In this document: positions 1 to 64,000 of the stretch, piece after piece
Layout of the letters: the number at the start of each line of letters is the position of its first letter
Numbering within the stretch: position 1 is the stretch's first letter
NCBI GenBank assembly: GCA_963775555.1
Contig: CAVZJJ010000002.1
Coordinates: forward strand, 578,889-642,888
Length of the DNA: 64,000 nucleotides
Source: an uncultured Bacteroidota bacterium
Lineage (GTDB): Bacteria > Bacteroidota > Bacteroidia > AKYH767-A > 2013-40CM-41-45
Direction: 5' to 3'
Position numbers and translations under genes: made by a program
The notes under the pieces: generated by a model
What the model saw: only the letters and a program-made list of their open reading frames with translations
What the model was told of the DNA's origin: nothing
The model's database searches: none

Positions 1-412
1 CGAAATCCGTATGTGTTAAACTACCTTAAGAAGCCCTTGAATATTGTGGAGTTAATTTCCCTGGCAGCCTGAATCGAAGAAGAACTTAATGTACAAAAGG
101 CTAAGATTTTCAGCCCGAGGCATCCTTTTATATAGTTAAGATTTTGTCAGCAGCCCAAATCCATTTCCGGTTTTTACTACCTGCTGTTGACGACCTCAAA
201 AAATTAACGTATATTTCCTATAAATTCGGGAACTCAGGAAACGATACTGCATTAGTTTTATCCCGGCAATTATTTTTTAAATAAGGTATTTCGGATAGAT
301 GAAACGTATTATTTTTGTTTAAGAGAGCGATCTTGCAACGAAAAATGGAACTTTCCTCTCTCAAAGCAGTAAGACAAAGGTCTAAAGTCCCTGATCCAAC
401 CATAAGCAATTC

Positions 413-2707
413 ATGAAAACCTCGCGCGTCTATTTAAAGCCATCCACATTAGGCGGATTAATATTATTGTTTGCCATTACCATAGGCATGCATCAGGTAA
501 GTTTCGCTGCAGAACCAACTGTTCCGGCATCCTTGCTGACTGCCACTGTGAGCAATTGCAATGAGGTGGATCTAAGTTGGAGTTCAGGAGATGGAACCCG
601 TAGGCTGGTTGTTGGTTCTGCCGATGCTCCTGTGAGTAGTTTTCCTGTAGATGGGACCAGTTATGTGGCGGGAAACATTTTCGGTTCGGGAACCAATCTT
701 GGGAATAACAATTATGTAATTTATAGCTCACCGGGAAGCAGCGTTACGGTTACTGCTCTCAATGCAAACAAGACCTATTACTTTGCCGTTTTCGAATACA
801 ATGGAACGGGTGGTAGTACAGATTACCTGACTTCCATCTATCCTGAAGCAGACACAATTCCTTTTGGAGTGGCTATTCAAATCACGGCTTCAGATACAAT
901 AATGTGTGCGGGATCTTCCGTAACTCTGGATGTTTCCGGAGCAGTTAACTATTTTTGGTCGCCTGCAAGTGGTCTTTCTGGGACTACAGGATCTTCGGTG
1001 ACAGCTTCTCCATCGGCGACGACGAAATATTCGGTGTTAGGAACGGATGGGTCAGGTTGCCAGGCATATGAACGAATTACTCTCACGGTGAATCCACGTC
1101 CAACGGTAACTCTTTCATCACAACCGAGCTCGTGTGTAGATGATAGTCCCCGTACACTAAGTGGCGGCTCTCCTGCCAGTGGCATGTACAGTGGGCCAGG
1201 TGTAAGTGGTGGATCGTTTGATCCATCGGCTGCAGGCACCGGTTTTCATACCATCACTTATACGTATTCAAATATTCAGGGCTGTTCGGCATCTGCAACC
1301 AGAACTATTACTGTGTATGCTCTTCCTTCAGTGACGCTTTCTTCTTTTTCAAGTCGATGCATAAATGGCGGGAACCTGACTTTAACCGGAGGAAGTCCGG
1401 GTGGAGGAACATATAGTGGAACCGGGATAAGTTCAGGTGTATTTAATCCGGTGACAGCCGGTGCCGGGACTCATACAGTGACCTATACATATTCGGACTC
1501 GCACAGTTGTACAAATACAGCTTCATCTTCCATCACAGTAAATCCGGCTCCAACAGTAACGCTTCCCAATTATTCAACAGTATGCATCAATACTCCTGCA
1601 TTTGCTTTGACAGGCGGTAGTCCTGCCGGAGGTGTTTATACTGGGCAGGGAGTTTCGTCTGGAACTTTTAATCCGGTCGTTGCAGGAGTCGGGTCACACA
1701 CTATTGCTTATCGATATACCAATGCACAGGGTTGTTCGGATTCCACTACAGCCTCTATTCAGGTGGGAGGACTACCTTCTGTCACGGTGAGCCCATATAA
1801 TCCGGTTTGTGTCAGCACTTCTCCATTCGCATTAAGTGGAGGAAATCCATTGGGTGGAGTATTTAGCGGGAGCGGAGTGACTTCAAATGTGTTTTATCCG
1901 GCTGTGGCTGATACAGGAGATCACACAATCACTTACACTTATACGAATTCAAATGGATGTGTGAATACAGATAGCACCTCAATTTTGGTAACCCCGGCTC
2001 CCTCAGTGAGTCTTGCTCCTTTTACGGATGTATGCGCAAATACAGGGCCCGTGTCGCTTAACACCGGTACACCTTCAGGCGGTATTTACAGCGGGCCGGC
2101 AGTTAGCGGAACCACATTTTATACCGGAATAGCCGGATCAGGAACCCATGCTATTGTCTATACCATCGTGGATTCAAATTCCTGTGCAGCTTCAGATACG
2201 CAGAATATTGAGGTTCGTCCAGTGCCTGTGGTGAGCCTTGGAGCCGATAGAATCATGTGCCTGGATGAAGCCATCGAATTGGATGCAGGACCAGGTTTTT
2301 CAAGTTATGCCTGGAATACCGGTGCCAATACGCGATCCATTACCGTTGATTCCAGTGGAAGAGGTTCGGGAACATTTCCTTTCAGAGTGAATGTAACCAA
2401 CAGTTATGGATGTGTAGGAAAAGATACAGTTCTTGTCACCATTGATATTTGTTCTGGCCTGGATCCGCTCACAGAAAATGACAAAAAGATTTTTATTTAT
2501 CCGAATCCCTTCAGCAGTAGCTTCCAGTTAATGAGTGAGGAAAGGATCAGTCTTTATCTATATGATCAAAGCGGCCGACTTCTGGAATCTTATGAGAACA
2601 GGAATGGGCTTATTCGCGCCGGGGAAAACCTGGCCGCAGGAATTTATCTGGCAGAAATACGGATGAAAGGATCAGCAAGATCCATCATGCTCATTAAAAC
2701 GGAATAG
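413..2707 (+). CDS. T9SS-sorted surface protein with an FN3-like N-terminal region and five tandem Ig-like repeats
   Basis: 764-aa ORF with an N-terminal signal-like hydrophobic stretch (LILLFAITIGMHQVSFA). Contains five ~76-aa repeats of pattern C...L.GGSP.GG.Y.G.GV....F.P..AG.G.H.I.Y.Y....GC. The C-terminal tail IYPNPFSSSFQL...GIYLAEIRMKG...IKTE fits the type-A T9SS sorting domain pattern. Confidence 0.8.
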   Translation: MKTSRVYLKPSTLGGLILLFAITIGMHQVSFAAEPTVPASLLTATVSNCNEVDLSWSSGDGTRRLVVGSADAPVSSFPVDGTSYVAGNIFGSGTNLGNNNYVIYSSPGSSVTVTALNANKTYYFAVFEYNGTGGSTDYLTSIYPEADTIPFGVAIQITASDTIMCAGSSVTLDVSGAVNYFWSPASGLSGTTGSSVTASPSATTKYSVLGTDGSGCQAYERITLTVNPRPTVTLSSQPSSCVDDSPRTLSGGSPASGMYSGPGVSGGSFDPSAAGTGFHTITYTYSNIQGCSASATRTITVYALPSVTLSSFSSRCINGGNLTLTGGSPGGGTYSGTGISSGVFNPVTAGAGTHTVTYTYSDSHSCTNTASSSITVNPAPTVTLPNYSTVCINTPAFALTGGSPAGGVYTGQGVSSGTFNPVVAGVGSHTIAYRYTNAQGCSDSTTASIQVGGLPSVTVSPYNPVCVSTSPFALSGGNPLGGVFSGSGVTSNVFYPAVADTGDHTITYTYTNSNGCVNTDSTSILVTPAPSVSLAPFTDVCANTGPVSLNTGTPSGGIYSGPAVSGTTFYTGIAGSGTHAIVYTIVDSNSCAASDTQNIEVRPVPVVSLGADRIMCLDEAIELDAGPGFSSYAWNTGANTRSITVDSSGRGSGTFPFRVNVTNSYGCVGKDTVLVTIDICSGLDPLTENDKKIFIYPNPFSSSFQLMSEERISLYLYDQSGRLLESYENRNGLIRAGENLAAGIYLAEIRMKGSARSIMLIKTE
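1091..2217 (+). repeat. Five tandem coding repeats (~228 nt / ~76 aa each) inside the surface-protein gene
   Basis: The translated units NPRPTVTLSS..., ALPSVTLSS..., PAPTVTLPN..., GLPSVTVSP... and PAPSVSLAP... each end in ...H(T/A)I.Y.Y....C........I.V. They are divergent at the DNA level, so this is domain duplication rather than recent amplification. Confidence 0.8.
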
Positions 2708-2761
2708 ACCAGCTTGGTATACATCAGCATGAGGAGTGATGTACAGACCCTTTGCTGACAA

Positions 2762-4231
2762 TTATATTTTTTCAAGTACTTCCAGCAGGCGTACCATCGC
2801 CAGAGTATCCATTTTGCAATAGGCCAGAAGGTTTTGTCGGATGTCATCCTGATTTGCATTTACATCGAAAATCAGTTGTTCGAATGCAAGACTTGCAGAC
2901 GATCCATCGCCGATTTCCAGGGTATCGTAATTCAAGTCCGGAACCAGTGCAGGCAATACAGCTTTTATAGAATACGATCCATTCATGGAAGGAGTATAGT
3001 ACCATCCTTTCATAAAGGGAGGCATCAGATCTAAAAGACGATCGATGCGTTCTTCAATATCATTTTGATATTTAGGAAAATCCCGGGCAATGGCGTTGAG
3101 GATAGATTTTTCAAAACTCATGTTATAGGTGAGTATTCTGCCGGAAGATGAAGTGTTTTCCAACAGTTGTTCAATGAAAGGAATTCTGGGATCTCCTTTT
3201 GGCCGGGCTAAAAATTCAGTATGTTTCAGTGAGGCATTTTTTGTTTTTTTGAAATGCAAAGAATACTGAAATGGAATTTGCTGGTAGGGTCTGCTTTTTG
3301 AATACAATGGAATGGCAGCCTGAAAAGTTTCAAAGTCCATGAAGTACAATGGGTAAGAGAGATCTTTCAAATAGTTGCGAAGAGAGGGCCGGTCAATTGT
3401 ATTTTTCTTTTTCAAATGGCTGTCGATCTGCACCTGTTGGTATTCGTTGAGTGCCATGTCTTCAGGAAGATCTTCAAATCGCAATATTCCTTCTTCATAC
3501 AATTCAAATTTTTTGTTTGCCCGAAGGCGTGAGATAGAGAAGACTGAAGGTACAGGAATATGTTTCCAGCAATGTTCGATGAAGTCGCAGGAGTAAGGGT
3601 CTGAACAATGCGGACCAATGTCGACCACCGGTTCTTTTTTTAATTGGAGCATTGTTTTTAATTCGGAGATCTTTTCCTGAACGAAATCTTGTTGTTCAAG
3701 GGCTTCCATTTTTACGGATTCAATCGAAAATAATTCTTCGAGAACAATTGATTTTTTCCGGATGTATTCATTGTTCAGGTGAACGATAAACAGGTCGGCC
3801 AGTTCAATTCCTGACTGTGTTATAACATGGTATTGAAGGGCGGCATCAAGGATGTTCACTTCTTTAATGTTGGTTGAGCTTTTAACTTCATAAGCTTTCC
3901 AGCGTCCATTTCTTTTTACTAAAATATCTACTGCAGCCAAAACGCCATTGTATTGAAATGCCGCTTCGTAAATAATTTTTTCCCCCTGTTTAATAAGTTC
4001 CTTCGTGTATAATACAGATTTCGCATATTCGAAGGGAGTATCGGGGGATGCATCCACACCACCCGGAAAAAGGTCTCTGGCCAATTGCCCCACGGAAGTT
4101 CCCCGGTCGAAAACGGCTTGCTGTTGAGCGGATATTTCTCCTGCCAAATCGCGGCGGAATTTATAGAAATACAAACGTTTAGGGCATTGACATCCATATA
4201 AAAATGTGGATTTAGAGAGGACGTGACGCAT
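2762..4231 (-). CDS. DUF2779-type protein: N-terminal Cas4/AddB-like PD-(D/E)xK nuclease with Cys cluster, plus a C-terminal DEDD-like exonuclease-like half
   Basis: 489-aa ORF. An N-proximal Cys pair (YGCQCPKRLYF) plus C-x5-C-x5-C (HCSDPYSCDFIEHCW) bracket a D...E-x-K core (AAVDILV...KAYEVKSS). The C-terminal half carries YFMDFETF, YNMSFEKS and AYCKMDTLA, which resemble ExoI/II/III (DEDDy) motifs. The overall N-terminus matches my memory of the DUF2779 family. Confidence 0.7.
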   Translation of the reverse strand: MRHVLSKSTFLYGCQCPKRLYFYKFRRDLAGEISAQQQAVFDRGTSVGQLARDLFPGGVDASPDTPFEYAKSVLYTKELIKQGEKIIYEAAFQYNGVLAAVDILVKRNGRWKAYEVKSSTNIKEVNILDAALQYHVITQSGIELADLFIVHLNNEYIRKKSIVLEELFSIESVKMEALEQQDFVQEKISELKTMLQLKKEPVVDIGPHCSDPYSCDFIEHCWKHIPVPSVFSISRLRANKKFELYEEGILRFEDLPEDMALNEYQQVQIDSHLKKKNTIDRPSLRNYLKDLSYPLYFMDFETFQAAIPLYSKSRPYQQIPFQYSLHFKKTKNASLKHTEFLARPKGDPRIPFIEQLLENTSSSGRILTYNMSFEKSILNAIARDFPKYQNDIEERIDRLLDLMPPFMKGWYYTPSMNGSYSIKAVLPALVPDLNYDTLEIGDGSSASLAFEQLIFDVNANQDDIRQNLLAYCKMDTLAMVRLLEVLEKI

Positions 4232-4272
4232 TCGAATAAAATAAGAGTTTCAGTAAAGATAGAAGACCTGAA

Positions 4273-4289
4273 CGCAGTCTATCTGCGCA
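4273..4289 (-). promoter_or_regulatory. Operator-like motif CGCAGTCTATCTGCGCA upstream of the DUF2779 nuclease gene
   Basis: Lies 42-58 nt upstream of the nuclease ATG (4231). It matches the reverse complement of 5404-5420 at 15/17 positions, including an exact 11-mer, CTATCTGCGCA. It is internally palindromic (CGCA-N7-TGCG). An additional imperfect AGATAG half-site sits at 4257-4262. Confidence 0.45.
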
Positions 4290-4378
4290 AGGACAGGAGA
4301 AAGAAGAAAAGGAGATTTGTCTTGAAAGCACAATGCGGAGGGAGGATTGCTTCAAAAGGAGCAATTCGATGCTTGTAT

Positions 4379-5389
4379 TTATGTGGTATATTTTTTCATT
4401 GCTTTTTTGAGTGTTTCCATTATTTCGTTTTTGAGTTGCGTTGGTTTAATGACTTTCACATTTTCGCCGTAACTCAGAATTTGCATGGTCAGTTCAGTTG
4501 AAGGGATCACATCGATGCAAATTCGAAATTCCTTCTCATTGTCTTTTAGGACTTTTTGAGTATGATGGATGGGCTGTGCTTTGATATAACGGCCTTCAAG
4601 TGGACTAAAGGAAAGTTCCACTTTTACAGGAATCAGGTCGTTGACGGTAATTCCAAAAGAGTGATAAAAGAATTTTCTTGCATCAAAATCTCTTTTCTTT
4701 TCGAAGGCCATTCTGGTTATCTGCAAATCACGGATTCTGTCGAGACCGAAGGTAAGGATCCTCTCATGGATAGGTGAGTAGCCGGTGAGATACCAGCGGT
4801 TTCTGTATTCACGCACGAGATAAGGGTGCAGCTTATGTTGATTGGTTTTTTCTTTTGTATAGTTATAGTATTTAAAATGGATTTCGACATGGTCGGTGAT
4901 GGAGCGTAATATTTTTTCGAGGTGATCAGTCCCTTCGGAGTAGGAAGGTCGTTCTACCTGGATGAAGTCTGTAATTTCTGTCCCATACAAGGAGCGGCTG
5001 ATCTGAACAGCCTGCAAGAGGCGACCGATGGTGTTATCAAATTGGCGGAGAATGGGGAAGTCTTTGAATTGCCGTAAAAGACCCACGGCGAATTCCAGTG
5101 AATAGAGATCATCCTGCTTCAATGGCAACTTACTTATAGAAAAGTCGGGATCCGAATAATAATATCCTCTTCGGGTTTTATGATAGCAAATGGGAGCCTG
5201 GAAATTGAGTCCCTCATCAAAACGCATAGCATAAATGTCTTTTTGCATCGTGGATTCAGAAATTCTTTTCCCCAAAAGATCCTCACATTTTTCTGCCAGT
5301 TCTTCCAGTGTTGGAAAGGGTTTTTGCCTGTTTTTTAAAGCTTCGTCGATCAGGCGGTAACGGGTATATGCTTCTTTGTTCTTTGGCAT
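4379..5389 (-). CDS. WYL domain-containing transcriptional regulator (wHTH - WYL - WCX architecture)
   Basis: 336-aa ORF. It has an N-terminal wHTH-like segment (TRYRLIDEALKNRQKPFPTLEELAEKC), a central WYL signature (HPYLVREYRNRWYLTGY) and a C-terminal extension typical of PafC/BrxR/CapW-like regulators. Confidence 0.8.
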   Translation of the reverse strand: MPKNKEAYTRYRLIDEALKNRQKPFPTLEELAEKCEDLLGKRISESTMQKDIYAMRFDEGLNFQAPICYHKTRRGYYYSDPDFSISKLPLKQDDLYSLEFAVGLLRQFKDFPILRQFDNTIGRLLQAVQISRSLYGTEITDFIQVERPSYSEGTDHLEKILRSITDHVEIHFKYYNYTKEKTNQHKLHPYLVREYRNRWYLTGYSPIHERILTFGLDRIRDLQITRMAFEKKRDFDARKFFYHSFGITVNDLIPVKVELSFSPLEGRYIKAQPIHHTQKVLKDNEKEFRICIDVIPSTELTMQILSYGENVKVIKPTQLKNEIMETLKKAMKKYTT

Positions 5390-5403
5390 AAAATATTTAT
5401 TAG

Positions 5404-5420
5404 TGCGCAGATAGGTTGCG
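5404..5420 (-). promoter_or_regulatory. Operator-like motif (minus-strand reading CGCAACCTATCTGCGCA) upstream of the WYL regulator gene
   Basis: Ends 14 nt upstream of the WYL ATG (5389). It is a near-identical copy (15/17) of the motif at 4273-4289, in the opposite orientation, and has the same CGCA-N7-TGCG palindromic frame. Confidence 0.45.
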
Positions 5421-5864
5421 TGCCTGGGTCTGAGATTTGCAAAATGATTAATGATTGTCTTACGAACTGAATAATTCTATACAAGCACTGATTGAACGAA
5501 GATACTAAGGTTTTGTGAGAGACCTTTCGCCGGTTAGAATTCATCCCGCGAAGGAGTAGAAAATATTATTTCATATCTAAAAATCGACAGAAGAATGAAT
5601 TTACAGGGTTTCAATAAGTTTTTATCTAAAGAGTGCCGGGTGTTCCAATTCGTTGATTTTATTCTTTATTGTGGAATTCAGGACCAGCTCCAGTGTAGTG
5701 TATTCCATCCCTGCTTTTTAAGGGCGACGAAGGTTATGATGCTTTGCCAATACCCGGTTTTATTACAACCTGCAAGGGGATATACATATACGAATGCGCA
5801 AGAATGAGCGAATGAAAGGATTGTGTCAGAGGGCTAAGCCCGGCTTATATTTCGATAATTACGG

Positions 5865-5894
5865 AAGAAGATGGGATTATATTCTCATCTTCTT
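5865..5894. terminator. Hairpin (9-bp stem AAGAAGATG / CATCTTCTT, 12-nt loop) followed by a T-rich tract on the + strand
   Basis: Stem arms are at 5865-5873 and 5886-5894, followed on the + strand by TTCTTGAATTGCTTTT. It lies 35 nt downstream of the stop of the minus-strand YdcF gene. The U-tract, however, is on the + strand, where no gene is annotated upstream. Confidence 0.35.
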
Positions 5895-5928
5895 TTCTTG
5901 AATTGCTTTTAGAGCAGATAAACAAAGA

Positions 5929-6615
5929 TCAACGATAAGCATCCTTGTCGAGTTGTAAGCCACGTGTCCCTTTAAATCGCTGCCAGAAGGTTTCCCTTTC
6001 CATGATGGAGATAAAATCTTTGTCGAAAGCATCTTCAGAATTTATTTTCGGGTTGATCATTTTTGGTTCGAGTGAACGAAGAGTATCATATACTATTGGA
6101 ATCAGTGCTACGTCTTCACTAACCCGTTTTCTTGTAAACCGACGGAGAAGCTTTGTTTGAAATGGGTCGGAGGCAAGCGCCATTTTTCGGAACCCGAGTT
6201 TCCAGGCTTTCTTGTATGAATAGTAGATGTTTTCAGTACTATGTTCGGCTTTGGTTTCCGTGAATATATTTTCTTTCGGTATGCCAATTGCTTCAGCAAA
6301 CATTGCCATCACCTTTCCCTCGTAATATGGAGTGTATACAGCGGATCCGGAATACATGATGTTTTTGGCTATACCTTTTTCAAATAAATATTTTGACCAG
6401 TAGACTCGCGCTTTCATAGTTGGGGTCCAGGTTCCTCCTTCCAGAGGGACTCCCGGAACTACAATTATGTCGTATTGTTCAGTCATGGATTGGGTCAAAA
6501 GTTTCCTGCATGTACGCGATGTAAAAGAGCAGGACACGAAAACAAGGAAGAAAAGGCCAAGAAATATTTTTGATAATAATGACAACATAGTTTGGAGAGC
6601 AGGATGATTCAGCAA
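5929..6615 (-). CDS. YdcF/DUF218 family protein (ElyC/SanA-like), membrane-anchored
   Basis: 228-aa ORF with an N-terminal TM/signal segment. The DUF218-like core reads YDIIVVPGVPLEGG...IMYSGSAVYTPYYEGKVMA...TKAEHSTENIYYS. Confidence 0.7.
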   Translation of the reverse strand: MLNHPALQTMLSLLSKIFLGLFFLVFVSCSFTSRTCRKLLTQSMTEQYDIIVVPGVPLEGGTWTPTMKARVYWSKYLFEKGIAKNIMYSGSAVYTPYYEGKVMAMFAEAIGIPKENIFTETKAEHSTENIYYSYKKAWKLGFRKMALASDPFQTKLLRRFTRKRVSEDVALIPIVYDTLRSLEPKMINPKINSEDAFDKDFISIMERETFWQRFKGTRGLQLDKDAYR

Positions 6616-6770
6616 TATACTTAAGCTAATCGTGTGAACAAATTAACGGTGCAATGAAAGTTTTTATTTTGAAAAGACTGATCGGGGAGTGTCAAGGTTC
6701 GACGCAGCCACCTCTGAATAAAGTAGCAGATTCGCGGTTTACAAATTAACAGTTGTTTTGATTTGAAAGA

Positions 6771-8039
6771 TTATTTTTTGCCGGAAGAATGATTGCGGTT
6801 GTGCTTAGGGCGGGACTTCGCCCCTTTATCACCCCCTTTATGAAAAGATCTTTTAGGGCCTTTGTTACGTCCGACTTGAGCATGTTTCTTTTTAGGGTCC
6901 CATGCGGGACCTTCTCCAATTTCAGAAGGTAAAGGAAGTTTAGGAATCTCCCTTTCGATTAATTCTTCGATCTGGGCAAAGCGGCGTTGGTCCTTCTCAT
7001 TGATGAGGGTGATGGCTTCTCCAGTTGAGGCAGCACGGGCCGTTCTTCCTACACGATGCACATAGTCTTCAGCATCACCAGGGACATCAAAGTTAATGAC
7101 CAGTCCGATATTTTCAATATCGATACCACGTGAAAGGATATCGGTAGCGACAAGAATTTTTGTATTTCTGTTTCTAAAACTTAAAAGTACGCTTTCCCTC
7201 TCTGCCTGAGTCAGGTCACTGTGAATGGCTTTTGCGGAAAGATGAACCCGAAGAAGTTCGCGTTCCAGTGCTTTTACGCCGGATTTTGTTGAAGCGAAAA
7301 TGAGTACACTGTCCAGATTTTTTTCTGTCAGAATTTTTCGGGTAAGATCAATTTTTTGTGTATCGTAAACGAGGTATGCATTTTGAAGAATGCCGGCCGC
7401 CGGTTTGCTGATAGCAATATTTACTTCGACAGGTTCTTTTAATATTCGACGTGCCAGTTCGCGCATCTTAGGAGGCATCGTTGCACTGAAGAGAAGATTT
7501 TGTTTTTTAGGAGGCAGGTATCCAATGATTCGGAGAATGTCTTCGTAAAAACCCATGTCGAGCATTTTATCTGCTTCGTCAAGAATCAAAACATCCAGTT
7601 TGTCAAATTTTACATAACCGTTATTGAGGTGGCTGAGCAATCTTCCCGGCGTGGCGATCACCACTGATGTGCCTTCGCGAAGGGCTTTTTTTTCACGTTC
7701 AAATACCTGTCCGTCACTACCGCCATAAACAGCAATAGAGCTGGCATGTGTGAAATAAGCAAAGCCCTGAAATGCATTGTCAATTTGTTGTGCCAGTTCT
7801 CTTGTAGGGGCGACGATGAGCGCTGAAGTATGCGGAATCTGATCCACAGCGATACGGTGCAAGGTAGGAAGCAGATATGCCGCTGTTTTACCGGTACCGG
7901 TTTGTGCACAAGCGATCAGGTCTTTCCCCTGAAGGATCACCGGGATTACTTGTTCCTGAATGGGAGTGGGCTTTGTGAAGCCCATGGAATCAAGTCCTTC
8001 GAGCAATGAAGGATAAAAGTTAAAATCGTCGAAAGTCAA
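6771..8039 (-). CDS. DEAD-box ATP-dependent RNA helicase with a basic C-terminal tail
   Basis: 422-aa ORF with a Q-motif region (F...PTPIQ), motif I AQTGTGKTA, motif II DEAD, motif III SAT, motif VI HRVGRTAR and a Lys/Arg/Gly-rich tail. Confidence 0.95.
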   Translation of the reverse strand: MTFDDFNFYPSLLEGLDSMGFTKPTPIQEQVIPVILQGKDLIACAQTGTGKTAAYLLPTLHRIAVDQIPHTSALIVAPTRELAQQIDNAFQGFAYFTHASSIAVYGGSDGQVFEREKKALREGTSVVIATPGRLLSHLNNGYVKFDKLDVLILDEADKMLDMGFYEDILRIIGYLPPKKQNLLFSATMPPKMRELARRILKEPVEVNIAISKPAAGILQNAYLVYDTQKIDLTRKILTEKNLDSVLIFASTKSGVKALERELLRVHLSAKAIHSDLTQAERESVLLSFRNRNTKILVATDILSRGIDIENIGLVINFDVPGDAEDYVHRVGRTARAASTGEAITLINEKDQRRFAQIEELIEREIPKLPLPSEIGEGPAWDPKKKHAQVGRNKGPKRSFHKGGDKGAKSRPKHNRNHSSGKK

Positions 8040-8422
8040 TTTGCCTTGTTCATTTATGGTATAAAGGTACAGGAAAGTGGGGTCTAATCCTAAGGAAATA
8101 CGGTATTATGAGTCGTCCAGGCAGCTTTAAAAAACAGTTTATACGACTTCATGAGTGCATTGACGGAGGAGTTTAGATAGTATAAATTTCTTCCATGGAG
8201 CATCTGAAAAATATAAATACATGGAGAAAGTTCGAAGCGTTCAGCGGGTATGTGTCCTTGCACAGGTTCAGTTCGAAAAGTTGATTTTCATTCTTAAAAG
8301 TCGATTCAAAAGGAGGATGTCATGAATCCGGACTTGTGTTTCACTGGAGGAGGCAGAATTTTTTTGCAGGAATCCCGGCAATGCATACTTTGCGTTTGAT
8401 TTACATGTAAACGGATGAAAGA

Positions 8423-10531
8423 ATGAAACGAATATTTTTATTAGCAGGATTCTTGTTTTTCAATTATCATCAAGTAAGTGCAGGAAACCTGGAGAAGGCA
8501 TTTGAGCGATTGCAGCTCTATGATTATTTTAACGCAAAGGAATTGTTTGGAAAGTCGATGAAGAAGGATCCGGTTGCGGCAGCATATGGGATGTCCAGGA
8601 TTCATTCTTCTGAGGATAACCCCTTTTATAACCTCGACTCTGCACGTGTGTATATTCTGTTATGTGATTCTTTGTTTCCCTTGTTAAAGGAAAAGCAGAA
8701 AGAAAAATACCTTGAATTTAAAATTACGCCGGTAGCTATTGAGGAATTGAAAGACAGTATCTGCGCGAAAGCGATGCAAACTGCATCGAACAGTATGTCG
8801 CTGGAAAAACTGAATCACTATCTCGAAAAATTTTCTTTCTGTGCATCACAGGATCAAGTCACGGAACTGAGAAACTCGATAGCTTTTCAGGAAGCACGCA
8901 GTAAAAACACCGCTGTATCCTATAAATATTTTCTCGATACTTATCCGGGAGCGCAAGAACACAAAGATGCACTGAATCGCTATCAGGAAAGAGTTTTTGA
9001 GGAAGAAACACAAAGTCGTCAGCTGGGAGCCTATGAATTATTCATTCGCACTCACCCGGAGAGTCCATACCGGATGGAAGCAGAGCGGATGATCTATGGT
9101 CTTTCCACTTCGAAGGGAAGCATTGCCGAACACAAGGCCTTTATTAATCGTTACCCGGATAATCGTTATGTGCGTGAATCCTGGAGAGAAATTTACAGGA
9201 TAAGTATGGAGAATTATGATGAGCAGACATATTTACGTTTCAAATTTGACTTTCCTGATTATCCGTTTATGGATGAATTGGAGAATGATTATAAATTGCA
9301 GACCTCACTTTTTCTTCCATTCAACAAATCTGAGTTATGGGGATTTGTGAACGAGTTGGGTGAAGAAATGATTGCTCCTACCTATGAGGAAGTGAATTAT
9401 TTTTCGGAAGGACTTTCTGCGGTTTCGAAAGATGGAAAATTCGGATACATCACCAAGAGCGGAAAACTTGTAATCCCATTTATGTGGGATGATGCTGAGG
9501 CTTTTAAAGATAATTGTGCTGTCGTGCTTCGAGAGGATAAATACGGTTTGATAGGGCGCAATGGTGTTTTTATCATTCCTGTTGAGTATGATGAATTATC
9601 TGAACCGGTAGAAGATCTATGCATGGCAATGCAGAACGAAAAGTATGGTTTTATAAATAAGTCGGGCCATGCCCTTACACGCATGGAATTTGACTTTGCC
9701 AGTGATTTTATGAACGGTTTTGCTATCATTGGCATCGATGGTCTCTATGGACTGATTAATTCTCAGGGAGATTTGGTCGTCGAAGCGAAGTACGAGCAAA
9801 TCCAATGGGTTTCACGGGATTTGATGAAGGCCAGCCTGAATGGAAAATGGGGGCTAATCAGCAGGGTTGGGGAAGTTGTTCTTCCTTTTTTGTATGATGC
9901 AATTGGTGAGTTCTATGACAACCGTGCTTTGGTTGCACAAAACGGGAAGTGCGGTTTTATTAATTCAAGGTCAGAAATAATCATTCCTTTGACCTACCGC
10001 TATACCGAAAATTTGCTTTCCACTGCTATCTATAAAAATGGCTACGTATTATTGAAAAATACCAAAGCGAAAAACACTTTGCTTGATACTTTGGGAGTGC
10101 GCATTCAATTTCCGGGATATGAGAATACAGGGATTCCTTCGGAAGGATTTATTCCTGTACAAAAGAACCGCAAGTGGGGTTATGTTGATTATAGCGGTAG
10201 ACAAAAAATAAGTTGCACGTACCAGGAAGTAAATCCATTTTTAAATTCTTTTGCGATTGCCCGTTTCGGTAATCTTTTTGGTCTCATTGACACTTCAGGC
10301 ACCTGGATTGCTGAGCCCATTTATGAGGAAATCAGCAGAAGCGGAACTTACTTTATTACACGATTGCACGGTATGTTTGGACTTCTTTCTCAAAAAGGCG
10401 TTCTGCTTGCACCCTGTGAATACGATCGAGTGGAAATTATTTTTGACCGTGTCGCTATGCTGCAAAGTGAGGATTCGCGCAGCTATATTTCGCTATTAAC
10501 TGGTGCGATCATCTGGAGCGGATTAGAATAA
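8423..10531 (+). CDS. WG-repeat (KWG-type) protein with a TPR-like N-terminal region, secreted
   Basis: 702-aa ORF with a signal peptide. More than 10 repeats of the pattern (K/W)(W/Y/F)G(L/F/Y)I(N/D)..G..(V/I)IP..YD are present, for example KFGYITKSGKLVIPFMWD, KYGLIGRNGVFIIPVEYD and KWGYVDYSGRQKISCTY. Confidence 0.8.
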   Translation: MKRIFLLAGFLFFNYHQVSAGNLEKAFERLQLYDYFNAKELFGKSMKKDPVAAAYGMSRIHSSEDNPFYNLDSARVYILLCDSLFPLLKEKQKEKYLEFKITPVAIEELKDSICAKAMQTASNSMSLEKLNHYLEKFSFCASQDQVTELRNSIAFQEARSKNTAVSYKYFLDTYPGAQEHKDALNRYQERVFEEETQSRQLGAYELFIRTHPESPYRMEAERMIYGLSTSKGSIAEHKAFINRYPDNRYVRESWREIYRISMENYDEQTYLRFKFDFPDYPFMDELENDYKLQTSLFLPFNKSELWGFVNELGEEMIAPTYEEVNYFSEGLSAVSKDGKFGYITKSGKLVIPFMWDDAEAFKDNCAVVLREDKYGLIGRNGVFIIPVEYDELSEPVEDLCMAMQNEKYGFINKSGHALTRMEFDFASDFMNGFAIIGIDGLYGLINSQGDLVVEAKYEQIQWVSRDLMKASLNGKWGLISRVGEVVLPFLYDAIGEFYDNRALVAQNGKCGFINSRSEIIIPLTYRYTENLLSTAIYKNGYVLLKNTKAKNTLLDTLGVRIQFPGYENTGIPSEGFIPVQKNRKWGYVDYSGRQKISCTYQEVNPFLNSFAIARFGNLFGLIDTSGTWIAEPIYEEISRSGTYFITRLHGMFGLLSQKGVLLAPCEYDRVEIIFDRVAMLQSEDSRSYISLLTGAIIWSGLE

Positions 10532-10689
10532 TACAAATATTTTACTGAGGAAGACATTTTTTCAAGGAAGAAAGCCGGAGGACTTGCATTAAGCTCTTAA
10601 GAAAGAGATTCCTCTCAGGTTGCAGAATGTAACAGGCCCGTCTTCATTGAATTTTGGTAAATTGCATTCCTTATATTAACTAACAAAAG

Positions 10690-13521
10690 ATGGCTTCTGA
10701 TAAAAAACTATTCCTTCTGGATGCGATGGCATTAATTTACCGGGCCTATTTCGCTTTCAGCAATAATCACCGGATCAATTCCAAGGGACAGAATACCTCC
10801 GCGGTATTTGGATTTACGAATACATTGCTGGAAGTGTTGCGGAAGGAACAGCCATCACATATTGCGGTTGTTTTTGATACAATGGCACCAACATCCCGCC
10901 ATGAAGAGTTTACTGATTACAAAGCCAATCGACAGGAGATTCCGGAAGACCTGGCCGCATCAATTCCTGTGGTTGTGAAATTGTGTGAAGCATTTCGTAT
11001 TCCGGTTCTGGCAATGGATGGCTATGAAGCCGATGATGTGATAGGAACTCTTGCCATTGAAGCAGAGAAAAAAGGTTTTGACACCTACATGATGACTCCT
11101 GATAAGGATTTCGGACAATTGGTTGATGAACATACTTTCATCTATAAGCCGGCAAGAAGTGGTTCCGGTGCGGAGGTTCTTGGTGTAAAAGAAATTTGTG
11201 CACGCTGGGAGATTACAAATGTGGATCAGGTGAAGGATATTCTGGGATTAATGGGAGACAGTGTCGATAATATTCCGGGAATACCGGGTGTAGGAGAGAA
11301 GACGGCGATTTCATTAATCAAACAATTTGGTTCCATCGAAAACCTGCTTGAACATACTGATCAGCTAAAGGGAAAGCTTAAAGAAAAAGTCGAAGCAAAT
11401 AAAGAGAAAGCCATTCAATCTAAATGGCTGGCTACAATTATTACTGATGTACCTGTTTCTCTGGATCTGGAAGAACTAAAAACACAAGAAGCTGACAGGC
11501 AAGCATTGCAGGAACTTTTTTCGGAACTTGAATTCCGGCGCCTCGCTGAACAATTAAATCTAGGAACTATTGAAAAAAAACCCGAGCTGAAGCGTACGGA
11601 GAAATCAAAGAAAATTATTTCTTCTCAGGCCACCTTGTTTGGTACTGATGGTGATGATGAAGAACAGAGTTTTGAAGAAGAACCGGAATCTCCTCCTGTT
11701 ACTGCTTTGAATTCTATAACAGAGGTGGCACATCGTTATGAATTAGTTGATACTGCAGAGAAGCGCATCAAACTTATACGCTTTCTTTCAGGACAGAAAA
11801 TTTTCAGCTTCGATACTGAAACCACCGGATTGGATGCTCATACAGCGGAGCTTGTTGGCCTGTCATTTTCAGCGGGGGAACATGAGGCATATTATGTTCC
11901 GGTTCCGGCAGATCAGAAAGAAGCGGGAAAACTAGCGGCTGAGTTTAAAGAGGTTTTTTCTCGGGAAGACATAATTAAAATCGCGCAGAACCTGAAATAT
12001 GATTTTTCTGTTTTACGGAGATATGGAATTGAATTCAAGGGGGTACTTTTTGATACGATGATTTCTCATTTTCTCATACGTCCGGAGATGCGTCATTCCA
12101 TGAATGTCCTGGCAGAAACCTATTTGAACTATTCGCCCGTTTCGATTGAAAGTCTAATTGGCAAACGCGGCAAGGATCAACTGAACATGCGTGATGTGCC
12201 TGTTGAAATTATCAAGGAGTACGCAGCGGAAGACGCGGATGTGACCTTTCAACTTTATAAAGTTTTCGAACCCAAATTGAAAAATTCAGGAACAGAAAAA
12301 TTATTTTATGAAGTTGAAATGCCATTGGTCCCTGTGCTTTCCGCCATGGAGTCGGAAGGAATAAACCTTGATAAAAACGCTTTGAGTATTTTATCCAAAG
12401 AACTCACGGAAGATATCAACCGGGCGGATCGGGAGATTCAGGATCTTGCCGGTGAACCATTTAATATTTCATCTCCGAAACAGGTGGGAGAGATATTATT
12501 TAACAAATTAAAGATTACCGATAAACCATCGAAAACGAAGACAGGACAATTTTCCACCGGGGAAGATGTGCTGAGCAAACTTGAAAATAAGCATCCCATT
12601 GTAAGACGAATTCTGGACTACCGCGAGTTGGTAAAATTAAAGAACACCTATGTTGATGTGTTACCAACTCTTGTCAATCCTCAGACAGGACGAATCCATA
12701 CTACCTTTAATCAGATAGTAGCAGTTACGGGACGATTGAGTTCTGACAATCCGAATTTGCAGAACATCCCGATACGTACGGAAAGGGGACGCGAAATCCG
12801 AAAAGCATTTGTACCTCGAAGTGAAGATTTCCTACTGCTCTCTGCGGATTATTCGCAAATTGAATTGCGGGTAATTGCGGAGCTCAGCCAGGACAAGGGG
12901 ATGCTGGATGCATTCATCAGTGGCGAAGACATTCACGCGGCTACCGCAGCGAAAGTCTATGGTGTATCCATAAAGGACGTAAATTCCGATATGCGACGTA
13001 ATGCGAAGATGGTCAACTTCGGAATCATTTATGGAATTTCCGCTTTCGGACTCGCCGATCGATTGAATATTTCCCGAACGGAGGCCAAAGAAATCATTGA
13101 TAATTATTTTATTCAATATCCGGGCATCAAAGACTATATGGATCTCAGCATTGAAAAGGCAAAGAAGAAGGGATTTGTAGAAACGATCATGGGCAGGCGC
13201 CGTTATCTTCGTGATATAAATTCGGCGAATGCTACAGTAAGAGGATTTGCGGAGCGGAATGCCATTAATGCCCCTATACAGGGAAGCGCTGCCGATATGA
13301 TTAAGATTGCGATGATCCGCATTGCGGATGAAATGGAGAAAAGAAAAATGAAATCAAAGATGCTTTTGCAGGTGCATGATGAATTGGTTTTTGACGCGCA
13401 TAAATCCGAGTTGGAGGATTTAAAAGTGCTCGTTGAAGACAAAATGAAAAATGCGATTCCTTTAAAAGTACCGGTAGAGGTCGGTATTGGGTCAGGAAAG
13501 AACTGGCTGGAGGCGCACTAA
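10690..13521 (+). CDS. polA: DNA polymerase I
   Basis: 943-aa ORF. It has a 5'-nuclease N-terminus (LFLLDAMALIYRAYFA), a 3'-5' exo domain (FSFDTETTGLD), polymerase motif A (LLSADYSQIELRV), motif B (RRNAKMVNFGIIYG) and motif C (QVHDELVF). Confidence 0.97.
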   Translation: MASDKKLFLLDAMALIYRAYFAFSNNHRINSKGQNTSAVFGFTNTLLEVLRKEQPSHIAVVFDTMAPTSRHEEFTDYKANRQEIPEDLAASIPVVVKLCEAFRIPVLAMDGYEADDVIGTLAIEAEKKGFDTYMMTPDKDFGQLVDEHTFIYKPARSGSGAEVLGVKEICARWEITNVDQVKDILGLMGDSVDNIPGIPGVGEKTAISLIKQFGSIENLLEHTDQLKGKLKEKVEANKEKAIQSKWLATIITDVPVSLDLEELKTQEADRQALQELFSELEFRRLAEQLNLGTIEKKPELKRTEKSKKIISSQATLFGTDGDDEEQSFEEEPESPPVTALNSITEVAHRYELVDTAEKRIKLIRFLSGQKIFSFDTETTGLDAHTAELVGLSFSAGEHEAYYVPVPADQKEAGKLAAEFKEVFSREDIIKIAQNLKYDFSVLRRYGIEFKGVLFDTMISHFLIRPEMRHSMNVLAETYLNYSPVSIESLIGKRGKDQLNMRDVPVEIIKEYAAEDADVTFQLYKVFEPKLKNSGTEKLFYEVEMPLVPVLSAMESEGINLDKNALSILSKELTEDINRADREIQDLAGEPFNISSPKQVGEILFNKLKITDKPSKTKTGQFSTGEDVLSKLENKHPIVRRILDYRELVKLKNTYVDVLPTLVNPQTGRIHTTFNQIVAVTGRLSSDNPNLQNIPIRTERGREIRKAFVPRSEDFLLLSADYSQIELRVIAELSQDKGMLDAFISGEDIHAATAAKVYGVSIKDVNSDMRRNAKMVNFGIIYGISAFGLADRLNISRTEAKEIIDNYFIQYPGIKDYMDLSIEKAKKKGFVETIMGRRRYLRDINSANATVRGFAERNAINAPIQGSAADMIKIAMIRIADEMEKRKMKSKMLLQVHDELVFDAHKSELEDLKVLVEDKMKNAIPLKVPVEVGIGSGKNWLEAH

Positions 13522-13969
13522 TCTTCACCTATTCCTCATTAGGGGCTTGCTTTTCTTAACTATTTTAGACTTTAATTCTATATTTGAAAGTATTAGGCTC
13601 CTCAAATGGTAAGTTAATTTATTCAATAAAAAAGCAGCATTTATTAAAGAAATTAAATCCTACTGTATTATCGAAGAGAGGATTTGTTATTTTCGAGGCC
13701 CTCTTGTTACTATAGAACACAATTGAATGAAAGTCTTCAGTGAGAATTGCATCGAACAAACAGGACCCTGCTAAAAGTATTAATAAGAAACTGAAGATCT
13801 AATTCCCTGCAGCATAGCCACGATAGAGGAGGTTTTGCAGGATTTCCACCCCGACGAATTTGGTATTACTTCTAAATTGGCCCTTTCAAAAAGGTTGTCA
13901 TAATAATTATTACCCGATAAAATTATTTATCCATAACAATTCATCCATCACCTCCAACCCTACGCCATT

Positions 13970-16210
13970 ATGCGTCCAATCATCAACAATCTTAAATTCA
14001 TGAAAAAGCTAATGCTTCTTGTAAGCGGATTATTTTTCGTTTTAGTAGTTAATGCCGATAATGCCATCCAGAGAAACTGTGGCACGATGGATAACCTTGA
14101 CCGCTTGATGAGAGAGGATCCGGGGATGGAAAGCAGGATGCAGCAAATCGAAAGTTTTACTAATGCGTACCTGCTGAATAAGAATAATCAAAACACTACA
14201 AATTCCGTGATTACCATTCCTGTGGTATTTCATATCGTTTACAGTTCAACCGCACAAAATATTAGCGATGCAAAATGTCAGGCCCAGATCAATCAGTTGA
14301 ATTTGGACTTTGCAAGAATGAATTCTGATGCAGGGAGCACGCCTTCTGTATGGCAGGGAATTGCTGCAAATACTAACATTCAATTCTGTCTTGCCCAGCG
14401 AGATCCTAATGGCAATGCCACAACAGGAATCGAGCGTCGTCAGACCACAACAAGTTCCTTTTCTACAAATGATAATATCAAACGATATGCTAACGGGGGT
14501 TTGGATGCATGGTCGTCCTCAAACTATTTGAATATCTGGTCCGGAAATCTGAGTGGAGGAGTTTTAGGTTATGCCCAGTTTCCCGGGGGGGCCGCATCAA
14601 CTGATGGTGTTGTATTGCTTTACTCGTCCATTGGCAGTATGGCAAGCCCTGGAACTGCAACGCCATACCACCTTGGTCGTACAGCTACTCATGAAGTCGG
14701 CCATTGGGTAAATCTTCGGCACATCTGGGGTGATGAATCCGGTTGTACGGGAAGTGATCTCGTAGGTGATACACCCAACCAGGGAGCCGAGAATTATGGT
14801 TGCCCTGCTTATCCTAAAACTGATGCCTGTTCAGCCACTTCGCCTGGTGTGATGTTCATGAATTATATGGATTATACTGACGATGGCTGTATGAACATGT
14901 TTACTGCCGGACAAAGTACCAGGATGAATGCACTTTTTGCTTCGGGAGGTGCACGTGTTTCTTTGCTCAGCTCTCTTGGTTGTCAGGCCCCGTCGGGAGC
15001 AACATGCGGAATCCCTGCCGGTCTTATATCTTCCGGAATCACAACGAGTGCTGCTTCTTTAAGTTGGACGGCAGTTAGCGGTGCTACCGGTTATAATGTT
15101 CAATACAAGACAAGTTCAGCCATAAGCTGGACGGTTGTAAGCGTTTTGAGCCCGACACTAAATCTTACCACACTCAGCAGTGCTACGGCATATCAATGGC
15201 AGGTGCAGGCCATCTGTGGAGCGGGGAAAAGTAATTATTCAACGCTTGCTTCCTTCAGCACCCTTTCCGTGGCAGGTTGTTCCACACCGTCTGGTTTGAG
15301 TACAACAGGAATAACAACAACCGGCGTCACTTTGAATTGGACGGCTGTGAGTGGAGCGAGCAGTTACAGTATCCAATACAAGACGAGTGCAGCATCAACA
15401 TGGACACTTACTACTTCAGCAACAAATTCAAAAGTACTGACCGGACTGGTTTCTGCTACCGTGTATCAATTTCAGGTTTTGGCAACCTGTAGCTCAGGCA
15501 ACAGCGCTTATTCAGCCGTAGCTTCATTTACCACTGCAGCAGCAGGTTGCACTGATAACTACGAAACCAATAATACCTCTTCTACAGCGAAAATAATTCC
15601 AGTCAACACTGATATTTCTGCATTAATAGGGAGCAGCAGTGATCTGGATTGGTTTAAATTTACAACGGTTTCGCCGAACACCAAGATTAAAATTACACTC
15701 ACTAATCTGCCGGGCGATTATGATGTCAGATTGTATAATTCATCTTTAACGCAGCTTGGCATTTCTCAAAATGGCGGCACAACGAGTGAAACAATCATCC
15801 GGAATACGACAACAGCAGCCACTTATTATATCAGAGTATATGGTTATGGTGGCGCATTTAGTGCAACACAATGTTATGCGTTACGTGTCAGTGTATCGGG
15901 AACAAATTTCCGTTCAGCCCTGGAGTCTGATGAATTTGAAATGACTGTTCCTGTGGTTAATGGCTTCGATGTTTACCCGAACCCAGTAAGGGATCAGATA
16001 AACGGAGTATTCAATTCATCTGTAAACGAAACAGTGAGCTTACGTGTATTTGACATGATGGGTAAAACGGTTCGCACCATGTCTCTTGATGCTACGGAAG
16101 GACTGAATAAATTCAATATTGAATTGGGAGATTTGATTCACGGAGTGTACTTCATTGAAATGAGCAGCTCCACAGAGAGAAAGGTGAAAAAAATCTTATT
16201 AGAAAATTGA
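13970..16210 (+). CDS. M43 (pappalysin/cytophagalysin-like) zinc metalloprotease with two FN3 domains, a PPC-like domain and a T9SS sorting domain
   Basis: 746-aa ORF; the more likely start is Met11 at 14000 (MKKLMLLVSGLFF). The HEVGHWVNLRHIWGD zinc site with downstream FMNYMDY (Met-turn region) is typical of M43B. There are two 91-aa FN3-like repeats. The C-terminus reads VYPNPVRDQI...GVYFIEM. Confidence 0.85.
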   Translation: MRPIINNLKFMKKLMLLVSGLFFVLVVNADNAIQRNCGTMDNLDRLMREDPGMESRMQQIESFTNAYLLNKNNQNTTNSVITIPVVFHIVYSSTAQNISDAKCQAQINQLNLDFARMNSDAGSTPSVWQGIAANTNIQFCLAQRDPNGNATTGIERRQTTTSSFSTNDNIKRYANGGLDAWSSSNYLNIWSGNLSGGVLGYAQFPGGAASTDGVVLLYSSIGSMASPGTATPYHLGRTATHEVGHWVNLRHIWGDESGCTGSDLVGDTPNQGAENYGCPAYPKTDACSATSPGVMFMNYMDYTDDGCMNMFTAGQSTRMNALFASGGARVSLLSSLGCQAPSGATCGIPAGLISSGITTSAASLSWTAVSGATGYNVQYKTSSAISWTVVSVLSPTLNLTTLSSATAYQWQVQAICGAGKSNYSTLASFSTLSVAGCSTPSGLSTTGITTTGVTLNWTAVSGASSYSIQYKTSAASTWTLTTSATNSKVLTGLVSATVYQFQVLATCSSGNSAYSAVASFTTAAAGCTDNYETNNTSSTAKIIPVNTDISALIGSSSDLDWFKFTTVSPNTKIKITLTNLPGDYDVRLYNSSLTQLGISQNGGTTSETIIRNTTTAATYYIRVYGYGGAFSATQCYALRVSVSGTNFRSALESDEFEMTVPVVNGFDVYPNPVRDQINGVFNSSVNETVSLRVFDMMGKTVRTMSLDATEGLNKFNIELGDLIHGVYFIEMSSSTERKVKKILLEN
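15005..15547 (+). repeat. Two tandem 273-nt FN3-like coding repeats
   Basis: The units are CGIPAGLISSGITTSAASLSWTAVSGATGYNVQYKTS... and CSTPSGLSTTGITTTGVTLNWTAVSGASSYSIQYKTS... Each ends in ...ASF(S/T)T. Confidence 0.75.
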
Positions 16211-16227
16211 TAGTACTATAGTAAAAG

Positions 16228-16264
16228 AAAAGCCGCTTATATCCTTTAGGATTGAGCGGCTTTT
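16228..16264. terminator. Bidirectional rho-independent terminator candidate between convergent genes
   Basis: A 10-bp stem, AAAAGCCGCT (16228-16237) / AGCGGCTTTT (16255-16264), with a 17-nt loop. A/T runs on both flanks give a U-tract on either strand. It sits between the + strand M43 gene (end 16210) and the - strand OMP gene (end 16440). Confidence 0.55.
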
Positions 16265-16439
16265 CTTATTGATTAATTTGTTCCTGAAGGAAGGGCGAAT
16301 AGATAATTTGTATGAGAGGAATCTCAGAGAAAAAGACGAATGGACTTTATCTTCGTCAGAGCAAAGTGAATAATTATTTCTTTCTTTCTTCAAGTACTGA
16401 TTGATACCCAAAGATAAAATATCAGATCAGGTCGATGTT

Positions 16440-17156
16440 TTAAAAAGCAACCTTGAACTTCACACCTACACGTAAGACAGGGCGGAGATAAAAACTTTGA
16501 TCATCACCATAATTGGGAACGTAGATGGCTGTACTGTCGCAGATATCCTGTTTTAACAGATCAGAACGTAGGGAGAGCGTTCCTCTTAGACCGACGCCAT
16601 AAAACATTTCAAGTGATGTGGTGGGATTGAACTCATACACTTTTCCCCATAAAAATTCGAAGCCAAATTTATCTCTGAACCGATGCTGATACAGACATTC
16701 GTTGTATTTAACTCCGGTCTTTTCATCTTTTAATTCGTTCTCAAACCACTGGTTATTGAAATAGAGATATTTGTAAACAAGGGCCGGGGCGATATAATCT
16801 CTCCACTTTGAATCTTCCACTCTCCGCTTGTATAGCTTATATGCTACTCTTGCGCTAAATCCATGCTCAGAGAAATAATGGCTATTGGTCCATTCTTTTG
16901 AAAAGTCTTCGAGGTATTCATTCACGTAAACCAAACCAAGGGAAACTTCCAGACTTCTACGGTCGGAGAAAAAGTGTTCGTAGCCTAAATTAAGTTCGTT
17001 GGTTGCAGCAAGGGTGACATCGACGTTAAGCGCATTTTTCTTGTATTCAGGCACTTCCTGCGCAAATACAACAAAATGGGCAAAAAAGAAGGAAAATAAA
17101 GTAAGGAGATATCTGTAAAATGACATTTTATGGAAATGAACCCGGCAAATCTTCAA
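16440..17156 (-). CDS. Putative outer-membrane beta-barrel protein
   Basis: 238-aa ORF; the likely start is Met11 at 17126 (MSFYRYLLTLFSFFFAHFVVFAQ signal peptide). It has alternating amphipathic beta-strand-like segments, and the C-terminal ...RVGVKFKVAF ends in an aromatic residue, as in OMP beta-signals. Confidence 0.55.
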   Translation of the reverse strand: MKICRVHFHKMSFYRYLLTLFSFFFAHFVVFAQEVPEYKKNALNVDVTLAATNELNLGYEHFFSDRRSLEVSLGLVYVNEYLEDFSKEWTNSHYFSEHGFSARVAYKLYKRRVEDSKWRDYIAPALVYKYLYFNNQWFENELKDEKTGVKYNECLYQHRFRDKFGFEFLWGKVYEFNPTTSLEMFYGVGLRGTLSLRSDLLKQDICDSTAIYVPNYGDDQSFYLRPVLRVGVKFKVAF

Positions 17157-17338
17157 AAAAAATTGGATATGCCCTATTATTTATTCGATTATTTCAAAAA
17201 TACGAATGTATAAAATTAATGTTGCAGTTTTATTGCATGGCAGAGCTACTTGTAAGCAGAATTATTAAAACCCCAATTTCGGAAAAACCATTCGAATTGG
17301 ACCTTCTAAATTGAATGTGGAAGCAACTCATAAAAAAA

Positions 17339-17360
17339 GCCCCCGGCGATAACCGGGGGC
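17339..17360 (-). terminator. Rho-independent terminator of the downstream M43 protease gene
   Basis: GC-rich 8-bp stem GCCCCCGG / CCGGGGGC with a 6-nt loop. On the minus strand it is followed by TTTTTTTA (plus strand 17332-17338 is A-rich). It lies 19 nt after the stop at 17379. Confidence 0.8.
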
Positions 17361-17378
17361 TTTTCCTGGTCGGAATGA

Positions 17379-19454
17379 TTATTCTCCAGAAACGATCAGT
17401 TTTCTTACGTGAAATTTATTGTTCACGATCAGTTTGATCAGATATATTCCGGGAGTGTTCACTTGAACCGGATATTCATATAAACCGGAAGAGAGCGTCT
17501 CCTCGGTAACAGTGCTTACAAGACGACCGGTGAGGTCGGTAACCTGGATACTTACCGGCACTGTTTTGGAAAGCTTAAACTGTACGTTGGTGATTCCCGC
17601 GCTTGGATTCGGATAGAGAGCAAATCCAAGATCAATAGCTTCTATTTCGTCCACATTCACGATAGTACCGGTGATGTTGATGTTATCAACATATGTGTTA
17701 TTCCCCCTGTCACTTAAATTTTTGAATTTGAAACGAACACGCGGTTTAAGAGCATAAGGATTCATTGAAATAGTTGTCATTGCCCATTGGCTCGTGCTGC
17801 TTGGAATAAAGCTTATGGATGTAATACCGGCTGTTGAAAGAGCTGCACCACTTCGGGTCCAGCGGTTGGACCACAATTGTCCGCAGTTGCTGGTAGCCCA
17901 AACAGATAATTCATCGGAGGACGTACTGCTTCTTTGCGCGTTAGCATAGTAGAAGGTCATAGTTACCGGGAAATCGATATTGGACATATCAAAAGAAGGC
18001 GTTACCCATTCGTCAATCTCATGAGCCACGTTACTGTAGTTGTTGATTCGGATCGAACCTGTTCCGGCATAGGCGATACCTGTAACACGTGTCCAGGCCT
18101 GTCCATTGTCAGGATTCAATACATATCCATCAACACCCGGGAAAGAAGTAATGGTGTCGAAGGATTCAAAATACGGAGCCGACAAAGTTGCGGGACCTGA
18201 AACGTAAACATAACTTACCCTGGTCAAGGTATCGCTGCCTGCAGAATTCGATGATGCAAAGAGAACATCATAAATACCTGCAGTAGGATAGGTAACTACC
18301 GGCATGGAATCGGTGGAAGTACTTGGAACACCACCGGGGAATTCCCAATACCAGCTGGTTGCTTTTCCATTCCAGGAAATATCATTGAATGTAATGTTAC
18401 CACCTTCACAAACCTCTTTCCGGTTTGTACTGAAATCGGCATTTGGTACACAAACGTTGATCGGGGATCCATCGGTTCCTGTAGCTATTAAATTAGAATT
18501 TGTCCATAAATTATTTCTTCCACTGGCACCTGAATTCAATGCGGCAAACATCCGGGTTTTCTGTCCTTCTGTGAACATTACATCACAGTAGGAATAGTCC
18601 ATAAAATTCTGATAGTTTTCTATAATCGGAGGGTTACATACTTGTGCAGAGGCAGGAGTCTGGCAATGAGAAAATCCCATGGTAATGGGGGTGTCACCTA
18701 CAAAATCGTCACCACAAACGGTTCCTACTTCATTACCGCTGCCCCAGGGATGTAAAAGATTCATTACGTGTCCAAGTTCATGGGTAAGTGTTCTGCTATT
18801 ATTTGGTGTGCTTGTTCCAATGCTGCCTACATAGCTGTGCCATGCTAATATTCCGTCGTTAGTATTCGAAGTAGTTCCAGGTAAAAAGGCATAAGCTGCT
18901 GCTCCTGATCTTTCAAGATTGCTTGCCACCCAAATGTTTACATATTTTTGATTGGGCCATGGGTTTAATTTTGATTGATCGTTTGCATTGTAAGTCAGGT
19001 TTGTCACGATGCGATCAATTCCATTCGTGCAATTTCCATTCGGGTCTATGTTAGCCAGGCGGAATTCCATCTGACAATCGGTTGCAATTCCTGTAAAAGC
19101 AGAAATGATCTGATTGGTATCGGCATTCATCTTACTGTAGTCTTCGTTAATTACCCGGATGGCATCGATTACCTGGGCATCCGAAATGTTTTCCGGTCCG
19201 TAGTTGTGAAGAATATGGAAGACGACAGGAATGATGTAGATAGGAGTACCAGAAGCATTCACTCTCTGTAAGGATTGACGTTGTGCGAAGTCTCTTGTAA
19301 AGTCTTCCAGTTGCTGACGTACACGCAGTATATCCGGATTGTTGCGGATGGCTTCCTGGTACATTTCATCGGTGTAGCAACGAGCATCATGTTGAGCCGA
19401 TACAATGTTGCCGATGAATAAGGTCAGCAACAACGATAGTAGTATTTTCTTCAT
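17379..19454 (-). CDS. M43 family zinc metalloprotease with PKD-like and additional beta-sandwich domains and a T9SS sorting domain
   Basis: 691-aa ORF with a signal peptide. It has HELGHVMNLLHPWG plus FMDYSYC (M43B pattern), a PKD-like segment (FSTNRKEVCEGGNITFNDISWNG...WYWEFPGG) and a C-terminus of LYPNPSAGIT...GIYLIKLIV. Confidence 0.85.
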   Translation of the reverse strand: MKKILLSLLLTLFIGNIVSAQHDARCYTDEMYQEAIRNNPDILRVRQQLEDFTRDFAQRQSLQRVNASGTPIYIIPVVFHILHNYGPENISDAQVIDAIRVINEDYSKMNADTNQIISAFTGIATDCQMEFRLANIDPNGNCTNGIDRIVTNLTYNANDQSKLNPWPNQKYVNIWVASNLERSGAAAYAFLPGTTSNTNDGILAWHSYVGSIGTSTPNNSRTLTHELGHVMNLLHPWGSGNEVGTVCGDDFVGDTPITMGFSHCQTPASAQVCNPPIIENYQNFMDYSYCDVMFTEGQKTRMFAALNSGASGRNNLWTNSNLIATGTDGSPINVCVPNADFSTNRKEVCEGGNITFNDISWNGKATSWYWEFPGGVPSTSTDSMPVVTYPTAGIYDVLFASSNSAGSDTLTRVSYVYVSGPATLSAPYFESFDTITSFPGVDGYVLNPDNGQAWTRVTGIAYAGTGSIRINNYSNVAHEIDEWVTPSFDMSNIDFPVTMTFYYANAQRSSTSSDELSVWATSNCGQLWSNRWTRSGAALSTAGITSISFIPSSTSQWAMTTISMNPYALKPRVRFKFKNLSDRGNNTYVDNINITGTIVNVDEIEAIDLGFALYPNPSAGITNVQFKLSKTVPVSIQVTDLTGRLVSTVTEETLSSGLYEYPVQVNTPGIYLIKLIVNNKFHVRKLIVSGE

Positions 19455-19628
19455 GAAAGGGTGTTTTTTAATATCTGTTTGGGGGATTGTATTAAGTATA
19501 CAAAGATACTTAAACTTTTAAAATTTTGCCAGATAACTGCGCATTTGACATTCGCCTGACTTATAAAGATCGACCCTATAAACAAAGCAAATTCTCTTAA
19601 AAAGTGATCAAAAGCGGGGAAACGTCGC

Positions 19629-20780
19629 TTATCCGATGGCTTGCCTCAGATCCTCTAACAAATCTTTAACATCTTCAATTCCCACACTCAATCGCAACAA
19701 AGAGTCAAGCACTCCGGCTTTTTCGCGAATTTCTTTTGGAATGGAGGCATGAGTCATACTTGCCGGATGGCCAATGAGCGATTCAACACCACCTAAAGAT
19801 TCTGCCAATGAGAAAACTTTTGTTCGTGATGCCATTGCAAAAGCATCTTCTTTAGAATTTCCTTTGAGCGTGAAGGAGATCATACCGCCAAAGTCGCGCA
19901 TTTGTTTTTTCGCGATTTCATGATTTGGATGATCAATAAAACCCGGCCAATATACCTTGTCAACTTTAGGGTGAGCGCGGAGGAATTCCGCTACTGCTCT
20001 TCCATTAGTACAATGGCGATCCATTCTTACATGGAGTGTTTTTATTCCACGTAAAACAAGAAAACTATCCATAGGTCCCGGAGTAGCACCACAGGAATTT
20101 GCGATAAAGGCAAGTTCTTCGTATAATTTGTCGTCGTTGGTGCATAGGGCGCCAAGGACCACATCGGAATGTCCGCCGAGGTATTTGGTGGCTGAGTGTG
20201 TAACAATATGAGCTCCCAGATCGAGAGGATTTTGCAGGTAAGGAGAGGCAAAAGTATTGTCCACCACCAGGATTAGTTTGTGCTCCTTTGCGACGGAGGC
20301 GCAGGCCTGTATATCAATAATTTTCATGAGTGGATTGGTAGGAGTTTCCACCCACATCATTTTTGTTTTTGGTGTAATGTTTTTTTTCACTTCCACCATG
20401 TCGTGCATGTTCACGAATTTGAAAACAATGCCGAATGGTTCAAATACTTTCGTAAACATACGGTAAGATCCTCCATAGAGATCATCGGTCGCTATTACTT
20501 CATCGCCGGGGCGCAGTAGTTTGATGATCGCGTCTTCCGCACCTTGTCCACTGGAAAAGCACAATCCGTGTTTCGCGTTTTCAAGTGAGGCAATACATTT
20601 TTCAAGGGCCACACGTGTTGGATTCTTTCCACGTGCGTAGGCATATCCTTTGTGCTTCCCCGGACTTTCCTGTACATAGGTCGAAGTCTGGTAAATTGGC
20701 GTCATGATGGCGCCGGTGCTGGGGTCTGGTTCCTGACCGGCATGGATAGCCCGGGTCCCGAATTCCTGATTTTCGTTCAT
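19629..20780 (-). CDS. PLP-dependent trans-sulfuration enzyme (cystathionine gamma-synthase / gamma-lyase / beta-lyase family)
   Basis: 383-aa ORF. FGTRAIHAGQEPDP at the N-terminus, the PLP-lysine region HSATKYLGGHSD, and the C-terminal LRLSVGIED are all typical of the Cys/Met metabolism PLP family. The exact reaction cannot be assigned from sequence alone. Confidence 0.85.
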   Translation of the reverse strand: MNENQEFGTRAIHAGQEPDPSTGAIMTPIYQTSTYVQESPGKHKGYAYARGKNPTRVALEKCIASLENAKHGLCFSSGQGAEDAIIKLLRPGDEVIATDDLYGGSYRMFTKVFEPFGIVFKFVNMHDMVEVKKNITPKTKMMWVETPTNPLMKIIDIQACASVAKEHKLILVVDNTFASPYLQNPLDLGAHIVTHSATKYLGGHSDVVLGALCTNDDKLYEELAFIANSCGATPGPMDSFLVLRGIKTLHVRMDRHCTNGRAVAEFLRAHPKVDKVYWPGFIDHPNHEIAKKQMRDFGGMISFTLKGNSKEDAFAMASRTKVFSLAESLGGVESLIGHPASMTHASIPKEIREKAGVLDSLLRLSVGIEDVKDLLEDLRQAIG

Positions 20781-20903
20781 GGGGATAAAGTTAAGGGAAT
20801 TTATTTATTCGAAGGGGAAGGAGAAAGCAGGTTATAAAAAAGAAGCACAACCAATAAAAATAATTTATTGTCTGATCTTCATTGGTTTCGGCCTTTCTTT
20901 TTT

Positions 20904-21476
20904 TTAGCGGTAGAAATTCATTTCGTCAATGTAGTTCCAGGCTGATTCAGGAAGCATATAACGGACATCTTTTTTTGACTTTATTGCTTCACGAATAAAT
21001 GTAGATGACAGTTCCATCTGCGGGGCCTCGACGATTTTCACCTTAGGATGTTGAAGCAAGGGACCTCCTTCAGAGCCTTTTCTCGGATATACATACAATT
21101 CGTTGTGTTCGAGAATTTGCTCGTAATTTTTCCATTTATGGAATGTTTCCAGGTTGTCGCTTCCAAGGATTAGAACAAATTCATGCTCCGGAAATTTTTC
21201 GTGTAGATGAGCAAGCGTGTGAATTGTGTAGCTTGGTTTTGTAAGTTTAAATTCGATATCGCTTGCCTTAATTTTCCGGTTGTCGCCAATGGCAATTTTT
21301 ACCAGTGACAATCGGTGATGATCCTGTAAAAGTGTTTGTTTTAGTTTGTGTGGATTGTGCGGAGAAACGACCAGCCATACCTGGTTCAGGTCACTGAATT
21401 CCGCCAAATATCCGGCGATAATCAGGTGTCCGCAATGAATGGGATTAAAGGAACCAAAAAATAAACCAATTTTCAT
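20904..21476 (-). CDS. nadD: Nicotinate-nucleotide adenylyltransferase
   Basis: 190-aa ORF with GLFFGSFNPIHCGHL (the HxGH nucleotidyltransferase motif) and a C-terminal ISST-like ELSSTFIRE. Confidence 0.9.
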   Translation of the reverse strand: MKIGLFFGSFNPIHCGHLIIAGYLAEFSDLNQVWLVVSPHNPHKLKQTLLQDHHRLSLVKIAIGDNRKIKASDIEFKLTKPSYTIHTLAHLHEKFPEHEFVLILGSDNLETFHKWKNYEQILEHNELYVYPRKGSEGGPLLQHPKVKIVEAPQMELSSTFIREAIKSKKDVRYMLPESAWNYIDEMNFYR

Positions 21477-21563
21477 TTTTGTTTTATCCTCAAATTAGCG
21501 TAACGAATTTTTTCGTCAGTAGGGCTTTTCTTTATCATTACCTAAGGAAAAACCCAGATACTA

Positions 21564-22145
21564 TTATACCAGCTGTTGCAAAAAATCCTCTGTGATCTTT
21601 TCAGCTTCCTGAAGTGCATTATTCAGTTGGTCGTTTATGATGACTTTGTCGAAACGGAAAGCATAGGTGAGCTCATGTTCCGATTTAGCTATTCTAGCTT
21701 TGTAGGAAGCAGGCGTTTCTGAATTTCTTGACTGTAATCTTTGATGGAGTTCTTCAACAGAAGGCGGCATTACGAATACAGAGAGCAGGCGGTCGCCAAA
21801 TATTTTTTTGATCTTCAGTCCTCCTTCCACATCCACATCAAAAACAGCTACGGTATTTTTCAACCAGATTTTTTCAATTTCAGCTTTAAGCGTACCGTAA
21901 AAGCGATCCGTGTACACCTCCTCCCATTCAACAAATTCGTTTGCAGCAATTCTCTTCTTAAAATCTTCAAGGGTTAAGAAATGATAATCAACGCCGTCTG
22001 TCTCATTTGATCGTATGGGTCGTGTTGTTGCTGATACGGAAAATGAAAGGCGCGGATATTTTTTCAGCAAATGGTGAACGATTGTTGTTTTACCACTCCC
22101 GGAAGGTCCGCAGAACAAAAGCAATTTTCCAGTAATGTCCATCAT
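21564..22145 (-). CDS. gmk: Guanylate kinase
   Basis: 193-aa ORF with P-loop GPSGSGKTT, TTRPIRSNETDGVDYHF and FVEWEEVY. Its start overlaps the yicC stop by 4 nt. Confidence 0.93.
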   Translation of the reverse strand: MMDITGKLLLFCGPSGSGKTTIVHHLLKKYPRLSFSVSATTRPIRSNETDGVDYHFLTLEDFKKRIAANEFVEWEEVYTDRFYGTLKAEIEKIWLKNTVAVFDVDVEGGLKIKKIFGDRLLSVFVMPPSVEELHQRLQSRNSETPASYKARIAKSEHELTYAFRFDKVIINDQLNNALQEAEKITEDFLQQLV

Positions 22146-23014
22146 AGAATATTCAGCAGCAATTCTTTTATCTTTTCCAAGTCATCCTTCAGGTTCACAA
22201 CAATCTTTTGCATCTCTGCATCATTCGCTTTCGATCCGATGGTGTTGATTTCCCGACCTATTTCCTGGGAAATAAAAGCAAGTTTTTTTCCGTTTGAACT
22301 GTCAGAGCGAAGGGTCTCGAGAAAATAATTGCAGTGTGTACGCAGGCGTACTTTTTCTTCAGAGACGTCGTATTTTTCCACATAGAAGATTAACTCTTGT
22401 TCGAACCGGTTTCGGTCGATATTTTGTGACGAGATAAATTCTTCCAGACTTGACTTTAGTTTTTTTCTTACCTGTTCTATTCTTCCCGGCTCAAATTTCT
22501 CCAGTTCGACAACTTTTTGGGATATGGATCCGATCCGATCCTCCAGGTCTCTTTGCATGGAAGCACCTTCAGCCAGCCGGAAGGAGTGGAAAGCCTTAAG
22601 TCCATCTTCCATAGCCACTTTTACCTGCTGCCATTCTTCATCCGATACTGTTTGTTTTTCATTGCTCATCACTTCAGGGAGACTCAGGACGATACGCAGC
22701 AAATCAGATTCTCCGGTATGGAAATCTTTCTGAATGGTTTTCAATTCATCAAAATAGGACTTGAACAAGGATGTGTTTATGCTGGTCTTTTTGGAGGCTT
22801 CCGGGGAGTCAAGAGTGATTGAGAAGTCGACTTTCCCTCTTTCAATGGCTCGGGATAATTCAGCACGCAGTTCGAATTCCTTCTCCCGGTAGAGCGCCGG
22901 AAGGCGCAGCATCAGGTCAAAGATTTTGCTGTTCACCGATTTTATCTCGACGGTGATGGTTTTATTAAGGTATGCGGCAGTTGCTGTGCCGAAGCCAGTC
23001 ATGGAACGGATCAT
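22142..23014 (-). CDS. yicC: YicC family stress-induced protein
   Basis: 290-aa ORF with the MIRSMTGFG N-terminus, a C-terminal EIGREINTIGSKAND...KEQ-like region, and conserved yicC-gmk synteny. Confidence 0.88.
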   Translation of the reverse strand: MIRSMTGFGTATAAYLNKTITVEIKSVNSKIFDLMLRLPALYREKEFELRAELSRAIERGKVDFSITLDSPEASKKTSINTSLFKSYFDELKTIQKDFHTGESDLLRIVLSLPEVMSNEKQTVSDEEWQQVKVAMEDGLKAFHSFRLAEGASMQRDLEDRIGSISQKVVELEKFEPGRIEQVRKKLKSSLEEFISSQNIDRNRFEQELIFYVEKYDVSEEKVRLRTHCNYFLETLRSDSSNGKKLAFISQEIGREINTIGSKANDAEMQKIVVNLKDDLEKIKELLLNIL

Positions 23015-23047
23015 AGAATTAATTTGAAAAGGATGGACAAAATTAGT

Positions 23048-23944
23048 TTAAGATTCCGGCTTCACAAGCATCCTCCTGTTCACCAGGTAAACTCCTGAAA
23101 AAATCAGGATGCAAGCGATTATTTGAACCGAGTTCACCATTTCGTGTGTGATAAAACGGGAAATAAGTGTTGCAAAAAGGGGTTGTAAGTAAATGTAATA
23201 ACTCACAATGGATGGACTGAGGTGTTTTAGTCCAAAAGTGTTGAGAAGATAGGCGGCGAAGGTGGTGAAGAGTAAGACGAATACTACCGAAAACCATGCT
23301 GATGCAGGAAATTCGGACCATTTTACCCCTTGTAATCCGGGCGCTCCAAATGGGATTACAAAAAGTGTCCCAAAGATGAATGTCCATTTAATCACCTGGA
23401 TGGTACCGTATTTTTTCATCATGGGCTTTGCCCTTACCATAAACAGAGCATAGGATGCAGCATTCAGCAATACCATCATATCGCCTAAAGCAGTAGGTGC
23501 GCCACTGGCATTTTTATATTGCAAAATCAAGGTCACGGCCCCTGAAAGGCCAAGAAGTATTCCGATACTTTGGATGACATTTAAACGGTCTTTCAGCAGG
23601 ATAAAAGCCATCCCGCTTACTAAAATCGGTGTTGATGTCATGATCAGTGCTGCATTTATATTTGAAGTACGGCTCAGACCTTCGAAGAAAAGCAATTGAT
23701 TGATGGCCACTCCAAATAATCCGAGTTGAACAAAACGGAAAATGTCCTTTCTTTCCAATCCTCTGATTGAAGGAGATGCGCGATCCAAAATGATAAAAAG
23801 CAGGGTGGCGAAAATAACACGTAGCATGATGAATCCGGAAGGACTCAGATAAACCGGCATGGCAAGCCGGGCAATGCTGAAGTTTGCACCGTAGATCAGA
23901 TTCGCAAAGAAAATGGCGGCATGCGCCTGTTTGCGCGCCTTCAT
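23048..23944 (-). CDS. EamA/DMT family transporter
   Basis: 298-aa ORF with ~10 hydrophobic helices in a two-fold EamA-like organisation. Its start overlaps the upstream ArsC-family gene stop by 4 nt. Confidence 0.8.
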   Translation of the reverse strand: MKARKQAHAAIFFANLIYGANFSIARLAMPVYLSPSGFIMLRVIFATLLFIILDRASPSIRGLERKDIFRFVQLGLFGVAINQLLFFEGLSRTSNINAALIMTSTPILVSGMAFILLKDRLNVIQSIGILLGLSGAVTLILQYKNASGAPTALGDMMVLLNAASYALFMVRAKPMMKKYGTIQVIKWTFIFGTLFVIPFGAPGLQGVKWSEFPASAWFSVVFVLLFTTFAAYLLNTFGLKHLSPSIVSYYIYLQPLFATLISRFITHEMVNSVQIIACILIFSGVYLVNRRMLVKPES

Positions 23945-24297
23945 TTTTTATGCAAGGCCACTTTAGCGGCAGCGACTACTTTCGCTGAATTACCTATGAA
24001 AACCTGATCATCCACCATAATTACCGGACGTTTCAGGAAGGTATATTCTTCAAGAATGTACTTCCGATAGTCTTTCTCCGATAGTTTCATTGTATTTAAG
24101 CCCATGCTCCGGTATTTCATGGCGACCCGGCTGAATAAGGCTTCATGACTTCCGGCTGCATTGACCATATCATCCAATTGTTTGGCCGTAATTTTTTCGG
24201 TTTTAATGTCTTGTAAAATGACATCCTTAGCAGGTTTCAGTTCTTTCAGGATGCGCTGACACGTGCTGCAAGTAGCAAGATGATAGATTTTTTTCAT
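23941..24297 (-). CDS. ArsC/Spx/YffB family (arsenate reductase-like thioredoxin-fold) protein
   Basis: 118-aa ORF. The N-terminal KIYHLATCSTCQR pattern, length and overall spacing are typical of the ArsC family. Confidence 0.75.
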   Translation of the reverse strand: MKKIYHLATCSTCQRILKELKPAKDVILQDIKTEKITAKQLDDMVNAAGSHEALFSRVAMKYRSMGLNTMKLSEKDYRKYILEEYTFLKRPVIMVDDQVFIGNSAKVVAAAKVALHKK

Positions 24298-24502
24298 GGG
24301 AATTGTACGGCAATGTTAGTGTTTTCCCTGAAATCGGCCATGTTGAGCATCAGAACCAATATACCGGGAATTATTACGAGATGGGGTGGTTTTTCTAATC
24401 ATGACCAGTGTGTAGGGAGCAAAATTAGGAAAGAAGTACAAATCCCTGCTTTTTACGAAACCGTATTTACCAGTATCCCGTAAACAATTATGAGGAATAC
24501 AC

Positions 24503-25948
24503 ATGAAGCCCATCGCAGCAAGAAGTGTACGTATTTTATTATTTCTGTTGCTTATTGTTTTTGGCAAGGCAGAGAAATTAACAGCATCCCATGCAACGGG
24601 TGCTGAACTTACCTATGAATGTCTGGGAGGGAATCAGTATAGACTTTACTATGCTTTATACAGAGATTGTGTCGGGATATCAGCGCCCGCCTCGGTCAAT
24701 ATAAATTATACATCTTCCTGCTTTCCGGGAGGCACCGTAAATCTTAGTCCTACACCTTTCAGTCCTACTCAAATTGCGCCCATTTGTCCTTCCTATAGCA
24801 CCACTTGTGAAGGTGGTACATATACCGGAATTGAAGAATGGATTTACACAGGAGTATTGACTTTGCCGGGTGGCTGTGCCGACTGGATTTTTTCGTATGC
24901 CGAATGTTGTCGTAATTCATCCATCACCACAGTGGCCAATGTAAGCAGCTATAACTTATATGTTTTCTCCTTGCTTAATAATTCGGACGGGAATTGCAAT
25001 AATTCATCCATATTCAGAAACCGACCGGTTCAATTTGTATGCGTAGGACAACAATTTTGTTTTAGCAATGGCGCTTTTGATATTGACGGGGATTCGCTCA
25101 GGTATCAACTCATCACACCATTGACAGCAACAGGAACTCCAATCTCCTATTATTTCCCGTATTCATATTCTCAACCGGTTATTTCTTCTCCTTCTGCTGT
25201 ATTCAATCCCATAAGTGGAGATTTATGCATCGTACCCACACAATCAGACGTATCCACATTTGCAGTATTGGTGAGTGAATACAGGAATGGAGTTCTTGTA
25301 GGGCAGGTGGAGCGTGATGTACAGATTGAAGTAAGAGCGTGCAATAATTTTATACCTGGTATGAGTGGGTTGAACGGGACATCGAGCTACTCTTCTGTTT
25401 TATGTGCAGGGTTCAGCTATGAATTTGATTTATTCAGTTCGGATTTTGATGCCGGACAGACAACCAGCATCAGCTGGGATTCAGGGATTTCCGGTGCGCT
25501 GTTGACGAATAGTGGGGGCTTGCGTGATACTGCGCACTTTACCTGGACTCCTTCCATTTCGGATATAAGTACAACTCCCTATTGTTTCACGGCAACAGTG
25601 AGGGATGATAACTGTCCATACCTTGGAACAAGGATTTACACGTATTGCCTTAGCGTCGTGGATGCTTCCAGCGCTGCATGTCTCACAAGTGAAATGAAGG
25701 AATCTTTATTTCCAAATTCTGTCAGCGTTTTTAAGCTTGGGAGCAGCAACCAATACCGTTTGGAATGGGAGAGCCGGTTAGCTTATTCACTTGTCCGGAT
25801 TTTTGATTCTGCCGGCAGGCAGGTCCGTGAAATTCTTGTGACCGGAAAACAGCAAACGAACCTGGATATGGAAAATCTCCAGAGCGGCATTTATCACATT
25901 TGCCTTGACGGGGAAGAACATTGGTGCAGCCGTCTTCTACGAGAATAG
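24503..25948 (+). CDS. Secreted Cys-rich Bacteroidota surface protein with a T9SS-type C-terminal domain
   Basis: 481-aa ORF with a signal peptide. The N-terminal SHATGAELTYECLGGNQYRLYYALYRDCVGISAP block recurs in gliding/T9SS-associated large proteins. The C-terminal ~80 aa (LFPNSVSV...SGIYHICL) is sorting-domain-like. Confidence 0.65.
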   Translation: MKPIAARSVRILLFLLLIVFGKAEKLTASHATGAELTYECLGGNQYRLYYALYRDCVGISAPASVNINYTSSCFPGGTVNLSPTPFSPTQIAPICPSYSTTCEGGTYTGIEEWIYTGVLTLPGGCADWIFSYAECCRNSSITTVANVSSYNLYVFSLLNNSDGNCNNSSIFRNRPVQFVCVGQQFCFSNGAFDIDGDSLRYQLITPLTATGTPISYYFPYSYSQPVISSPSAVFNPISGDLCIVPTQSDVSTFAVLVSEYRNGVLVGQVERDVQIEVRACNNFIPGMSGLNGTSSYSSVLCAGFSYEFDLFSSDFDAGQTTSISWDSGISGALLTNSGGLRDTAHFTWTPSISDISTTPYCFTATVRDDNCPYLGTRIYTYCLSVVDASSAACLTSEMKESLFPNSVSVFKLGSSNQYRLEWESRLAYSLVRIFDSAGRQVREILVTGKQQTNLDMENLQSGIYHICLDGEEHWCSRLLRE

Positions 25949-26074
25949 TCAGCTGACCGGGGCTTTCTCTGGGAGCTAAGCAAGAGGAAGCATTGGCGGT
26001 CTCAAGATATTTTCCAAAGCGCACGTGTTTTTTAATATATAGCTGCCTTTCATCAGATTCGCAAGGCCCTTTTC

Positions 26075-26863
26075 ATGGTATTTTACCAAAAAATGACTAA
26101 GTTTGAAGCCTATTCAATTCCCGTGGAAAAAGTATTTGAAATCAAACTCCCGCAGTTTGAAGGGCCATTTGACCTCTTGTTGTTTTTTATAGAACGAGAT
26201 GAGGTAGATATCCATCATATTGAGATATCGAAGATCACTAATGATTTTCTGGATTATATTCATCAGATGACAGAGCTCAATATCGAGCTTGCCAGTGAAT
26301 TCATCCTTGTGGCAGCAACGTTGATGCGGATTAAAGCCCGACTCTTATTGCCTCGTCCTGAAATTGATGATGAAGGAAATGAAGTTGATCCACGCAAAGA
26401 TTTAATTGAAAGACTCTTGTTGTACAAGCAATATAAAGAAGCTTGCGAAGAGATGCGTGTACATGGAAGAAGATCGTTCCATGAAATCGCAGCGCGGAAA
26501 CATACAACGTGAACTGGCAGAGATCGCAATGCAAAATTCTCAGGCAGAGGAAATGGTGAATCTTGTCTCTATACCAGTTGCTCAACACGTTTAACAAAGT
26601 GATGAAACGTTTTGAACTGGAGAAAAACAAGGTGCATCATAAAGTGGTTCAGTTTCCTTATACGATTGCTGAGCAAAAGGAATCAGTGACGAACGATGTT
26701 GCGTGGACGTGATAAGGTTGCCTTTCACGATATCATTTTTTCCTGTCAGAATAAAGTACAAGCCATTTTCACTTTCCTTGGAATTCTGGAGCTTTTACAA
26801 GAGCAGGTTGTCCGGATCACACTGGGAATTGGATTCAATAATTTCTGGCTCAGCGAAAGCTGA
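26075..26863 (+). pseudogene. scpA: Segregation and condensation protein A, disrupted by at least 3 frameshifts
   Basis: The N-terminal 145-aa ORF carries FEGPFDLLLFFIERDEVDIHHIEISKI...ASEFILVAATLMRIKARLLLP. The continuation is readable in other frames (MEEDRSMKSQRGNIQRE; LYQLLNTFNKVMKRFELEKNKVHHKVVQFPYTIAEQ; MLRGRDKVAFHDIIFSCQNKVQAIFTFLGILELLQEQVVRI...*). Confidence 0.85.
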
Positions 26864-26885
26864 TCGTTGATTCCTTTATTTCTTT

Positions 26886-27981
26886 ATGCAACCCGATAGC
26901 AGGCAACTTTTAAATACGTTCCGGCCTTCCCGGATTTTCTTGCCGATCATCATCGGATTGGGTGCTGCTACTTTTTACTCATTACGAAATTTTGACAAAG
27001 AAGCCTTTGAGAATATCCAATGGTCCTGGAACAGTTCGTTCTGGATTCTGATGGCTCTTGTTGATGATGGTGGTGCGGGATGGGGCCTATATGGTACGTA
27101 TCCGCGCTCTCACCGATGGTCAGCTGACCTGGAGAAATTCTTTCAATGTGATTATGCTTTGGGAGTTTGCTTCCGCACTTGCTCCGGGAATGCTGGGTGG
27201 TGGATTTATTTTCGCGATTTTTATTCTGAACAGAGAACGAATCAACATGGGCAGAAGCATCACTGCGATCATGTTGTCATCGTTTCAGGATGGAGTGTTT
27301 CTTGCAATCATGGCTCCCTTTGTATATTTTACTGTTGGGAGGGAGAAATTATTTTCAACCATTGATGTCGACAATATCAGTCCTGTTACTTTTGGTACAG
27401 GATTTTATTATTCTTTCTGGACAGTCTATTTTATCATACTGGCTTATAAAGTATTTGTTGCATATGCCCTCTTCATCAATCCAAGTTTTATTAAATGGTT
27501 GCTCATTAAATTGTTTTCTCTTCCGCTACTCAGACGCTGGAAACCTTCTGCATTGGAAACCGGAAATCAGTTGATTGTTGCTTCGAAAGGATTAAAGAAT
27601 AAGAGTAGAAAATTCTGGGTGCATTCTTTCGGGGGAACGTTTGTTTCCTGGACGGCCCGTTATACCATTGTGAACTGCCTGATCTTCGCTTTCCATGATG
27701 TACCGGTTGATCAGTTCATCGTTTTTGCCCGCCAAGTGGTGATGGGAATAATTATCCTGTTCAGTCCTACACCGGGTGGAAGCGGGCTGGCAGAATTTAT
27801 GTTCACGGATTTTCTGGGAGAGTTTATTCCGAAAGGATTATCGGCATCACTCGGATTCTTGTGGAGGCTTGTTTCCTATTATCCTTATCTGTTTATTGGA
27901 GCCATTTTACTTCCACGCTGGATTACGGAAACGTTTTTCAAAAGCAGAAGTGGAAGAGGTGCTGAAACTAAGGTTTATTAA
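26886..27981 (+). pseudogene. Lysylphosphatidylglycerol-synthase-TM-region (flippase-like, UPF0104) membrane protein, one frameshift near 27060
   Basis: Two overlapping ORFs (26886..27365 and 27058..27981) join into one multi-TM protein. The C-terminal PTPGGSGLAEFMFTDFLGEFIP is the family hallmark. Confidence 0.7.
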
Positions 27982-28710
27982 CCCCAGATTTGTTCCAGGA
28001 CCTTGTGTGATTTTATATTTCCAAAACCGGAAATATGTAGTTGGTAATATTCTAATATTCGTTCGATCAATTCTCTTTTTTCATTGGCCGGAATTTTCAG
28101 GTTGGCGGAAAAATCAGGAAGGTGACGGAGCAATTTGGTGAAAATAATTGCTGCAGACCGGGCTCAAGGAAGAATGGATGCGGCGGAGTGTCGGTTTGAA
28201 ATGTTCCTTCCTGGAGATTAAAGACAAGGCAGTGTTTCTGGAGTAATTGTCTGTAGGAAAAAATCCCAGATACTTACTCAGTTGCAATAAAAACAAGAGA
28301 TGAAAATCTGAATTTGCCGGTTCATGTACATCCAGCCACTGTATAGAGTGAAACAGGAAATCAAATAGTTGTGCATTAGCTTCTTCTTCGCGGATGGATT
28401 TGTATAAGACTTCGTTGAGGAAGAGAGCCATTGAACTTTTTAGTACATCAAATGGAACTGTACGAAGTGTGGGGGATGGTCGGATTTCAGAAATCCGCTG
28501 AAGTCCGCTCACGTTCTTTGTGGTAAACGACCATTTCAACCAGAGCTGAGTGATTGGAAGACGGAGGAGCGAATCTTGGCATTTTTTTTTCGGACACTGT
28601 TCACGATGATATGATTGGAATCCAAAAAGTTCGGTGTACATCTTTACCACGACGCTGGTTTCGGAATACTCTGTCGTGTGAAAAACGATCCCGCGTGTTT
28701 TATGCAACAT
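27978..28710 (-). pseudogene. recO: DNA repair protein RecO, disrupted by at least 3 frameshifts
   Basis: N-terminus MLHKTRGIVFHTTEYSETSVVVKMYTELFGFQSY. An internal segment of the 198-aa ORF is out of register. By manual translation the true C-terminus (VFNLQEGTFQTD...; KRELIERILEYYQLHISGFGNIKSHKVLEQIWG*) is recovered in two other frames. The start overlaps the upstream gene stop by 1 nt (TGATG). Confidence 0.85.
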
Positions 28711-31085
28711 CAGTTCGCGAATAATAATTTAGTGACACAGGTTTCCGTGCCGTCTGCATTACTGACAAAGACAGTATAGACTCCGGTTTGCACACGTTCT
28801 CCTCCAAAATTTGTTCCGTTCCAGATGGCTTGTCCTCCATTCGCAATCGTATGAAAAACCAGGTTGCCCGAAACATCTGTAATTTTAACATCAGCATTTT
28901 CTATCAATCCGCGAATTGCAATCGGTCCGTGATAATCATGCGTAACAGGATTTGGAAATACCAGGTAGTCTTCGCAAGCTTCGCCTCCTTCGGTGGCATC
29001 ACCCCGGTATGAAACTATTCCTTTGTCTGTTCCGATAAAACACTTCTCCGCTTTTTTCATCAACGGCAATTGCGGTAATTGCATTTGAAGGCAAAGGAGA
29101 ATTGCTGGTATTGAAGTTGAGTAATTGTTTGGTGCCATCGGCAGACATGAGAAATACTCCACCACTGGTTGTTCCAAACCACTTTCTGTTGGCGCCGTCA
29201 ATGGTTATGGCGGATACCGCTTCAGTTTCGAGAAGGTACTGCGCATTTCCATCTTGTTCGATGATGATTTGCTGGGAATCAAAGGAGCCACCTGAAAAAA
29301 CATTTGCCGGGTTATAAATGACCGAGACACCTTTGTTTGTTCCAATCCATATTGCGCCGTCTTTGTCTTTGGCAAGGGAACGGACAAACATATCAGGCAA
29401 GGCACCTCTGCCCGGATCACCTGTAATTCGTCGGAAATTGATCATCACTTGTATTTGCTGCGGTCATTTTCATTAAATACACCAATGCCTTGTCCCTGCA
29501 CTTGCGCCCTCTCGGGCAATAAACCATTTTTGATTATAGTCATCCACAACGATTTGGTATAAACCAAATCGTGCCATGTCTGCATTCGGAATCACAAACG
29601 ATTGCCAGCTTCCATCCGGGCGGCGCACAGAAATAGGAGAAGTATTTCCTCCGGCAACTACCCATAAGTTATTGTTATCATCAAAGGTGACGCCGCCGGC
29701 AATAATATAATTACCTAATCCGCTGATTCCTCTCAATGAGCTGTTCGAAGCTTTATAAATTTCTACACCGCCTGATTTGCTGGATTCCATACACTCCAAC
29801 ACCCCAGCACGCAAAGAAGGCATGTTCAGGATCGGAAGGATCAACGGCGACGGAAATCAGCGCGGGTGAACCTGAAGCAATGAGTGCATTATATATCTTG
29901 ATCATTGCTGTTATCATAGGTGGTCCAAGAGTTGTTCGAAAAAAGATAAGATCCATTTTTCTGTTGATAATTAGGAGCATCATCCTGACAATGCTCCGGA
30001 GGCAACCCATGTGTTTCCTCCCCGGCTATCCATGGCCCATACTGCAGCAGATCGCGGCCCGTTTGGTGCAATGATCTGAAGTTATAAGGATTAACTGAAA
30101 AGCGAATCAGGCCTTATTCTTGTCGGCTACCCAGAAAATGCCATCGGTATCCTACAAATCCACTCGCGATATTTGCATTTCCATACATGTTAATATTCAC
30201 TTGATTTACTTGCGTGCCTGTTGGCATCCAATGCAGATACTTTGTAATTATTCCTGTAGAGTAAAAGATTGTTGTAAGAATCAATGCGACCTCCTTCATA
30301 ATCATCATTAAAAAAAGGTGATCCAGGTTCCACCATTGTTCACCAGCAGAGAGTCTTTTGAATAAGCCGCATTTGTTTTAATGGTATAGAATTTTCCACT
30401 GAGTGATGTCACTGATGTGTAATTGCCATAGGTTGAAACCAGATTAGTTTCACGCACCCAGGCGGTATAATTAAAAATATTCGGGTCGTTGAAGTTGGCC
30501 CTAAACATTCCACTGTCTGTAACAGCAAGTAATTGCGAGCCATTATATGCTAGGCCATTTACATTTGCATTTTGTCCGTTTTGTCCAATGTAATAGGTGT
30601 CGCTGATTTCTCTGCGGGAAAGGTTGATAACCACAATTCCAAACTGGCAGGATAAATACGCATTCCCTTCTGCGAACATAATATGGTTGATGCGTTTTCC
30701 TCCGATGATATTTTTTCGTCTTGATATCAGCTAGGTTCACGATGCTGTGATCCGGAAGTAATTAAATCGATGTTGGATGTTTGATAAGCAATCAGTACAA
30801 TACCGCTTTGTGGGTCAGCACGTGATTCCGGAAATTTCATAGTCAGACAGTCCACTAAGGCGGGTCAACAGGTTTATTTCTCCGTCGTCTTTCGAGTAAC
30901 TGAACACTCCATATTGACTTGCTGCATATACGGTTCTTCCAATTTCAGTCACATCAATGACTTTATTGAAGGGAATATGTTCCCTCCATTGGCCGATGGC
31001 GATGTGGGATTTTGTGCAGATAGAATGGAACTAATGGAAAGTAACAGGGAAAGAAGAGCCTAAATCCGGTATAGATTTTTTTCAT
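28710..31085 (-). pseudogene. PorZ-like T9SS protein (two-component-regulator-propeller repeats plus T9SS C-terminal domain), fragmented by many frameshifts
   Basis: Minus-strand fragments 28710..29201, 28999..29448, 29473..29844, 29753..30010 and 30308..30679, plus the manually read N-terminus (MKKIYTGFRLFF...WREHIPFNKVIDVTEIGRTVYAASQYGVFSYSKDDGEIN), form one ~790-aa protein. Reg_prop-like blades are present (DKDGAIWIGTNKGVSV; [15 protein letters not shown]). The C-terminus reads [10 protein letters not shown]...[12 protein letters not shown]...GVYTVFV. Confidence 0.6.
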
Positions 31086-31282
31086 GGTAAATTCAAAAGT
31101 GGAGACATGAAGCAAACGGTCGAGGCTTCATTTTATTGTTAATTTGCCGGTAAAATTACGAATTTTGAGCCAGCCCGGTATGTTAATTGCCACGAATACA
31201 CGAATGTATAATTTATCATGCATTCGAGGCTGGAATCTTAAATTTTTTAAAACCTTTAGCTTCTCTTTGTACATATTCCAAT

Positions 31283-32389
31283 ATGAAGCGTTTTTTTCAA
31301 TTTATTGATAGCTCTTGTCTCCGCCTTGAAAAAAAATGGGGCCTTGGAGCAACCAGCATTCTTGTGGGTCTGATGCTTGTCGTCCTTGCTGCATTACTGA
31401 GTACTCCCCGGTGGGATCTATTCTATCATGGAAAAGGATTTTCCCGTTTATCCGAAGCTCCTTTCGACTTTTCATTGGAGAGCGGTCTTCGATACAGAAT
31501 TCTCTCACCACTTCTCGGATATGTTTTGTTTTTGAGAGGAGCGCTTTTTAAATACCTGATGCTTGCTTTCCTGGCAGCCTTTTTTGCTCTTGTTTATTTT
31601 TATCACCGAAGGAAAGGTATGGCTGCATCAGAAAGTTTCGGGATCGGTGCCTTATTGTCATTGTCAACGCTTTCTTTTTTTCAACTCTTTTTCCCGGGCT
31701 ATAATGATCCTGTATCTTATGTGCTCATATTGATTCTTCTCTTTAATCCTAAGAGAAAAACAGTAGTGATGACTTGTCTTGCACTCCTGCTTTTTAATCA
31801 TGAGAATACCATTTTCCTTTTTCCCTTTTTCTTCTTATTTCTTTTAGCCGGGGAATACTCTTTCAGGAAAATTGTTTCAACGATGACAATGATTTTACCT
31901 GCTGTCATAATCTATTTTGTATACCGTGTTATAATCAACGCTATTTCGGAGGTTGACTTTGATACTTCCTATTATTTCAGCAGGGAAAACTTACGGTGGA
32001 CCTGGGATCACGTGTCTGAGTACCTGGTGGTAGGGATATTTCAGGCTTTCAGAGCGGGGTGGGTTTTTCTTCTCCTTGCCCTCTCAATAAATATTAAACA
32101 AAAGCGCTACGGGGAAATAGCGATGCTGATTACCGGATTTGCTTTTGTTGTATCTCAATTCCTGATTGCGTATGATATTTCACGTTTAACAGGTCTTGCG
32201 TTTCCTGTATTACTACTCAGTATGTGGCGTGTGAGAGACTATTTTGGTCCCGCGAACTTTTCAAAAGTTCTTTGGTTGCTGATCGCTGTAAATTTATTTA
32301 TTCCTTCCTTGTGTATAGGTGCACTGGAACCCATCCCCTATCCTCCTTTCTGGTGGCCGGGACTGAAGGAATGGTTCTTGTCTTTTTAA
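31283..32389 (+). CDS. Polytopic membrane protein of unknown function
   Basis: The ORF opens at 31187, but Met33 (31283, MKRFFQFIDSS) is the plausible start. It has ~9-10 hydrophobic helices and no motif I can name. It is convergent with the glycan operon, with a 17-nt gap. Confidence 0.6.
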   Translation: MKRFFQFIDSSCLRLEKKWGLGATSILVGLMLVVLAALLSTPRWDLFYHGKGFSRLSEAPFDFSLESGLRYRILSPLLGYVLFLRGALFKYLMLAFLAAFFALVYFYHRRKGMAASESFGIGALLSLSTLSFFQLFFPGYNDPVSYVLILILLFNPKRKTVVMTCLALLLFNHENTIFLFPFFFLFLLAGEYSFRKIVSTMTMILPAVIIYFVYRVIINAISEVDFDTSYYFSRENLRWTWDHVSEYLVVGIFQAFRAGWVFLLLALSINIKQKRYGEIAMLITGFAFVVSQFLIAYDISRLTGLAFPVLLLSMWRVRDYFGPANFSKVLWLLIAVNLFIPSLCIGALEPIPYPPFWWPGLKEWFLSF

Positions 32390-32406
32390 AAGAGGATGAA
32401 GTAAAA

Positions 32407-33321
32407 TCAATTCGCAGTTGGAGTGGAAGTTCCCTTACTTTCTTCCAGCACCATCGTTAGTTCTTCATTGCCGAGGAGGTACCAGTAACGGAAGATTCGA
32501 GTAAAAGTGCCAATGATCAATTTCTGAAATCTGCCCGGAGCTTTGTTCTTATTCGGAAATGAAAACAAATTAATGAAATTCAGTAAGAGCATCAGGCTGT
32601 CTCCACCTTTCAAACGTATATGTTGACTTTTATAGCCGCTATTTTCTGCCAACAGGGTGAGTGATTTCACATTGAAATGATTCACGTGTACAGGAACCTG
32701 CCACCATCCCCAGTAGCGTCTAAAAAAGTTGGCGGTGATGGATTTATAATTTGGGACAAGTATGTAAATTTTTCCGCCCGGGTTCAGGTGTTTCCTGAGC
32801 TGCATTAGAACCTGGCCGGGTTGTACCAAATGTTCAAGAACATGGGAGATCACTATCAGGTCAAATTTTTCATCGGAGGAGGAAATAAAATTTTCAATAC
32901 TTGTATCCCTCACATCCAGTCCCTGTTCCTTGCAATACCTTATAGCATCTTCTCCGATATCGATTCCTTTTACCTTGTATTCGTCCTTGAGTTCTTGAAG
33001 CAAGTAGCCGAACATGCAACCGACTTCGAGAACAGTCCGGTGAGTAGCGGAAGGAGAAAGATCTCTAATGTATTTTGCCATAGCCCTTGCCCTGTATTTC
33101 TTTTCTCCTAAGGCAAGCAGGTGAATAGGATAAAGGTAGGTTTCAGAATAAATTTTATTCAATTCATTCTGCGCTATGGAAGGGAAGGTGATACCGTTTG
33201 TGCAATTCAAGCATTGCACTATCGTGTACGATGTCTGCGTATAAACGGATTTCATTTCAGTGTACAAGGGCCTTCCTTGTGTACCCTTACAGCAGGAACA
33301 GGAGATGGAGATGTTCGACAT
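32407..33321 (-). CDS. Class I SAM-dependent methyltransferase with an N-terminal Cys4 zinc-ribbon
   Basis: 304-aa ORF. CSCC...CLNC forms a CxxC...CxxC ribbon. Motif I is VLEVGCMFGYLLQEL and the post-I acidic residue is in VKGIDIGE. The start overlaps the GT9 stop by 1 nt (TAATG). Confidence 0.8.
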   Translation of the reverse strand: MSNISISCSCCKGTQGRPLYTEMKSVYTQTSYTIVQCLNCTNGITFPSIAQNELNKIYSETYLYPIHLLALGEKKYRARAMAKYIRDLSPSATHRTVLEVGCMFGYLLQELKDEYKVKGIDIGEDAIRYCKEQGLDVRDTSIENFISSSDEKFDLIVISHVLEHLVQPGQVLMQLRKHLNPGGKIYILVPNYKSITANFFRRYWGWWQVPVHVNHFNVKSLTLLAENSGYKSQHIRLKGGDSLMLLLNFINLFSFPNKNKAPGRFQKLIIGTFTRIFRYWYLLGNEELTMVLEESKGTSTPTAN

Positions 33322-34586
33322 TAGCTTCTTTCGACGAGGCCCAGCGTGTTCATGCCGTTTGAAATAGCAAATTGCTGAGGGAAGGCTGGAAATTCCGGAG
33401 GAGACAGAAACTCATTTCGCAAAAGGTGTTTGCAGAGTTCTTCCACTTCCTCCACTGTAATTAATTTCATACACTGGTTGTCTCCTTTACAGGGAGGTGT
33501 CAGGAATTCATGTACACATGGTGAGCAATAAATGTTTTTGTATAAGCCAAAGGCATATGGGTTTTGTCCATATTGTGAAGGCGATGCAGGGCCGAACAAA
33601 CAAACTGTTGGTTTTTTCAATGCGAAGGAAATGTGCATCGGTCCTGTGTCGTTGGTGACGGTCAGACTGGCTCCGGAAATAAGGGAAAATAATTCGCCCA
33701 GGGAAAACATCCCGGCAGTATTGAATACTTTTTCCTTAGCCGGTTCGGTGATGAGTTGGAGCAGTTGCTGCACCCATTCATTTTCGTTTTTTGTGCCGAT
33801 CAGGTAAAAATTCAAATCAGGAAATTCCGCGGATAAACGTGTGATGAGTGAAGCAAATTTCTCCAGGGGCCATCGTCTTTCTACCCGGAGATCGGAAGCA
33901 TTCGGGTTGATTACAATGTACCTGGAAATAACTTCAGAGTGAAGACTTCCCAGTTTCTTTTGACAGCTGTCTTTTTCTTCCTGAGTTACACGGAAGGGAA
34001 ACAGTTCCTTTTCAATTTCCCGGCATCCTACGAGCCGGCCCATCTGCAAATAAGATTCGGCTATCGGTGCACGCGGATTAAAAAACATCATGTGCGTATA
34101 TACTCCCATGCGTATGTTGCGTTCCGCCCGGTAGAAACCAATACGGTTCCTTGACAGACTGAGCGTAGCCACAGCAGTGCTGTAGTAAGAATAAGTTTCC
34201 AGGTCTATGTAGAGGTCGATTTTCTTCTTCCATAACTTGCGAAGCAATCTCCAGGTTGAGCCAAGGACGGAAGTAATGTTTTTATCATCTACGCACCAGA
34301 CCTCATTGATCGGCAGTATTTTTTTTAGCAGTGACTCGTTGGCCTTTGCCGTAACAAAATATATTTTGGCGCGAGGGAAACTTTGGCGCAGCGTTTGTAA
34401 TAAAGGTGTGGCTTGGATGATGCTTCCCATTCCCATAAATTTGCACACTACGATACAATCAGGAATTTTTTCAAAGCTATGGTTGATCGAAAGTATTTTC
34501 CCAAGTATGCGTGCACATATGTTGAGCAGGTAGACGGCGAGGCGTCCAATCCACTCATCCAGAACAACTTTTGATCTTGTCTTCAA
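33321..34586 (-). CDS. Glycosyltransferase family 9 (heptosyltransferase-like)
   Basis: 421-aa ORF with the C-terminal GT9 signature LISGASLTVTNDTGPMHISFALKKPTVCLFGP. The start lies 2 nt after the upstream gene stop. Confidence 0.8.
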   Translation of the reverse strand: MKTRSKVVLDEWIGRLAVYLLNICARILGKILSINHSFEKIPDCIVVCKFMGMGSIIQATPLLQTLRQSFPRAKIYFVTAKANESLLKKILPINEVWCVDDKNITSVLGSTWRLLRKLWKKKIDLYIDLETYSYYSTAVATLSLSRNRIGFYRAERNIRMGVYTHMMFFNPRAPIAESYLQMGRLVGCREIEKELFPFRVTQEEKDSCQKKLGSLHSEVISRYIVINPNASDLRVERRWPLEKFASLITRLSAEFPDLNFYLIGTKNENEWVQQLLQLITEPAKEKVFNTAGMFSLGELFSLISGASLTVTNDTGPMHISFALKKPTVCLFGPASPSQYGQNPYAFGLYKNIYCSPCVHEFLTPPCKGDNQCMKLITVEEVEELCKHLLRNEFLSPPEFPAFPQQFAISNGMNTLGLVERS

Positions 34587-34588
34587 TG

Positions 34589-37500
34589 TCAGTCTCCTTT
34601 TTCTATGTCAATCATTTCAAGTTCCAGGTCAGCACCGATCGGATACAATGAGAGCCATTCCGTTTCCCGGCGTGACCAATTGTATTGCTCACTGACGCGG
34701 ATCTTGTATTCTTTCATTTCTGAACTGTTCTTCACAGTAAATATAATTGATCCGAGCTTTTCATTTTTTGAACCGTAATTCAGGATCACATCAGCCGGTT
34801 TTTCTCCGCGGATCCTTGCCTTCAGCCGGATGTAATTGCCCTCTTCTTTGTTCCCGATCATCGGCAATATAAACCTGATTTCAGCGTCAGCTTTTTGAGT
34901 ATAGTTCTGACTCAGAACTTTTATTCCGGTATTTTCATTTTCTTTTGATTTGTCAAAGTTACCCCAAACATACGGAATCAGTTTCAGGGAATGTTCCCTT
35001 GCTTGTGATGTAAAAAGTTCAGGAAGATATTTGCATTTATAGATCTGGATGGAAGAGATTGAATAAGTTGTTGCTCCCGGGAGTTGAACTTCCAGTGCCT
35101 GTAGAAATTCTTCTCCTGGTTTTTGATCGAGTATGATGAAGGGTTCTGAATACCCATTCGAAATCCGGAGTTCGGTTTTTCTGCTCTCTGTTCCCTGCTT
35201 ACCGGAATATGTGGAAATCAAGGAAAGCGTTCCCTGTGTTCCGGAAATCATAGACATGCTCATATAATAATGAAGGGTATCGCTCAATGCCAGCGGTGAT
35301 GATATAATATTTTTCAAGCGAAGCATTTCGTCCGGACGGCCTTCAAATATAATACTGTCTCTGAGGGAAGCACCGTGGATCTCCATCATGGAAAGTTTGT
35401 TCGTCTCATTGACCGGATAAGAGACGGGTTCTTGAAGTCTGCTGTTTTTTCTTAGCCAGATGGCGTGCTTATTCAGTATCGCGTAAGGCTTGTAATTCCT
35501 GTATATGTATTCACTGATTTTGTAATGTCTCAAAGTATTGGGAATGCCGTCAAGATAATCCCAAAATGTATTGGGAACATTTGAAAATATTACGACAGGA
35601 ATATCATACGCTTGCAGTCCCTCGAGCAGATCCATTTGCATCTTATCATTGTGTGCCGTATGTGGAATCTGGCAGAGGTAATTGGGAGTGATACGGTGCA
35701 GATAATAATAAAGCATTGGTGTGTTGCTGAAATCAAGAAATGTGCTTGAATCTGCAAAGTTGCTTTTGAAAAATTCATCCAGTTCCCTGTAGTTGTTGGC
35801 GACATCTGCTGATTCAGGTGTCCTGTTAATTTTTGCAGAGGAAGGAAGAGGGAAAATCGCTTGTTTTAAATTTGCCTTGGCAAATGAATACATATTGTTT
35901 CTGGTCAGTTCAGGGCTGTTGAACTTATAATTGACGACCAGCAGGGAGGCAATCATTGTGAAAAGGAAAAAAAGCATTGTCTTTTCTTTCCGGAAGCGCT
36001 GATTGAAGAAGGCACTAATTCCAAGGATGAAGAAGCCATAGGATGTGAATGCAGTGTCCCATTGTTCTGCCAGTGTGTGTCGGACGAGTCCACGCTGGAA
36101 GTTGGCAAAGTAAAAGATGCTCAGGAAAAGGATAGATAATGCCAACGCTATTGTTTCTTTATTTCTGCCTTTTTCGCGGATCATGCGCACAAAAGCATGA
36201 GCAGCTGCGAGCAATACAGCAAGTGGCAAGACAAAATACAAGGAATAGTATTTCATGTCTTTAACTCCCGACAGGTCTTTTACCCCATAGGATTGTAAGG
36301 AAGACATGTATCCTAATGCTTCGGAGATTCTTTGAAAAATGTTGCCATGCCATAGGATCAGCACGCTTAAAAACAGAAGAAGAGTCAAAAGGATCAGCAT
36401 TCCAAATCCTTTCAAGAGCTTTTTGTAATCCGGGTGGAAGTCAGGCACAGCAAATGTGAGCAACAAGATACCGCCTAAGCCCGCGAGGAGATTGGCAGCT
36501 CCCAGGTCAATACGCCAGCCAATCATCAGGATCAGTATCAGGAAATAAAGGAAGTAATTTCCAACGCTTTGTTTCCGGTAAATATTCAGCAAGGCCAGAA
36601 TGGTAAGCGGAATGAAATTATAGTAAGACGGAAGAATGAAATCAGAGTAGGGATATAAGATCGCGATAAAAAATGCGATCAATCCATTGTTCGTGATCCG
36701 AAAAAGAAAAAAGTAGATAAGCAGACTGATGAGGACCGGAATAATGAACTGATAAACAAATCCACCCAACGGATTGTATCCATTCAAAAGAGAGAATAAG
36801 ATACCCGGGCCAAAATCTGAAAATGCATGAGAACTGAATGTGTCCAGGAAGGGAATTTTTCCAAAATCGAAAAATTGCTGCATAGGAAGGATACGGTTTG
36901 CGTCTTCAAACCAATCCACCACCGGAGAAACAATTGGAGTATATGTCGCAAGTGTTGCTATTGCTCCAACTAATATCGGAAGCCAGGATTTGCCAAGTGC
37001 ATTAAACAATCCCTTGTCTTGAACAAGAACACTTTTCTTCCATTTTCTGTTTCGGTAAATTGTCCAGATGAACAGAATAAGCAATAGGGAAAAATACAAA
37101 GTGCTGCCAGGTAAAGTGTAGATTTCATGCTGGTTGAGAATGAAGTAAAGTTCTGTGGCTAATACACTAAGTAAAGGGATGAAGGCAAGTGGAGCAGAGA
37201 CTGAGATCGTTTTCAACAACCATGCAGCCGACAAGGGCTTGATCCGTTGTATTCGGAAGTAGAAAAATAAAAGAGAAAAAGAGAACACAGACAGGAATAC
37301 CGGCAGGGAAGGTGTTCCGGTTTTTCCGGCCAGTGAAAGCAGTTGTAACTGAAGGAAGTAAAGACTAAAAGACAAAGAGAAGATCCAAACAATCAAAGCC
37401 GTATAGATTTTTTCTGAATCATCGAATTTCCAAATGAGCTTAAGTCCAATTCCCGCAATCACCACCAGCTGAAAGGCCAGAATCAAGTGCAGGGAAGGCT

Positions 37501-37861
37501 GCATGTCGGCGCCGAGCAATTGGAAGAAAAGAAGGATGAACCCTGAAGCAGCACTGGCATTAAGTAATTGCCAATCTGCCGGCGAAATAATCTCCCAGAA
37601 CCGTTGTATAATGTAGGTAAAGACAGGTGCAAGAAGTACGAAGGCAAAAATTGCTTTGTAAAAAGCACTTACCCTCTTTGCAATATCAATTCCTTCTGAT
37701 GTCGCCACTGAAATGGACCTTCCATCAAAGAGTTCCAGTTGAAAACCTGTGTTCTGAAAAAAATGGTAAACGAGGTAGAGGGAGAAAAAAAGCGGGATGA
37801 AGAGAAAATCGCGCAAGCCGGAATCCTCATTGAAAAAAAGTCTTTTTCCTTTCTCAGCCAT
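34589..37861 (-). CDS. Giant (1090 aa) polytopic membrane protein with a ~450-aa C-terminal soluble region, function unknown
   Basis: The N-terminal ~640 aa is almost entirely hydrophobic helices (about 20 or more by eye), followed by a hydrophilic region with no motif I recognise. It is embedded between GT-C-like and GT9 genes in one tight operon. Confidence 0.75.
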   Translation of the reverse strand: MAEKGKRLFFNEDSGLRDFLFIPLFFSLYLVYHFFQNTGFQLELFDGRSISVATSEGIDIAKRVSAFYKAIFAFVLLAPVFTYIIQRFWEIISPADWQLLNASAASGFILLFFQLLGADMQPSLHLILAFQLVVIAGIGLKLIWKFDDSEKIYTALIVWIFSLSFSLYFLQLQLLSLAGKTGTPSLPVFLSVFSFSLLFFYFRIQRIKPLSAAWLLKTISVSAPLAFIPLLSVLATELYFILNQHEIYTLPGSTLYFSLLLILFIWTIYRNRKWKKSVLVQDKGLFNALGKSWLPILVGAIATLATYTPIVSPVVDWFEDANRILPMQQFFDFGKIPFLDTFSSHAFSDFGPGILFSLLNGYNPLGGFVYQFIIPVLISLLIYFFLFRITNNGLIAFFIAILYPYSDFILPSYYNFIPLTILALLNIYRKQSVGNYFLYFLILILMIGWRIDLGAANLLAGLGGILLLTFAVPDFHPDYKKLLKGFGMLILLTLLLFLSVLILWHGNIFQRISEALGYMSSLQSYGVKDLSGVKDMKYYSLYFVLPLAVLLAAAHAFVRMIREKGRNKETIALALSILFLSIFYFANFQRGLVRHTLAEQWDTAFTSYGFFILGISAFFNQRFRKEKTMLFFLFTMIASLLVVNYKFNSPELTRNNMYSFAKANLKQAIFPLPSSAKINRTPESADVANNYRELDEFFKSNFADSSTFLDFSNTPMLYYYLHRITPNYLCQIPHTAHNDKMQMDLLEGLQAYDIPVVIFSNVPNTFWDYLDGIPNTLRHYKISEYIYRNYKPYAILNKHAIWLRKNSRLQEPVSYPVNETNKLSMMEIHGASLRDSIIFEGRPDEMLRLKNIISSPLALSDTLHYYMSMSMISGTQGTLSLISTYSGKQGTESRKTELRISNGYSEPFIILDQKPGEEFLQALEVQLPGATTYSISSIQIYKCKYLPELFTSQAREHSLKLIPYVWGNFDKSKENENTGIKVLSQNYTQKADAEIRFILPMIGNKEEGNYIRLKARIRGEKPADVILNYGSKNEKLGSIIFTVKNSSEMKEYKIRVSEQYNWSRRETEWLSLYPIGADLELEMIDIEKGD

Positions 37862-37974
37862 TTCAGTCTTTAAGTTTCCCTGTCTAAAAATTATGCGGTT
37901 AAATTATAAAAATCCATCTCTCGAAAGGGGAGTATCAAAGTGAATTATAAGCTTCACATGTGAATAAAGAGGAT

Positions 37975-39483
37975 TCAATCATAGCTCATTCCATACACTT
38001 CAAAAGCTTCATTCTGCCATTTTAACTGCAGAGCAGACCGGTAGACTTTTAAATAATCCCATAAAGCAGGATCGTAAAGAGGACTTTTCTCGTTTTCTTT
38101 TGCGACGACCAGCATCTTTACATTCAGGCGCTTAAAGAGCTGATCATTTTCTGCAGTTGTATTTTTCTGAATCAAATAGGTACTTGGGTGTTCACTATAA
38201 AGCGCCATAGCCCTGGCACGTGGGAATACCACAACGGCATCCCTGGATGTCTTATTGCGGAGGTATTCAAACATTTCTTTTGCATCCTTGCTCTGCGGGC
38301 CATCCACTGACACTCCGGTGGTGGCAACAATCTGATAAATCGGTTGAATAAGAGCTGCGAGGAGGAGCAGACTGGCGGCATAGGAGGACTTTCTTTCCAG
38401 CCCACTCTTAATTCTGCTGCTGATGATTTGAAGGCCTTCAAAGAAATAAAGAATTAAAAACGGAAAGACAGGAAAGAGAAAGCGGAAACCACCTGATGGA
38501 TAAGGATAAAATCCAAGTATAAGGAGGTAAAAAAGCAGCCACCATGCTTCCACACCATCATTTCGGAAGAGAGCACGCAACAGTCCGGTCAGCATGAGGA
38601 TTCCGCACATATATGTCCAGACGGAAGCATGCACGAATGGAAGCTGAAAAATCCTTCCTATATGATTCAGATAAACGAACAGGTTTGAAAAAAAATGAGT
38701 CGGATGGTCGGAGCCTGCATCTCTGTAAAATTCCAGGAAATCACCGACTGGAATTTTAAACAGGATGCTATTGAGGAGGAAAAAGGTACATGCGGAAATC
38801 AGCGTGAAGAAGAGAAAAACCTTTTTTCGGTTTAGCTTCCCGTATTTTTCGCCGGCTTCGCCTTTCAGGTAGCTCATGAGCAGAAAGGCGGCCAGAGCAG
38901 GGAGACTAATGGCACCAAGGATACGGATGGAGCTAAGGAATCCGCATAAGATTCCGAGGACCAGCCAGTGTCTGATTGTGTTTTTTCCCGAGCGGAACAT
39001 TGAAACCAAGAGGAGCAGAAACAAGGTGAAGGGTATTTCAGAAAGTATCTGCCCCTTCAAATCCAGGGTTAAATAATGATATGCGAAGAAAAGCATCAGT
39101 AATAAAGCCAATCTTTCATCAAAGAATTTCCGGAAATAATTCCAGCAAAGCCATGAAAGAACAATAAGGAAAATGGTTTCAAGTATCAGGTAAGGCCTGA
39201 TTTCAATACCACTCAAGGCGTACACAGGACTGAGCAACAAAGGGAAGCCAACAGGGTATGCCTTCACGGCAAAACCACCGGAAATTTCGTCTGACACCAA
39301 TCCGTTTTCCGTTTGTGGATGGCTTTCTGTGATATTGCCTGCCTGGATCAGGTATTGCGCAAAGTCATCGCCCCAGTCATGGCTGTCCCTGATGTTAATG
39401 AATAATAAGGGCAGCAGGAGAAGTAAAACGGTAAAGGAATACTTTTTGAGCATTTGCCACGAATATACGACACCTGTTTTCAA
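37975..39483 (-). CDS. GT-C fold (ArnT/PMT, GT39/GT83-like) membrane glycosyltransferase candidate
   Basis: 502-aa ORF with ~12 TM helices. An acidic motif lies in the first loop right after TM1 (INIRDSHDWGDDFAQY), as in the GT-C DxD/ExD loop. It has a C-terminal soluble domain. Confidence 0.5.
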   Translation of the reverse strand: MKTGVVYSWQMLKKYSFTVLLLLLPLLFINIRDSHDWGDDFAQYLIQAGNITESHPQTENGLVSDEISGGFAVKAYPVGFPLLLSPVYALSGIEIRPYLILETIFLIVLSWLCWNYFRKFFDERLALLLMLFFAYHYLTLDLKGQILSEIPFTLFLLLLVSMFRSGKNTIRHWLVLGILCGFLSSIRILGAISLPALAAFLLMSYLKGEAGEKYGKLNRKKVFLFFTLISACTFFLLNSILFKIPVGDFLEFYRDAGSDHPTHFFSNLFVYLNHIGRIFQLPFVHASVWTYMCGILMLTGLLRALFRNDGVEAWWLLFYLLILGFYPYPSGGFRFLFPVFPFLILYFFEGLQIISSRIKSGLERKSSYAASLLLLAALIQPIYQIVATTGVSVDGPQSKDAKEMFEYLRNKTSRDAVVVFPRARAMALYSEHPSTYLIQKNTTAENDQLFKRLNVKMLVVAKENEKSPLYDPALWDYLKVYRSALQLKWQNEAFEVYGMSYD

Positions 39484-39588
39484 TACCCTCTCCTAAAAAA
39501 ATAGCGATAGCTTCATTTTTAAAGATTTGGGACTATATTTTAGAGCCTTTTGACCCATCTTACACCTGCTTTTCTTTACATTTGCAGA

Positions 39589-40553
39589 ATGATTTCAACG
39601 AAGCAAGAATCTATTCTCGTCATAGGAGCAAATGGGCAAATCGGTTCAGAACTCGTGGAAGAGTTGCGACGGATCTATGGCTCCTCCCGTGTTATAGCCA
39701 CCGACATCAAAGAACCTTCCAGTGATGTTAAAAATGGAGGGCCCTTTGTTCAACTGGATGTTTTGGATTTTACAAAAGTGATGGACTTGATTCGTAAGAA
39801 TCATGTAACCCATGTTTATCTCCTTGCTGCTTTGTTGTCGGCCACGGCAGAAAAGAAAATCAAATCTGCCTGGAAGTTGAACATGGAAGGGTTACTCGGA
39901 TTGCTGGAGATGGCACGTGAGGAAAAATTCAGATTGTTCTGGCCCAGTTCAATTGCCATCTTCGGACCCAATACCCCTAAGCATCAAACACCGCAGTTTA
40001 CAATCACAGAGCCGTCAACAGTATATGGTATCAGTAAGTTAGCCGGTGAGCGTTGGTGCGAATATTATTTCACTCATTTCGGTGTCGATGTTCGAAGCAT
40101 TCGTTATCCCGGATTGATAGGGTATAAGACAGATCCAGGTGGCGGCACTACCGATTATGCTGTGCATATTTTTCATGAAGCCATTCGAAATAAAAAATAC
40201 GAATCGTTTCTTTCCGGAGTAGTGTGTTACCCATGATGTACATGCCTGATGCATTACGTGCCACCATTCGTTTAATGGAATCGGACAGCTCTTCATTGAA
40301 TGTTCGATCCAGTTATAATGTGGCCGGCATGAGTTTCAGCCCTGACGAACTCGCAAAAGAAATCTGCAAACATATTCCCGGATTTCAAATCAGTTATGCT
40401 CCTGATATCCGTCAGACCTATGCAGATTCATGGCCGCAGAGTATCGATGACAGTGTTGCCCGCCGGGACTGGGGATGGAAGGCAGAATACGATCTTTCCC
40501 GGATGACAGAAGATATGTACCATCATCTCCAGCACGTGTTGGTTTCCCACTAA
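39589..40553 (+). pseudogene. tdh: SDR-type L-threonine 3-dehydrogenase / NAD-dependent epimerase family protein, one frameshift near 40225
   Basis: ILVIGANGQIGSELVEELRRIYG...VIATDI (Rossmann) and YGISKLAGE (YxxxK) occur in ORF 39550..40236. The C-terminal part (LPMMYMPDALRATIRLMES...) lies in ORF 40224..40553. Confidence 0.65.
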
Positions 40554-40621
40554 AGTTTTCATGTTGAATTGAGGCGAACAATAAACCTTCCCGAAGGGAA
40601 CGCGATAATTAATAACCCACT

Positions 40622-42109
40622 ATGGTGAATGAAATATTTTTAACCAATTCTTTGAGCCGTAAAAAGGAAAAGTTTGTTCCTCTTGTACCTGGCTTTGTAG
40701 GGATGTATGTGTGTGGCCCTACTGTCTACGGTGCACCCCATTTGGGACATGCTCGACCATATATCACATTCGATGTAGTCAATCGTTTTTTTAGTCACCT
40801 CGGTTATCGGGTTAGATATGTTCGCAACATTACTGATGTAGGACATTTGGTTGATGATGCCGACGAAGGGGAAGATAAGATTGCAAAGAGAGCACGTATC
40901 GAAAAACTTGAACCGATGGAAGTGGTGGAGCTTTATACCGGAATGTTCCATGATGCAATGCAGGCATTGAACAATAATCCTGTAAGCATCGAACCACGTG
41001 CCTCCGGACATATCATTGAGCAGATCGATATGATTCAAAAAATCATGGATAATGGTTGGGCTTATGTATCCAATGGATCGGTTTATTTTAATGTGGTAAA
41101 ATACAGTAAGACCCATGATTATGGAAAGCTTAGTGGAAGAGTTATCGAAGAGTCTGATTGCCGGTGCCGGAAATGAACGACGTGAACTGGAAGGACAAGC
41201 AGAAAAACAAAATCCAGCTGATTTTGCATTGTGGAAAAAAGCATCTCCGGAACATATCATGCATTGGCCTTCTCCCTGGAGTGAAGGTTTTCCCGGATGG
41301 CATATTGAATGTTCTGCGATGAGTACCAAATATCTCGGTGAAACTTTTGATATTCATGGCGGAGGCATGGACCTGCTTATTTCCTCACCACGAAAGTGAG
41401 ATTGCTCAATCGAAAGGTGCCTGTGGAAATGCCCCTGTGCGATACTGGATACATAACAATATGATAACCATCAACGGACAAAAGATGGGTAAATCACTCG
41501 GGAATTTTATTAATCTGGATGATTTCTTTACCGGAAACCATCCTTTGTTGGAGCAGGCATACTCTCCTATGACGGTTCGTTTTTTCATTCTGCAGGCTCA
41601 TTACCGCAGTACACTTGATTTTAGTAATGATGGATTAAAAGCTGCTGAAAAAGGATTGAACGAAACTTATGAATGCTGCATGCGGTACTTCAGAAATTAA
41701 AAACTTCTGAGAAATCTACTTCCGATATTCCTGCATTACGAAAGGCATGCTTCGAATGCCATGTCTGACGATATCAATACTGCTATTACAATTGCACATT
41801 TGTTTGAAGCTGTTCGAATTATTAATTCTGTACATGCGGGAACAGAAACCATTTCAACAACGGATCGTGAACTTGCTAAAACAAACATATCGGGAATTTG
41901 TATTTGATATTCTTGGATTAAAGCAGGATAATAATGACAATAATGCGGACGCTGATACACTGATGAAATTTATTATGTCACTGCGAACGGATGCAAAATC
42001 TAAAAAGGATTTCTCGACATCAGATAAAATTAGGGATGAATTGGCTTCTCTCGGTTTTAAAATCAAGGATGAAAAAGATGGAACAATGACCTGGGCCAAG
42101 AATAATTAA
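40622..42109 (+). pseudogene. cysS: Cysteine--tRNA ligase, disrupted by at least 3 frameshifts
   Basis: There are four consecutive + strand fragments in different frames: [18 protein letters not shown] (HIGH), [20 protein letters not shown], and KMGKSLGN (KMSKS). The C-terminal DALR-like tail reaches 42109. Confidence 0.92.
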
Positions 42110-42154
42110 TCGTATATATTTAAAAAATCAATATTTATTATTTCAGTTACAGTC

Positions 42155-43184
42155 ATGAATAACGACCGTTCAGTACGAAGTATTCATACAACACTTTGTC
42201 TTGGAATCTGATGTTGTTCACCTTGTTATTTTTGGCTTGTGTTCATCGTCCGACAAAGCACCGGAAAGCACAGCGCCGGAATGGCAGAATAACAAAGTTG
42301 CACCCTCAGTTATCGTACCTTATTCAGTGAAGATTCTGCTACCTGTTTGTGAAAGCAGCAGTGTGACTTTGGTCCGCGTGTACCTAATACAAAAGCACAT
42401 GCCTGTGCCGATTACTTGAGTTCTAGTTAAAGGGATATACATCTTCTGTGATTGTTCAGAAGGGGACGTGAAGACCTACAATGGCAGTTAGTCTCAATTT
42501 CAAAAATATTATTGCTGAGTTTAATCCGGAGAAGTAATCAACGAGTCTTACTATTTGCACATTGGGATACACGACCATGGGCGGATCAATGACACAGATC
42601 GTCCGACTGAACCAAGTCTGGGTGCAGATGACGGAGCGAGTGGCGTGGCTGTACTTCTGGAAATTGCACGACAGTTTTCATCGTAGGCACCCTCCATTGG
42701 GGTTGATATTATTTTCTTCGACGCGGAAGATTGGGGAAAAAGCGATGGTGGAGCTGAATCAGTAGACTCTTATTGTCTCGGCACACAATACTGGACAAAA
42801 AACCTACACACGCCGGGTTATGTCGCTAATTACGGAATTCTGTTGGATATGGTAGGTGGTAGAAATTCAGGTTTCAGAATGGAAGTATAATTCAAGACAA
42901 TTTGCATCTCTGTTCTTGATAATGTATGGAAAACCGGAGTGAATCATGGGTACTCGGGATATTTCATTTTTCAGGATGGCGGATGGATTACCGACGATCA
43001 TGTTTATGTGAATCAAATAAATATTCCAAGCATAGATATCATTGCAAGTGCCAACGGTTGAGCAAAGAGGCTTTCCTACTCATTGGCATACACATGAGAT
43101 AATATGGACATCATTGACAAAGGAACGTTAAAAGCTGTGGGACAAACCGTATTGCATGTGGTTTATTCGGAGAGAGGAAATTGA
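42155..43184 (+). pseudogene. M28 family peptidase / glutaminyl-cyclase-like protein, heavily frameshifted
   Basis: Manual multi-frame reading gives FNADSAYLFVKAQCDFGPRVPNT..., NIIAEFNPEK, HWDTRPWAD, GADDGASGVAVLLEIARQF, IGVDIIFFDAEDWG, DSYCLGTQYW and ITDDHVYVNQ. No single ORF exceeds ~70 aa. Confidence 0.6.
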
Positions 43185-43275
43185 GCAGAATATTCCCGGA
43201 ATAAGCAATAGAGCTAAGAGATTGACACAACCGTTAAATAGTTTTGGAATTCAGTGCAATTCAATAATTTCCACT

Positions 43276-44818
43276 TCAGGAACCTTTAGCAGTATTAAGT
43301 TGAATATGTTTCTGATGCGCCTTTGATTTAAATTCCTGAAAAATTTCCAAGTACATCTCGTCAATATAATCGCTTTTTGTACCATCAATCACCACGATGG
43401 AATATTCCGGAATTTTATCAAGCATCTCTATAAATCTTTTTTTGCTTAAAAAACTCACATTCATTGCCAGTTCAATGGTGAAGTGTTGGTTATGGCCTTC
43501 TGTTTTTTGTGAAATCGTGATAGCCTGCAAGATAGGTGTGTTTAATGACTATAGTAAATGGCGTGGACTATTCCGATAATACGCCGATAAGCAAATCTGT
43601 AAAGAGTATGGCAACGACAGTTACGAGGAAAGGTAAAAATTGTTCTCGGCCTTGTTTGTAGATGCCGGCAATCATCTTTGGTTTCACGAGGTTATATCCG
43701 GTTCGTAATAATATAACAGCCAGCACACAATAGGGAATCAGGTTGATGAGATGGGATGGCCAAGCTTATCGCCAATAAATATCCAGATGCCATGAAAGAA
43801 TGCGGATAGATTTTGTTTTCGCCTTTGCTTCAGCATTTGCTGAACTTCGCACAATTACAGCTGTGATTGGCAATCCTCCTAACAATGCCACTCAGAAAAT
43901 TTCCTGTTCCCTGTGCAATGAGTTCATTGTTCTGTGGAGAAATTCTATTGTATGGATCTAGTTTGTCAATGGCTGCCAGACTCAGGAGTGTTTCCAGTGA
44001 TGCGACAAAGCAAATGATTATTCCGGTTCTCCATATCGTCTGACATGACTGAAAAGCAGGTTAAATTGGGAGCTTATTTGAGAAAAATATTTTGCGGAAT
44101 GGAAACAAATTGGGTGGATGCCAGCTGGATAGGAGGGAAAATAGTATTTCAGAATCATGCTTCTGATATTCCGACCAGGACAACGACCAGAAATGAAGCC
44201 GGTATGAAGGAAAGTTTTGTTGCCAATGTTCTTTTCCACCAGATAAGAAATGCCATGGATCATAATGAGATGATAATGGCTCCGGCTGAAGTATGATAAT
44301 ATAGATCATGTACATTTCTGAATGCGTGATTAAATGTCAGGATATTGAAAAATTCATTCGTCCAGAATTCAGGCTTGTCATATCCGATGAGCGGTGGAAT
44401 TTGTTTGGAGATTAAAATAATTCCGATGGCAGAGAGCATTCCTTTTATCACTGAGGATGGAATAAAATGTGTAAAGCCTCCAAGTTTTAATATTCCAAGA
44501 ATTATTTGCATTAGCTCCGGCTACGGAAACTGAAAGAAAGAAAATTTCCAATAGCACCCAATTGCGTGATTGCAGTTGCACAAATCGCTGTTAGTCCTGC
44601 AGCCGGACCGCTTACACTTAAAGGTGATTTGCTAAAGAGAGTTACGATGAACCTCCAATAATTCCGGCAATGAGTCCGGAATAGATAGGTGCATTGGACG
44701 CAAGAGCAACGCCGAGGCAAAGCGGCAGTGCAACAAAAAAAACGGTTATGCTTGCTTTAAAGTCGTGCTTGAGAAAAGAGAGGAAATAAAATCTTGTTTT
44801 TCTACTGAAGATGCTCAT
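43276..44818 (-). pseudogene. SulP family anion transporter with a C-terminal STAS domain, multiple frameshifts
   Basis: Fragments are 44511..44720 (SPLSVSGPAAGLTAI), 44260..44511 ([27 protein letters not shown]) and 43276..43530 (STAS-like: FLSKKRFIEMLDKIPEYSIVVIDGTKSDYID). The start [24 protein letters not shown] was read manually at 44818. Confidence 0.75.
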
Positions 44819-45133
44819 GTGAGGTGTAAAGTTGGGAAAATTATTCGGGTAAGAAATTGCTGCTTAATTGGATAATTATCAACGTAATATATTAAAGCAA
44901 AGCAAGAAAGGCTTATTAAAATTGATCTTGAGTAAGGGTAAATGGCTTTGTCAGTGATATTTAGCAAATATCTTCCGTCATTTCTTGGAAGATTTCAGCT
45001 TAAAATAAACCGTAATGGATCTCCACACTTTGTGAAAATCTTGTATTCCATTTCAATGTAAGCTTCGGGCTAATTCGTGGTTCCCTTTGTCGTTGACCAT
45101 CGTATGTTTGAATATTAATATAACCACACACAC

Positions 45134-45656
45134 ATGAAAAAAATCTTTACACTCATTCGCTATTCTTATTACTTTAATTTTATTTCAGGTGTCACTTGCA
45201 CATGCCCAGTACACCACCGGGGTTGGTCTACGAGTCGGGAAATTTGCAGCAGGAGTTGACGTCAAACATTTCTTGGACGCCAATGGAAATACAGGATTTG
45301 AATTAATGGCCGGAATTACCCGTGAAGCAAAAGGAGGCTATATCGCATTTAAAGGATATTTTGTAAAGCAACTTCCAATACTAAATTCATTGTTGAGAAT
45401 TCCTATAGACATTGTTTTTGGAATCGGGGCTCATGCCAGTTATTTCAAATATGATTATTATACCATAAAAGAAGGGCATCCTGTATTTCTATAAGGATCA
45501 GACGATTGCAGCCGGATGGATGCAATGTTCGGACTGGAATATGATACCCGAAAAGTTCCTTTCACGATAACTATCGATGCAAATCCTTTTTACAGTCTCA
45601 TAAATCCGGGACCTGAATGGATCGATTTCGGTATAACCGGGAGATTAAAATTCTAG
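45134..45656 (+). pseudogene. Small putative outer-membrane beta-barrel protein, frameshifted
   Basis: MKKIFTLI... signal peptide, then the 45189..45494 ORF (AQYTTGVGLRVGKFAAGVDVKHF...). It continues in another frame to ...IDFGITGRLKF* (aromatic terminus). Confidence 0.45.
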
Positions 45657-45671
45657 AAAGGTTGCAGGATA

Positions 45672-47060
45672 TTAAAACTCTGCATTCTTAGGTGTACGTG
45701 GAAATGGAATGACATCGCGGATGTTTGTCATTCCTGTAACGAAAAGCATCAGCCTCTCAAAACCTAAGTCCGAAGCCGGCATGTTCACAGGTACCGAATT
45801 TTCTTGTCTCCAGATACCACCATAAGTCTTCTTCGTGAATTTTCATTTCATGAATTCGTTGCTAGAAGTTTGTCATAGTTTTCTTCCCTCTGTGATCCAC
45901 CGATGATTTCTCCAATCCATGGAAATAAAATATCCATGGCACGAACAGTTTTGCCGTCTTCATTTTGCTTCATGTAAAAGGATTTGATCTCCTTTGGGTA
46001 ATCAGATAGTATAACCGGACGGCTAAAATGTTCCACTAGAAAATTTTCGTGTTCTTTTTGTAGGTCCGTTCCCCAGCTTACAGGAAATTCAAATTTTTTC
46101 GTTGATTTGGACAGTACGTCTATAGCTTCAGTATAGGTAAGTCTTTGAAATGGATTCAGCGACGACAGATTGTAAGTCGGTTCAATAATTCTTTGTCGTA
46201 TAGATTATTAAGAAACTCAAGATCATCTTTGCAATGTTCCAGTGCATAAGCGAATCAGATACTTTAAAAAGTCTTCAGCCAGATCCATGTTATCTTTCAG
46301 ATTATAGAAGGCCATCTCAGGTTCTATCATCCAGAATTCAGCAAGGTGACGCGGCGTGTTCGAATTCTCTGCACGAAAAGTCGGACCGAAAGTATATACC
46401 AGTCCCAGAGCCATCGCACCTAATTCACCTTCCAGTTGCCCGGATACCGTCAGGTTGGTTGACTTACCAAAAAAATCTTCCTTGAAATTTACTGTTCCAT
46501 CTGGATTACGGGGAATCTTATCAAGATCGAGAGTGGTTACCTTGGAACATTTCACCTGCACCTTCAGCATCCGATCCGGTGATGATCGGTGAGTGAAGAT
46601 TGAAAAAGCCCCGGTCATTAAAATATTTATGAATGGCAAAAGTCATGTGATGACGCATGCGTAATACCGCTCCAAAAGTGTTTGTGCGTGGACGCAGGTG
46701 TGCAATCTCTCGTAGAAATTCCAGCGAGTGACCTTTCTTTTGCAATGGATAAGTTTCATCGGCAGTACCCAAAACTTCAATACTCTGCTGCTTGTATCTC
46801 CACACTCTGACCCTGACCTTGGGAGGCACAATTTTCCTTTCACGGAAATGCAGGCTCCGGTGGTTATTGTTTTCATCAGCTCTTCGTCGAATTTTTCAAT
46901 TTCAGCAACTACCTGAATGGAATGTATGATAGAGCCATCATTGATAGCAATGAATGCTATTTGTTTGTTGCCGCGTCGGGTACGTACCCATCCCTGCAAA
47001 AACACATCGATATCCTGTCTCTTTGAATGTTAAAAGGTCAACGACCCGTCTTGATTTCAT
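45672..47060 (-). pseudogene. asnS: Asparagine--tRNA ligase, disrupted by at least 5 frameshifts
   Basis: Minus-strand fragments are [21 protein letters not shown] (OB fold), [40 protein letters not shown] (motif 1 region), [28 protein letters not shown] (motif 2) and [16 protein letters not shown]. The manually read C-terminus is ...[30 protein letters not shown]. Confidence 0.9.
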
Positions 47061-47348
47061 GTCTTATTAATATTCGGCAAAAATGACAATTAATAGGGGC
47101 TTAGCCAAATAAGATTGTAGGGGATTGATTGGCCTTAACGCATGATCCCATTTTGTACCTCTTTTTGGAGATGAAACCTACACCAGAGCTGCAAAATGCA
47201 GAAATAAATAGACTAAATCTATTTCGCTAAAGTCTGTTGGGGATGCCATAAATGCCTTGCCGCCTGCTTTAGAATGATGCAAGAATAAAGGTGACGAGGG
47301 CCTCCGTTCGCAATGAATCTTTATATCTTTGTATTAGGACCATAAAAG

Positions 47349-49275
47349 ATGGATTATAAGCCGGGGGACTTATTCAAGAGGATTAACCTACCTGAAGATC
47401 TGCGAAAACTTCCCGAAAGCGAACTTTTGCAGGTTTGCAACGATCTGCGCGACTATATCATTGATATTGTGTCGGTTAACGGAGGCCATTTTGGTGCTTC
47501 ACTGGGTGTGGTTGAACTTACAGTCGCGTTGCATTATGTTTTTCAATACGCCCTATGATCAGCTGGTTTGGGATGTTGGCCATCAGGCCTATGGCCATAA
47601 AATTCTGACCGGCCGAAAAGACATTTTTCATACCAACAGGATTTATAATGGCATCAGTGGTTTTCCCAAACGAAGTGAAAGTGAATACGACACTTTCGGA
47701 GTAGGACATTCTTCCACTTCCATTTCGGCAGCATTGGGAATGGCAGTTGCCTCACGCATCAAAGGTGAAAAGGAACGTCAGCATATTGCCGTTATTGGTG
47801 ATGGAGCGATGACAGCAGGACTGGCTTTCGAAGGATTGAATCATGGAGGTGTTGAGAATTCAAATCTTTTGGTAGTTCTCAATGATAACTGCATGAGCAT
47901 TGATCCGAATGTTGGTGCCTTAAAGGAATACCTCACAGACATCACCACTTCACATACTTATAATAAAGTGAAAGATGAAGTATGGAAACTTCTAGGAGTC
48001 ATCAGCCGCTTCGGTCCGAATGCACAGGAGATTGCTTCCAATGTGGAGAATGCGATTAAAGACATCTCTGCTCAAGCAAAGTAATTTATTTGAATCCTTC
48101 GCTTCAGATATTTCGGTCCCGTTGATGGTCATGATGTGAATCGCCTTGTGAAAGTGATGAATGATTTAAAAGATATTCCAGGCCCTAAAATTTTACATTG
48201 CCTTACTGTAAAAGGTAAAGGCTATGATCTTGCCGAGAAAGATCAAACGAAATGGCATGCTCCCGGATTGTTTGATAAAATTTCCGGAGAAATTGTAAAG
48301 CCGGCACATGTAGAACCACAACCACCGAAGTATCAGGATGTATTTGGTCACACAATTGTTGAACTTGCAAAATTGAATCCGAAAATTGTCGGAATCACTC
48401 CTGCCATGCCTTCCGGTTGTTCGCTGAATATCATGATGAAAGAAATTCCTGATCGTGCATTTGATGTTGGTATTGCTGAGCAGCATGCTGTTACTTTTTC
48501 GGCAGGACTTGCTACTCAGGGACATCATTCCCATTCTGTAATATTTATTCATCCTTCATGCAACGCGGATATGACCAGGTTGTACATGATGTGGCATTGC
48601 AAAATCTTACACGTTGTATTTTGTCTCGATCGGGGTGGACTTGCAGGCGCAGATGGGCCAACACATCATGGAGCATTTGATATCGCCTATTTCCGTTGCA
48701 TACCTAATATGATTGTATCGGCTCCGATGAATGAAGAGGAACTTCGAAACCTGATGTATACGGCTCAGTTGGAAAGTACGAATGCTCCTTTTTCCATTCG
48801 TTATCCAAGAGGAAATGGAGTGACTATCGACTGGCGTACACCTTTTCAGGAAATTCCAAATTGGTAAAGGTAGAAAAGTATGCGATGGAGAAGAGGTAGC
48901 CATCCTGACTATCGGTCATCCCGGAAACTTTGCTGTGAAGGCATGCAAGGAACTTGAAGTGGAGGGTATTCATCCTGCTCATTATGATCTGCGTTTTGTA
49001 AAGCCACTCGATGAAGGATTTATTGCACCAGGTTTTTCGAAACTATAAAAAAATTGTCACTGTGGAAGATGGTTGCCTGATGGGTGGCTTTGGAAGTGCA
49101 GTCATGGAATTTATGGCTGGACAATGATTACAGTGCTAAAATTGTCCGACTGGGTATTCCTGATAGTTTTATCGAACACGGTGAACAAAAAGAATTATAC
49201 GACGAATGCCATTTTGATTCGGATGCTATTAAAGATGCCATTCGCCAACTGGTAGACGAAACGGTTTTGGTTTAA
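47349..49275 (+). pseudogene. dxs: 1-deoxy-D-xylulose-5-phosphate synthase, with roughly 8-10 indels
   Basis: Fragments carry [110 protein letters not shown] and the C-terminal RLGIPDSFIEHGEQKELYDECHFD. Inside ORF 48136..48867 the stretch [30 protein letters not shown] is clearly out of register. Confidence 0.92.
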
Positions 49276-49462
49276 GCCTTTCTTTTAGGTAAGTTTTTAA
49301 CAGATTTACCTATTAAAAATAGCACTTTACCAAGTTTTCCGACTCCTTTAGGTAATAAAGTTTTATATCGGACGGGAAAATGTGCTAAATTATAACTTGG
49401 GAAATTTACTCTTTCCAAATCCGGGCTACCGAAGAGTTCATATCTTCACATTAATTTTAAAG

Positions 49463-51776
49463 ATGTATTTCAGGCCTCAAATTATTTTTTTACTACTGGC
49501 ATTATTTGTATGCTTTTCATCAGTCGCAATGGGTCAGACGTATACTATGACAAGCGGAACGGATGAATACTTGCAGTGGCACATTTTATGATCCCGGGTG
49601 GAACATCAAATTATACCAACAATTTAAATGTTACCCAGATCTTTTGCGCTACCGCAGGAAATTGTATTTCTTTTACTTTCACCTCATTCAGAACACAGGG
49701 AGGAAATGATATCCTTACAATTTATGATGGTCCCAGCACTGCTTCTCCTTTAATCGGAAGTTTTTCAGGCACTACATCTCCCGGAATTGTTAGCTTCAAC
49801 ATCCGGTTGTCTTACTTTTCGCTTTGTCACCAATGGCAGTAATACACGACCGGATGGACGGCAAACATTTCTGTGCTCCATGTGGTTCAACTTATCTTAT
49901 TAAATAATAATACTTCTGTGAATACATGCGGAGGTTTGTTTTATGATAGTGGAGGTCCTTCAGCAGATTATGGTAAGTTCGATAATTTTACAAAAACATT
50001 TTGTTCGAATTCAGGAAATTGTCTGAAGATGATTTTTACAAGTTTTGCATTCTACGTTCAGGTGATATCATGACGATTTATGATGGGCCTACTACAGCTT
50101 CACCACTTATAGGGACCTATTCCAGAATTCACCTATTCCGGGAACAATATTTTCAAGTACAGGATGCCTCACGTACGGTTTGTTTCAAATGGTAACATCC
50201 AATAGCATGCGGGTTGGGCAGCAACAATATCTTGTGAGGTTTGTCCAACTCCTCCGGGAGCAGTAAATTATACTGCATCCGACAACAGGATTACAAAACA
50301 GTAATGTAGGAACAAATATGGTTGCCACTTGCGGTGGAACCTATACTGATAATGGAGGTGCGGAGTCAAATTATTCAGACAACATTAACTATGTCTATCG
50401 AACTTTTTGTCCTGACCAGGCAGGAAAATGTTTGCGAGCGAATTTTTGGTCATTTTCTACCGAATCAGGATTTGATTATTTGAACATTCTAAATGGACCA
50501 ACACAAAATAGTCCGCAGTTTGGTGCAGGTTCCAGTTGGTCAGGAACAGCAACAACTTATCAGGCAACAATGGGTGCGGGAATGGGGCCATATACTTCAA
50601 CTGATCAAAGTGGTTGTTTCACATTTCGATTTAATTCTGATAACACTATAAATCTTCCGGGATGGGTAACAACATTTGATTGTGTTCCTTGTGCAAATGG
50701 ACCGAATGGAACCGATAATAGTGACTTGCAACACTTCTACTCCGATCTGTACTGATCAAAGTTTTACGGATGCGAGTACGGGTCCCGGAATTGTTTCTGA
50801 TGGAGGGGGCGGATGTGTGCTTGCGGAGAATTTTAGCAATTGGTATAAAATTCTAATAACAATGGTGGTACTCTTGGTTTGCGAATTGTTCCCAATGTTA
50901 CTTCCGATGATTATGATTTTGCATTGTATCAGGCCGCTTCCTGTGGATCTCTGGGTTCACCGGTGCGTTGTTCCTATGCAGCGAATACAGGAAACACCGG
51001 GATGGACAATGCATTAAATCTATCTGTCAACTACAGCAGTATTGCGGAACCCCCAATAATGGTTCTGATACTCACGGAAGATGTATGTGGAAATGCCTGG
51101 ACTGATACCAAAGCCGTTATTACCGGTGAAACCTATTATCTCATGGTAAATAAATGGTCTCCCGGTGGAAGTGGTTTCACCCTGGATTGGATCTTAACAG
51201 GCGGAAGCACTTTGAATTGTTTCGTGCTTCCTATCGAACTCGTTGAACTTTACTGCGGAGTCGGAAGGTGATGTTGTGAATCTTGATTGGACAACCAGCT
51301 CGGAAATCAATAATGATTATTTTACAATTGAAAAAAGCAGGGACGCCAATGAATTTGTTCCCGTACAGATCGTTGATGGTGCAGGTAACTCTTCCATCAA
51401 TCTTCATTATAGTTCTGTTGACAGCAATCCATATAGTGGCATATCGTATTATCGACTTAAGCAGACTGACTATGACGGGAAAATTTCCTACTCCGAAAAA
51501 GTACCTGTCAAATTTGAATCGGGGAAGGAGAATTTCGTGATTTATCCCAATCCTGCCACGGAGGATATAGCGCTTGTGTTTTTCAATCAAAAGGCATTAG
51601 CGACATCTGTACGAATTCTTGACATGAAGGGAAGGACTGTTTACAGTGACAGGGTCGAAACCCATAAAGGCATGAATAAACTGGCTCTTGATTTGCCTGT
51701 TCTGGAATCTGGTGTCTATGTAGTTTATCTGGAAAATGAATTCAAGTCGGTGAAGCAGCGATTAGTGATTAACTGA
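49463..51776 (+). pseudogene. T9SS cargo protein with three CUB-like modules, frameshifted in several places
   Basis: Signal peptide MYFRPQIIFLLLALFVCFSSVAMGQ. There are three modules of pattern C.G.(F/Y).D.GG....Y........F C.....C....F.SF.......D.L.IYDGP...SPLIG...G. An intact C-terminal fragment, 51243..51776, ends IYPNPATEDIAL...GVYVVYL. Confidence 0.7.
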
Positions 51777-52079
51777 TTAAATGGTTTGCTAACTCTGTAC
51801 AAGTTCTATTAGCACCAAATTGAACACAAAGAAAATTAGATACCCTTCCAGCTGTTCGTCCCCGGAAATCATTCCATAGCCGGATTCTGTCTTGATACGA
51901 AAAAGACAGGATAAAGCCTGCATTTCTAACAATTAACTATCATTTTTGCTTTAAATACACTTTAAACGTATTTTATATTATCATTAATTTCATTTTAAAG
52001 CCCCTTTATTTAACTGCATTTTGTAAGAAGCACAGGCATTTTAGGCTCACAATTCGTGTCCGGAAACGTATAGTCTTGG

Positions 52080-52454
52080 ATGAAAACAAAATTAATTGGC
52101 ATCATCGGGGCCGGAATCCTTATGTTTCTGAGATGTTCGGGGGCAGCTGCTCAGACGCCTGTATACCCGAATTATGCATCGAATATTGATCAGATTAAGG
52201 GAGATGGCGCAGCTGCCGCTCCGGGAACTTATCAATTTATCGTAATTCCATCTGAAAGCGGAGACCCCTTTACACGGGATATCCTCGTCATGATTGAAAG
52301 TTACAGGGATGACGCAGAGGATAGACTGCTTCCACTTACCCAATATACAAAAGTCCGCATTCCTTCCCGGACTGCAATTCAGAATCCCGGCTTTAAACCC
52401 TTGAAAGAAATTGTTTATACCCCCAATAATAAACCGCTCAGCCAATCCAAATGA
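52080..52454 (+). CDS. Small secreted protein of unknown function
   Basis: 124-aa ORF with a signal peptide (MKTKLIGIIGAGILMFLRCSGAAAQ). Its stop overlaps the next gene's start by 4 nt (ATGA). Confidence 0.55.
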   Translation: MKTKLIGIIGAGILMFLRCSGAAAQTPVYPNYASNIDQIKGDGAAAAPGTYQFIVIPSESGDPFTRDILVMIESYRDDAEDRLLPLTQYTKVRIPSRTAIQNPGFKPLKEIVYTPNNKPLSQSK

Positions 52455-53953
52455 AAAAAAAGTCAGGATTCATTTTCGCATTATTCATCGCAAGTAAAAT
52501 CTGTTTTGCCCAGGATGGATCTTCCTGTGAAAAGCCATTGATCATTTTTCCATCGTCAAGCTGCGAGAATAGTGATGGAATAATATTCTATGGAAACATG
52601 CAATGTCCTACTGCAGATTGTTCTTCCTACATCACCATGAGCGGTTCCTCGGGTAACCTGGATCCCGATTGTAGTCCGGATAATGAAAAGATACAATCAG
52701 CAGTTTGGATAAAAGTGAGGGCCACTGCGGAAAACTTTACCATCAATAATGGAATGCCCTATATCGGTTCCGGGGCTGCAAATGCCAATACAAAAGATTA
52801 TACAGTGTATACGGGGACTTGTGGCAACTTAACACAAATTGAGTGTCACACCCTTATCGCGAATTCCTCTGCTACCATTACCGGACTGGTGACAGGGCAA
52901 GATTATTTCATTATGGCTTCCCCTGCTACTACCCACACTTCAGCTAACGCTATAAGTATGTGTATTACGAGTACTGTAGCCTACGAGGCCCCCGGCAACT
53001 CCTGTTCGCAGGCTTTAGAGTTGACAATAAATAGTATATACACCTTTAATAACGCGGGTGCCACAACTGACGGCCCTTCCACACCGGTTTCGATGGAGAA
53101 CAACACCTGGTACAAGTGGGAAACGCCTTCCGATTGGCCTGGAGGGCAATCGGCATTTGTTCGTCTCTTTGAGCCGGTATGTAATTCTTCAGAAGGATTG
53201 CAGGCATTTGTTTGGACCACCAACGGTGCTTGTCCCGGAATTTCGGATAAGCCTTCGCCAATCAGTAAAATATCTGGAACTTCACCCGAGTATTATTATC
53301 AGTGGACTCCTCAGGTCAATACGAGTTATTATATCTCTGTGGATGGTTATGCGGGAACAGCATGCGAGTTTAATCTTCAAATTGGTGCTCAATCAACAGT
53401 CCCCGTCAATCTTATCAGTTTCGATGCAAGAAGTGACGGAAACTCTGTCCTCTTGACCTGGCTGACTTCGGAGGAAACAAACAATAGTTTTTTTACGCTG
53501 GAGAAAAGTCGTGATGGCCGGAATTTTTTACCCTTGAATACCGTCGAAGGCGCAGGAAAATCTACGACCGACAGAACTTACAACAGCCGGGACGAATATC
53601 CATTTACAGCAGTAAACTACTACCGCTTAAAGCAGACAGACTCCCGGGGGCATTATACATATTCAAAGAATGTAGCTGTTGACGTGAAGGGTGAGGGTCG
53701 CATATTTCATGCTCGTAGCAGTATGAAGGGAGATAATATTGATATTGGCTACTTCAGCACGGAGAAAGAGCCGGCAATACTTCGTATAATGGATAAGTCG
53801 GGCCGGCAATTGTACTGCATGAACCTGCAACTATCACAAGGACGAAATGATTACAAGATTCATTCACAGTTTTTTTCAGAGGGAACTTACCAGATAAAAC
53901 TTGAAACACCTACTGCAATCCTGTCGAAAGACATCTTACTGGAAGAAGAATAG
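52451..53953 (+). CDS. Secreted Cys-rich protein with an EKSRD/YRLKQTD module and a T9SS-like C-terminal domain
   Basis: 500-aa ORF with a signal peptide. It shares the module F(T)(L/I)EKSRD...F.P(L/V)..V.GAG.S......Y...D..P.....YYRLKQTD..G...YS..V.V with the C-terminus of the preceding gene (51243..51776). Confidence 0.65.
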   Translation: MKKKSGFIFALFIASKICFAQDGSSCEKPLIIFPSSSCENSDGIIFYGNMQCPTADCSSYITMSGSSGNLDPDCSPDNEKIQSAVWIKVRATAENFTINNGMPYIGSGAANANTKDYTVYTGTCGNLTQIECHTLIANSSATITGLVTGQDYFIMASPATTHTSANAISMCITSTVAYEAPGNSCSQALELTINSIYTFNNAGATTDGPSTPVSMENNTWYKWETPSDWPGGQSAFVRLFEPVCNSSEGLQAFVWTTNGACPGISDKPSPISKISGTSPEYYYQWTPQVNTSYYISVDGYAGTACEFNLQIGAQSTVPVNLISFDARSDGNSVLLTWLTSEETNNSFFTLEKSRDGRNFLPLNTVEGAGKSTTDRTYNSRDEYPFTAVNYYRLKQTDSRGHYTYSKNVAVDVKGEGRIFHARSSMKGDNIDIGYFSTEKEPAILRIMDKSGRQLYCMNLQLSQGRNDYKIHSQFFSEGTYQIKLETPTAILSKDILLEEE

Positions 53954-54100
53954 CTTAGTTCTTAAACTCCTGCTTGATCAGCAGGCAGTCCGGCAATTGT
54001 AAAATGCTGATCTAATTTTCATATTTATATCTTTGGGCATTCAAAGAAGAAACACTTCCATAGCAGGGGTGGTTCAATAAAATCTTTAAATACCCATTCC

Positions 54101-55957
54101 TTGAAACAACAGCTCCTTTCTCTTTTCAGGATTGTATGTTATTATATTCTCTTTTTTGCTTTATGGAGAATGATTTTCCTGTTGTTTAACAGTAATCACC
54201 AGGTACTGTTTACGTGGAGCGAATCCGCCTTAGCTTTCCTTCATGGTGCCCGGATGGACTTCTCGGTAGTTTGCTACCTTTTGATAATTCATGCTTTGAT
54301 TTTGTTTTTCCTGCCATGGAAGCCGGTAGCATACCTGTATAAAAATATAAATTTTTATCATCGATTGCTTATCCTGGTACTTACCATTCTGCTTTCAGCC
54401 AATGTGCTTGTTTTTCATTTCTGGGGAAACCTGCTCAACTATAGGGCTCTTTCTTACCTCGCCGACCCCGTTCAGGTGCTCCATTCTCTGAGTACGCTTC
54501 AAATGTTCGCTGTGTTAGCGAGTCTGGTAGCTATGGTATTATTTTCCTGGTATGTTTATCGAAAAACTGTCGCTTTACCGGTTTATCATCCCGGCAAGTA
54601 TTCTTTTTTATCGCGTTCTGTTACACTCATCCTGGTTTCTCTTGTACTTGTCTTCGGTATCCGTGGGGGATGGCAGATGCTTCCGATGAACGAAAGTCTC
54701 GTTGCATATTCATCAAACAACTTTTTGAATCAAGCTGCTCTAAATCCCGCCTGGCATTTGATGAATGACGTGAAAATAGCCGGACTTACTGAAAGCAATC
54801 CATTTAATAAAATGGAAAATAGTGTTGCGGATGGGATCGTGAAGGAGTTGATGTCGGTCGATGAAGATTCAATGGAGCAGGTCTTGAGTAATACACAACC
54901 CAATATCGTTTTAATTATTTTGGAAAGTCATACGGCTGATGTAATTGGCTCTCTGGGTGGGGAGAAAAAAGTTTCGCCCAATCTTGATACTCTCATTGGC
55001 GATGGACTTCTTTTTTCATCTGTAATTTCAAGTGGTGCCCGCACGGATCAAGGAATCGTATCGGTGTTGAATGGATGGCCTGCAACTCCCTATCACAGTA
55101 TTATGCGCTCCCTGGAAAAATCTGCCCGGCTACCATCGTTGCCAAAAGATTTGAAGGCAAAAGGATATCATACCTCTTTTTATTACGGAGGCGAAAGTAA
55201 TTTTTCAAATCTCAACGTTTACCTGATTGGACAAGGCTTTGATGCCATTCACGAGAAGAAGGATTTTCCCGACAGTATACCTCATGGAAAATGGGGGATT
55301 TATGATGAATTGATTTTTCAACATCAAAGAGAAGATCTCAACAAATCGGCTCAGCCATTTTTTTCGGTACTGATGACCTTGAGCAACCATGAACCTTTTG
55401 ATGTGCCGGAACCTACACGTTTTCCCGGAAACTCGGAAGCAGACCGTTTTCGCAATGCTGCCGCATATACGGATGCCTGTATAGGAAAATATATGCAGGA
55501 CGTCAGGAAAGAACCCTGGTATCCCAATACGCTTTTCATCTTTGTTGCTGATCATGGCCACCGCCTGCCATTTTACCGGGATGAGGTTTTTCCAAACACG
55601 AAACATATTCCACTCTTGTTTTATGGAGATGTATTGCTTCCTCAATTCAAGGGAAAGAGAGTAAGTAAAATGGGCGGTCACCATGATCTCCCTGCAACTC
55701 TTCTGCCGCAAATGCATATGGATGCCTCTGCATACACCTGGAGTAAAAATCTTCTTTCCAGCGGCACGAAGAGTTTCGCCTATTACCAGATAGAATACGT
55801 GATGGGTTGGATAGAAGGGAAAGATTATTTTGTGTATTCTTATCCGAGAAACGACCTGCTGGTAGACAGCATTTATACCAAATCACAGCATGATGCTTTG
55901 GTCCAACGCGGACAGGCATTTATTCAGAAGCTGTATGGAGAATATTTGGATTATTAG
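54101..55957 (+). CDS. LTA synthase family / sulfatase-domain phosphotransferase (alkaline-phosphatase superfamily), membrane-anchored
   Basis: 618-aa ORF with a TTG start in the ORF track. It has five or so N-terminal TM helices, then NIVLIILESHTAD (metal/nucleophile site), SNHEPF and FVADHG, which are typical of the LtaS/OpgB-like sulfatase fold. Confidence 0.8.
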   Translation: MKQQLLSLFRIVCYYILFFALWRMIFLLFNSNHQVLFTWSESALAFLHGARMDFSVVCYLLIIHALILFFLPWKPVAYLYKNINFYHRLLILVLTILLSANVLVFHFWGNLLNYRALSYLADPVQVLHSLSTLQMFAVLASLVAMVLFSWYVYRKTVALPVYHPGKYSFLSRSVTLILVSLVLVFGIRGGWQMLPMNESLVAYSSNNFLNQAALNPAWHLMNDVKIAGLTESNPFNKMENSVADGIVKELMSVDEDSMEQVLSNTQPNIVLIILESHTADVIGSLGGEKKVSPNLDTLIGDGLLFSSVISSGARTDQGIVSVLNGWPATPYHSIMRSLEKSARLPSLPKDLKAKGYHTSFYYGGESNFSNLNVYLIGQGFDAIHEKKDFPDSIPHGKWGIYDELIFQHQREDLNKSAQPFFSVLMTLSNHEPFDVPEPTRFPGNSEADRFRNAAAYTDACIGKYMQDVRKEPWYPNTLFIFVADHGHRLPFYRDEVFPNTKHIPLLFYGDVLLPQFKGKRVSKMGGHHDLPATLLPQMHMDASAYTWSKNLLSSGTKSFAYYQIEYVMGWIEGKDYFVYSYPRNDLLVDSIYTKSQHDALVQRGQAFIQKLYGEYLDY

Positions 55958-56049
55958 AAAAAGTTAAAGAAACAGATGTCTTTTTCTTCGTACAGAATAT
56001 ACTATACTGAAGAGAATGTTTACTATATTTAAAACCTCAATCAAAAACC

Positions 56050-57900
56050 ATGAAAAGACTTTATATATTATTTTGCATTTCCTTTCTTTTGTTTTCTGAT
56101 GTTCAGGCACAATGCCCCATTGACTTAGGGCCGGATATGTTTGTGTGTGCAAACTCACCAGTTGTATTGGATGCCGGCAGCGGATTTGTGAGTTATTTAT
56201 GGTCTACTTTAGAAACAACTCAATCAATACTGGTGATGGGTCCCGGAATTTACGGAGTAACGGTTACTGATGGATTAAGCAACACCTGCAGCGATTCGGT
56301 ATTCATTAACATGGCTCCCCCGATGTCAATAGCATTAACTTGCATTGATGCATCCTGCAGTTCATGTTCCGATGGAGCTATGCTTGCAACAGCAATAGGT
56401 GGAGCCCAACCCTTTACATATTTATGGAGTAATGGTGCAACCGGCAACGCGATTTACAGCCTCTCTCCCGGCACCTATTCATTGACTGTTGTGGATGCAT
56501 TTGGTTGCCAGATATCGGATAGTTGCACAATATATGCAGGAAGTCTTGGCACAGGACCTTTTCAAATTTCAGGGAATGTATACTATGACCTTGATAGTAG
56601 TGGAACTAAAGATCCCTCAGAAGGAGGCATCTCTTTGGTAAAAATTATCCTTTCACCTGATAATTTGGCTACGTTCACCGATTCAGCCGGGAATTATTTA
56701 TTTCTGGCCGATACCGGAATACACACTATATCCATCGTGCTTCTACCCAATTTGACGCTCTCTTCAGATTCAGTTACGTTCACAATTGATGCAATAGGAG
56801 GAACATATCCGGGAAACGATTTTGGTATTAATAGCCCTGTAAATGGCATACTTTCCTGTAACCTTACCGGGGGGAACCCACGTTGCAGCGGCATTGTTCC
56901 TTATTATATCCAAACCTCTCAATTCGTTTATACGAATACTCATTCAACAATAAAATTACTGCTTGATACGGCTGTAAATTATTATTTTTCTAATCCACCA
57001 GTGAGTTCAATCCAGGGTGATACATTAATTTGGGATTTGCCCGGAAACCTTGGATATACTGCATTAAATTTTCCGGTATATCTTCAATTACCGAACATAA
57101 TTGCTTACAACTTTTATACCTATTTGGAAACAACCCTACTTGACAGTAACGATGTAATTCTTAATGTATGTTCTGATACAATCAACCAAATCATCGCCTG
57201 TTCCTTTGATCCAAACGATAAGGCAGTTGAACCGGAAGGCTTCGGTCCACAGCATTTTACTTTCATTGATCAGGATCCTACCCTGGAGTATTTCGTCCGG
57301 TTTCAAAACACAGGAACCGATACTGCGTTTAAAGTTGTTATTCTCGACCAACTTGATCCGAATTTTGACATCAGCACCTTCGAATTGATTGGAAGCAGTC
57401 ACCCGGTTGCTGTTACACTTCTCGATCATCTTGCAGAATTTCGCTTTGATCCTATACTGTTGCCGGATAGTAATGTAAACGAGCCCGGAAGTCAGGGATA
57501 CATTCGCTTTCGTTGTAATCCTTTACAGCAGGCCAACGCTTATCTGTTGGAGAATACGGCAGATATTTATTTTGATGCCAATCCTCCTATTGTAACCAAT
57601 ACGGTTTTTAATACCATCACACTTTCAACAGGAATTGAAAAATTGAATTATCAGAACAATGGTCTTTTCATATATCCAAATCCTTTTAGTGAGAGTACTA
57701 CCATCAAATTTTCAAATGCACTGCGTGCTGAATGTGAGCTGAGCATCTATGACATCACAGCCAGAAAAGTAATAAGCAGAACAAGCCATGATGATTCTTT
57801 CAAAGTGGAGAGAGGAAACCTTAGCCAGGGGCTTTATTTCCTCAGGATAACAAACAGCGCAGATGGTGTTGAGAGTATAGGTAAATTTATAATCAGGTAA
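56050..57900 (+). CDS. T9SS cargo surface protein (SprB-like Cys repeats, a CnaB/carboxypeptidase-regulatory-like segment, and a conserved FDPNDK...VRFQNTGT domain)
   Basis: 616-aa ORF with a signal peptide. Features are CPIDLGPDMFVC..., FQISGNVYYDLDSSGTKDPSEGG, ACSFDPNDKAVEPEG...LEYFVRFQNTGTDTAF and the C-terminal IYPNPFSESTTIKF...GLYFLRI. Confidence 0.75.
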   Translation: MKRLYILFCISFLLFSDVQAQCPIDLGPDMFVCANSPVVLDAGSGFVSYLWSTLETTQSILVMGPGIYGVTVTDGLSNTCSDSVFINMAPPMSIALTCIDASCSSCSDGAMLATAIGGAQPFTYLWSNGATGNAIYSLSPGTYSLTVVDAFGCQISDSCTIYAGSLGTGPFQISGNVYYDLDSSGTKDPSEGGISLVKIILSPDNLATFTDSAGNYLFLADTGIHTISIVLLPNLTLSSDSVTFTIDAIGGTYPGNDFGINSPVNGILSCNLTGGNPRCSGIVPYYIQTSQFVYTNTHSTIKLLLDTAVNYYFSNPPVSSIQGDTLIWDLPGNLGYTALNFPVYLQLPNIIAYNFYTYLETTLLDSNDVILNVCSDTINQIIACSFDPNDKAVEPEGFGPQHFTFIDQDPTLEYFVRFQNTGTDTAFKVVILDQLDPNFDISTFELIGSSHPVAVTLLDHLAEFRFDPILLPDSNVNEPGSQGYIRFRCNPLQQANAYLLENTADIYFDANPPIVTNTVFNTITLSTGIEKLNYQNNGLFIYPNPFSESTTIKFSNALRAECELSIYDITARKVISRTSHDDSFKVERGNLSQGLYFLRITNSADGVESIGKFIIR

Positions 57901-57982
57901 AATCTGAAGCCTTTTTCACTCTGAAGAATTCTATCGGATCGTGTTTGTATGGGTGTCCGGCAGCTGAGTTGGCTGAATAATA

Positions 57983-58013
57983 GTTAAGCACCGTTCTTTT
58001 CAAAGTGCTTAAC
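57983..58013. terminator. Bidirectional terminator candidate between convergent genes
   Basis: Perfect 9-bp stem GTTAAGCAC (57983-57991) / GTGCTTAAC (58005-58013) with a 13-nt loop and A/T-rich flanks. It lies between the + gene end at 57900 and the - gene end at 58042. Confidence 0.5.
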
Positions 58014-58041
58014 GATAAATTTTCTAATACCTGACTTTGAA

Positions 58042-59139
58042 TTATCCCGAAACAGAAACGCCAATTAATTTTCCGATACCAAATGTGATGGCAGCTGCAG
58101 CCAGGCCAAACAAAACTTGTCTGAACCCTGAATACCAGACATTTTTACCGGTAAATAATGTAATGGCGGCACCAATTAAAAAAAGTCCGACCGCACTGAG
58201 AGCGACACTTATTACTACAGCTTTCATTCCACTGAGAAACATGAAAGGGATTACCGGAATCACCGCTCCTATGGCAAATAGAATGAATGAATACACCGCT
58301 GCTTCAACGGCAGAACCTTTCAATTCTTCAGCATTTATTCCCAACTCTTCTTGTACCAGTATTTCATGGGCATGACTTTTATCTTTAATGATATCTCCGG
58401 CCATCTGATAGGCTTGTGCTTCGGGGATACCTTTTGCGATATAGATTAATGCCAACTCTTTCATTTCACCTTCGGGATTAACTTCCAATTCCTCCATTTC
58501 AATCTGCATCTGGTTTTCATATAATTCCTGAGAACTCTTCACCGAAATCCATTCTCCCAATGACATGGATAGGGACCCGGCCAATAGTCCGGCAAGTCCG
58601 GCCAGTAAAACTCCTTCTTGTGCAGCAGTCGCTCCGGCAATTCCCATGACCAGGCTAAAATTAGATACCAGTCCATCGTTGCCTCCCAGCACAGCTGCTC
58701 TTATGGCATTCCCTCCAACGGAACGATGTCTGCTCTCGAATTTTGATATTTGAGTCCCGGTTACTTTTTTTTCCTTTTCAAGGATCGTGCGCAGTATGGT
58801 TACATGATTGGTTTCCGCTCCAGTTATTTTTTCTTTTCTGTTTTTCTTTTGGCTGATGATGGCATTCGAAATGCTTTTTTCAGTATCCATCAAAGAACCT
58901 AACACATAATCGTATCCGAATATTTTACCGATTGTGTTTAAGGTCTTTGCTCTCCAGGAGGGCAGCATTAATTTGTCGAGACTTATTTTTTCTTTTTTTG
59001 CGAAAGCTTCAGCATGGCTTTTTTCGATATTGCTCATTTCCTTGAACACATTTGCAATGACAGGATCAGCCTCGTGTTCAGCAAGTTTTTGATAAAGGAA
59101 GCAAGCATCAATTTCAGTTTGGATATTCTTGTTTTTCAT
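58042..59139 (-). CDS. VIT1/CCC1 family iron/manganese transporter with an N-terminal ferritin/rubrerythrin-like domain
   Basis: 365-aa ORF. The N-terminal four-helix-like region contains E..H pairs (EHEADP..., IEKSHAEAF). The VIT core reads RAAVLGGNDGLVSNFSLVMGIAGA, and there are C-terminal TM helices. Confidence 0.8.
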   Translation of the reverse strand: MKNKNIQTEIDACFLYQKLAEHEADPVIANVFKEMSNIEKSHAEAFAKKEKISLDKLMLPSWRAKTLNTIGKIFGYDYVLGSLMDTEKSISNAIISQKKNRKEKITGAETNHVTILRTILEKEKKVTGTQISKFESRHRSVGGNAIRAAVLGGNDGLVSNFSLVMGIAGATAAQEGVLLAGLAGLLAGSLSMSLGEWISVKSSQELYENQMQIEMEELEVNPEGEMKELALIYIAKGIPEAQAYQMAGDIIKDKSHAHEILVQEELGINAEELKGSAVEAAVYSFILFAIGAVIPVIPFMFLSGMKAVVISVALSAVGLFLIGAAITLFTGKNVWYSGFRQVLFGLAAAAITFGIGKLIGVSVSG

Positions 59140-59205
59140 TGGGTAGAATTTAAAAAGGATTTAAAAACAAAAGGCTAACATCATTCTTCTTCTTAAAGAG
59201 TAAAA

Positions 59206-59997
59206 TTAGACAGATATTCTGATCTCGTCACCGACTTTAATCAATTTTCCGACTTCAGTTGCCGGAATGCTACAATTCACCGTTAAGTAATAATAATGTC
59301 CATGTTCTTTCAATGTGGACCAATCTGGGAGTGTTTCGGCACGTCGTTTGGCAAAGGATTTTGCGAAACCATGTGTAACACTACCTGTGGTGGGATTTCG
59401 GGTTGGAACAACACATCTTGCCCTGGGACTCATTCCAATCATAGTAACATTGCCCACTTTAAATTCTACGCCATTTTCATTTATAGAAAACAAATGATCT
59501 TCCCAAAAAGCAGGTACACCTTCAATTTCAATATTTGCCCTGAACCGCTTTCTGGTTTCCTGTAGATTCATGCCATCATACCAGGAAGAAACAGCTTGCA
59601 AACTTTTTGAGGAAAGAATAGTGACGCCGCTAATGTCCGGTTCGTCTAAAAACCGACCTGTTTTATTTTGATGAAAGAATGCAGGGAAACCGAAGTAATC
59701 GCTCAGGTATGATTGTATGGCTGATCTTTCATTTTCTATATGAAAGAGATTCCAATTGCTTTCGTGTTCAGCACGAAATGATACCGTATCATTTATAAAA
59801 TTGAGAGTTGATCGCAACGAATGAACGAGAGGGGTGCTTTTTCCTGCAATAAAATTTCCTGCTTCATCCATGATGGCAAATTCCCTGTCATGCAACAAGC
59901 AGCCACCTTCTGCCACAATTGCTTTTTCTAAATCAATTCCATCCAGTGACTTTATGGGATAAATGGTTATTCTGCTAAGAACAGCTTCTGTTTTCAT
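59206..59997 (-). CDS. MOSC domain-containing protein (MOSC_N beta-barrel plus MOSC)
   Basis: 263-aa ORF with RITIYPIKSLDGI at the N-terminus and a C-terminal MOSC-like segment with the conserved Cys (SPRARCVVPTRNPTTG). Confidence 0.8.
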   Translation of the reverse strand: MKTEAVLSRITIYPIKSLDGIDLEKAIVAEGGCLLHDREFAIMDEAGNFIAGKSTPLVHSLRSTLNFINDTVSFRAEHESNWNLFHIENERSAIQSYLSDYFGFPAFFHQNKTGRFLDEPDISGVTILSSKSLQAVSSWYDGMNLQETRKRFRANIEIEGVPAFWEDHLFSINENGVEFKVGNVTMIGMSPRARCVVPTRNPTTGSVTHGFAKSFAKRRAETLPDWSTLKEHGHYYYLTVNCSIPATEVGKLIKVGDEIRISV

Positions 59998-60031
59998 AAG
60001 ATTTCAGAACTTCATGATTCTGCCTGGCGGA

Positions 60032-61081
60032 TTATAATTTTATTGCCCAACGCAGTTTTGCTGAACGTGCACGCGGGTTACTATGGCATTCTTCTGCAGA
60101 GGGCCGAATCGGATCCGGTGCCACTTGACTATATATTCCTGCACGAAATAAACCCTGAAATGATTTTTTAACGCGGCGGTCTTCTCCTGAATGAAATGAA
60201 AGTATGGCGACCCGCCCACCCGGGGCAAGTACATCCGGCAACTTTTCGAGAAATTGATCCAATGCCCCGAATTCATCGTTTACTTCAATTCGCAATGCCT
60301 GAAAACAGCGTTGACAGGATTTTTTTATTTCATCTTTACGTACACTTTCCGGAAGATATTTCAACGCTTCCTTGATGCTCTCTTGCAAATCTTTCGTAGT
60401 TGTTATGGTTTTTCCTTTGGCAATTCCGGATACAATGGATTTTGCAATAAGTTCGTAAAAGGGTTCGTCTGAATTTTTCAAGAGAAGTTCTTCCAGTTTT
60501 TCTCTGCTAATTGTTTTTAGAAGTTCCGCGGCAGATTTTCCACTTGAAGGGTTGAGTCGTAAATCAAGAGGACCTTCAATTTTAAATGAGAAGCCCCTTT
60601 CAGGATTGTCTATTTGCATCGATGAAACACCCAAATCCGCCAATACAAAATTGAATAGACCAGCTTCGGGAAGAAGTTGGTCTATATCCGAAAAATTCAT
60701 TTTCCTGATTTCAACTATGTCTTCTCCATAACCTAAAGCGGCCAGGCGTTCCCGGGTTCGTGGCAATTCTAAAGGATCTACATCGATGGCAAACAGTCTC
60801 CCTTTCGGAAGCAGAGATTTAATCATCTCTGCACTATGTCCACCATAGCCCAAAGTAGCATCAAGTCCGGTTTCTCCGGGAACAATGCTGAGTATTTCAA
60901 GTATTTCATTCACGCAAATGGAGCGATGCATCCCTGCGGGGGTTTTTCCCTGCTGCATCACTTTAGCGACGTCTTCAGCGTATTGTTCAGGCTGCAGTTC
61001 CTTGTACTTTTCTTTAAAGGATTTTGGATGAGTGCCTTTGTATCTTACCCGGCGCACACGTTTTGGCTCCTGTTCGTCCAT
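60032..61081 (-). CDS. RsmH-family SAM-dependent (cytosine-N4) methyltransferase paralog with a basic N-terminal extension
   Basis: 349-aa ORF with GLDATLGYGGHSAEM (SAM site), DLGVSSMQIDNPERGFSF, GPLDLRL, FQALRIEVNDEF and ILSFHSGEDRRVK, which are all RsmH hallmarks. A ~50-aa Lys/Arg-rich N-terminal extension is present. It is not in an mraZ/ftsL/ftsI context. Confidence 0.75.
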   Translation of the reverse strand: MDEQEPKRVRRVRYKGTHPKSFKEKYKELQPEQYAEDVAKVMQQGKTPAGMHRSICVNEILEILSIVPGETGLDATLGYGGHSAEMIKSLLPKGRLFAIDVDPLELPRTRERLAALGYGEDIVEIRKMNFSDIDQLLPEAGLFNFVLADLGVSSMQIDNPERGFSFKIEGPLDLRLNPSSGKSAAELLKTISREKLEELLLKNSDEPFYELIAKSIVSGIAKGKTITTTKDLQESIKEALKYLPESVRKDEIKKSCQRCFQALRIEVNDEFGALDQFLEKLPDVLAPGGRVAILSFHSGEDRRVKKSFQGLFRAGIYSQVAPDPIRPSAEECHSNPRARSAKLRWAIKL

Positions 61082-61282
61082 TTGGTAAAACTATCAATTT
61101 GGAGCTTGCTTTCCAAGAAGAGTAATTACCATGATAAGGTATTCTTTGCAGGATTTATTTAATCCTGATTCAGCAGTCTGCAGTTAGGAAGTGATTTTGA
61201 TTTTCTTAAAAAGTTGCATTAAAAAAGATAAATATATTCAGGGATCACCGGTGTTGAGATTTCCGCATAGGAATGTTTGTCA

Positions 61283-61708
61283 TTAGTTGTTTCTCGCACC
61301 CTGAAGCATCCATAGGGAAACAGTATCAATATCGCTCTGACTGATGTGGTCACCATCCGGTGGCATAATAGGAAACTCTACACCAACTAAACGTCCAATC
61401 AATATACTGTTTTCGATCATCACGGTGTCAACATAGGGAGCAAGATGCCCTGTGAACAGCAATTGATCATATGAAATACCTTCCCGGAGATCGAGAAATG
61501 GATGTGATTGATTGTGGCACCGGACACAATGCAAATCAAAGAAGGGTTGGATTACATCGCTGTATGAAATCAAGGTGTCACCAGGTACTGGTGGTGGTTT
61601 GATAATCAAGGGTCCCTCATCCTTCATGCAACTGCTTAGGCACAGGAAATAGCCCATGATGAGAAGCAGGAGTTTGGAAGATTTAGTTATGTAGGGATGA
61701 ATTATCAT
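61283..61708 (-). CDS. Lipoprotein with a PSCyt1-like (Planctomycete-type) mono-heme cytochrome c domain
   Basis: The ORF opens at 61822, but Met39 (61708) gives a lipoprotein signal, MIIHPYITKSSKLLLLIMGYFLCLSSC. The CxxCH motif in IQPFFDLHCVRCHN, a downstream MPP and the WMLQGA tail match the PSCyt1 pattern. Confidence 0.55.
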   Translation of the reverse strand: MIIHPYITKSSKLLLLIMGYFLCLSSCMKDEGPLIIKPPPVPGDTLISYSDVIQPFFDLHCVRCHNQSHPFLDLREGISYDQLLFTGHLAPYVDTVMIENSILIGRLVGVEFPIMPPDGDHISQSDIDTVSLWMLQGARNN

Positions 61709-62654
61709 TCGCTTTTTTCTTTTTGTACCAGAATGTACGCTTAAGGTTAAATCCAAACAGAAATTCTCCATTTGGATAATCAGTTGTCTCCGATGAATAA
61801 ATCCGCTGTTCTTGTAAATCACGCGCAGAACTCACAACAATCTGAAATGCATGCCCGACAGTTCCGAATTCCATAGCCAGTGAGAATGGGTAATATCCGT
61901 TTTCCGGTTGGTTGTTGAAGCGGTAAGCATACTCCGCCAGAATGGAAGAGTTTTTCGAAGTTTTAAAACCTAATGCTGCTGTGATGTTGAAGGTATGATT
62001 ATCCTGTCCTACCGGCACAAGGTTGCGGTAGATGAACACCGGATTGAGTTCAAGGGAAAGAAGCTGGCCGAATTTTCTTGAAAGGAGAATTTGCGAGTTA
62101 TAGGAAATCCGATGGCCGAATGAATAGGAAAAAGAAGTCACGCCATCACCGAAGTAGGCGTACTTTGGAACCGGAGGGAAATCATCCGACATGCAGGAGG
62201 CTTCAAGATATGCTCCGACAGAAAAAGGGATTTTATTATCAGTGGTCTGTATCAGGAAAATGCGTTTAATATGGAGGTCGTATTCCTTTCCGAATTTTGT
62301 TCTTCCTGCACCAATGAAAGTTTTATCGCCCAGAGGAAAGGCAAAGCTGAATTGAATGTTGGCAACCAAGTCGGTGCCCAAAAAATTTTTCACTATCGAT
62401 TTGTCCACCTTAACAGCTCCGAAGCGATGGCGAATGAAAAATTGCCAACCCTGCTTTTCCGGGATCAGGGTTGTCTGCGCATTTATAAATATGGTTGAAC
62501 GAAAGGCATCCTTTATTTCAGGGTCGTCTTCAAAGAGTAAATCCTGACTGCTTGCTTTGAGAGGTAAAACAATGGATATAAACAGGACAACACACAGATG
62601 ATGTGAAATATTCAGTATCCGTTGCCGTGAAAAATTCCTCATAGGGAAAAACAA
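61683..62654 (-). CDS. Putative outer-membrane beta-barrel protein (possibly DUF5777-like)
   Basis: 323-aa ORF with a signal peptide (LCVVLFISIVLPLKASSQD). It has alternating beta-strand-like segments throughout and a terminal strand FGFNLKRTF followed by a basic tail. The family name is from memory only. Confidence 0.5.
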   Translation of the reverse strand: MFFPMRNFSRQRILNISHHLCVVLFISIVLPLKASSQDLLFEDDPEIKDAFRSTIFINAQTTLIPEKQGWQFFIRHRFGAVKVDKSIVKNFLGTDLVANIQFSFAFPLGDKTFIGAGRTKFGKEYDLHIKRIFLIQTTDNKIPFSVGAYLEASCMSDDFPPVPKYAYFGDGVTSFSYSFGHRISYNSQILLSRKFGQLLSLELNPVFIYRNLVPVGQDNHTFNITAALGFKTSKNSSILAEYAYRFNNQPENGYYPFSLAMEFGTVGHAFQIVVSSARDLQEQRIYSSETTDYPNGEFLFGFNLKRTFWYKKKKANDNSSLHN

Positions 62655-62677
62655 GTTTGTTTAAACGTCAGTAGTAA

Positions 62678-63145
62678 TCAATGATCAATTTGTGAGGATT
62701 TTGTTTTCTCACTCTCTCCGGCTGCAGACAGGGACCGTATGTAATTGACGAGGGCCCAGCGTTGCTTTACCGTTAGCAATTTTGAATAGGGCTGCATATC
62801 TCCTTTTCCTACAGATATCTTCCAGAAGAGGGCACCATCACTTTGTCGAAGTACGGTTGAGCTGGTATGGTCGGCCGGTTTTGGATTCATTTTCACGCTC
62901 GCAGGGCCATTTCCTTTTCCATCTACTCCGTGGCAGGACCAGCAAGTATTATTATATATTTTTTTTGCATCTGCCATGGCAGGACTGCTAAATGGAACCG
63001 GATTCTTCACTGTGTCCACGCTAGTGGGGGATATCCATGATGTAGTCTGTGCAAGGATGCTTTGAGCAGACTCCAGGAATACCAGTAAACTGAATAACAG
63101 TAGCAATAAAGGAAATGTAGCCGGTCTCGTGGAAATGTTTTTCAT
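62678..63145 (-). CDS. Class I c-type cytochrome (mono-heme), secreted
   Basis: 155-aa ORF with a signal peptide. It has heme site CWSCHGVDGKGNGP and a distal Met candidate (GKGDMQPY). Confidence 0.85.
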   Translation of the reverse strand: MKNISTRPATFPLLLLLFSLLVFLESAQSILAQTTSWISPTSVDTVKNPVPFSSPAMADAKKIYNNTCWSCHGVDGKGNGPASVKMNPKPADHTSSTVLRQSDGALFWKISVGKGDMQPYSKLLTVKQRWALVNYIRSLSAAGESEKTKSSQIDH

Positions 63146-63152
63146 GAATCGC

Positions 63153-64000
63153 TTATTTCATTCGGCTTGTGGAGTTCAGGTTGATTTCTTTTTCCATCAT
63201 AGCGATGGCGGCGTTTGCATTGCTGTGATCAGGATGTTGATAATGCAGGCTTTTCATCGCAGCGTAGCCCTCCTGTTTCCTTCCACTGGCAAATTGAAGC
63301 ATGGCCAGATTATACATCACTTGTACATTCCCCGGTTGAATGCGGTTCACGGCATTGAAGTGCTGTTCTGCTTCAGCATACTTTTTTTGTTTCAAATAAA
63401 TGACGGCGAGATTGTTTTCTATCATTGCCGAGTTTTGATAATTCTCAGATGCCTGCAACAGGAATTGCTCCGCTTCTGCAAGTTGACCGGTGCGTGTATA
63501 AAGTACACCGAGTGCAAGTTTAGCCTCCGCGTTTTTGGGCTCATCCACTAATGCCTGCTTATATAAGGGCAGGGCTTCAGAAGCAAAGCCTTCTTTTTCC
63601 CTGAGATGACCAAGAGTTATTGAAGCCCCGGCTCGGGAATGTTTCTCATGCTCTGTGATGGCTTCTGATTCTACAACTTGTTTTAACTGAATTGCTGCCT
63701 CATCGTTTTTCCCCTGAAGGACCAGCAGCTTTCCATATTTCAGTCTGCCTTCAAGATCATCCGGCAATGCGTTGAGCATTTTTTGCAGATAACCTGTCGC
63801 GGCGGCCTGATCATTCTGCAGCATACTCAGGGCAGCTAATTCTCTTTGTAAGCTGGCCGGGTGCCAAAGACCCAGTTGATCGGCTTTTTGTAAACGATCA
63901 TAGGCCTGTTTCACTTGATGAGAGCTTGATAAATCAGCAGATTGACTTGTGGGATTTTGTTGAATTGCCAGTAAGGCGTTGTAATCACGTTCGCCGAGGT
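63153..64000 (-). CDS. TPR-repeat protein, 5' end outside the window
   Basis: It contains several 34-aa TPR-like units (for example AEAKLALGVLYTRTGQLAEAEQFLLQA and YAEAEQHFNAVNRIQPGN). By manual translation the reading frame stays open upstream of the track's GTG start (63914) to the window edge. Its stop is 7 nt before the cytochrome c start. Confidence 0.75.
   Translation of the reverse strand, partial: LGERDYNALLAIQQNPTSQSADLSSSHQVKQAYDRLQKADQLGLWHPASLQRELAALSMLQNDQAAATGYLQKMLNALPDDLEGRLKYGKLLVLQGKNDEAAIQLKQVVESEAITEHEKHSRAGASITLGHLREKEGFASEALPLYKQALVDEPKNAEAKLALGVLYTRTGQLAEAEQFLLQASENYQNSAMIENNLAVIYLKQKKYAEAEQHFNAVNRIQPGNVQVMYNLAMLQFASGRKQEGYAAMKSLHYQHPDHSNANAAIAMMEKEINLNSTSRMK

Follow-up and report, generated by a model that had tools for sequence, protein, structure and literature searches.

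The closest described counterparts of the regulator analysed here are DriD of Caulobacter crescentus, a WYL activator in an SOS-independent DNA-damage response, and PafBC of mycobacteria, an ssDNA-induced activator. DriD combines a wHTH-WYL-WCX architecture with an inverted-repeat operator. Its autoregulatory site ends 10 nt before the driD start codon (PMC9186387), its target sites overlap the -35 position, with constant spacing to the -10 element (PMC13004042), and its targets include the nuclease genes bapE and recJ. PafBC is a heterodimer or fused tandem that operates by sigma adaptation, and mycobacterial SiwR, which controls adjacent genes, binds the -26 region (PMC10693628). The same domain order is found in CapW and BrxR, repressors that control the adjacent CBASS, BREX or other defence operon. 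All WYL regulators tested for ssDNA sensing so far (DriD, PafBC, SiwR and CapW) sense ssDNA; a c-di-GMP-sensing member is also on record (PMC11880434).

The DUF2779 family is very large, comprising 13,226 clusters at 50% identity, and its genes mostly stand alone. The dual-nuclease architecture of its proteins is already published and is not new here. The family was placed in a 3'-5' exonuclease clade, with a DUF83 PD-(D/E)XK domain, by Majorek 2014 (PMC3985635), and was described as Cas4-like plus DEDDy and quasi-essential in JCVI-syn3.0 in mSphere 2026 (PMC13621843); both descriptions are computational. Published HHpred analysis puts the C-terminal half closest to the DNA-repair exonuclease MrfB. 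The original prediction for the present locus, that no function had been assigned to DUF2779, hence holds for experimental function, whereas the two-nuclease architecture had been reported in these two papers. The Mollicute representatives (MMSYN1_0389 / UU173-type) share the Pfam family, the Cas4-like plus DEDDy combination and the Tyr replacing His with the protein studied here. However, they are longer and retain only two of the four cysteines, all of which are kept in our protein, and they have no reported WYL partner.

The locus lies in a 64 kb stretch of Bacteroidota DNA, which is referred to below as the window. It places a DUF2779 gene next to a WYL regulator gene, i.e. a new pairing of known parts rather than a new type of system, with the following features:

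2762-4231, minus strand: DUF2779 dual-nuclease gene, 489 aa (ORF; Pfam PF11074; AlphaFold2 model)
2765-3364, minus strand: predicted RNase H-like, DEDDy-type 3'-5' exonuclease half, about residues 290-489 (Pfam, Foldseek, conservation)
3542-4231, minus strand: predicted Cas4/RecB-like PD-(D/E)xK half, about residues 1-230 (PADLOC Cas4, Foldseek, residue conservation)
4254-4261, minus strand: putative Bacteroidetes-type -7 box TATCTTTA at the nuclease promoter (alignment plus published consensus)
4272-4289, plus strand: candidate operator at the nuclease promoter, ACGCAGTCTATCTGCGCA, in reverse-complement orientation relative to the gene (sequence match; orthologs)
4379-5389, minus strand: WYL-family transcription regulator gene, 336 aa, with putative wHTH, helical linker, WYL and WCX (ORF; Pfam; profile matches)
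5404-5421, minus strand: candidate operator at the regulator's own promoter, ACGCAACCTATCTGCGCA (sequence match; footprint in orthologs)
5435-5459, minus strand: conserved block upstream of the regulator's operator, GACAATCATTAATCATTTTGCAAAT (conserved alignment columns)

The ORF coordinates agree with the predicted arrangement of two co-directional minus-strand genes, separated by a 147-bp gap (4232-4378). The gene order runs from DUF218 through WYL and DUF2779 to genes for a T9SS protein, response regulator and prolyl isomerase, and a DEAD-box helicase and PolA are encoded close by; this is a stable, conserved housekeeping synteny. The G+C content of the locus is that of its surroundings, no CRISPR or tandem repeat array was detected in the 64 kb window, and the scanned neighbours of the WYL-DUF2779 pair included no defence genes, cas genes or mobile elements. 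These observations count against an anti-phage module, in which ssDNA derived from infection would release a toxic nuclease from a BrxR/CapW-type repressor to act on invading or host DNA. Such a role appears unlikely, even though CapW and BrxR are themselves wHTH-WYL-WCX repressors of defence operons, with CapW sensing ssDNA, and PADLOC models for Cas4 and CRISPR-associated WYL proteins match the pair. These generic models were the only PADLOC matches of the two proteins, and no recognised defence system adjoins them.

The 489-aa protein matches Pfam DUF2779 (PF11074) over the full model length (residues 296-421; 146.9 bits against a cut-off of 23.3). Matches to RNase_H_2 (E 0.011) and to the NCBIfam UU173 model (58.8 bits against a cut-off of 225) were weak. 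The PADLOC Cas4 model was matched with E 6.8e-9; Pfam Cas4 (PF01930) reached 19.4 bits, under its cut-off of 22.7, and many DUF2779 homologs carry precomputed PF01930 matches. A four-Cys PD-(D/E)xK core had been predicted from the sequence, together with the strings DFE, YNMSFE and YCKMD as ExoI-III motifs, and every one of these residues is present: C16, D102...E115-V-K117 and C209-x5-C215-x5-C221 in the N-terminal half, and D299-F-E301, Y369-N-M-S-F-E374 and Y471-C-K-M-D475 in the C-terminal half. All are invariant in 23 homologs. In a wider set of 138 sequences, whose 137 representatives share just 34-54% identity with the window protein, D401 was invariant, D102, E115, K117, Q133 and the four cysteines were each kept in at least 136, and D299, E301, E374, Y471 and D475 in 134-137 (N370 in 99). 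The Exo II acid is Glu, not Asp.

Searching the PDB by sequence, with either the single sequence or a profile, gave no useful match, and only fold comparison was informative. The AlphaFold2 model of the full nuclease has a pLDDT of 92.1, and a model of the C-terminal domain one of 95.4. With Foldseek, the N-terminal half matched Cas4 (4r5q; E 1.5e-4, probability 1.00), MGME1 and Cas4-Cas1 (7mi5), while the best match of the C-terminal half was 3'hExo (1w0h; E 9.7e-4, probability 0.97), with ERI2 and DnaQ (8h18) also retrieved. TM-scores of the C-terminal half against solved DEDD exonucleases were only 0.37-0.45, which marks it as a divergent DEDD member. The predicted folds and catalytic residues of both halves are thus upheld by fold comparison and residue conservation. 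As in Cas4, AddB and MGME1, the RecB-like core (D...E-x-K, with a Q-x3-Y-like motif) is placed between four cysteines, and the combination of two predicted nuclease activities with opposite polarities is reminiscent of AddAB. However, the cysteines are spaced C-x5-C-x5-C, rather than C-x2-C-x5-C, and the window nuclease has neither a helicase domain nor accompanying cas genes or CRISPR array. A phage origin of the nuclease was also considered and is unsupported: the family is almost absent from phage records, and the phage collection yielded six partial matches (15% coverage), all from predicted Helicobacter phages.

In the 336-aa regulator, Pfam identifies WYL (51.7 bits, cut-off 21.8) and WCX (39.8 bits, cut-off 23.9). 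No Pfam family was found for the N-terminal HTH, even when the first 110 residues were searched at E 10. Instead, residues 13-80 align by hhalign with the HTH_11-bearing region of an Ignavibacteria WYL clade (Prob 98.5 overall), so that of the complete wHTH-WYL-C-terminal-extension regulator first proposed, two domains are identified by Pfam and a putative wHTH is supported by profile-profile alignment. Among solved structures the best match of the regulator profile was PafBC (6sj9; 2e-16), followed by PafB (7p5x; 1e-13), with DriD at ~1e-12, all over WYL plus WCX. Similarity to CapW (2e-5) and BrxR (1e-4 to 7e-3) was far weaker and covered the WYL domain only. By profile comparison the regulator therefore resembles PafBC and DriD, which activate DNA-damage responses, more than BrxR and CapW, which repress defence operons; this resemblance is new here and is a further point against an anti-phage role. 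It differs from PafBC in being a single protein, and its candidate target belongs to another gene family than those of PafBC and SiwR, but it would resemble SiwR in controlling an adjacent gene.

The residues that contact ssDNA in the characterised relatives are partly retained. Y174 (DriD Y168), Y200 (DriD Y192 / PafB Y196), F214 (DriD W206) and R218 (PafB R214) are kept. Conversely, the positions of PafB R211 / DriD R207, of DriD R204 / PafB R208 and of DriD R178 / PafB R181 are changed, to G215, L212 and H185, respectively. PafB R211 is one of two arginines essential for ssDNA binding, and the corresponding position is Gly or Ala across the regulator's clade. In view of the replacements at G215 and L212 the ligand may differ from ssDNA. 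The WYL domain could in that case sense RNA or a cyclic dinucleotide, with the nuclease engaged in RNA or oligonucleotide turnover, for instance ERI-like 3' trimming. WYL1 of type VI-D CRISPR systems binds RNA, the c-di-GMP-binding member mentioned above offers a second precedent, and the C-terminal domain finds its best structural matches among RNA exonucleases (3'hExo/ERI1, ERI2 and ERI3). Furthermore, the screen that yielded a Mycoplasma bovis DUF2779 transposon mutant also yielded mutants in nanoRNase and c-di-AMP phosphodiesterase. We nevertheless consider a signal or substrate other than DNA improbable: the N-terminal half is predicted to be a DNA nuclease of Cas4/MGME1 type, in which the Fe-S cysteines are conserved, the published HHpred placement of the C-terminal half is with MrfB, and the nearest characterised relatives of the regulator all bind ssDNA.

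The link between the two genes comes from their upstream regions. The shared motif of the original prediction was borne out as an 18-bp site, the upstream copy of which ends at 5421, one base past the end first given. The candidate operator is a 17-18 bp inverted repeat, RCGCA-N7-YGCGY. Apart from the copies upstream of the two genes, the 18-bp site is found nowhere else in the 64 kb window (0.01 matches would be expected by chance). The two copies are oppositely oriented relative to their genes, which the prediction had not mentioned. Both are nearly invariant in the window and nine related loci (footprint loci L001 and L081-L091, nuclease identity 65-78%), whereas the flanking intergenic DNA diverges. 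Between the regulator's copy and the ATG lie 14 nt (14-16 nt in orthologs), and the block GACAATCATTAATCATTTTGCAAAT upstream of it is likely the core promoter. At the nuclease gene, the operator lies upstream of the -7 box at a distance of exactly 10 nt in 8/8 distinct ortholog sequences, six of which have a perfect TAnnTTTG; the box is identified by the published Bacteroidetes promoter consensus. To judge from this alignment, the locus holds a conserved operator pair with fixed promoter geometry, which is a new finding, and a shared, phylogenetically footprinted operator supports a link between the two genes.

This layout resembles that of DriD, with a putative autoregulatory site near the start codon and a target site over the -33 (in DriD, -35) position. 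The phylum, the promoter type (here Bacteroidetes -33/-7) and the operator sequence differ, and in contrast to DriD the regulator has just one visible target other than its own gene, with activation here only proposed. Indeed, since the nuclease operator covers the position of the -33 element, its placement suits a repressor that occludes this element as well as an activator. As a guide to activation or repression, the loci lacking an adjacent WYL gene were uninformative: a -7 box could be recognised at only 14/75 of their DUF2779 promoters, and a -33 TTTG at only one. A scan for sigma-70-type promoters and terminators, which is ill-suited to Bacteroidetes promoters, gave no excess over shuffled controls.

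A separate observation concerns the DNA upstream of the regulator, where a ~150-nt RNA is supported by covariation and has no Rfam match; no known RNA family emerged when the region and the entire 64 kb window were compared with Rfam. In the more tentative module reading given below, this conserved RNA could be a further component.

All close relatives, with nuclease identities of 65% or more and 9 distinct loci among them, keep the pair, but a WYL gene adjoins DUF2779 in only 5/80 species-level loci, the other 75 being without one. The predicted adjacency thus extends through one lineage and not through the family; it is a minority arrangement, and its rarity means that it says little on the role of DUF2779 in most organisms. 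This distribution also raises the question of chance neighbours, i.e. a lineage-specific synteny in which the motif serves the regulator alone or another factor. Among close relatives the adjacency is confined to one lineage. Regulator relatives at 37-47% identity (75 metagenome loci) have unrelated neighbours (outer-membrane barrel protein, lipid A acyltransferase, TPR proteins, T9SS proteins, redoxins), with no recurring nuclease as a conserved partner, and DUF2779 was not found beside WYL homologs at 47% identity or less. The motif-bearing loci are, moreover, all orthologous, so conserved adjacency alone is not independent evidence. Chance is still a most improbable explanation. The nuclease-side inverted repeat keeps its 10-nt distance to the -7 box in a spacer that otherwise diverges, it corresponds in sequence to the regulator-side copy, and the five adjacent loci compare with ~0.1 expected in 80, our rough estimate, which assumes ~4000 genes with a few WYL genes per genome in place of a measured background.

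The two-site layout is, furthermore, repeated in another phylum. In an Ignavibacteria WYL clade (L022, L036) a putative operator of its own precedes the WYL gene and, reverse-complemented, DUF2779. By sequence this is a distant, independent WYL clade with the same layout and a different operator, and the pair is described here for the first time. In a further member (L172), the same palindrome precedes sbcCD at the equivalent position, and the downstream nuclease cargo of the clade varies between NERD, SbcCD and DUF2779. The clade adjoins a gene of the conflict-system family ARPP-1, with one member near BrxC/PglY; a literature search on ARPP-1 / PF20208 returned unrelated papers only. This company, together with the variable cargo and the HsdM, AbiEi, HipA or integrase genes occasionally found upstream among the 80 related loci, lends something to the anti-phage account. 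Against it stand the size and mostly stand-alone distribution of the family, 75/80 loci having no adjacent WYL gene, and its quasi-essentiality in JCVI-syn3.0. Of the originally proposed WYL-switched nuclease module for defence or repair, the switched module gains from the shared operator and from the independent Ignavibacteria pair, and defence is the weaker of the two readings because of the housekeeping synteny, the near-absence from phage records and the closeness of the regulator to PafBC and DriD.

The reading we prefer, to which we give a probability of about 0.6, is that of an autoregulated WYL switch, probably ssDNA-sensing, that raises expression of the nuclease upon DNA damage. It follows from the conserved site shared by the two genes that the regulator most likely turns the nuclease on after damage. 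A WYL transcription factor of the homodimer type, with PafBC and DriD as relatives, would bind RCGCA-N7-YGCGY just before its own start codon, giving autoregulation, and the second operator at the DUF2779 promoter. The WYL and WCX domains would bind a nucleic-acid-derived signal, most likely ssDNA arising from DNA damage, and the bound signal would alter DNA binding or RNA polymerase recruitment such that more nuclease is expressed. Relatives of the Fe-S PD-(D/E)xK half act as 5'-3' or flap nucleases and the DEDDy half is predicted to be 3'-5', so that together the two halves could act on both strands, trimming DNA ends or flaps in repair. Here we infer the binding of the regulator to these sites, the identity of the signal, activation as opposed to repression, and the substrate. 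A broader and more tentative suggestion, which at present seems doubtful, is that WYL plus DUF2779 is a recurrently assembled, ssDNA-triggered DNA-end-processing module of Bacteroidota and Ignavibacteriota, interchangeable in function with WYL-controlled SbcCD or NERD nucleases.

The conserved operator pair would tie one DUF2779 member to a PafBC/DriD-like sensor, from which induction by DNA damage or ssDNA is predicted. The growing number of damage responses under WYL control would gain a case from Bacteroidota, with a promoter geometry that mirrors that of DriD despite the different -33/-7 architecture. The DNA-damage response is poorly defined in both Bacteroidota and Ignavibacteriota. The recurrent-module suggestion, if true, would for the first time give access to the physiology of a family that counts ~13,000 clusters and is quasi-essential in the minimal cell. 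DUF2779 is conserved down to the minimal Mollicutes with its function still experimentally unassigned, and by way of the predicted induction a role could be assigned family-wide.

The regulator and nuclease genes are co-directional on the minus strand and separated by 147 bp, in agreement with the original prediction, and both are full length, as are their orthologs. The features of the locus are as follows (window coordinates; the genes of the pair were assigned from open reading frames and Pfam).

413-2707, gene for a T9SS-sorted Ig-repeat protein
2762-4231, minus strand, DUF2779 gene, 489 aa
4272-4289, plus strand, predicted operator at the nuclease promoter, ACGCAGTCTATCTGCGCA
4379-5389, minus strand, WYL-family regulator gene, 336 aa
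5404-5421, minus strand, predicted operator at the regulator's promoter, ACGCAACCTATCTGCGCA
5617-5770, plus strand, conserved structured RNA candidate of ~150 nt, between the DUF218 and WYL genes
5929-6615, DUF218 gene
6771-8039, DEAD-box helicase gene
10690-13521, PolA gene

The site shared by the two promoters has just two matches in the 64-kb window against 0.01 expected, and both precede genes of the pair, so that the common upstream motif reported initially is borne out. It is an inverted repeat, RCGCA-N7-YGCGY. The two copies are oppositely oriented relative to their genes. Nine further orthologous loci were obtained from a genome scan (L001) and from exact-protein and metagenome look-ups (L081-L091), with nuclease identities of 65-78%; the pair and both sites are retained in all of them, with diverged intergenic DNA on the flanks. 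The regulator-side site hardly varies among the orthologs (ACGCAAYCTATYTGCGY) and stops 14-16 nt short of the ATG, and a second conserved block located 5' of it is probably the core promoter. On the nuclease side the half-sites are retained and the spacer is more variable. This site ends exactly 10 nt before the Bacteroidetes -7 box, which matches TAnnTTTG perfectly in six of eight distinct sequences and reads TATCTTTA in the window; the site thus covers the position of a would-be -33 element. Mere adjacency of the two genes, with no regulatory connection, is a less likely reading of this locus.

The 336-aa protein exceeds the Pfam thresholds for both WYL (51.7 bits) and WCX (39.8 bits), consistent with its earlier assignment as a WYL regulator. 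A profile built from the window's clade matched PafBC (6sj9, 2e-16), PafB (7p5x, 1e-13) and, over WYL and WCX, DriD (7tzv and 8tp8, about 1e-12), followed by CapW (7tb5, 2e-5) and BrxR (7qfz and 7t8k, 1e-4 to 7e-3, WYL domain only). DriD, PafBC, SiwR and CapW bind ssDNA (PMC9186387, PMC11804915, PMC10693628, PMC11662680). Published ssDNA-contact residues were mapped via HMMER alignments, with the numbering validated against both source papers. Y174, Y200, F214 and R218 are conserved in the regulator; the position of PafB R211/DriD R207 is Gly or Ala in the window's clade, and that of DriD R204/PafB R208 is Leu in the window regulator. Since its relatives bind ssDNA and the contact residues are partly conserved, the ligand is most likely, though not assuredly, ssDNA; a non-DNA ligand or substrate is considered less likely. 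The promoter geometry parallels that of DriD, whose site at the driD gene lies 10 nt ahead of the start codon, the window's regulator-side site likewise lying near the ATG; at DriD targets the site overlaps the -35 position, and its spacing to the -10 element is fixed. SiwR, which binds the -26 region, offers a further comparison for the nuclease-side site, the geometry of which would also allow repression. If ssDNA is the signal, nuclease expression would be raised under activation or repression alike, making this a robust prediction.

The 489-aa protein belongs to DUF2779 (Pfam, 146.9 bits, residues 296-421), with sub-threshold Pfam matches to Cas4 (19.4 vs 22.7 bits) and RNase_H_2, and the PADLOC Cas4 model matches residues 15-223 (E 6.8e-9). 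Every nuclease motif named in the original prediction was found: C16, D102...E115-V-K117 and C209-x5-C215-x5-C221 in the N-terminal part, and D299-F-E301, Y369-N-M-S-F-E374 and Y471-C-K-M-D475 in the C-terminal exonuclease part. These residues are invariant across 23 homologs and retained in at least 134 of 138 aligned sequences, including 137 cluster representatives with just 34-54% identity to the window protein; in the same alignment D401 is an extra invariant acidic residue. The two proposed nuclease folds were likewise recovered from AlphaFold2 models. The whole-protein model (pLDDT 92.1) gave Cas4 4r5q (E 1.5e-4), MGME1 and the Cas4 portion of 7mi5 (Cas4-Cas1) as top solved-structure matches. 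For residues 284-489, modelled separately (pLDDT 95.4), the best matches were DEDDh exonucleases, with 3'hExo 1w0h first (E 9.7e-4) and ERI2 and a DnaQ domain next. As the TM-scores of the latter model are only 0.37-0.45, the C-terminal half counts as a diverged representative of this fold. Sequence searches of the PDB with the nuclease returned no match. Within the RNase H-like superfamily, Majorek et al. 2014 assigned PF11074 to the 3'-5' exonuclease clade and pointed out that it is fused to a DUF83 PD-(D/E)XK domain (PMC3985635). MMSYN1_0389, the DUF2779 member of JCVI-syn3.0, was described in a 2026 mSphere paper as Cas4-like plus DEDDy, with the mitomycin-repair exonuclease MrfB as top HHpred match, just two of the four cysteines retained and a quasi-essential gene (PMC13621843). 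The two-nuclease architecture has been described previously and hence is not new; the papers found to mention the family report no experimental function, as stated at the outset. With 13,226 clusters at 50% identity (E 0.001 or better), the family is very large, and its large representatives P0488 (1403 aa), P0425 (868 aa), P0415 (811 aa), P0400 and P0372 (both ~650 aa) include fusions to big extra regions or matches in two separate stretches.

Of the 80 top-ranking DUF2779 loci at species level (48-65% identity), only five carry a WYL gene next to the nuclease gene, co-directional in L001 and the Ignavibacteria loci L022 and L036, and divergent in L002 and L040. These five adjacencies, in about four independent lineages, are well above a chance expectation of ~0.1, itself our rough estimate assuming that each genome has a few WYL genes. 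No other recurrent partner emerged when 73 upstream neighbours were scanned with Pfam. Conversely, DUF2779 follows in 5/5 WYL homologs of at least 79% identity, and lies within 5 kb of one of 75 homologs at 36-47% identity, the neighbours there being unrelated. The surveys therefore describe a pair conserved in one lineage and otherwise sporadic: the adjacency is kept in all nine close orthologous loci and is found at only 5 of the 80 species-level ones. The L002 intergenic region between the divergent genes holds a near-perfect palindrome with 20-bp arms (L002:4060-4125, CGCAAAGGCGCAAAGAACGC ... GCGTTCTTTGCGCCTTTGCG), which could represent either one operator common to both genes or a hairpin element.

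L022 and L036 encode a 286-aa WYL protein distantly related to the window's regulator (phmmer 1e-6 to 1e-9; hhalign Prob 98.5 over the whole length, including the HTH region). This clade has its own predicted operator, AAGCGTATC-N4/5-GATGATA, located before the WYL gene and, reverse-complemented, before DUF2779; taken with the layout in the window's clade, two WYL clades therefore put DUF2779 under a two-site arrangement. Six further clade members were examined (L167-L172), four of which conserve a divergently transcribed operon of ARPP-1 (PF20208) and a ~300-aa gene. Downstream of the WYL gene lie a NERD nuclease (L167), SpoVG (L168), DUF6804 (L169) or SbcD-SbcC (L172), and in L170 the ARPP-1 operon ends with a gene for a 613-aa DUF2779 protein. 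The palindrome GTATCA-N4-TGATAC occurs in the ARPP-1/WYL divergent region, before sbcD (L172) and before DUF2779. In this clade DUF2779 fills the slot of a classical DNA-end nuclease. L167 adjoins BrxC/PglY. In L022 the ARPP-1 operon and the WYL gene are separated by an inserted Fic/DOC plus HTH_17 gene (3901-4926), which has the operator-bearing GCGTATCATATGATGATA on either side (L022:3606 and L022:4958).

The original prediction had left open whether such a self-contained module would serve defence or repair. That prediction is supported in part; a defence role is less likely, because the pair resides in a housekeeping neighbourhood (T9SS protein, DUF218, DEAD-box helicase, PolA) with identical gene order across all orthologous loci, G+C is uniform around it, the 64-kb window contains no CRISPR or tandem repeat array, and the nuclease is almost missing from the 50,697 phage records searched. 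The pair does not lie in a defence island. Elsewhere in the window (42100-46700, minus strand), fragments of two genes, one for a SulP-type transporter with its STAS domain and the other for an Asn-tRNA synthetase, lie in several frames, with no open reading frame of at least 110 aa in the 4.6-kb stretch; this fragmentation probably reflects assembly indel errors rather than pseudogenes.

The RNA candidate falls within the 539-bp gap that precedes the regulator gene; it is antisense to the WYL gene and diverges from it. Indels whose lengths are not divisible by three show that it is non-coding, and the 70-aa mechanical open reading frame that it overlaps (5595-5807) is not conserved as coding sequence. 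The plus strand folds far better (-25.6 vs -12.9 kcal/mol), and its closing helix, CCGGGU/ACCCGG, precedes a U-run. Compensatory changes occur at 19 of 35 base pairs, paired cells make up 88.9% compared with ≤50% in slid controls, and the covariation values were reached in 0/500 shuffles. Rfam gave no match for the candidate, nor any family at gathering score (known RNA gene or riboswitch) across the window. As its covariance model finds only the 11 orthologous loci, its link to the pair is inseparable from synteny.

In combination, these data point most likely to a PafBC/DriD-like WYL switch that would be autoregulated via the predicted operator at its own promoter and would, through the two conserved sites, place the DUF2779 dual nuclease under the control of a signal of DNA damage (ssDNA). 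A WYL regulator with an adjacent damage-response gene is a known arrangement, as is the nuclease architecture. What is apparently new, no description having been found in the searched literature, is the regulatory link between WYL and DUF2779 together with its predicted operators.

Follow-up and report, generated by a model that had tools for sequence, protein, structure and literature searches.

In the 64-kb stretch of Bacteroidota DNA analysed here (the window), the gene for an HTH-WYL-WCX regulator at 4379-5389 is flanked by two inverted copies of a palindromic motif, which are putative operators ("WYL-boxes") for the homodimer of that protein. The best overall explanation, and in our view a probable one, is that the boxes form the upstream halves of hybrid promoters and that the regulator is an activator. 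An earlier note on this DNA had seen in the pattern an autoregulated repressor which also controls the adjacent effector gene. That is now the less likely reading. The spacing and the orientation between box and -7 box are fixed, a -33 element is missing, and DriD and PafBC are nearer relatives of the protein than CapW and BrxR are; for these reasons a damage-responsive activator is favoured over an autoregulated repressor with fair confidence.

The motif reads CGCAGTCTATCTGCGCA on the plus strand at 4273-4289, and the reverse complement of 5404-5420 reads CGCAACCTATCTGCGCA. As described earlier, the two copies are identical at 15 of 17 positions, share the exact 11-mer CTATCTGCGCA and both have the frame CGCA-N7-TGCG. 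The distances given for them are also correct: one site ends 14 nt before the ATG of the WYL gene, because this ORF occupies 4379-5389 on the minus strand, and the other lies 42-58 nt from the ATG of the nuclease gene, because the nuclease ORF occupies 2762-4231 on the same strand. A chance match had been judged unlikely, which holds for the whole window: CGCANNCTATCTGCGCA, with up to two mismatches allowed, matches exactly twice in the 64 kb, compared to a mean of 0.07 in shuffled sequences, and none of 100 shuffles reached two matches. In a scan with a weight matrix built from the sites adjoining orthologous WYL genes, the next best score in the window after the two boxes (Table 1) is only 10.1 bits. 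There is no third copy, and the motif is thus not a dispersed repeat within the window. The 17 bp are the core of a 21-bp palindrome, CTR-CGCA-N7-TGCG-YAG, whose outer arm positions are complementary in 47-86% of the sites, as expected for a dimer. The AGATAG at 4257-4262 is present as reported; rather than a third half-site, it is probably part of the nuclease -7 box TATCTTTA.

Table 1. Features of the WYL locus; positions refer to the window.
Feature	Position	Strand	Remarks
Target gene, 489-aa two-nuclease fusion	2762..4231	-	Pfam DUF2779 4.6e-43; PADLOC Cas4 6.8e-9
Predicted -7 box, nuclease gene	4254..4261	-	TATCTTTA; starts 12 nt past the TGCG of box A
WYL-box A, 21-bp operator (putative)	4270..4290	-	reads TTGCGCAGATAGACTGCGTTC; core CGCA-N7-TGCG 4273-4287; 25.0 bits
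Regulator gene, 336 aa (P0001)	4379..5389	-	Pfam WYL 8.9e-14, WCX 5.8e-10
WYL-box B, 21-bp operator (putative)	5403..5423	+	reads GTGCGCAGATAGGTTGCGTGC; core 5406-5420; 30.1 bits
Predicted -7 box, divergent promoter	5432..5439	+	GAGATTTG; starts 12 nt past the TGCG of box B
Candidate -7 box, WYL gene's own promoter	5440..5447	-	TCATTTTG; from sequence only
Inferred transcript from the box B promoter	5444..5900	+	no conserved ORF; only the first ~30 nt conserved
Hairpin, probable 3' end of the transcript	5863..5896	+	14-bp stem, then UUUUCUUG; -17.8 kcal/mol, z = -5.3

The box is placed at fixed spacing and orientation to a downstream element, with no canonical -35/-33 element. In the consensus unit CTR-CGCA-R-ATA-SRY-TGCG-YAG, 11 nt lie between the TGCG and the Bacteroidota -7 box TAnnTTTG. 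The unit has no -33 element, and the box occupies the position where the -33 TTTG would fall. The sole set that is unbiased for spacing consists of 61 sites gathered without requiring a -7 box. Here 37 sites have the TTTG beginning at offset 13 past the 21-mer and three have it at offset 14 (40 of 61 in total); read in the other orientation, no single offset collects more than three TTTG. The asymmetric centre ATA faces the -7 box always in the same way. The distance between the end of the 21-mer and the ATG is mostly 33-41 nt, and 38 nt for the nuclease gene of the window.

Box A is the upstream half of the composite promoter predicted for the nuclease gene. The -7 box of this promoter lies at the offset where the TTTG peaks in the 61 sites. 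It has TTTA and not TTTG in the window, which is a point against the reading, and its TTT is invariant in the alignment of the relatives; transcription would start at about 4246-4249. That the adjacent nuclease gene is under control of the motif, as had been proposed, is supported by the WYL-nuclease intergenic regions of the five relatives which share this gene pair. Box A (kept in loci L108, L001, L002/L200 and L205) and the -7 element are preserved in all five and are the only conserved columns, with nothing invariant except the box, the TTT of the -7 box and the ATG. Between the WYL stop codon and box A no significant structure indicative of an intrinsic terminator was detected (z = -0.96), so that transcription of the WYL gene may continue into the nuclease gene.

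The copy near the WYL gene had been taken for an operator of this gene, but it has the arrangement of neither a promoter nor an operator for it and points the opposite way. Box B is the upstream half of a predicted plus-strand composite promoter which is directed away from the WYL gene, and 41 of the 42 sites within 300 bp of WYL orthologues point away as well. Autoregulation in the window can only be indirect, via overlap with the 5' region of the WYL gene. Box B is kept in L001, L002, L108 and L205; its -7 box GAGATTTG is invariant across the window, L001 and L002, and a TTTG is found at equal offset in L108. A candidate -7 box of the WYL gene itself, TCATTTTG, lies back-to-back with the divergent -7 box via the palindrome TTTGCAAA. 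L108 has this palindrome too, and L001 and L002 have it in imperfect form. If this candidate is used, box B lies within the WYL 5' leader. The TATYTG of the motif was also considered as -7 or -33 element of the WYL gene and rejected, due to its misfitting spacing and the conserved -7 box in opposite orientation.

The predicted plus-strand transcript from box B, over a stretch of ~450 nt, appears to be non-coding. That box B has no recognisable product counts against the activator model. Neither tblastn nor a comparison of small ORFs revealed a small ORF downstream of box B that is common to the clade, and a 70-aa ORF at 5595-5807, which the divergent promoter might have served, was rejected as a gene because L001, L002 and L108 do not conserve it. 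A search of 4150-6000 for known non-coding RNAs in Rfam yielded nothing at E<=1. The transcript probably ends at the strong hairpin listed in Table 1; none of 200 shuffled sequences folds as well. Through box B the active regulator would switch on this transcript and, since box B overlaps the 5' region of the regulator gene, would probably lower its own transcription by occupying the shared region, which would amount to negative autoregulation of the WYL gene.

The regulator comprises an N-terminal winged HTH, a central WYL and a C-terminal WCX domain. Its AF2 model (pLDDT 82) contains three N-terminal helices with a beta-hairpin wing, followed by the beta-rich WYL domain and the WCX domain. 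Its nearer relatives are the activators DriD and PafBC, and the repressors CapW and BrxR are more distant. With Foldseek the E-values are 5.8e-15 for DriD and 1.4e-14 for PafBC, both with full-length alignments, compared to 2.5e-9 for CapW and 9.1e-9 for BrxR. A profile search against the PDB yielded PafBC with 1.1e-16, DriD with 1.3e-13, CapW with 9.3e-6 and BrxR with 6.7e-5, the CapW/BrxR matches spanning 9.3e-6 to 3.8e-3. The regulator is a conserved, syntenic and phylum-wide orthologue and not the passenger of a defence island: the chromosomal order DEAD helicase, DUF218, WYL, DUF2779 and T9SS cargo is the same in the window, L200 and L205, and PADLOC did not reveal any defence system beyond its generic WYL and Cas4 models. 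The recognition helix reads STIEKD in the clade with the box CGTA-N7-TACG and STIQKD or RTxxxD in the others. This co-variation would fit co-evolution of helix and box, but the CGTA group is a single clade and is therefore no independent evidence.

DriD from Caulobacter crescentus, which activates transcription in an SOS-independent response to DNA damage, is the best full-length structural match. It is a homodimeric HTH-WYL-WCX protein, and its operator is given as CGAC-N7-GTCG with a span of 15 bp (PMC12392091, PMC9186387), which is the same span as that of CGCA-N7-TGCG. Its regulon includes recA and its own gene (PMC9186387). In the ligand pocket, Y168 and Y192 of DriD (residues from PMC9186387) align to Y174 and Y200 of the regulator, and W206 is replaced by F. 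In place of the four ssDNA-contacting arginines R176, R178, R204 and R207 the regulator has N/K, H, L and G, respectively. It may thus have another ligand and possibly even a different allosteric logic. The two proteins share only about 20% identity and belong to different phyla, the promoters have -10/-35 elements in the one case and -7/-33 elements in the other, and RNA-repair genes (RtcB, Ro60, RNA ligases) predominate among the targets found here, in contrast to DriD. DriD is an established activator; for the window regulator, activation is what we propose.

The best profile match is PafBC, the actinobacterial activator which acts by "sigma adaptation" at RecA-NDp promoters and whose regulon consists of DNA-repair genes. 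In these promoters the -35 element is missing, and a factor-specific -26 element lies at a constant distance from the -10 box (PMC8635444). They are hybrid promoters with an absent upstream element, as are those described here; with the -7 box at about -11 to -4, the proximal TGCG half-site would come to lie at about -26 to -23. According to reviews, Bacteroidetes have conserved PafBC-like proteins. Unlike the single 336-aa protein with its palindrome, PafBC consists of two HTH-WYL-WCX units, as a heterodimer or a fusion, and recognizes a non-palindromic motif, with a spacing of N10 to the -10 box compared to N11 to the -7 box here. The link of PafBC to the proteasome locus is absent in the window.

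DdaA from Moraxellaceae is a single WYL protein as well, and the comparison with it is one by description. It is an activator with the palindromic 15-bp operator CGWCA-N5-TGWCG, activates recA, gyrB, other repair genes and CRISPR-Cas loci, and acts in the DNA-damage and anti-phage response (PMC12392091). In metagenome loci, the box studied here stands before genes for RecA, a GyrB-like protein, Cas9 and Cas8b. Motif and phylum are different, and RNA-repair genes are not reported for DdaA in the text consulted. BrxR and CapW, the repressors of BREX and CBASS, resemble the present case in domain architecture, in a palindromic operator next to their own gene and in the adjacent nuclease or defence operon, and they are the model implied by the earlier note. 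They are weaker matches, and the box described here is phased with the promoter. BREX or CBASS genes were not found near the WYL gene of the window, which does not stand at the head of a defence operon. A purely functional analogue is RtcR, a ligand-sensing activator in front of RtcB and Ro60 genes. In Salmonella this sigma-54 activator with a CARF domain controls the RNA-repair operon rsr-yrlBA-rtcBA, which nucleic-acid damage induces (PMC7790460); protein family (AAA+ enhancer-binding with CARF), sigma factor and DNA site are all unrelated.

Throughout the Bacteroidota the motif recurs beside orthologues of the regulator. The earlier note had suggested phylogenetic footprinting, and among 80 WYL-orthologue loci from separate GTDB species a site of at least 15 bits was found within 3.5 kb at 50, with 39 of the 80 having it within 300 bp of the gene ends. 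Many of these loci contain only one copy. The intergenic region of L032 harbours in addition a long CGCAAAG-repeat palindrome, which is unrelated to the box. The 21-bp palindrome thus occurs both by the regulator gene and before predicted target genes. The latter were tallied in 119 stretches of anonymous metagenome contigs with box and TTTG, the TTTG being already demanded by the selecting pattern: downstream are the WYL gene in 19, RtcB in 20, Ro60/TROVE in 7, RecA in 3 and a T4-type RNA ligase in 3 stretches, and further an SMC_N/RecN-like protein, a GyrB-like protein, PIF1, RlaP, Cas9 and Cas8b. At L009, L015 and L016 the gene after the box encodes a UvrD-like helicase. The damage and repair genes found after the box at other loci are those for RecA, RecN-like, UvrD-like, PIF1 and GyrB-like proteins. 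In Bacteroidales the box precedes the WYL gene itself. Y RNAs were considered as products of boxes without a following ORF in the metagenome loci; Rfam reported only tRNA arrays and no Y RNA at the gathering score, and the idea was dropped.

Within the window only the nuclease gene and the inferred plus-strand transcript are preceded by a box. The idea of a dedicated regulator-effector pair is nevertheless too narrow, because the box also precedes many unlinked repair genes elsewhere. In the papers searched we found no motif or regulon assigned to the PafBC-like WYL proteins of Bacteroidota. The box with its -7 unit can serve as a sequence tag for regulon prediction in any genome of this phylum, and connects the regulation of RNA-repair operons (RtcB, Ro60) with that of DNA-repair genes.

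Alternatively, and less probably, the regulator could act as a BrxR/CapW-type repressor. A resting dimer on the box would block RNA polymerase until a nucleic-acid ligand releases it, with the effect that the nuclease gene and the divergent transcript are derepressed and that the regulator represses itself via box B in its own leader. BrxR and CapW have the same HTH-WYL-WCX architecture, with Foldseek E-values of about 1e-8 to 1e-9, but DriD and PafBC are closer in sequence and fold by five to eight orders of magnitude in E-value. The operators of BrxR and CapW are likewise palindromes within promoters, beside genes for nucleases or defence, whereas the present locus is a syntenic chromosomal neighbourhood and not a defence island, and the PADLOC result mentioned above does not speak for one. 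The position of the box, centred near -30 and close to the -7 box, would allow a bound dimer to occlude the polymerase, and box B ends 14 nt from the WYL ATG. The -7 box is the chief determinant of Bacteroidota promoters, which means that one lacking the -33 element could have activity of its own; the arginines contacting ssDNA in DriD are, furthermore, not conserved. However, operators of a repressor need no single spacing and orientation over unrelated targets, while 40 of the 61 unbiased sites agree within 1 nt and the ATA centre always has the same direction relative to the -7 box.

It is very improbable that the box is recognised by another factor, for example an alternative sigma factor, with the WYL genes as mere members of its regulon. 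The fixed spacing to the -7 box resembles a two-part sigma promoter, but the two-fold symmetry over 21 bp with covarying outer arms fits a dimeric HTH protein and not a sigma -35 element, and the 15-bp CG..-N-..CG span equals that of the operators of the homologous DriD and DdaA. The binding of the box by the WYL protein is something we infer, and the position of the WYL gene in Bacteroidales is that of a plain regulon member. On the other hand, in 39 of the 80 species the sites keep close to the WYL gene irrespective of which gene adjoins it, and the CGTA-N7-TACG variant tracks the STIEKD helix, a correlation which is confounded by phylogeny. The two copies lie inverted on either side of the WYL gene, as would be the case for the remnants of a dispersed or mobile repeat, such as flanking inverted repeats, with no regulatory role. 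Such an origin, as well as a chance match, is effectively refuted by the expected count of 0.07 with no more copies in the 64 kb, by flanks which are unrepeated beyond the promoter elements, by the many loci with a single copy, and by the conservation of the box and of synteny across species whose surrounding intergenic DNA is not conserved.

For the activator, a mechanism can be drawn by analogy with PafBC, DriD and DdaA. A signal of nucleic-acid damage would load onto the WYL and WCX domains of the regulator, and the loaded protein would bind the box and let the housekeeping RNA polymerase start at promoters without an upstream element. At box A this would switch on the Cas4-like/DEDD double nuclease. 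Given that the ssDNA-contacting arginines of DriD are substituted and that RNA repair prevails among the targets, damaged RNA, for example cleaved tRNA ends, could be the ligand in place of ssDNA. A wider proposal, which we put forward as possible and only tentatively, is that the family is the master activator of a phylum-wide nucleic-acid damage regulon of RNA repair, DNA repair and CRISPR-Cas, by a mechanism similar to sigma adaptation at sigma-A promoters with a -7 and without a -33 element. This regulon would include RtcB, Ro60, RNA ligases and RlaP, further RecA, the RecN-like protein, UvrD, PIF1 and the DUF2779 nuclease, and CRISPR-Cas. In Bacteroidota, including the dominant gut Bacteroidales, the sensing of nucleic-acid damage and the response to it are poorly defined. 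With activation, the "hybrid promoter" mode of PafBC would also hold for a phylum whose housekeeping sigma factor is another one.

The box also places the widespread and uncharacterised DUF2779 Cas4/DEDD nuclease in a first, testable regulatory context. DUF2779 was tried as a general regulon member and rejected: six of the eight DUF2779 loci examined do not adjoin this WYL family, and these six have no upstream box of at least 11 bits, so the nuclease appears to be a target in the clade of the window only. The N-terminal part of the protein is a Cas4/MGME1-like PD-(D/E)XK domain with four invariant cysteines. Among 20 homologues the residues C16, D102, E115, K117, Q133, Y134, C209, C215 and C221 are invariant, which gives the D...ExK and QxxxY motifs as well as the one N-terminal and three C-terminal cysteines (4Fe-4S type) of the Cas4 family. 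As the CRISPR context is absent, it is not a Cas4 of CRISPR adaptation. The C-terminal part, DUF2779, is predicted to be a DEDDy-type 3'-5' exonuclease with an RNase H-like fold. In this half D299, E301, N370/E374, Y471 and D475 are invariant in the same homologues, corresponding to the putative acidic residues of ExoI (DxE), ExoII and ExoIII (Yx3D). The AF2 model (pLDDT 92.7) matches Cas4 (4r5q, 1.7e-4; 7mi4) and MGME1 in Foldseek, with weak matches to 3'hExo and the exonuclease domain of DinG. DUF2779 has previously been placed in the exonuclease clade F.17 (PMC3985635).

The earlier note had described two copies of a palindromic motif beside the WYL gene and the nuclease gene, and both were recovered as described, the second copy 14 nt from the ATG of the WYL gene and the first copy 42 nt from that of the nuclease gene (see the table). 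A search of the 64 kb with the degenerate motif, allowing up to two mismatches, returned exactly these two copies, compared to a mean of 0.07 in shuffled sequences, of which 0 of 100 reached two; within the 64-kb window the motif is therefore no dispersed repeat. A weight matrix trained on sites from other genomes scored the two copies with 30.1 and 25.0 bits, and the runner-up in the window with 10.1 bits. The AGATAG sequence that had been regarded as a further half-site is better assigned to the predicted -7 box of the nuclease gene.

Coordinates of the features in the window and in three comparison loci (the L-numbers)
Feature	Position	Strand	Sequence or arrangement
Nuclease gene, 489 aa	2762-4231	minus	
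AGATAG, part of nuclease -7 box	4257-4262		
Box A unit (position of 21-mer)	4270-4290	minus	TTGCGCAGATAGACTGCGTTC, aggtcttc, -7 box TATCTTTA, 22 nt, ATG
Motif copy 1	4273-4289	plus	CGCAGTCTATCTGCGCA
Interval between WYL stop codon and box A	4291-4378		
WYL regulator gene (P0001), 336 aa	4379-5389	minus	
Box B unit (position of 21-mer)	5403-5423	plus	GTGCGCAGATAGGTTGCGTGC, ctgggtct, -7 box GAGATTTG
Motif copy 2	5404-5420	reverse complement	CGCAACCTATCTGCGCA
ORF-poor gap, DUF218 gene to WYL gene	5421-5928		
Candidate WYL -7 box	5447->5440	minus	TCATTTTG
70-aa ORF	5595-5807		
Hairpin followed by U-tract	5863-5896	plus	
L121 (metagenome), WYL-box promoter and Cas9 gene	4226-5203		
L101 (metagenome), WYL-box promoter and Cas8b gene	7573-9450		
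L032, palindrome of CGCAAAG repeats	2300-2370		cgcaaaggcgcaaagaacgcaaagatatttcttcgcgttctttgcgcctttgcg

Full-length relatives of the WYL protein number in the hundreds in Bacteroidota. Of 80 WYL orthologue loci, each from a separate GTDB species, 50 have a site scoring 15 bits or more within 3.5 kb, and in 39 such a site lies not more than 300 bp from the ends of the WYL gene. A DUF2779 gene is nearby in only 4 of the 80, and therefore the regulator is no dedicated partner of the nuclease. The conserved core of the sites is CGCA-N7-TGCG with an asymmetric centre. Since the three positions flanking each half-site are complementary in 47-86% of the sites, the unit is a 21-bp palindrome with the consensus CTR-CGCA...TGCG-YAG, as would be expected for binding by a dimer. 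In a Flavobacteriales/Cryomorphaceae clade the core is replaced by CGTA-N7-TACG (L020, L035, L040, L045, L046, L050, L051, L054, L059, L060, L064, L075, L079). The regulators of this clade share an insertion, LYGSS-G, and carry the recognition helix STIEKD, which elsewhere reads STIQKD or RTxxxD. The pairing of CGTA box and STIEKD helix may reflect co-evolution of operator and protein, but is confounded by phylogeny.

The boxes are not oriented at random. Of the sites close to WYL orthologues, all 26 that lie up to 300 bp upstream point away from the WYL gene, as do 15 of the 16 just downstream. Read towards the neighbouring gene, the consensus is nnnCGCA(A/G)ATA(S)(R)(Y)TGCGnnn. In a set of 61 sites, which was found without requiring TTTG, this tetranucleotide starts 13 nt after the 21-mer in 37 sites and 14 nt after it in 3 more; in the opposite orientation no offset has more than 3. 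The consensus downstream of the box is nAnnTTTG, which we take to be the Bacteroidota -7 box (published consensus TAnnTTTG). The start codon follows the -7 box after about 20-25 nt, so that the 21-mer mostly ends 33-41 nt before the ATG. The position where the -33 TTTG is expected, 19-21 nt upstream of the -7 box, is occupied by the WYL-box itself. The predicted promoter thus consists of WYL-box, N11 after TGCG and TAnnTTTG, without a -33 element.

Public metagenome contigs were scanned for CGCARATASRYTGCG-N15-TTTG, which gave at least 119 stretches, and the genes downstream were clustered and checked against Pfam. Nearly all of the matches listed have the extended palindromic arms. The box precedes the WYL gene itself in at least 19 loci (mostly Bacteroidales-like 'MPANKN...' proteins, 28-34% identical to P0001 over the full length), an RtcB RNA ligase in at least 20, Ro60/TROVE-vWA proteins in at least seven, and RecA and T4-type RNA ligases in at least three each. 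Among the matches listed are also a conserved 138-aa protein, RlaP, SMC_N/RecN-like and GyrB-like proteins, PIF1 helicase, Cas9, Cas8b, an AAA_21 ATPase and IS1595 transposases. Boxes in the genome set also precede UvrD-like helicases, TPR proteins and several small unknown proteins.

Some of these loci show further features. A canonical WYL-box promoter immediately precedes the Cas9 gene in L121 and the type I-B Cas8b (TM1802) gene in L101. At least four IS1595-family transposase genes (L090, L094, L161, L181) have such a promoter about 30-35 nt before the ATG, which suggests either damage-linked control of transposase expression or that the IS has captured the promoter. The boxed rtcB genes of L129, L137, L187 and L192 share a conserved leader of about 120 nt (tactgtcgaaaggctgaacgcgttcacgaacgcc...) in which a T-run follows a G+C-rich hairpin, and tRNA genes lie just beside these operons. 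Downstream of the conserved box promoter in L093, L157, L173, L176, L178, L194 and L199 there is about 1 kb without a convincing ORF and then an array of 3-8 tRNA genes on the opposite strand; no Y RNA reached the Rfam gathering score in these seven loci.

Box A fits the canonical unit and is predicted to serve the nuclease gene, whose ATG lies 38 nt past the 21-mer. Box and -7 element are kept in all orthologous tandem WYL-to-nuclease pairs (L108, L001, L002/L200, L205), with nuclease identities of 60-75%, and only CGCA, ATA, CG, the TTT of the -7 box and the ATG are invariant in their alignment. The interval from the WYL stop codon to box A contains no convincing terminator, and read-through from the WYL gene may also transcribe the nuclease gene. 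The box is absent from six DUF2779 loci that lack a neighbouring WYL gene of the P0001 family, and the nuclease is probably a target solely in the clade of the window.

Box B appears to be a canonical unit directed away from the WYL gene, at the left end of an ORF-poor gap of 0.5 kb. L001 and L002 share its -7 box unchanged with the window, and in L108 a TTTG stands at equal offset. Conservation after the promoter is limited to the first ~30 nt, neither the 70-aa ORF nor any other small ORF is shared by the relatives, no Rfam family was found downstream, and the gap ends with a hairpin (-17.8 kcal/mol, z = -5.3) and U-tract. We therefore infer a plus-strand transcript of about 450 nt; it may represent an ncRNA that has escaped annotation, or its role may be purely regulatory (interference). 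The promoter of the WYL gene itself must overlap the box B region. A candidate -7 box stands back-to-back with the divergent one via the palindrome TTTGCAAA; box B would then fall in the WYL leader, which makes negative autoregulation by occupancy of box B plausible.

P0001 belongs to the HTH-WYL-WCX family (Pfam WYL 8.9e-14, WCX 5.8e-10), and its AlphaFold model (pLDDT 82) has a winged HTH at the N-terminus. Foldseek against the PDB ranks DriD first (5.8e-15), followed by PafBC (1.4e-14) and, at a distance, by CapW (2.5e-9) and BrxR (9.1e-9). A 19-member family profile again places PafBC (1.1e-16) and DriD (1.3e-13) ahead of CapW (9.3e-6) and BrxR (6.7e-5); DriD and PafBC are the nearest known relatives. 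DriD, DdaA and PafBC are all activators. The genes activated by DriD are recA, didA and its own (PMC9186387). DdaA, whose site is CGWCA-N5-TGWCG, switches on repair genes as well as RM systems and CRISPR-Cas (PMC12392091); likewise, WYL-boxes stand before Cas9 and Cas8b genes. PafBC acts on promoters that have no -35 element but, at a constant distance from the -10, a -26 element specific to PafBC, and it activates them by insertion between sigma region 4 and the DNA (PMC8635444).

The WYL-box resembles the sites of this class in its 15-bp core span, in its strict position and orientation relative to the -7 box and in the absence of a -33 element, and the genes that follow it in other loci are largely of repair type. 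P0001 is therefore rather probably an activator, which by analogy would work most like DriD and DdaA. That it is a BrxR/CapW-like repressor, to which the weaker structural and profile matches belong, is less likely: no defence system is nearby and the locus is a syntenic chromosomal context. Two caveats to the activator reading are that the -7 box of the nuclease gene in the window reads TTTA, and that four arginines with which DriD contacts ssDNA are replaced. Given these replacements and the many RNA-repair genes among the predicted targets, the ligand may differ from the ssDNA of DriD. PafBC-like proteins are conserved in Bacteroidetes according to reviews; full-text literature searches turned up neither a motif nor a regulon described for them. 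A wider reading, if true, would comprise a phylum-wide regulon and a hybrid-promoter mechanism on Bacteroidota sigma-A, possibly with an RNA ligand.

In the nuclease itself two nuclease domains are fused: at the N-terminus a Cas4/MGME1-like PD-(D/E)XK domain with invariant D102, E115, K117, Q133, Y134 and four cysteines, and at the C-terminus DUF2779, a predicted DEDDy-type RNase H-like 3'-5' exonuclease with invariant D299, E301, Y471 and D475. DUF2779 was grouped with exonucleases earlier, and its fusion to a PD-(D/E)XK domain was noted (PMC3985635). DUF2779 genes without WYL linkage (L203, L204, L202, L207) adjoin a RecQ-like helicase and DprA, RmuC, HNH/PDDEXK_4 proteins or an MmeI-type restriction enzyme, which are DNA recombination, repair or defence contexts. 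In L032 no WYL-box was found in the intergenic region between the divergent DUF2779 and WYL genes, which contains a near-perfect palindrome of about 50 bp made of CGCAAAG repeats.
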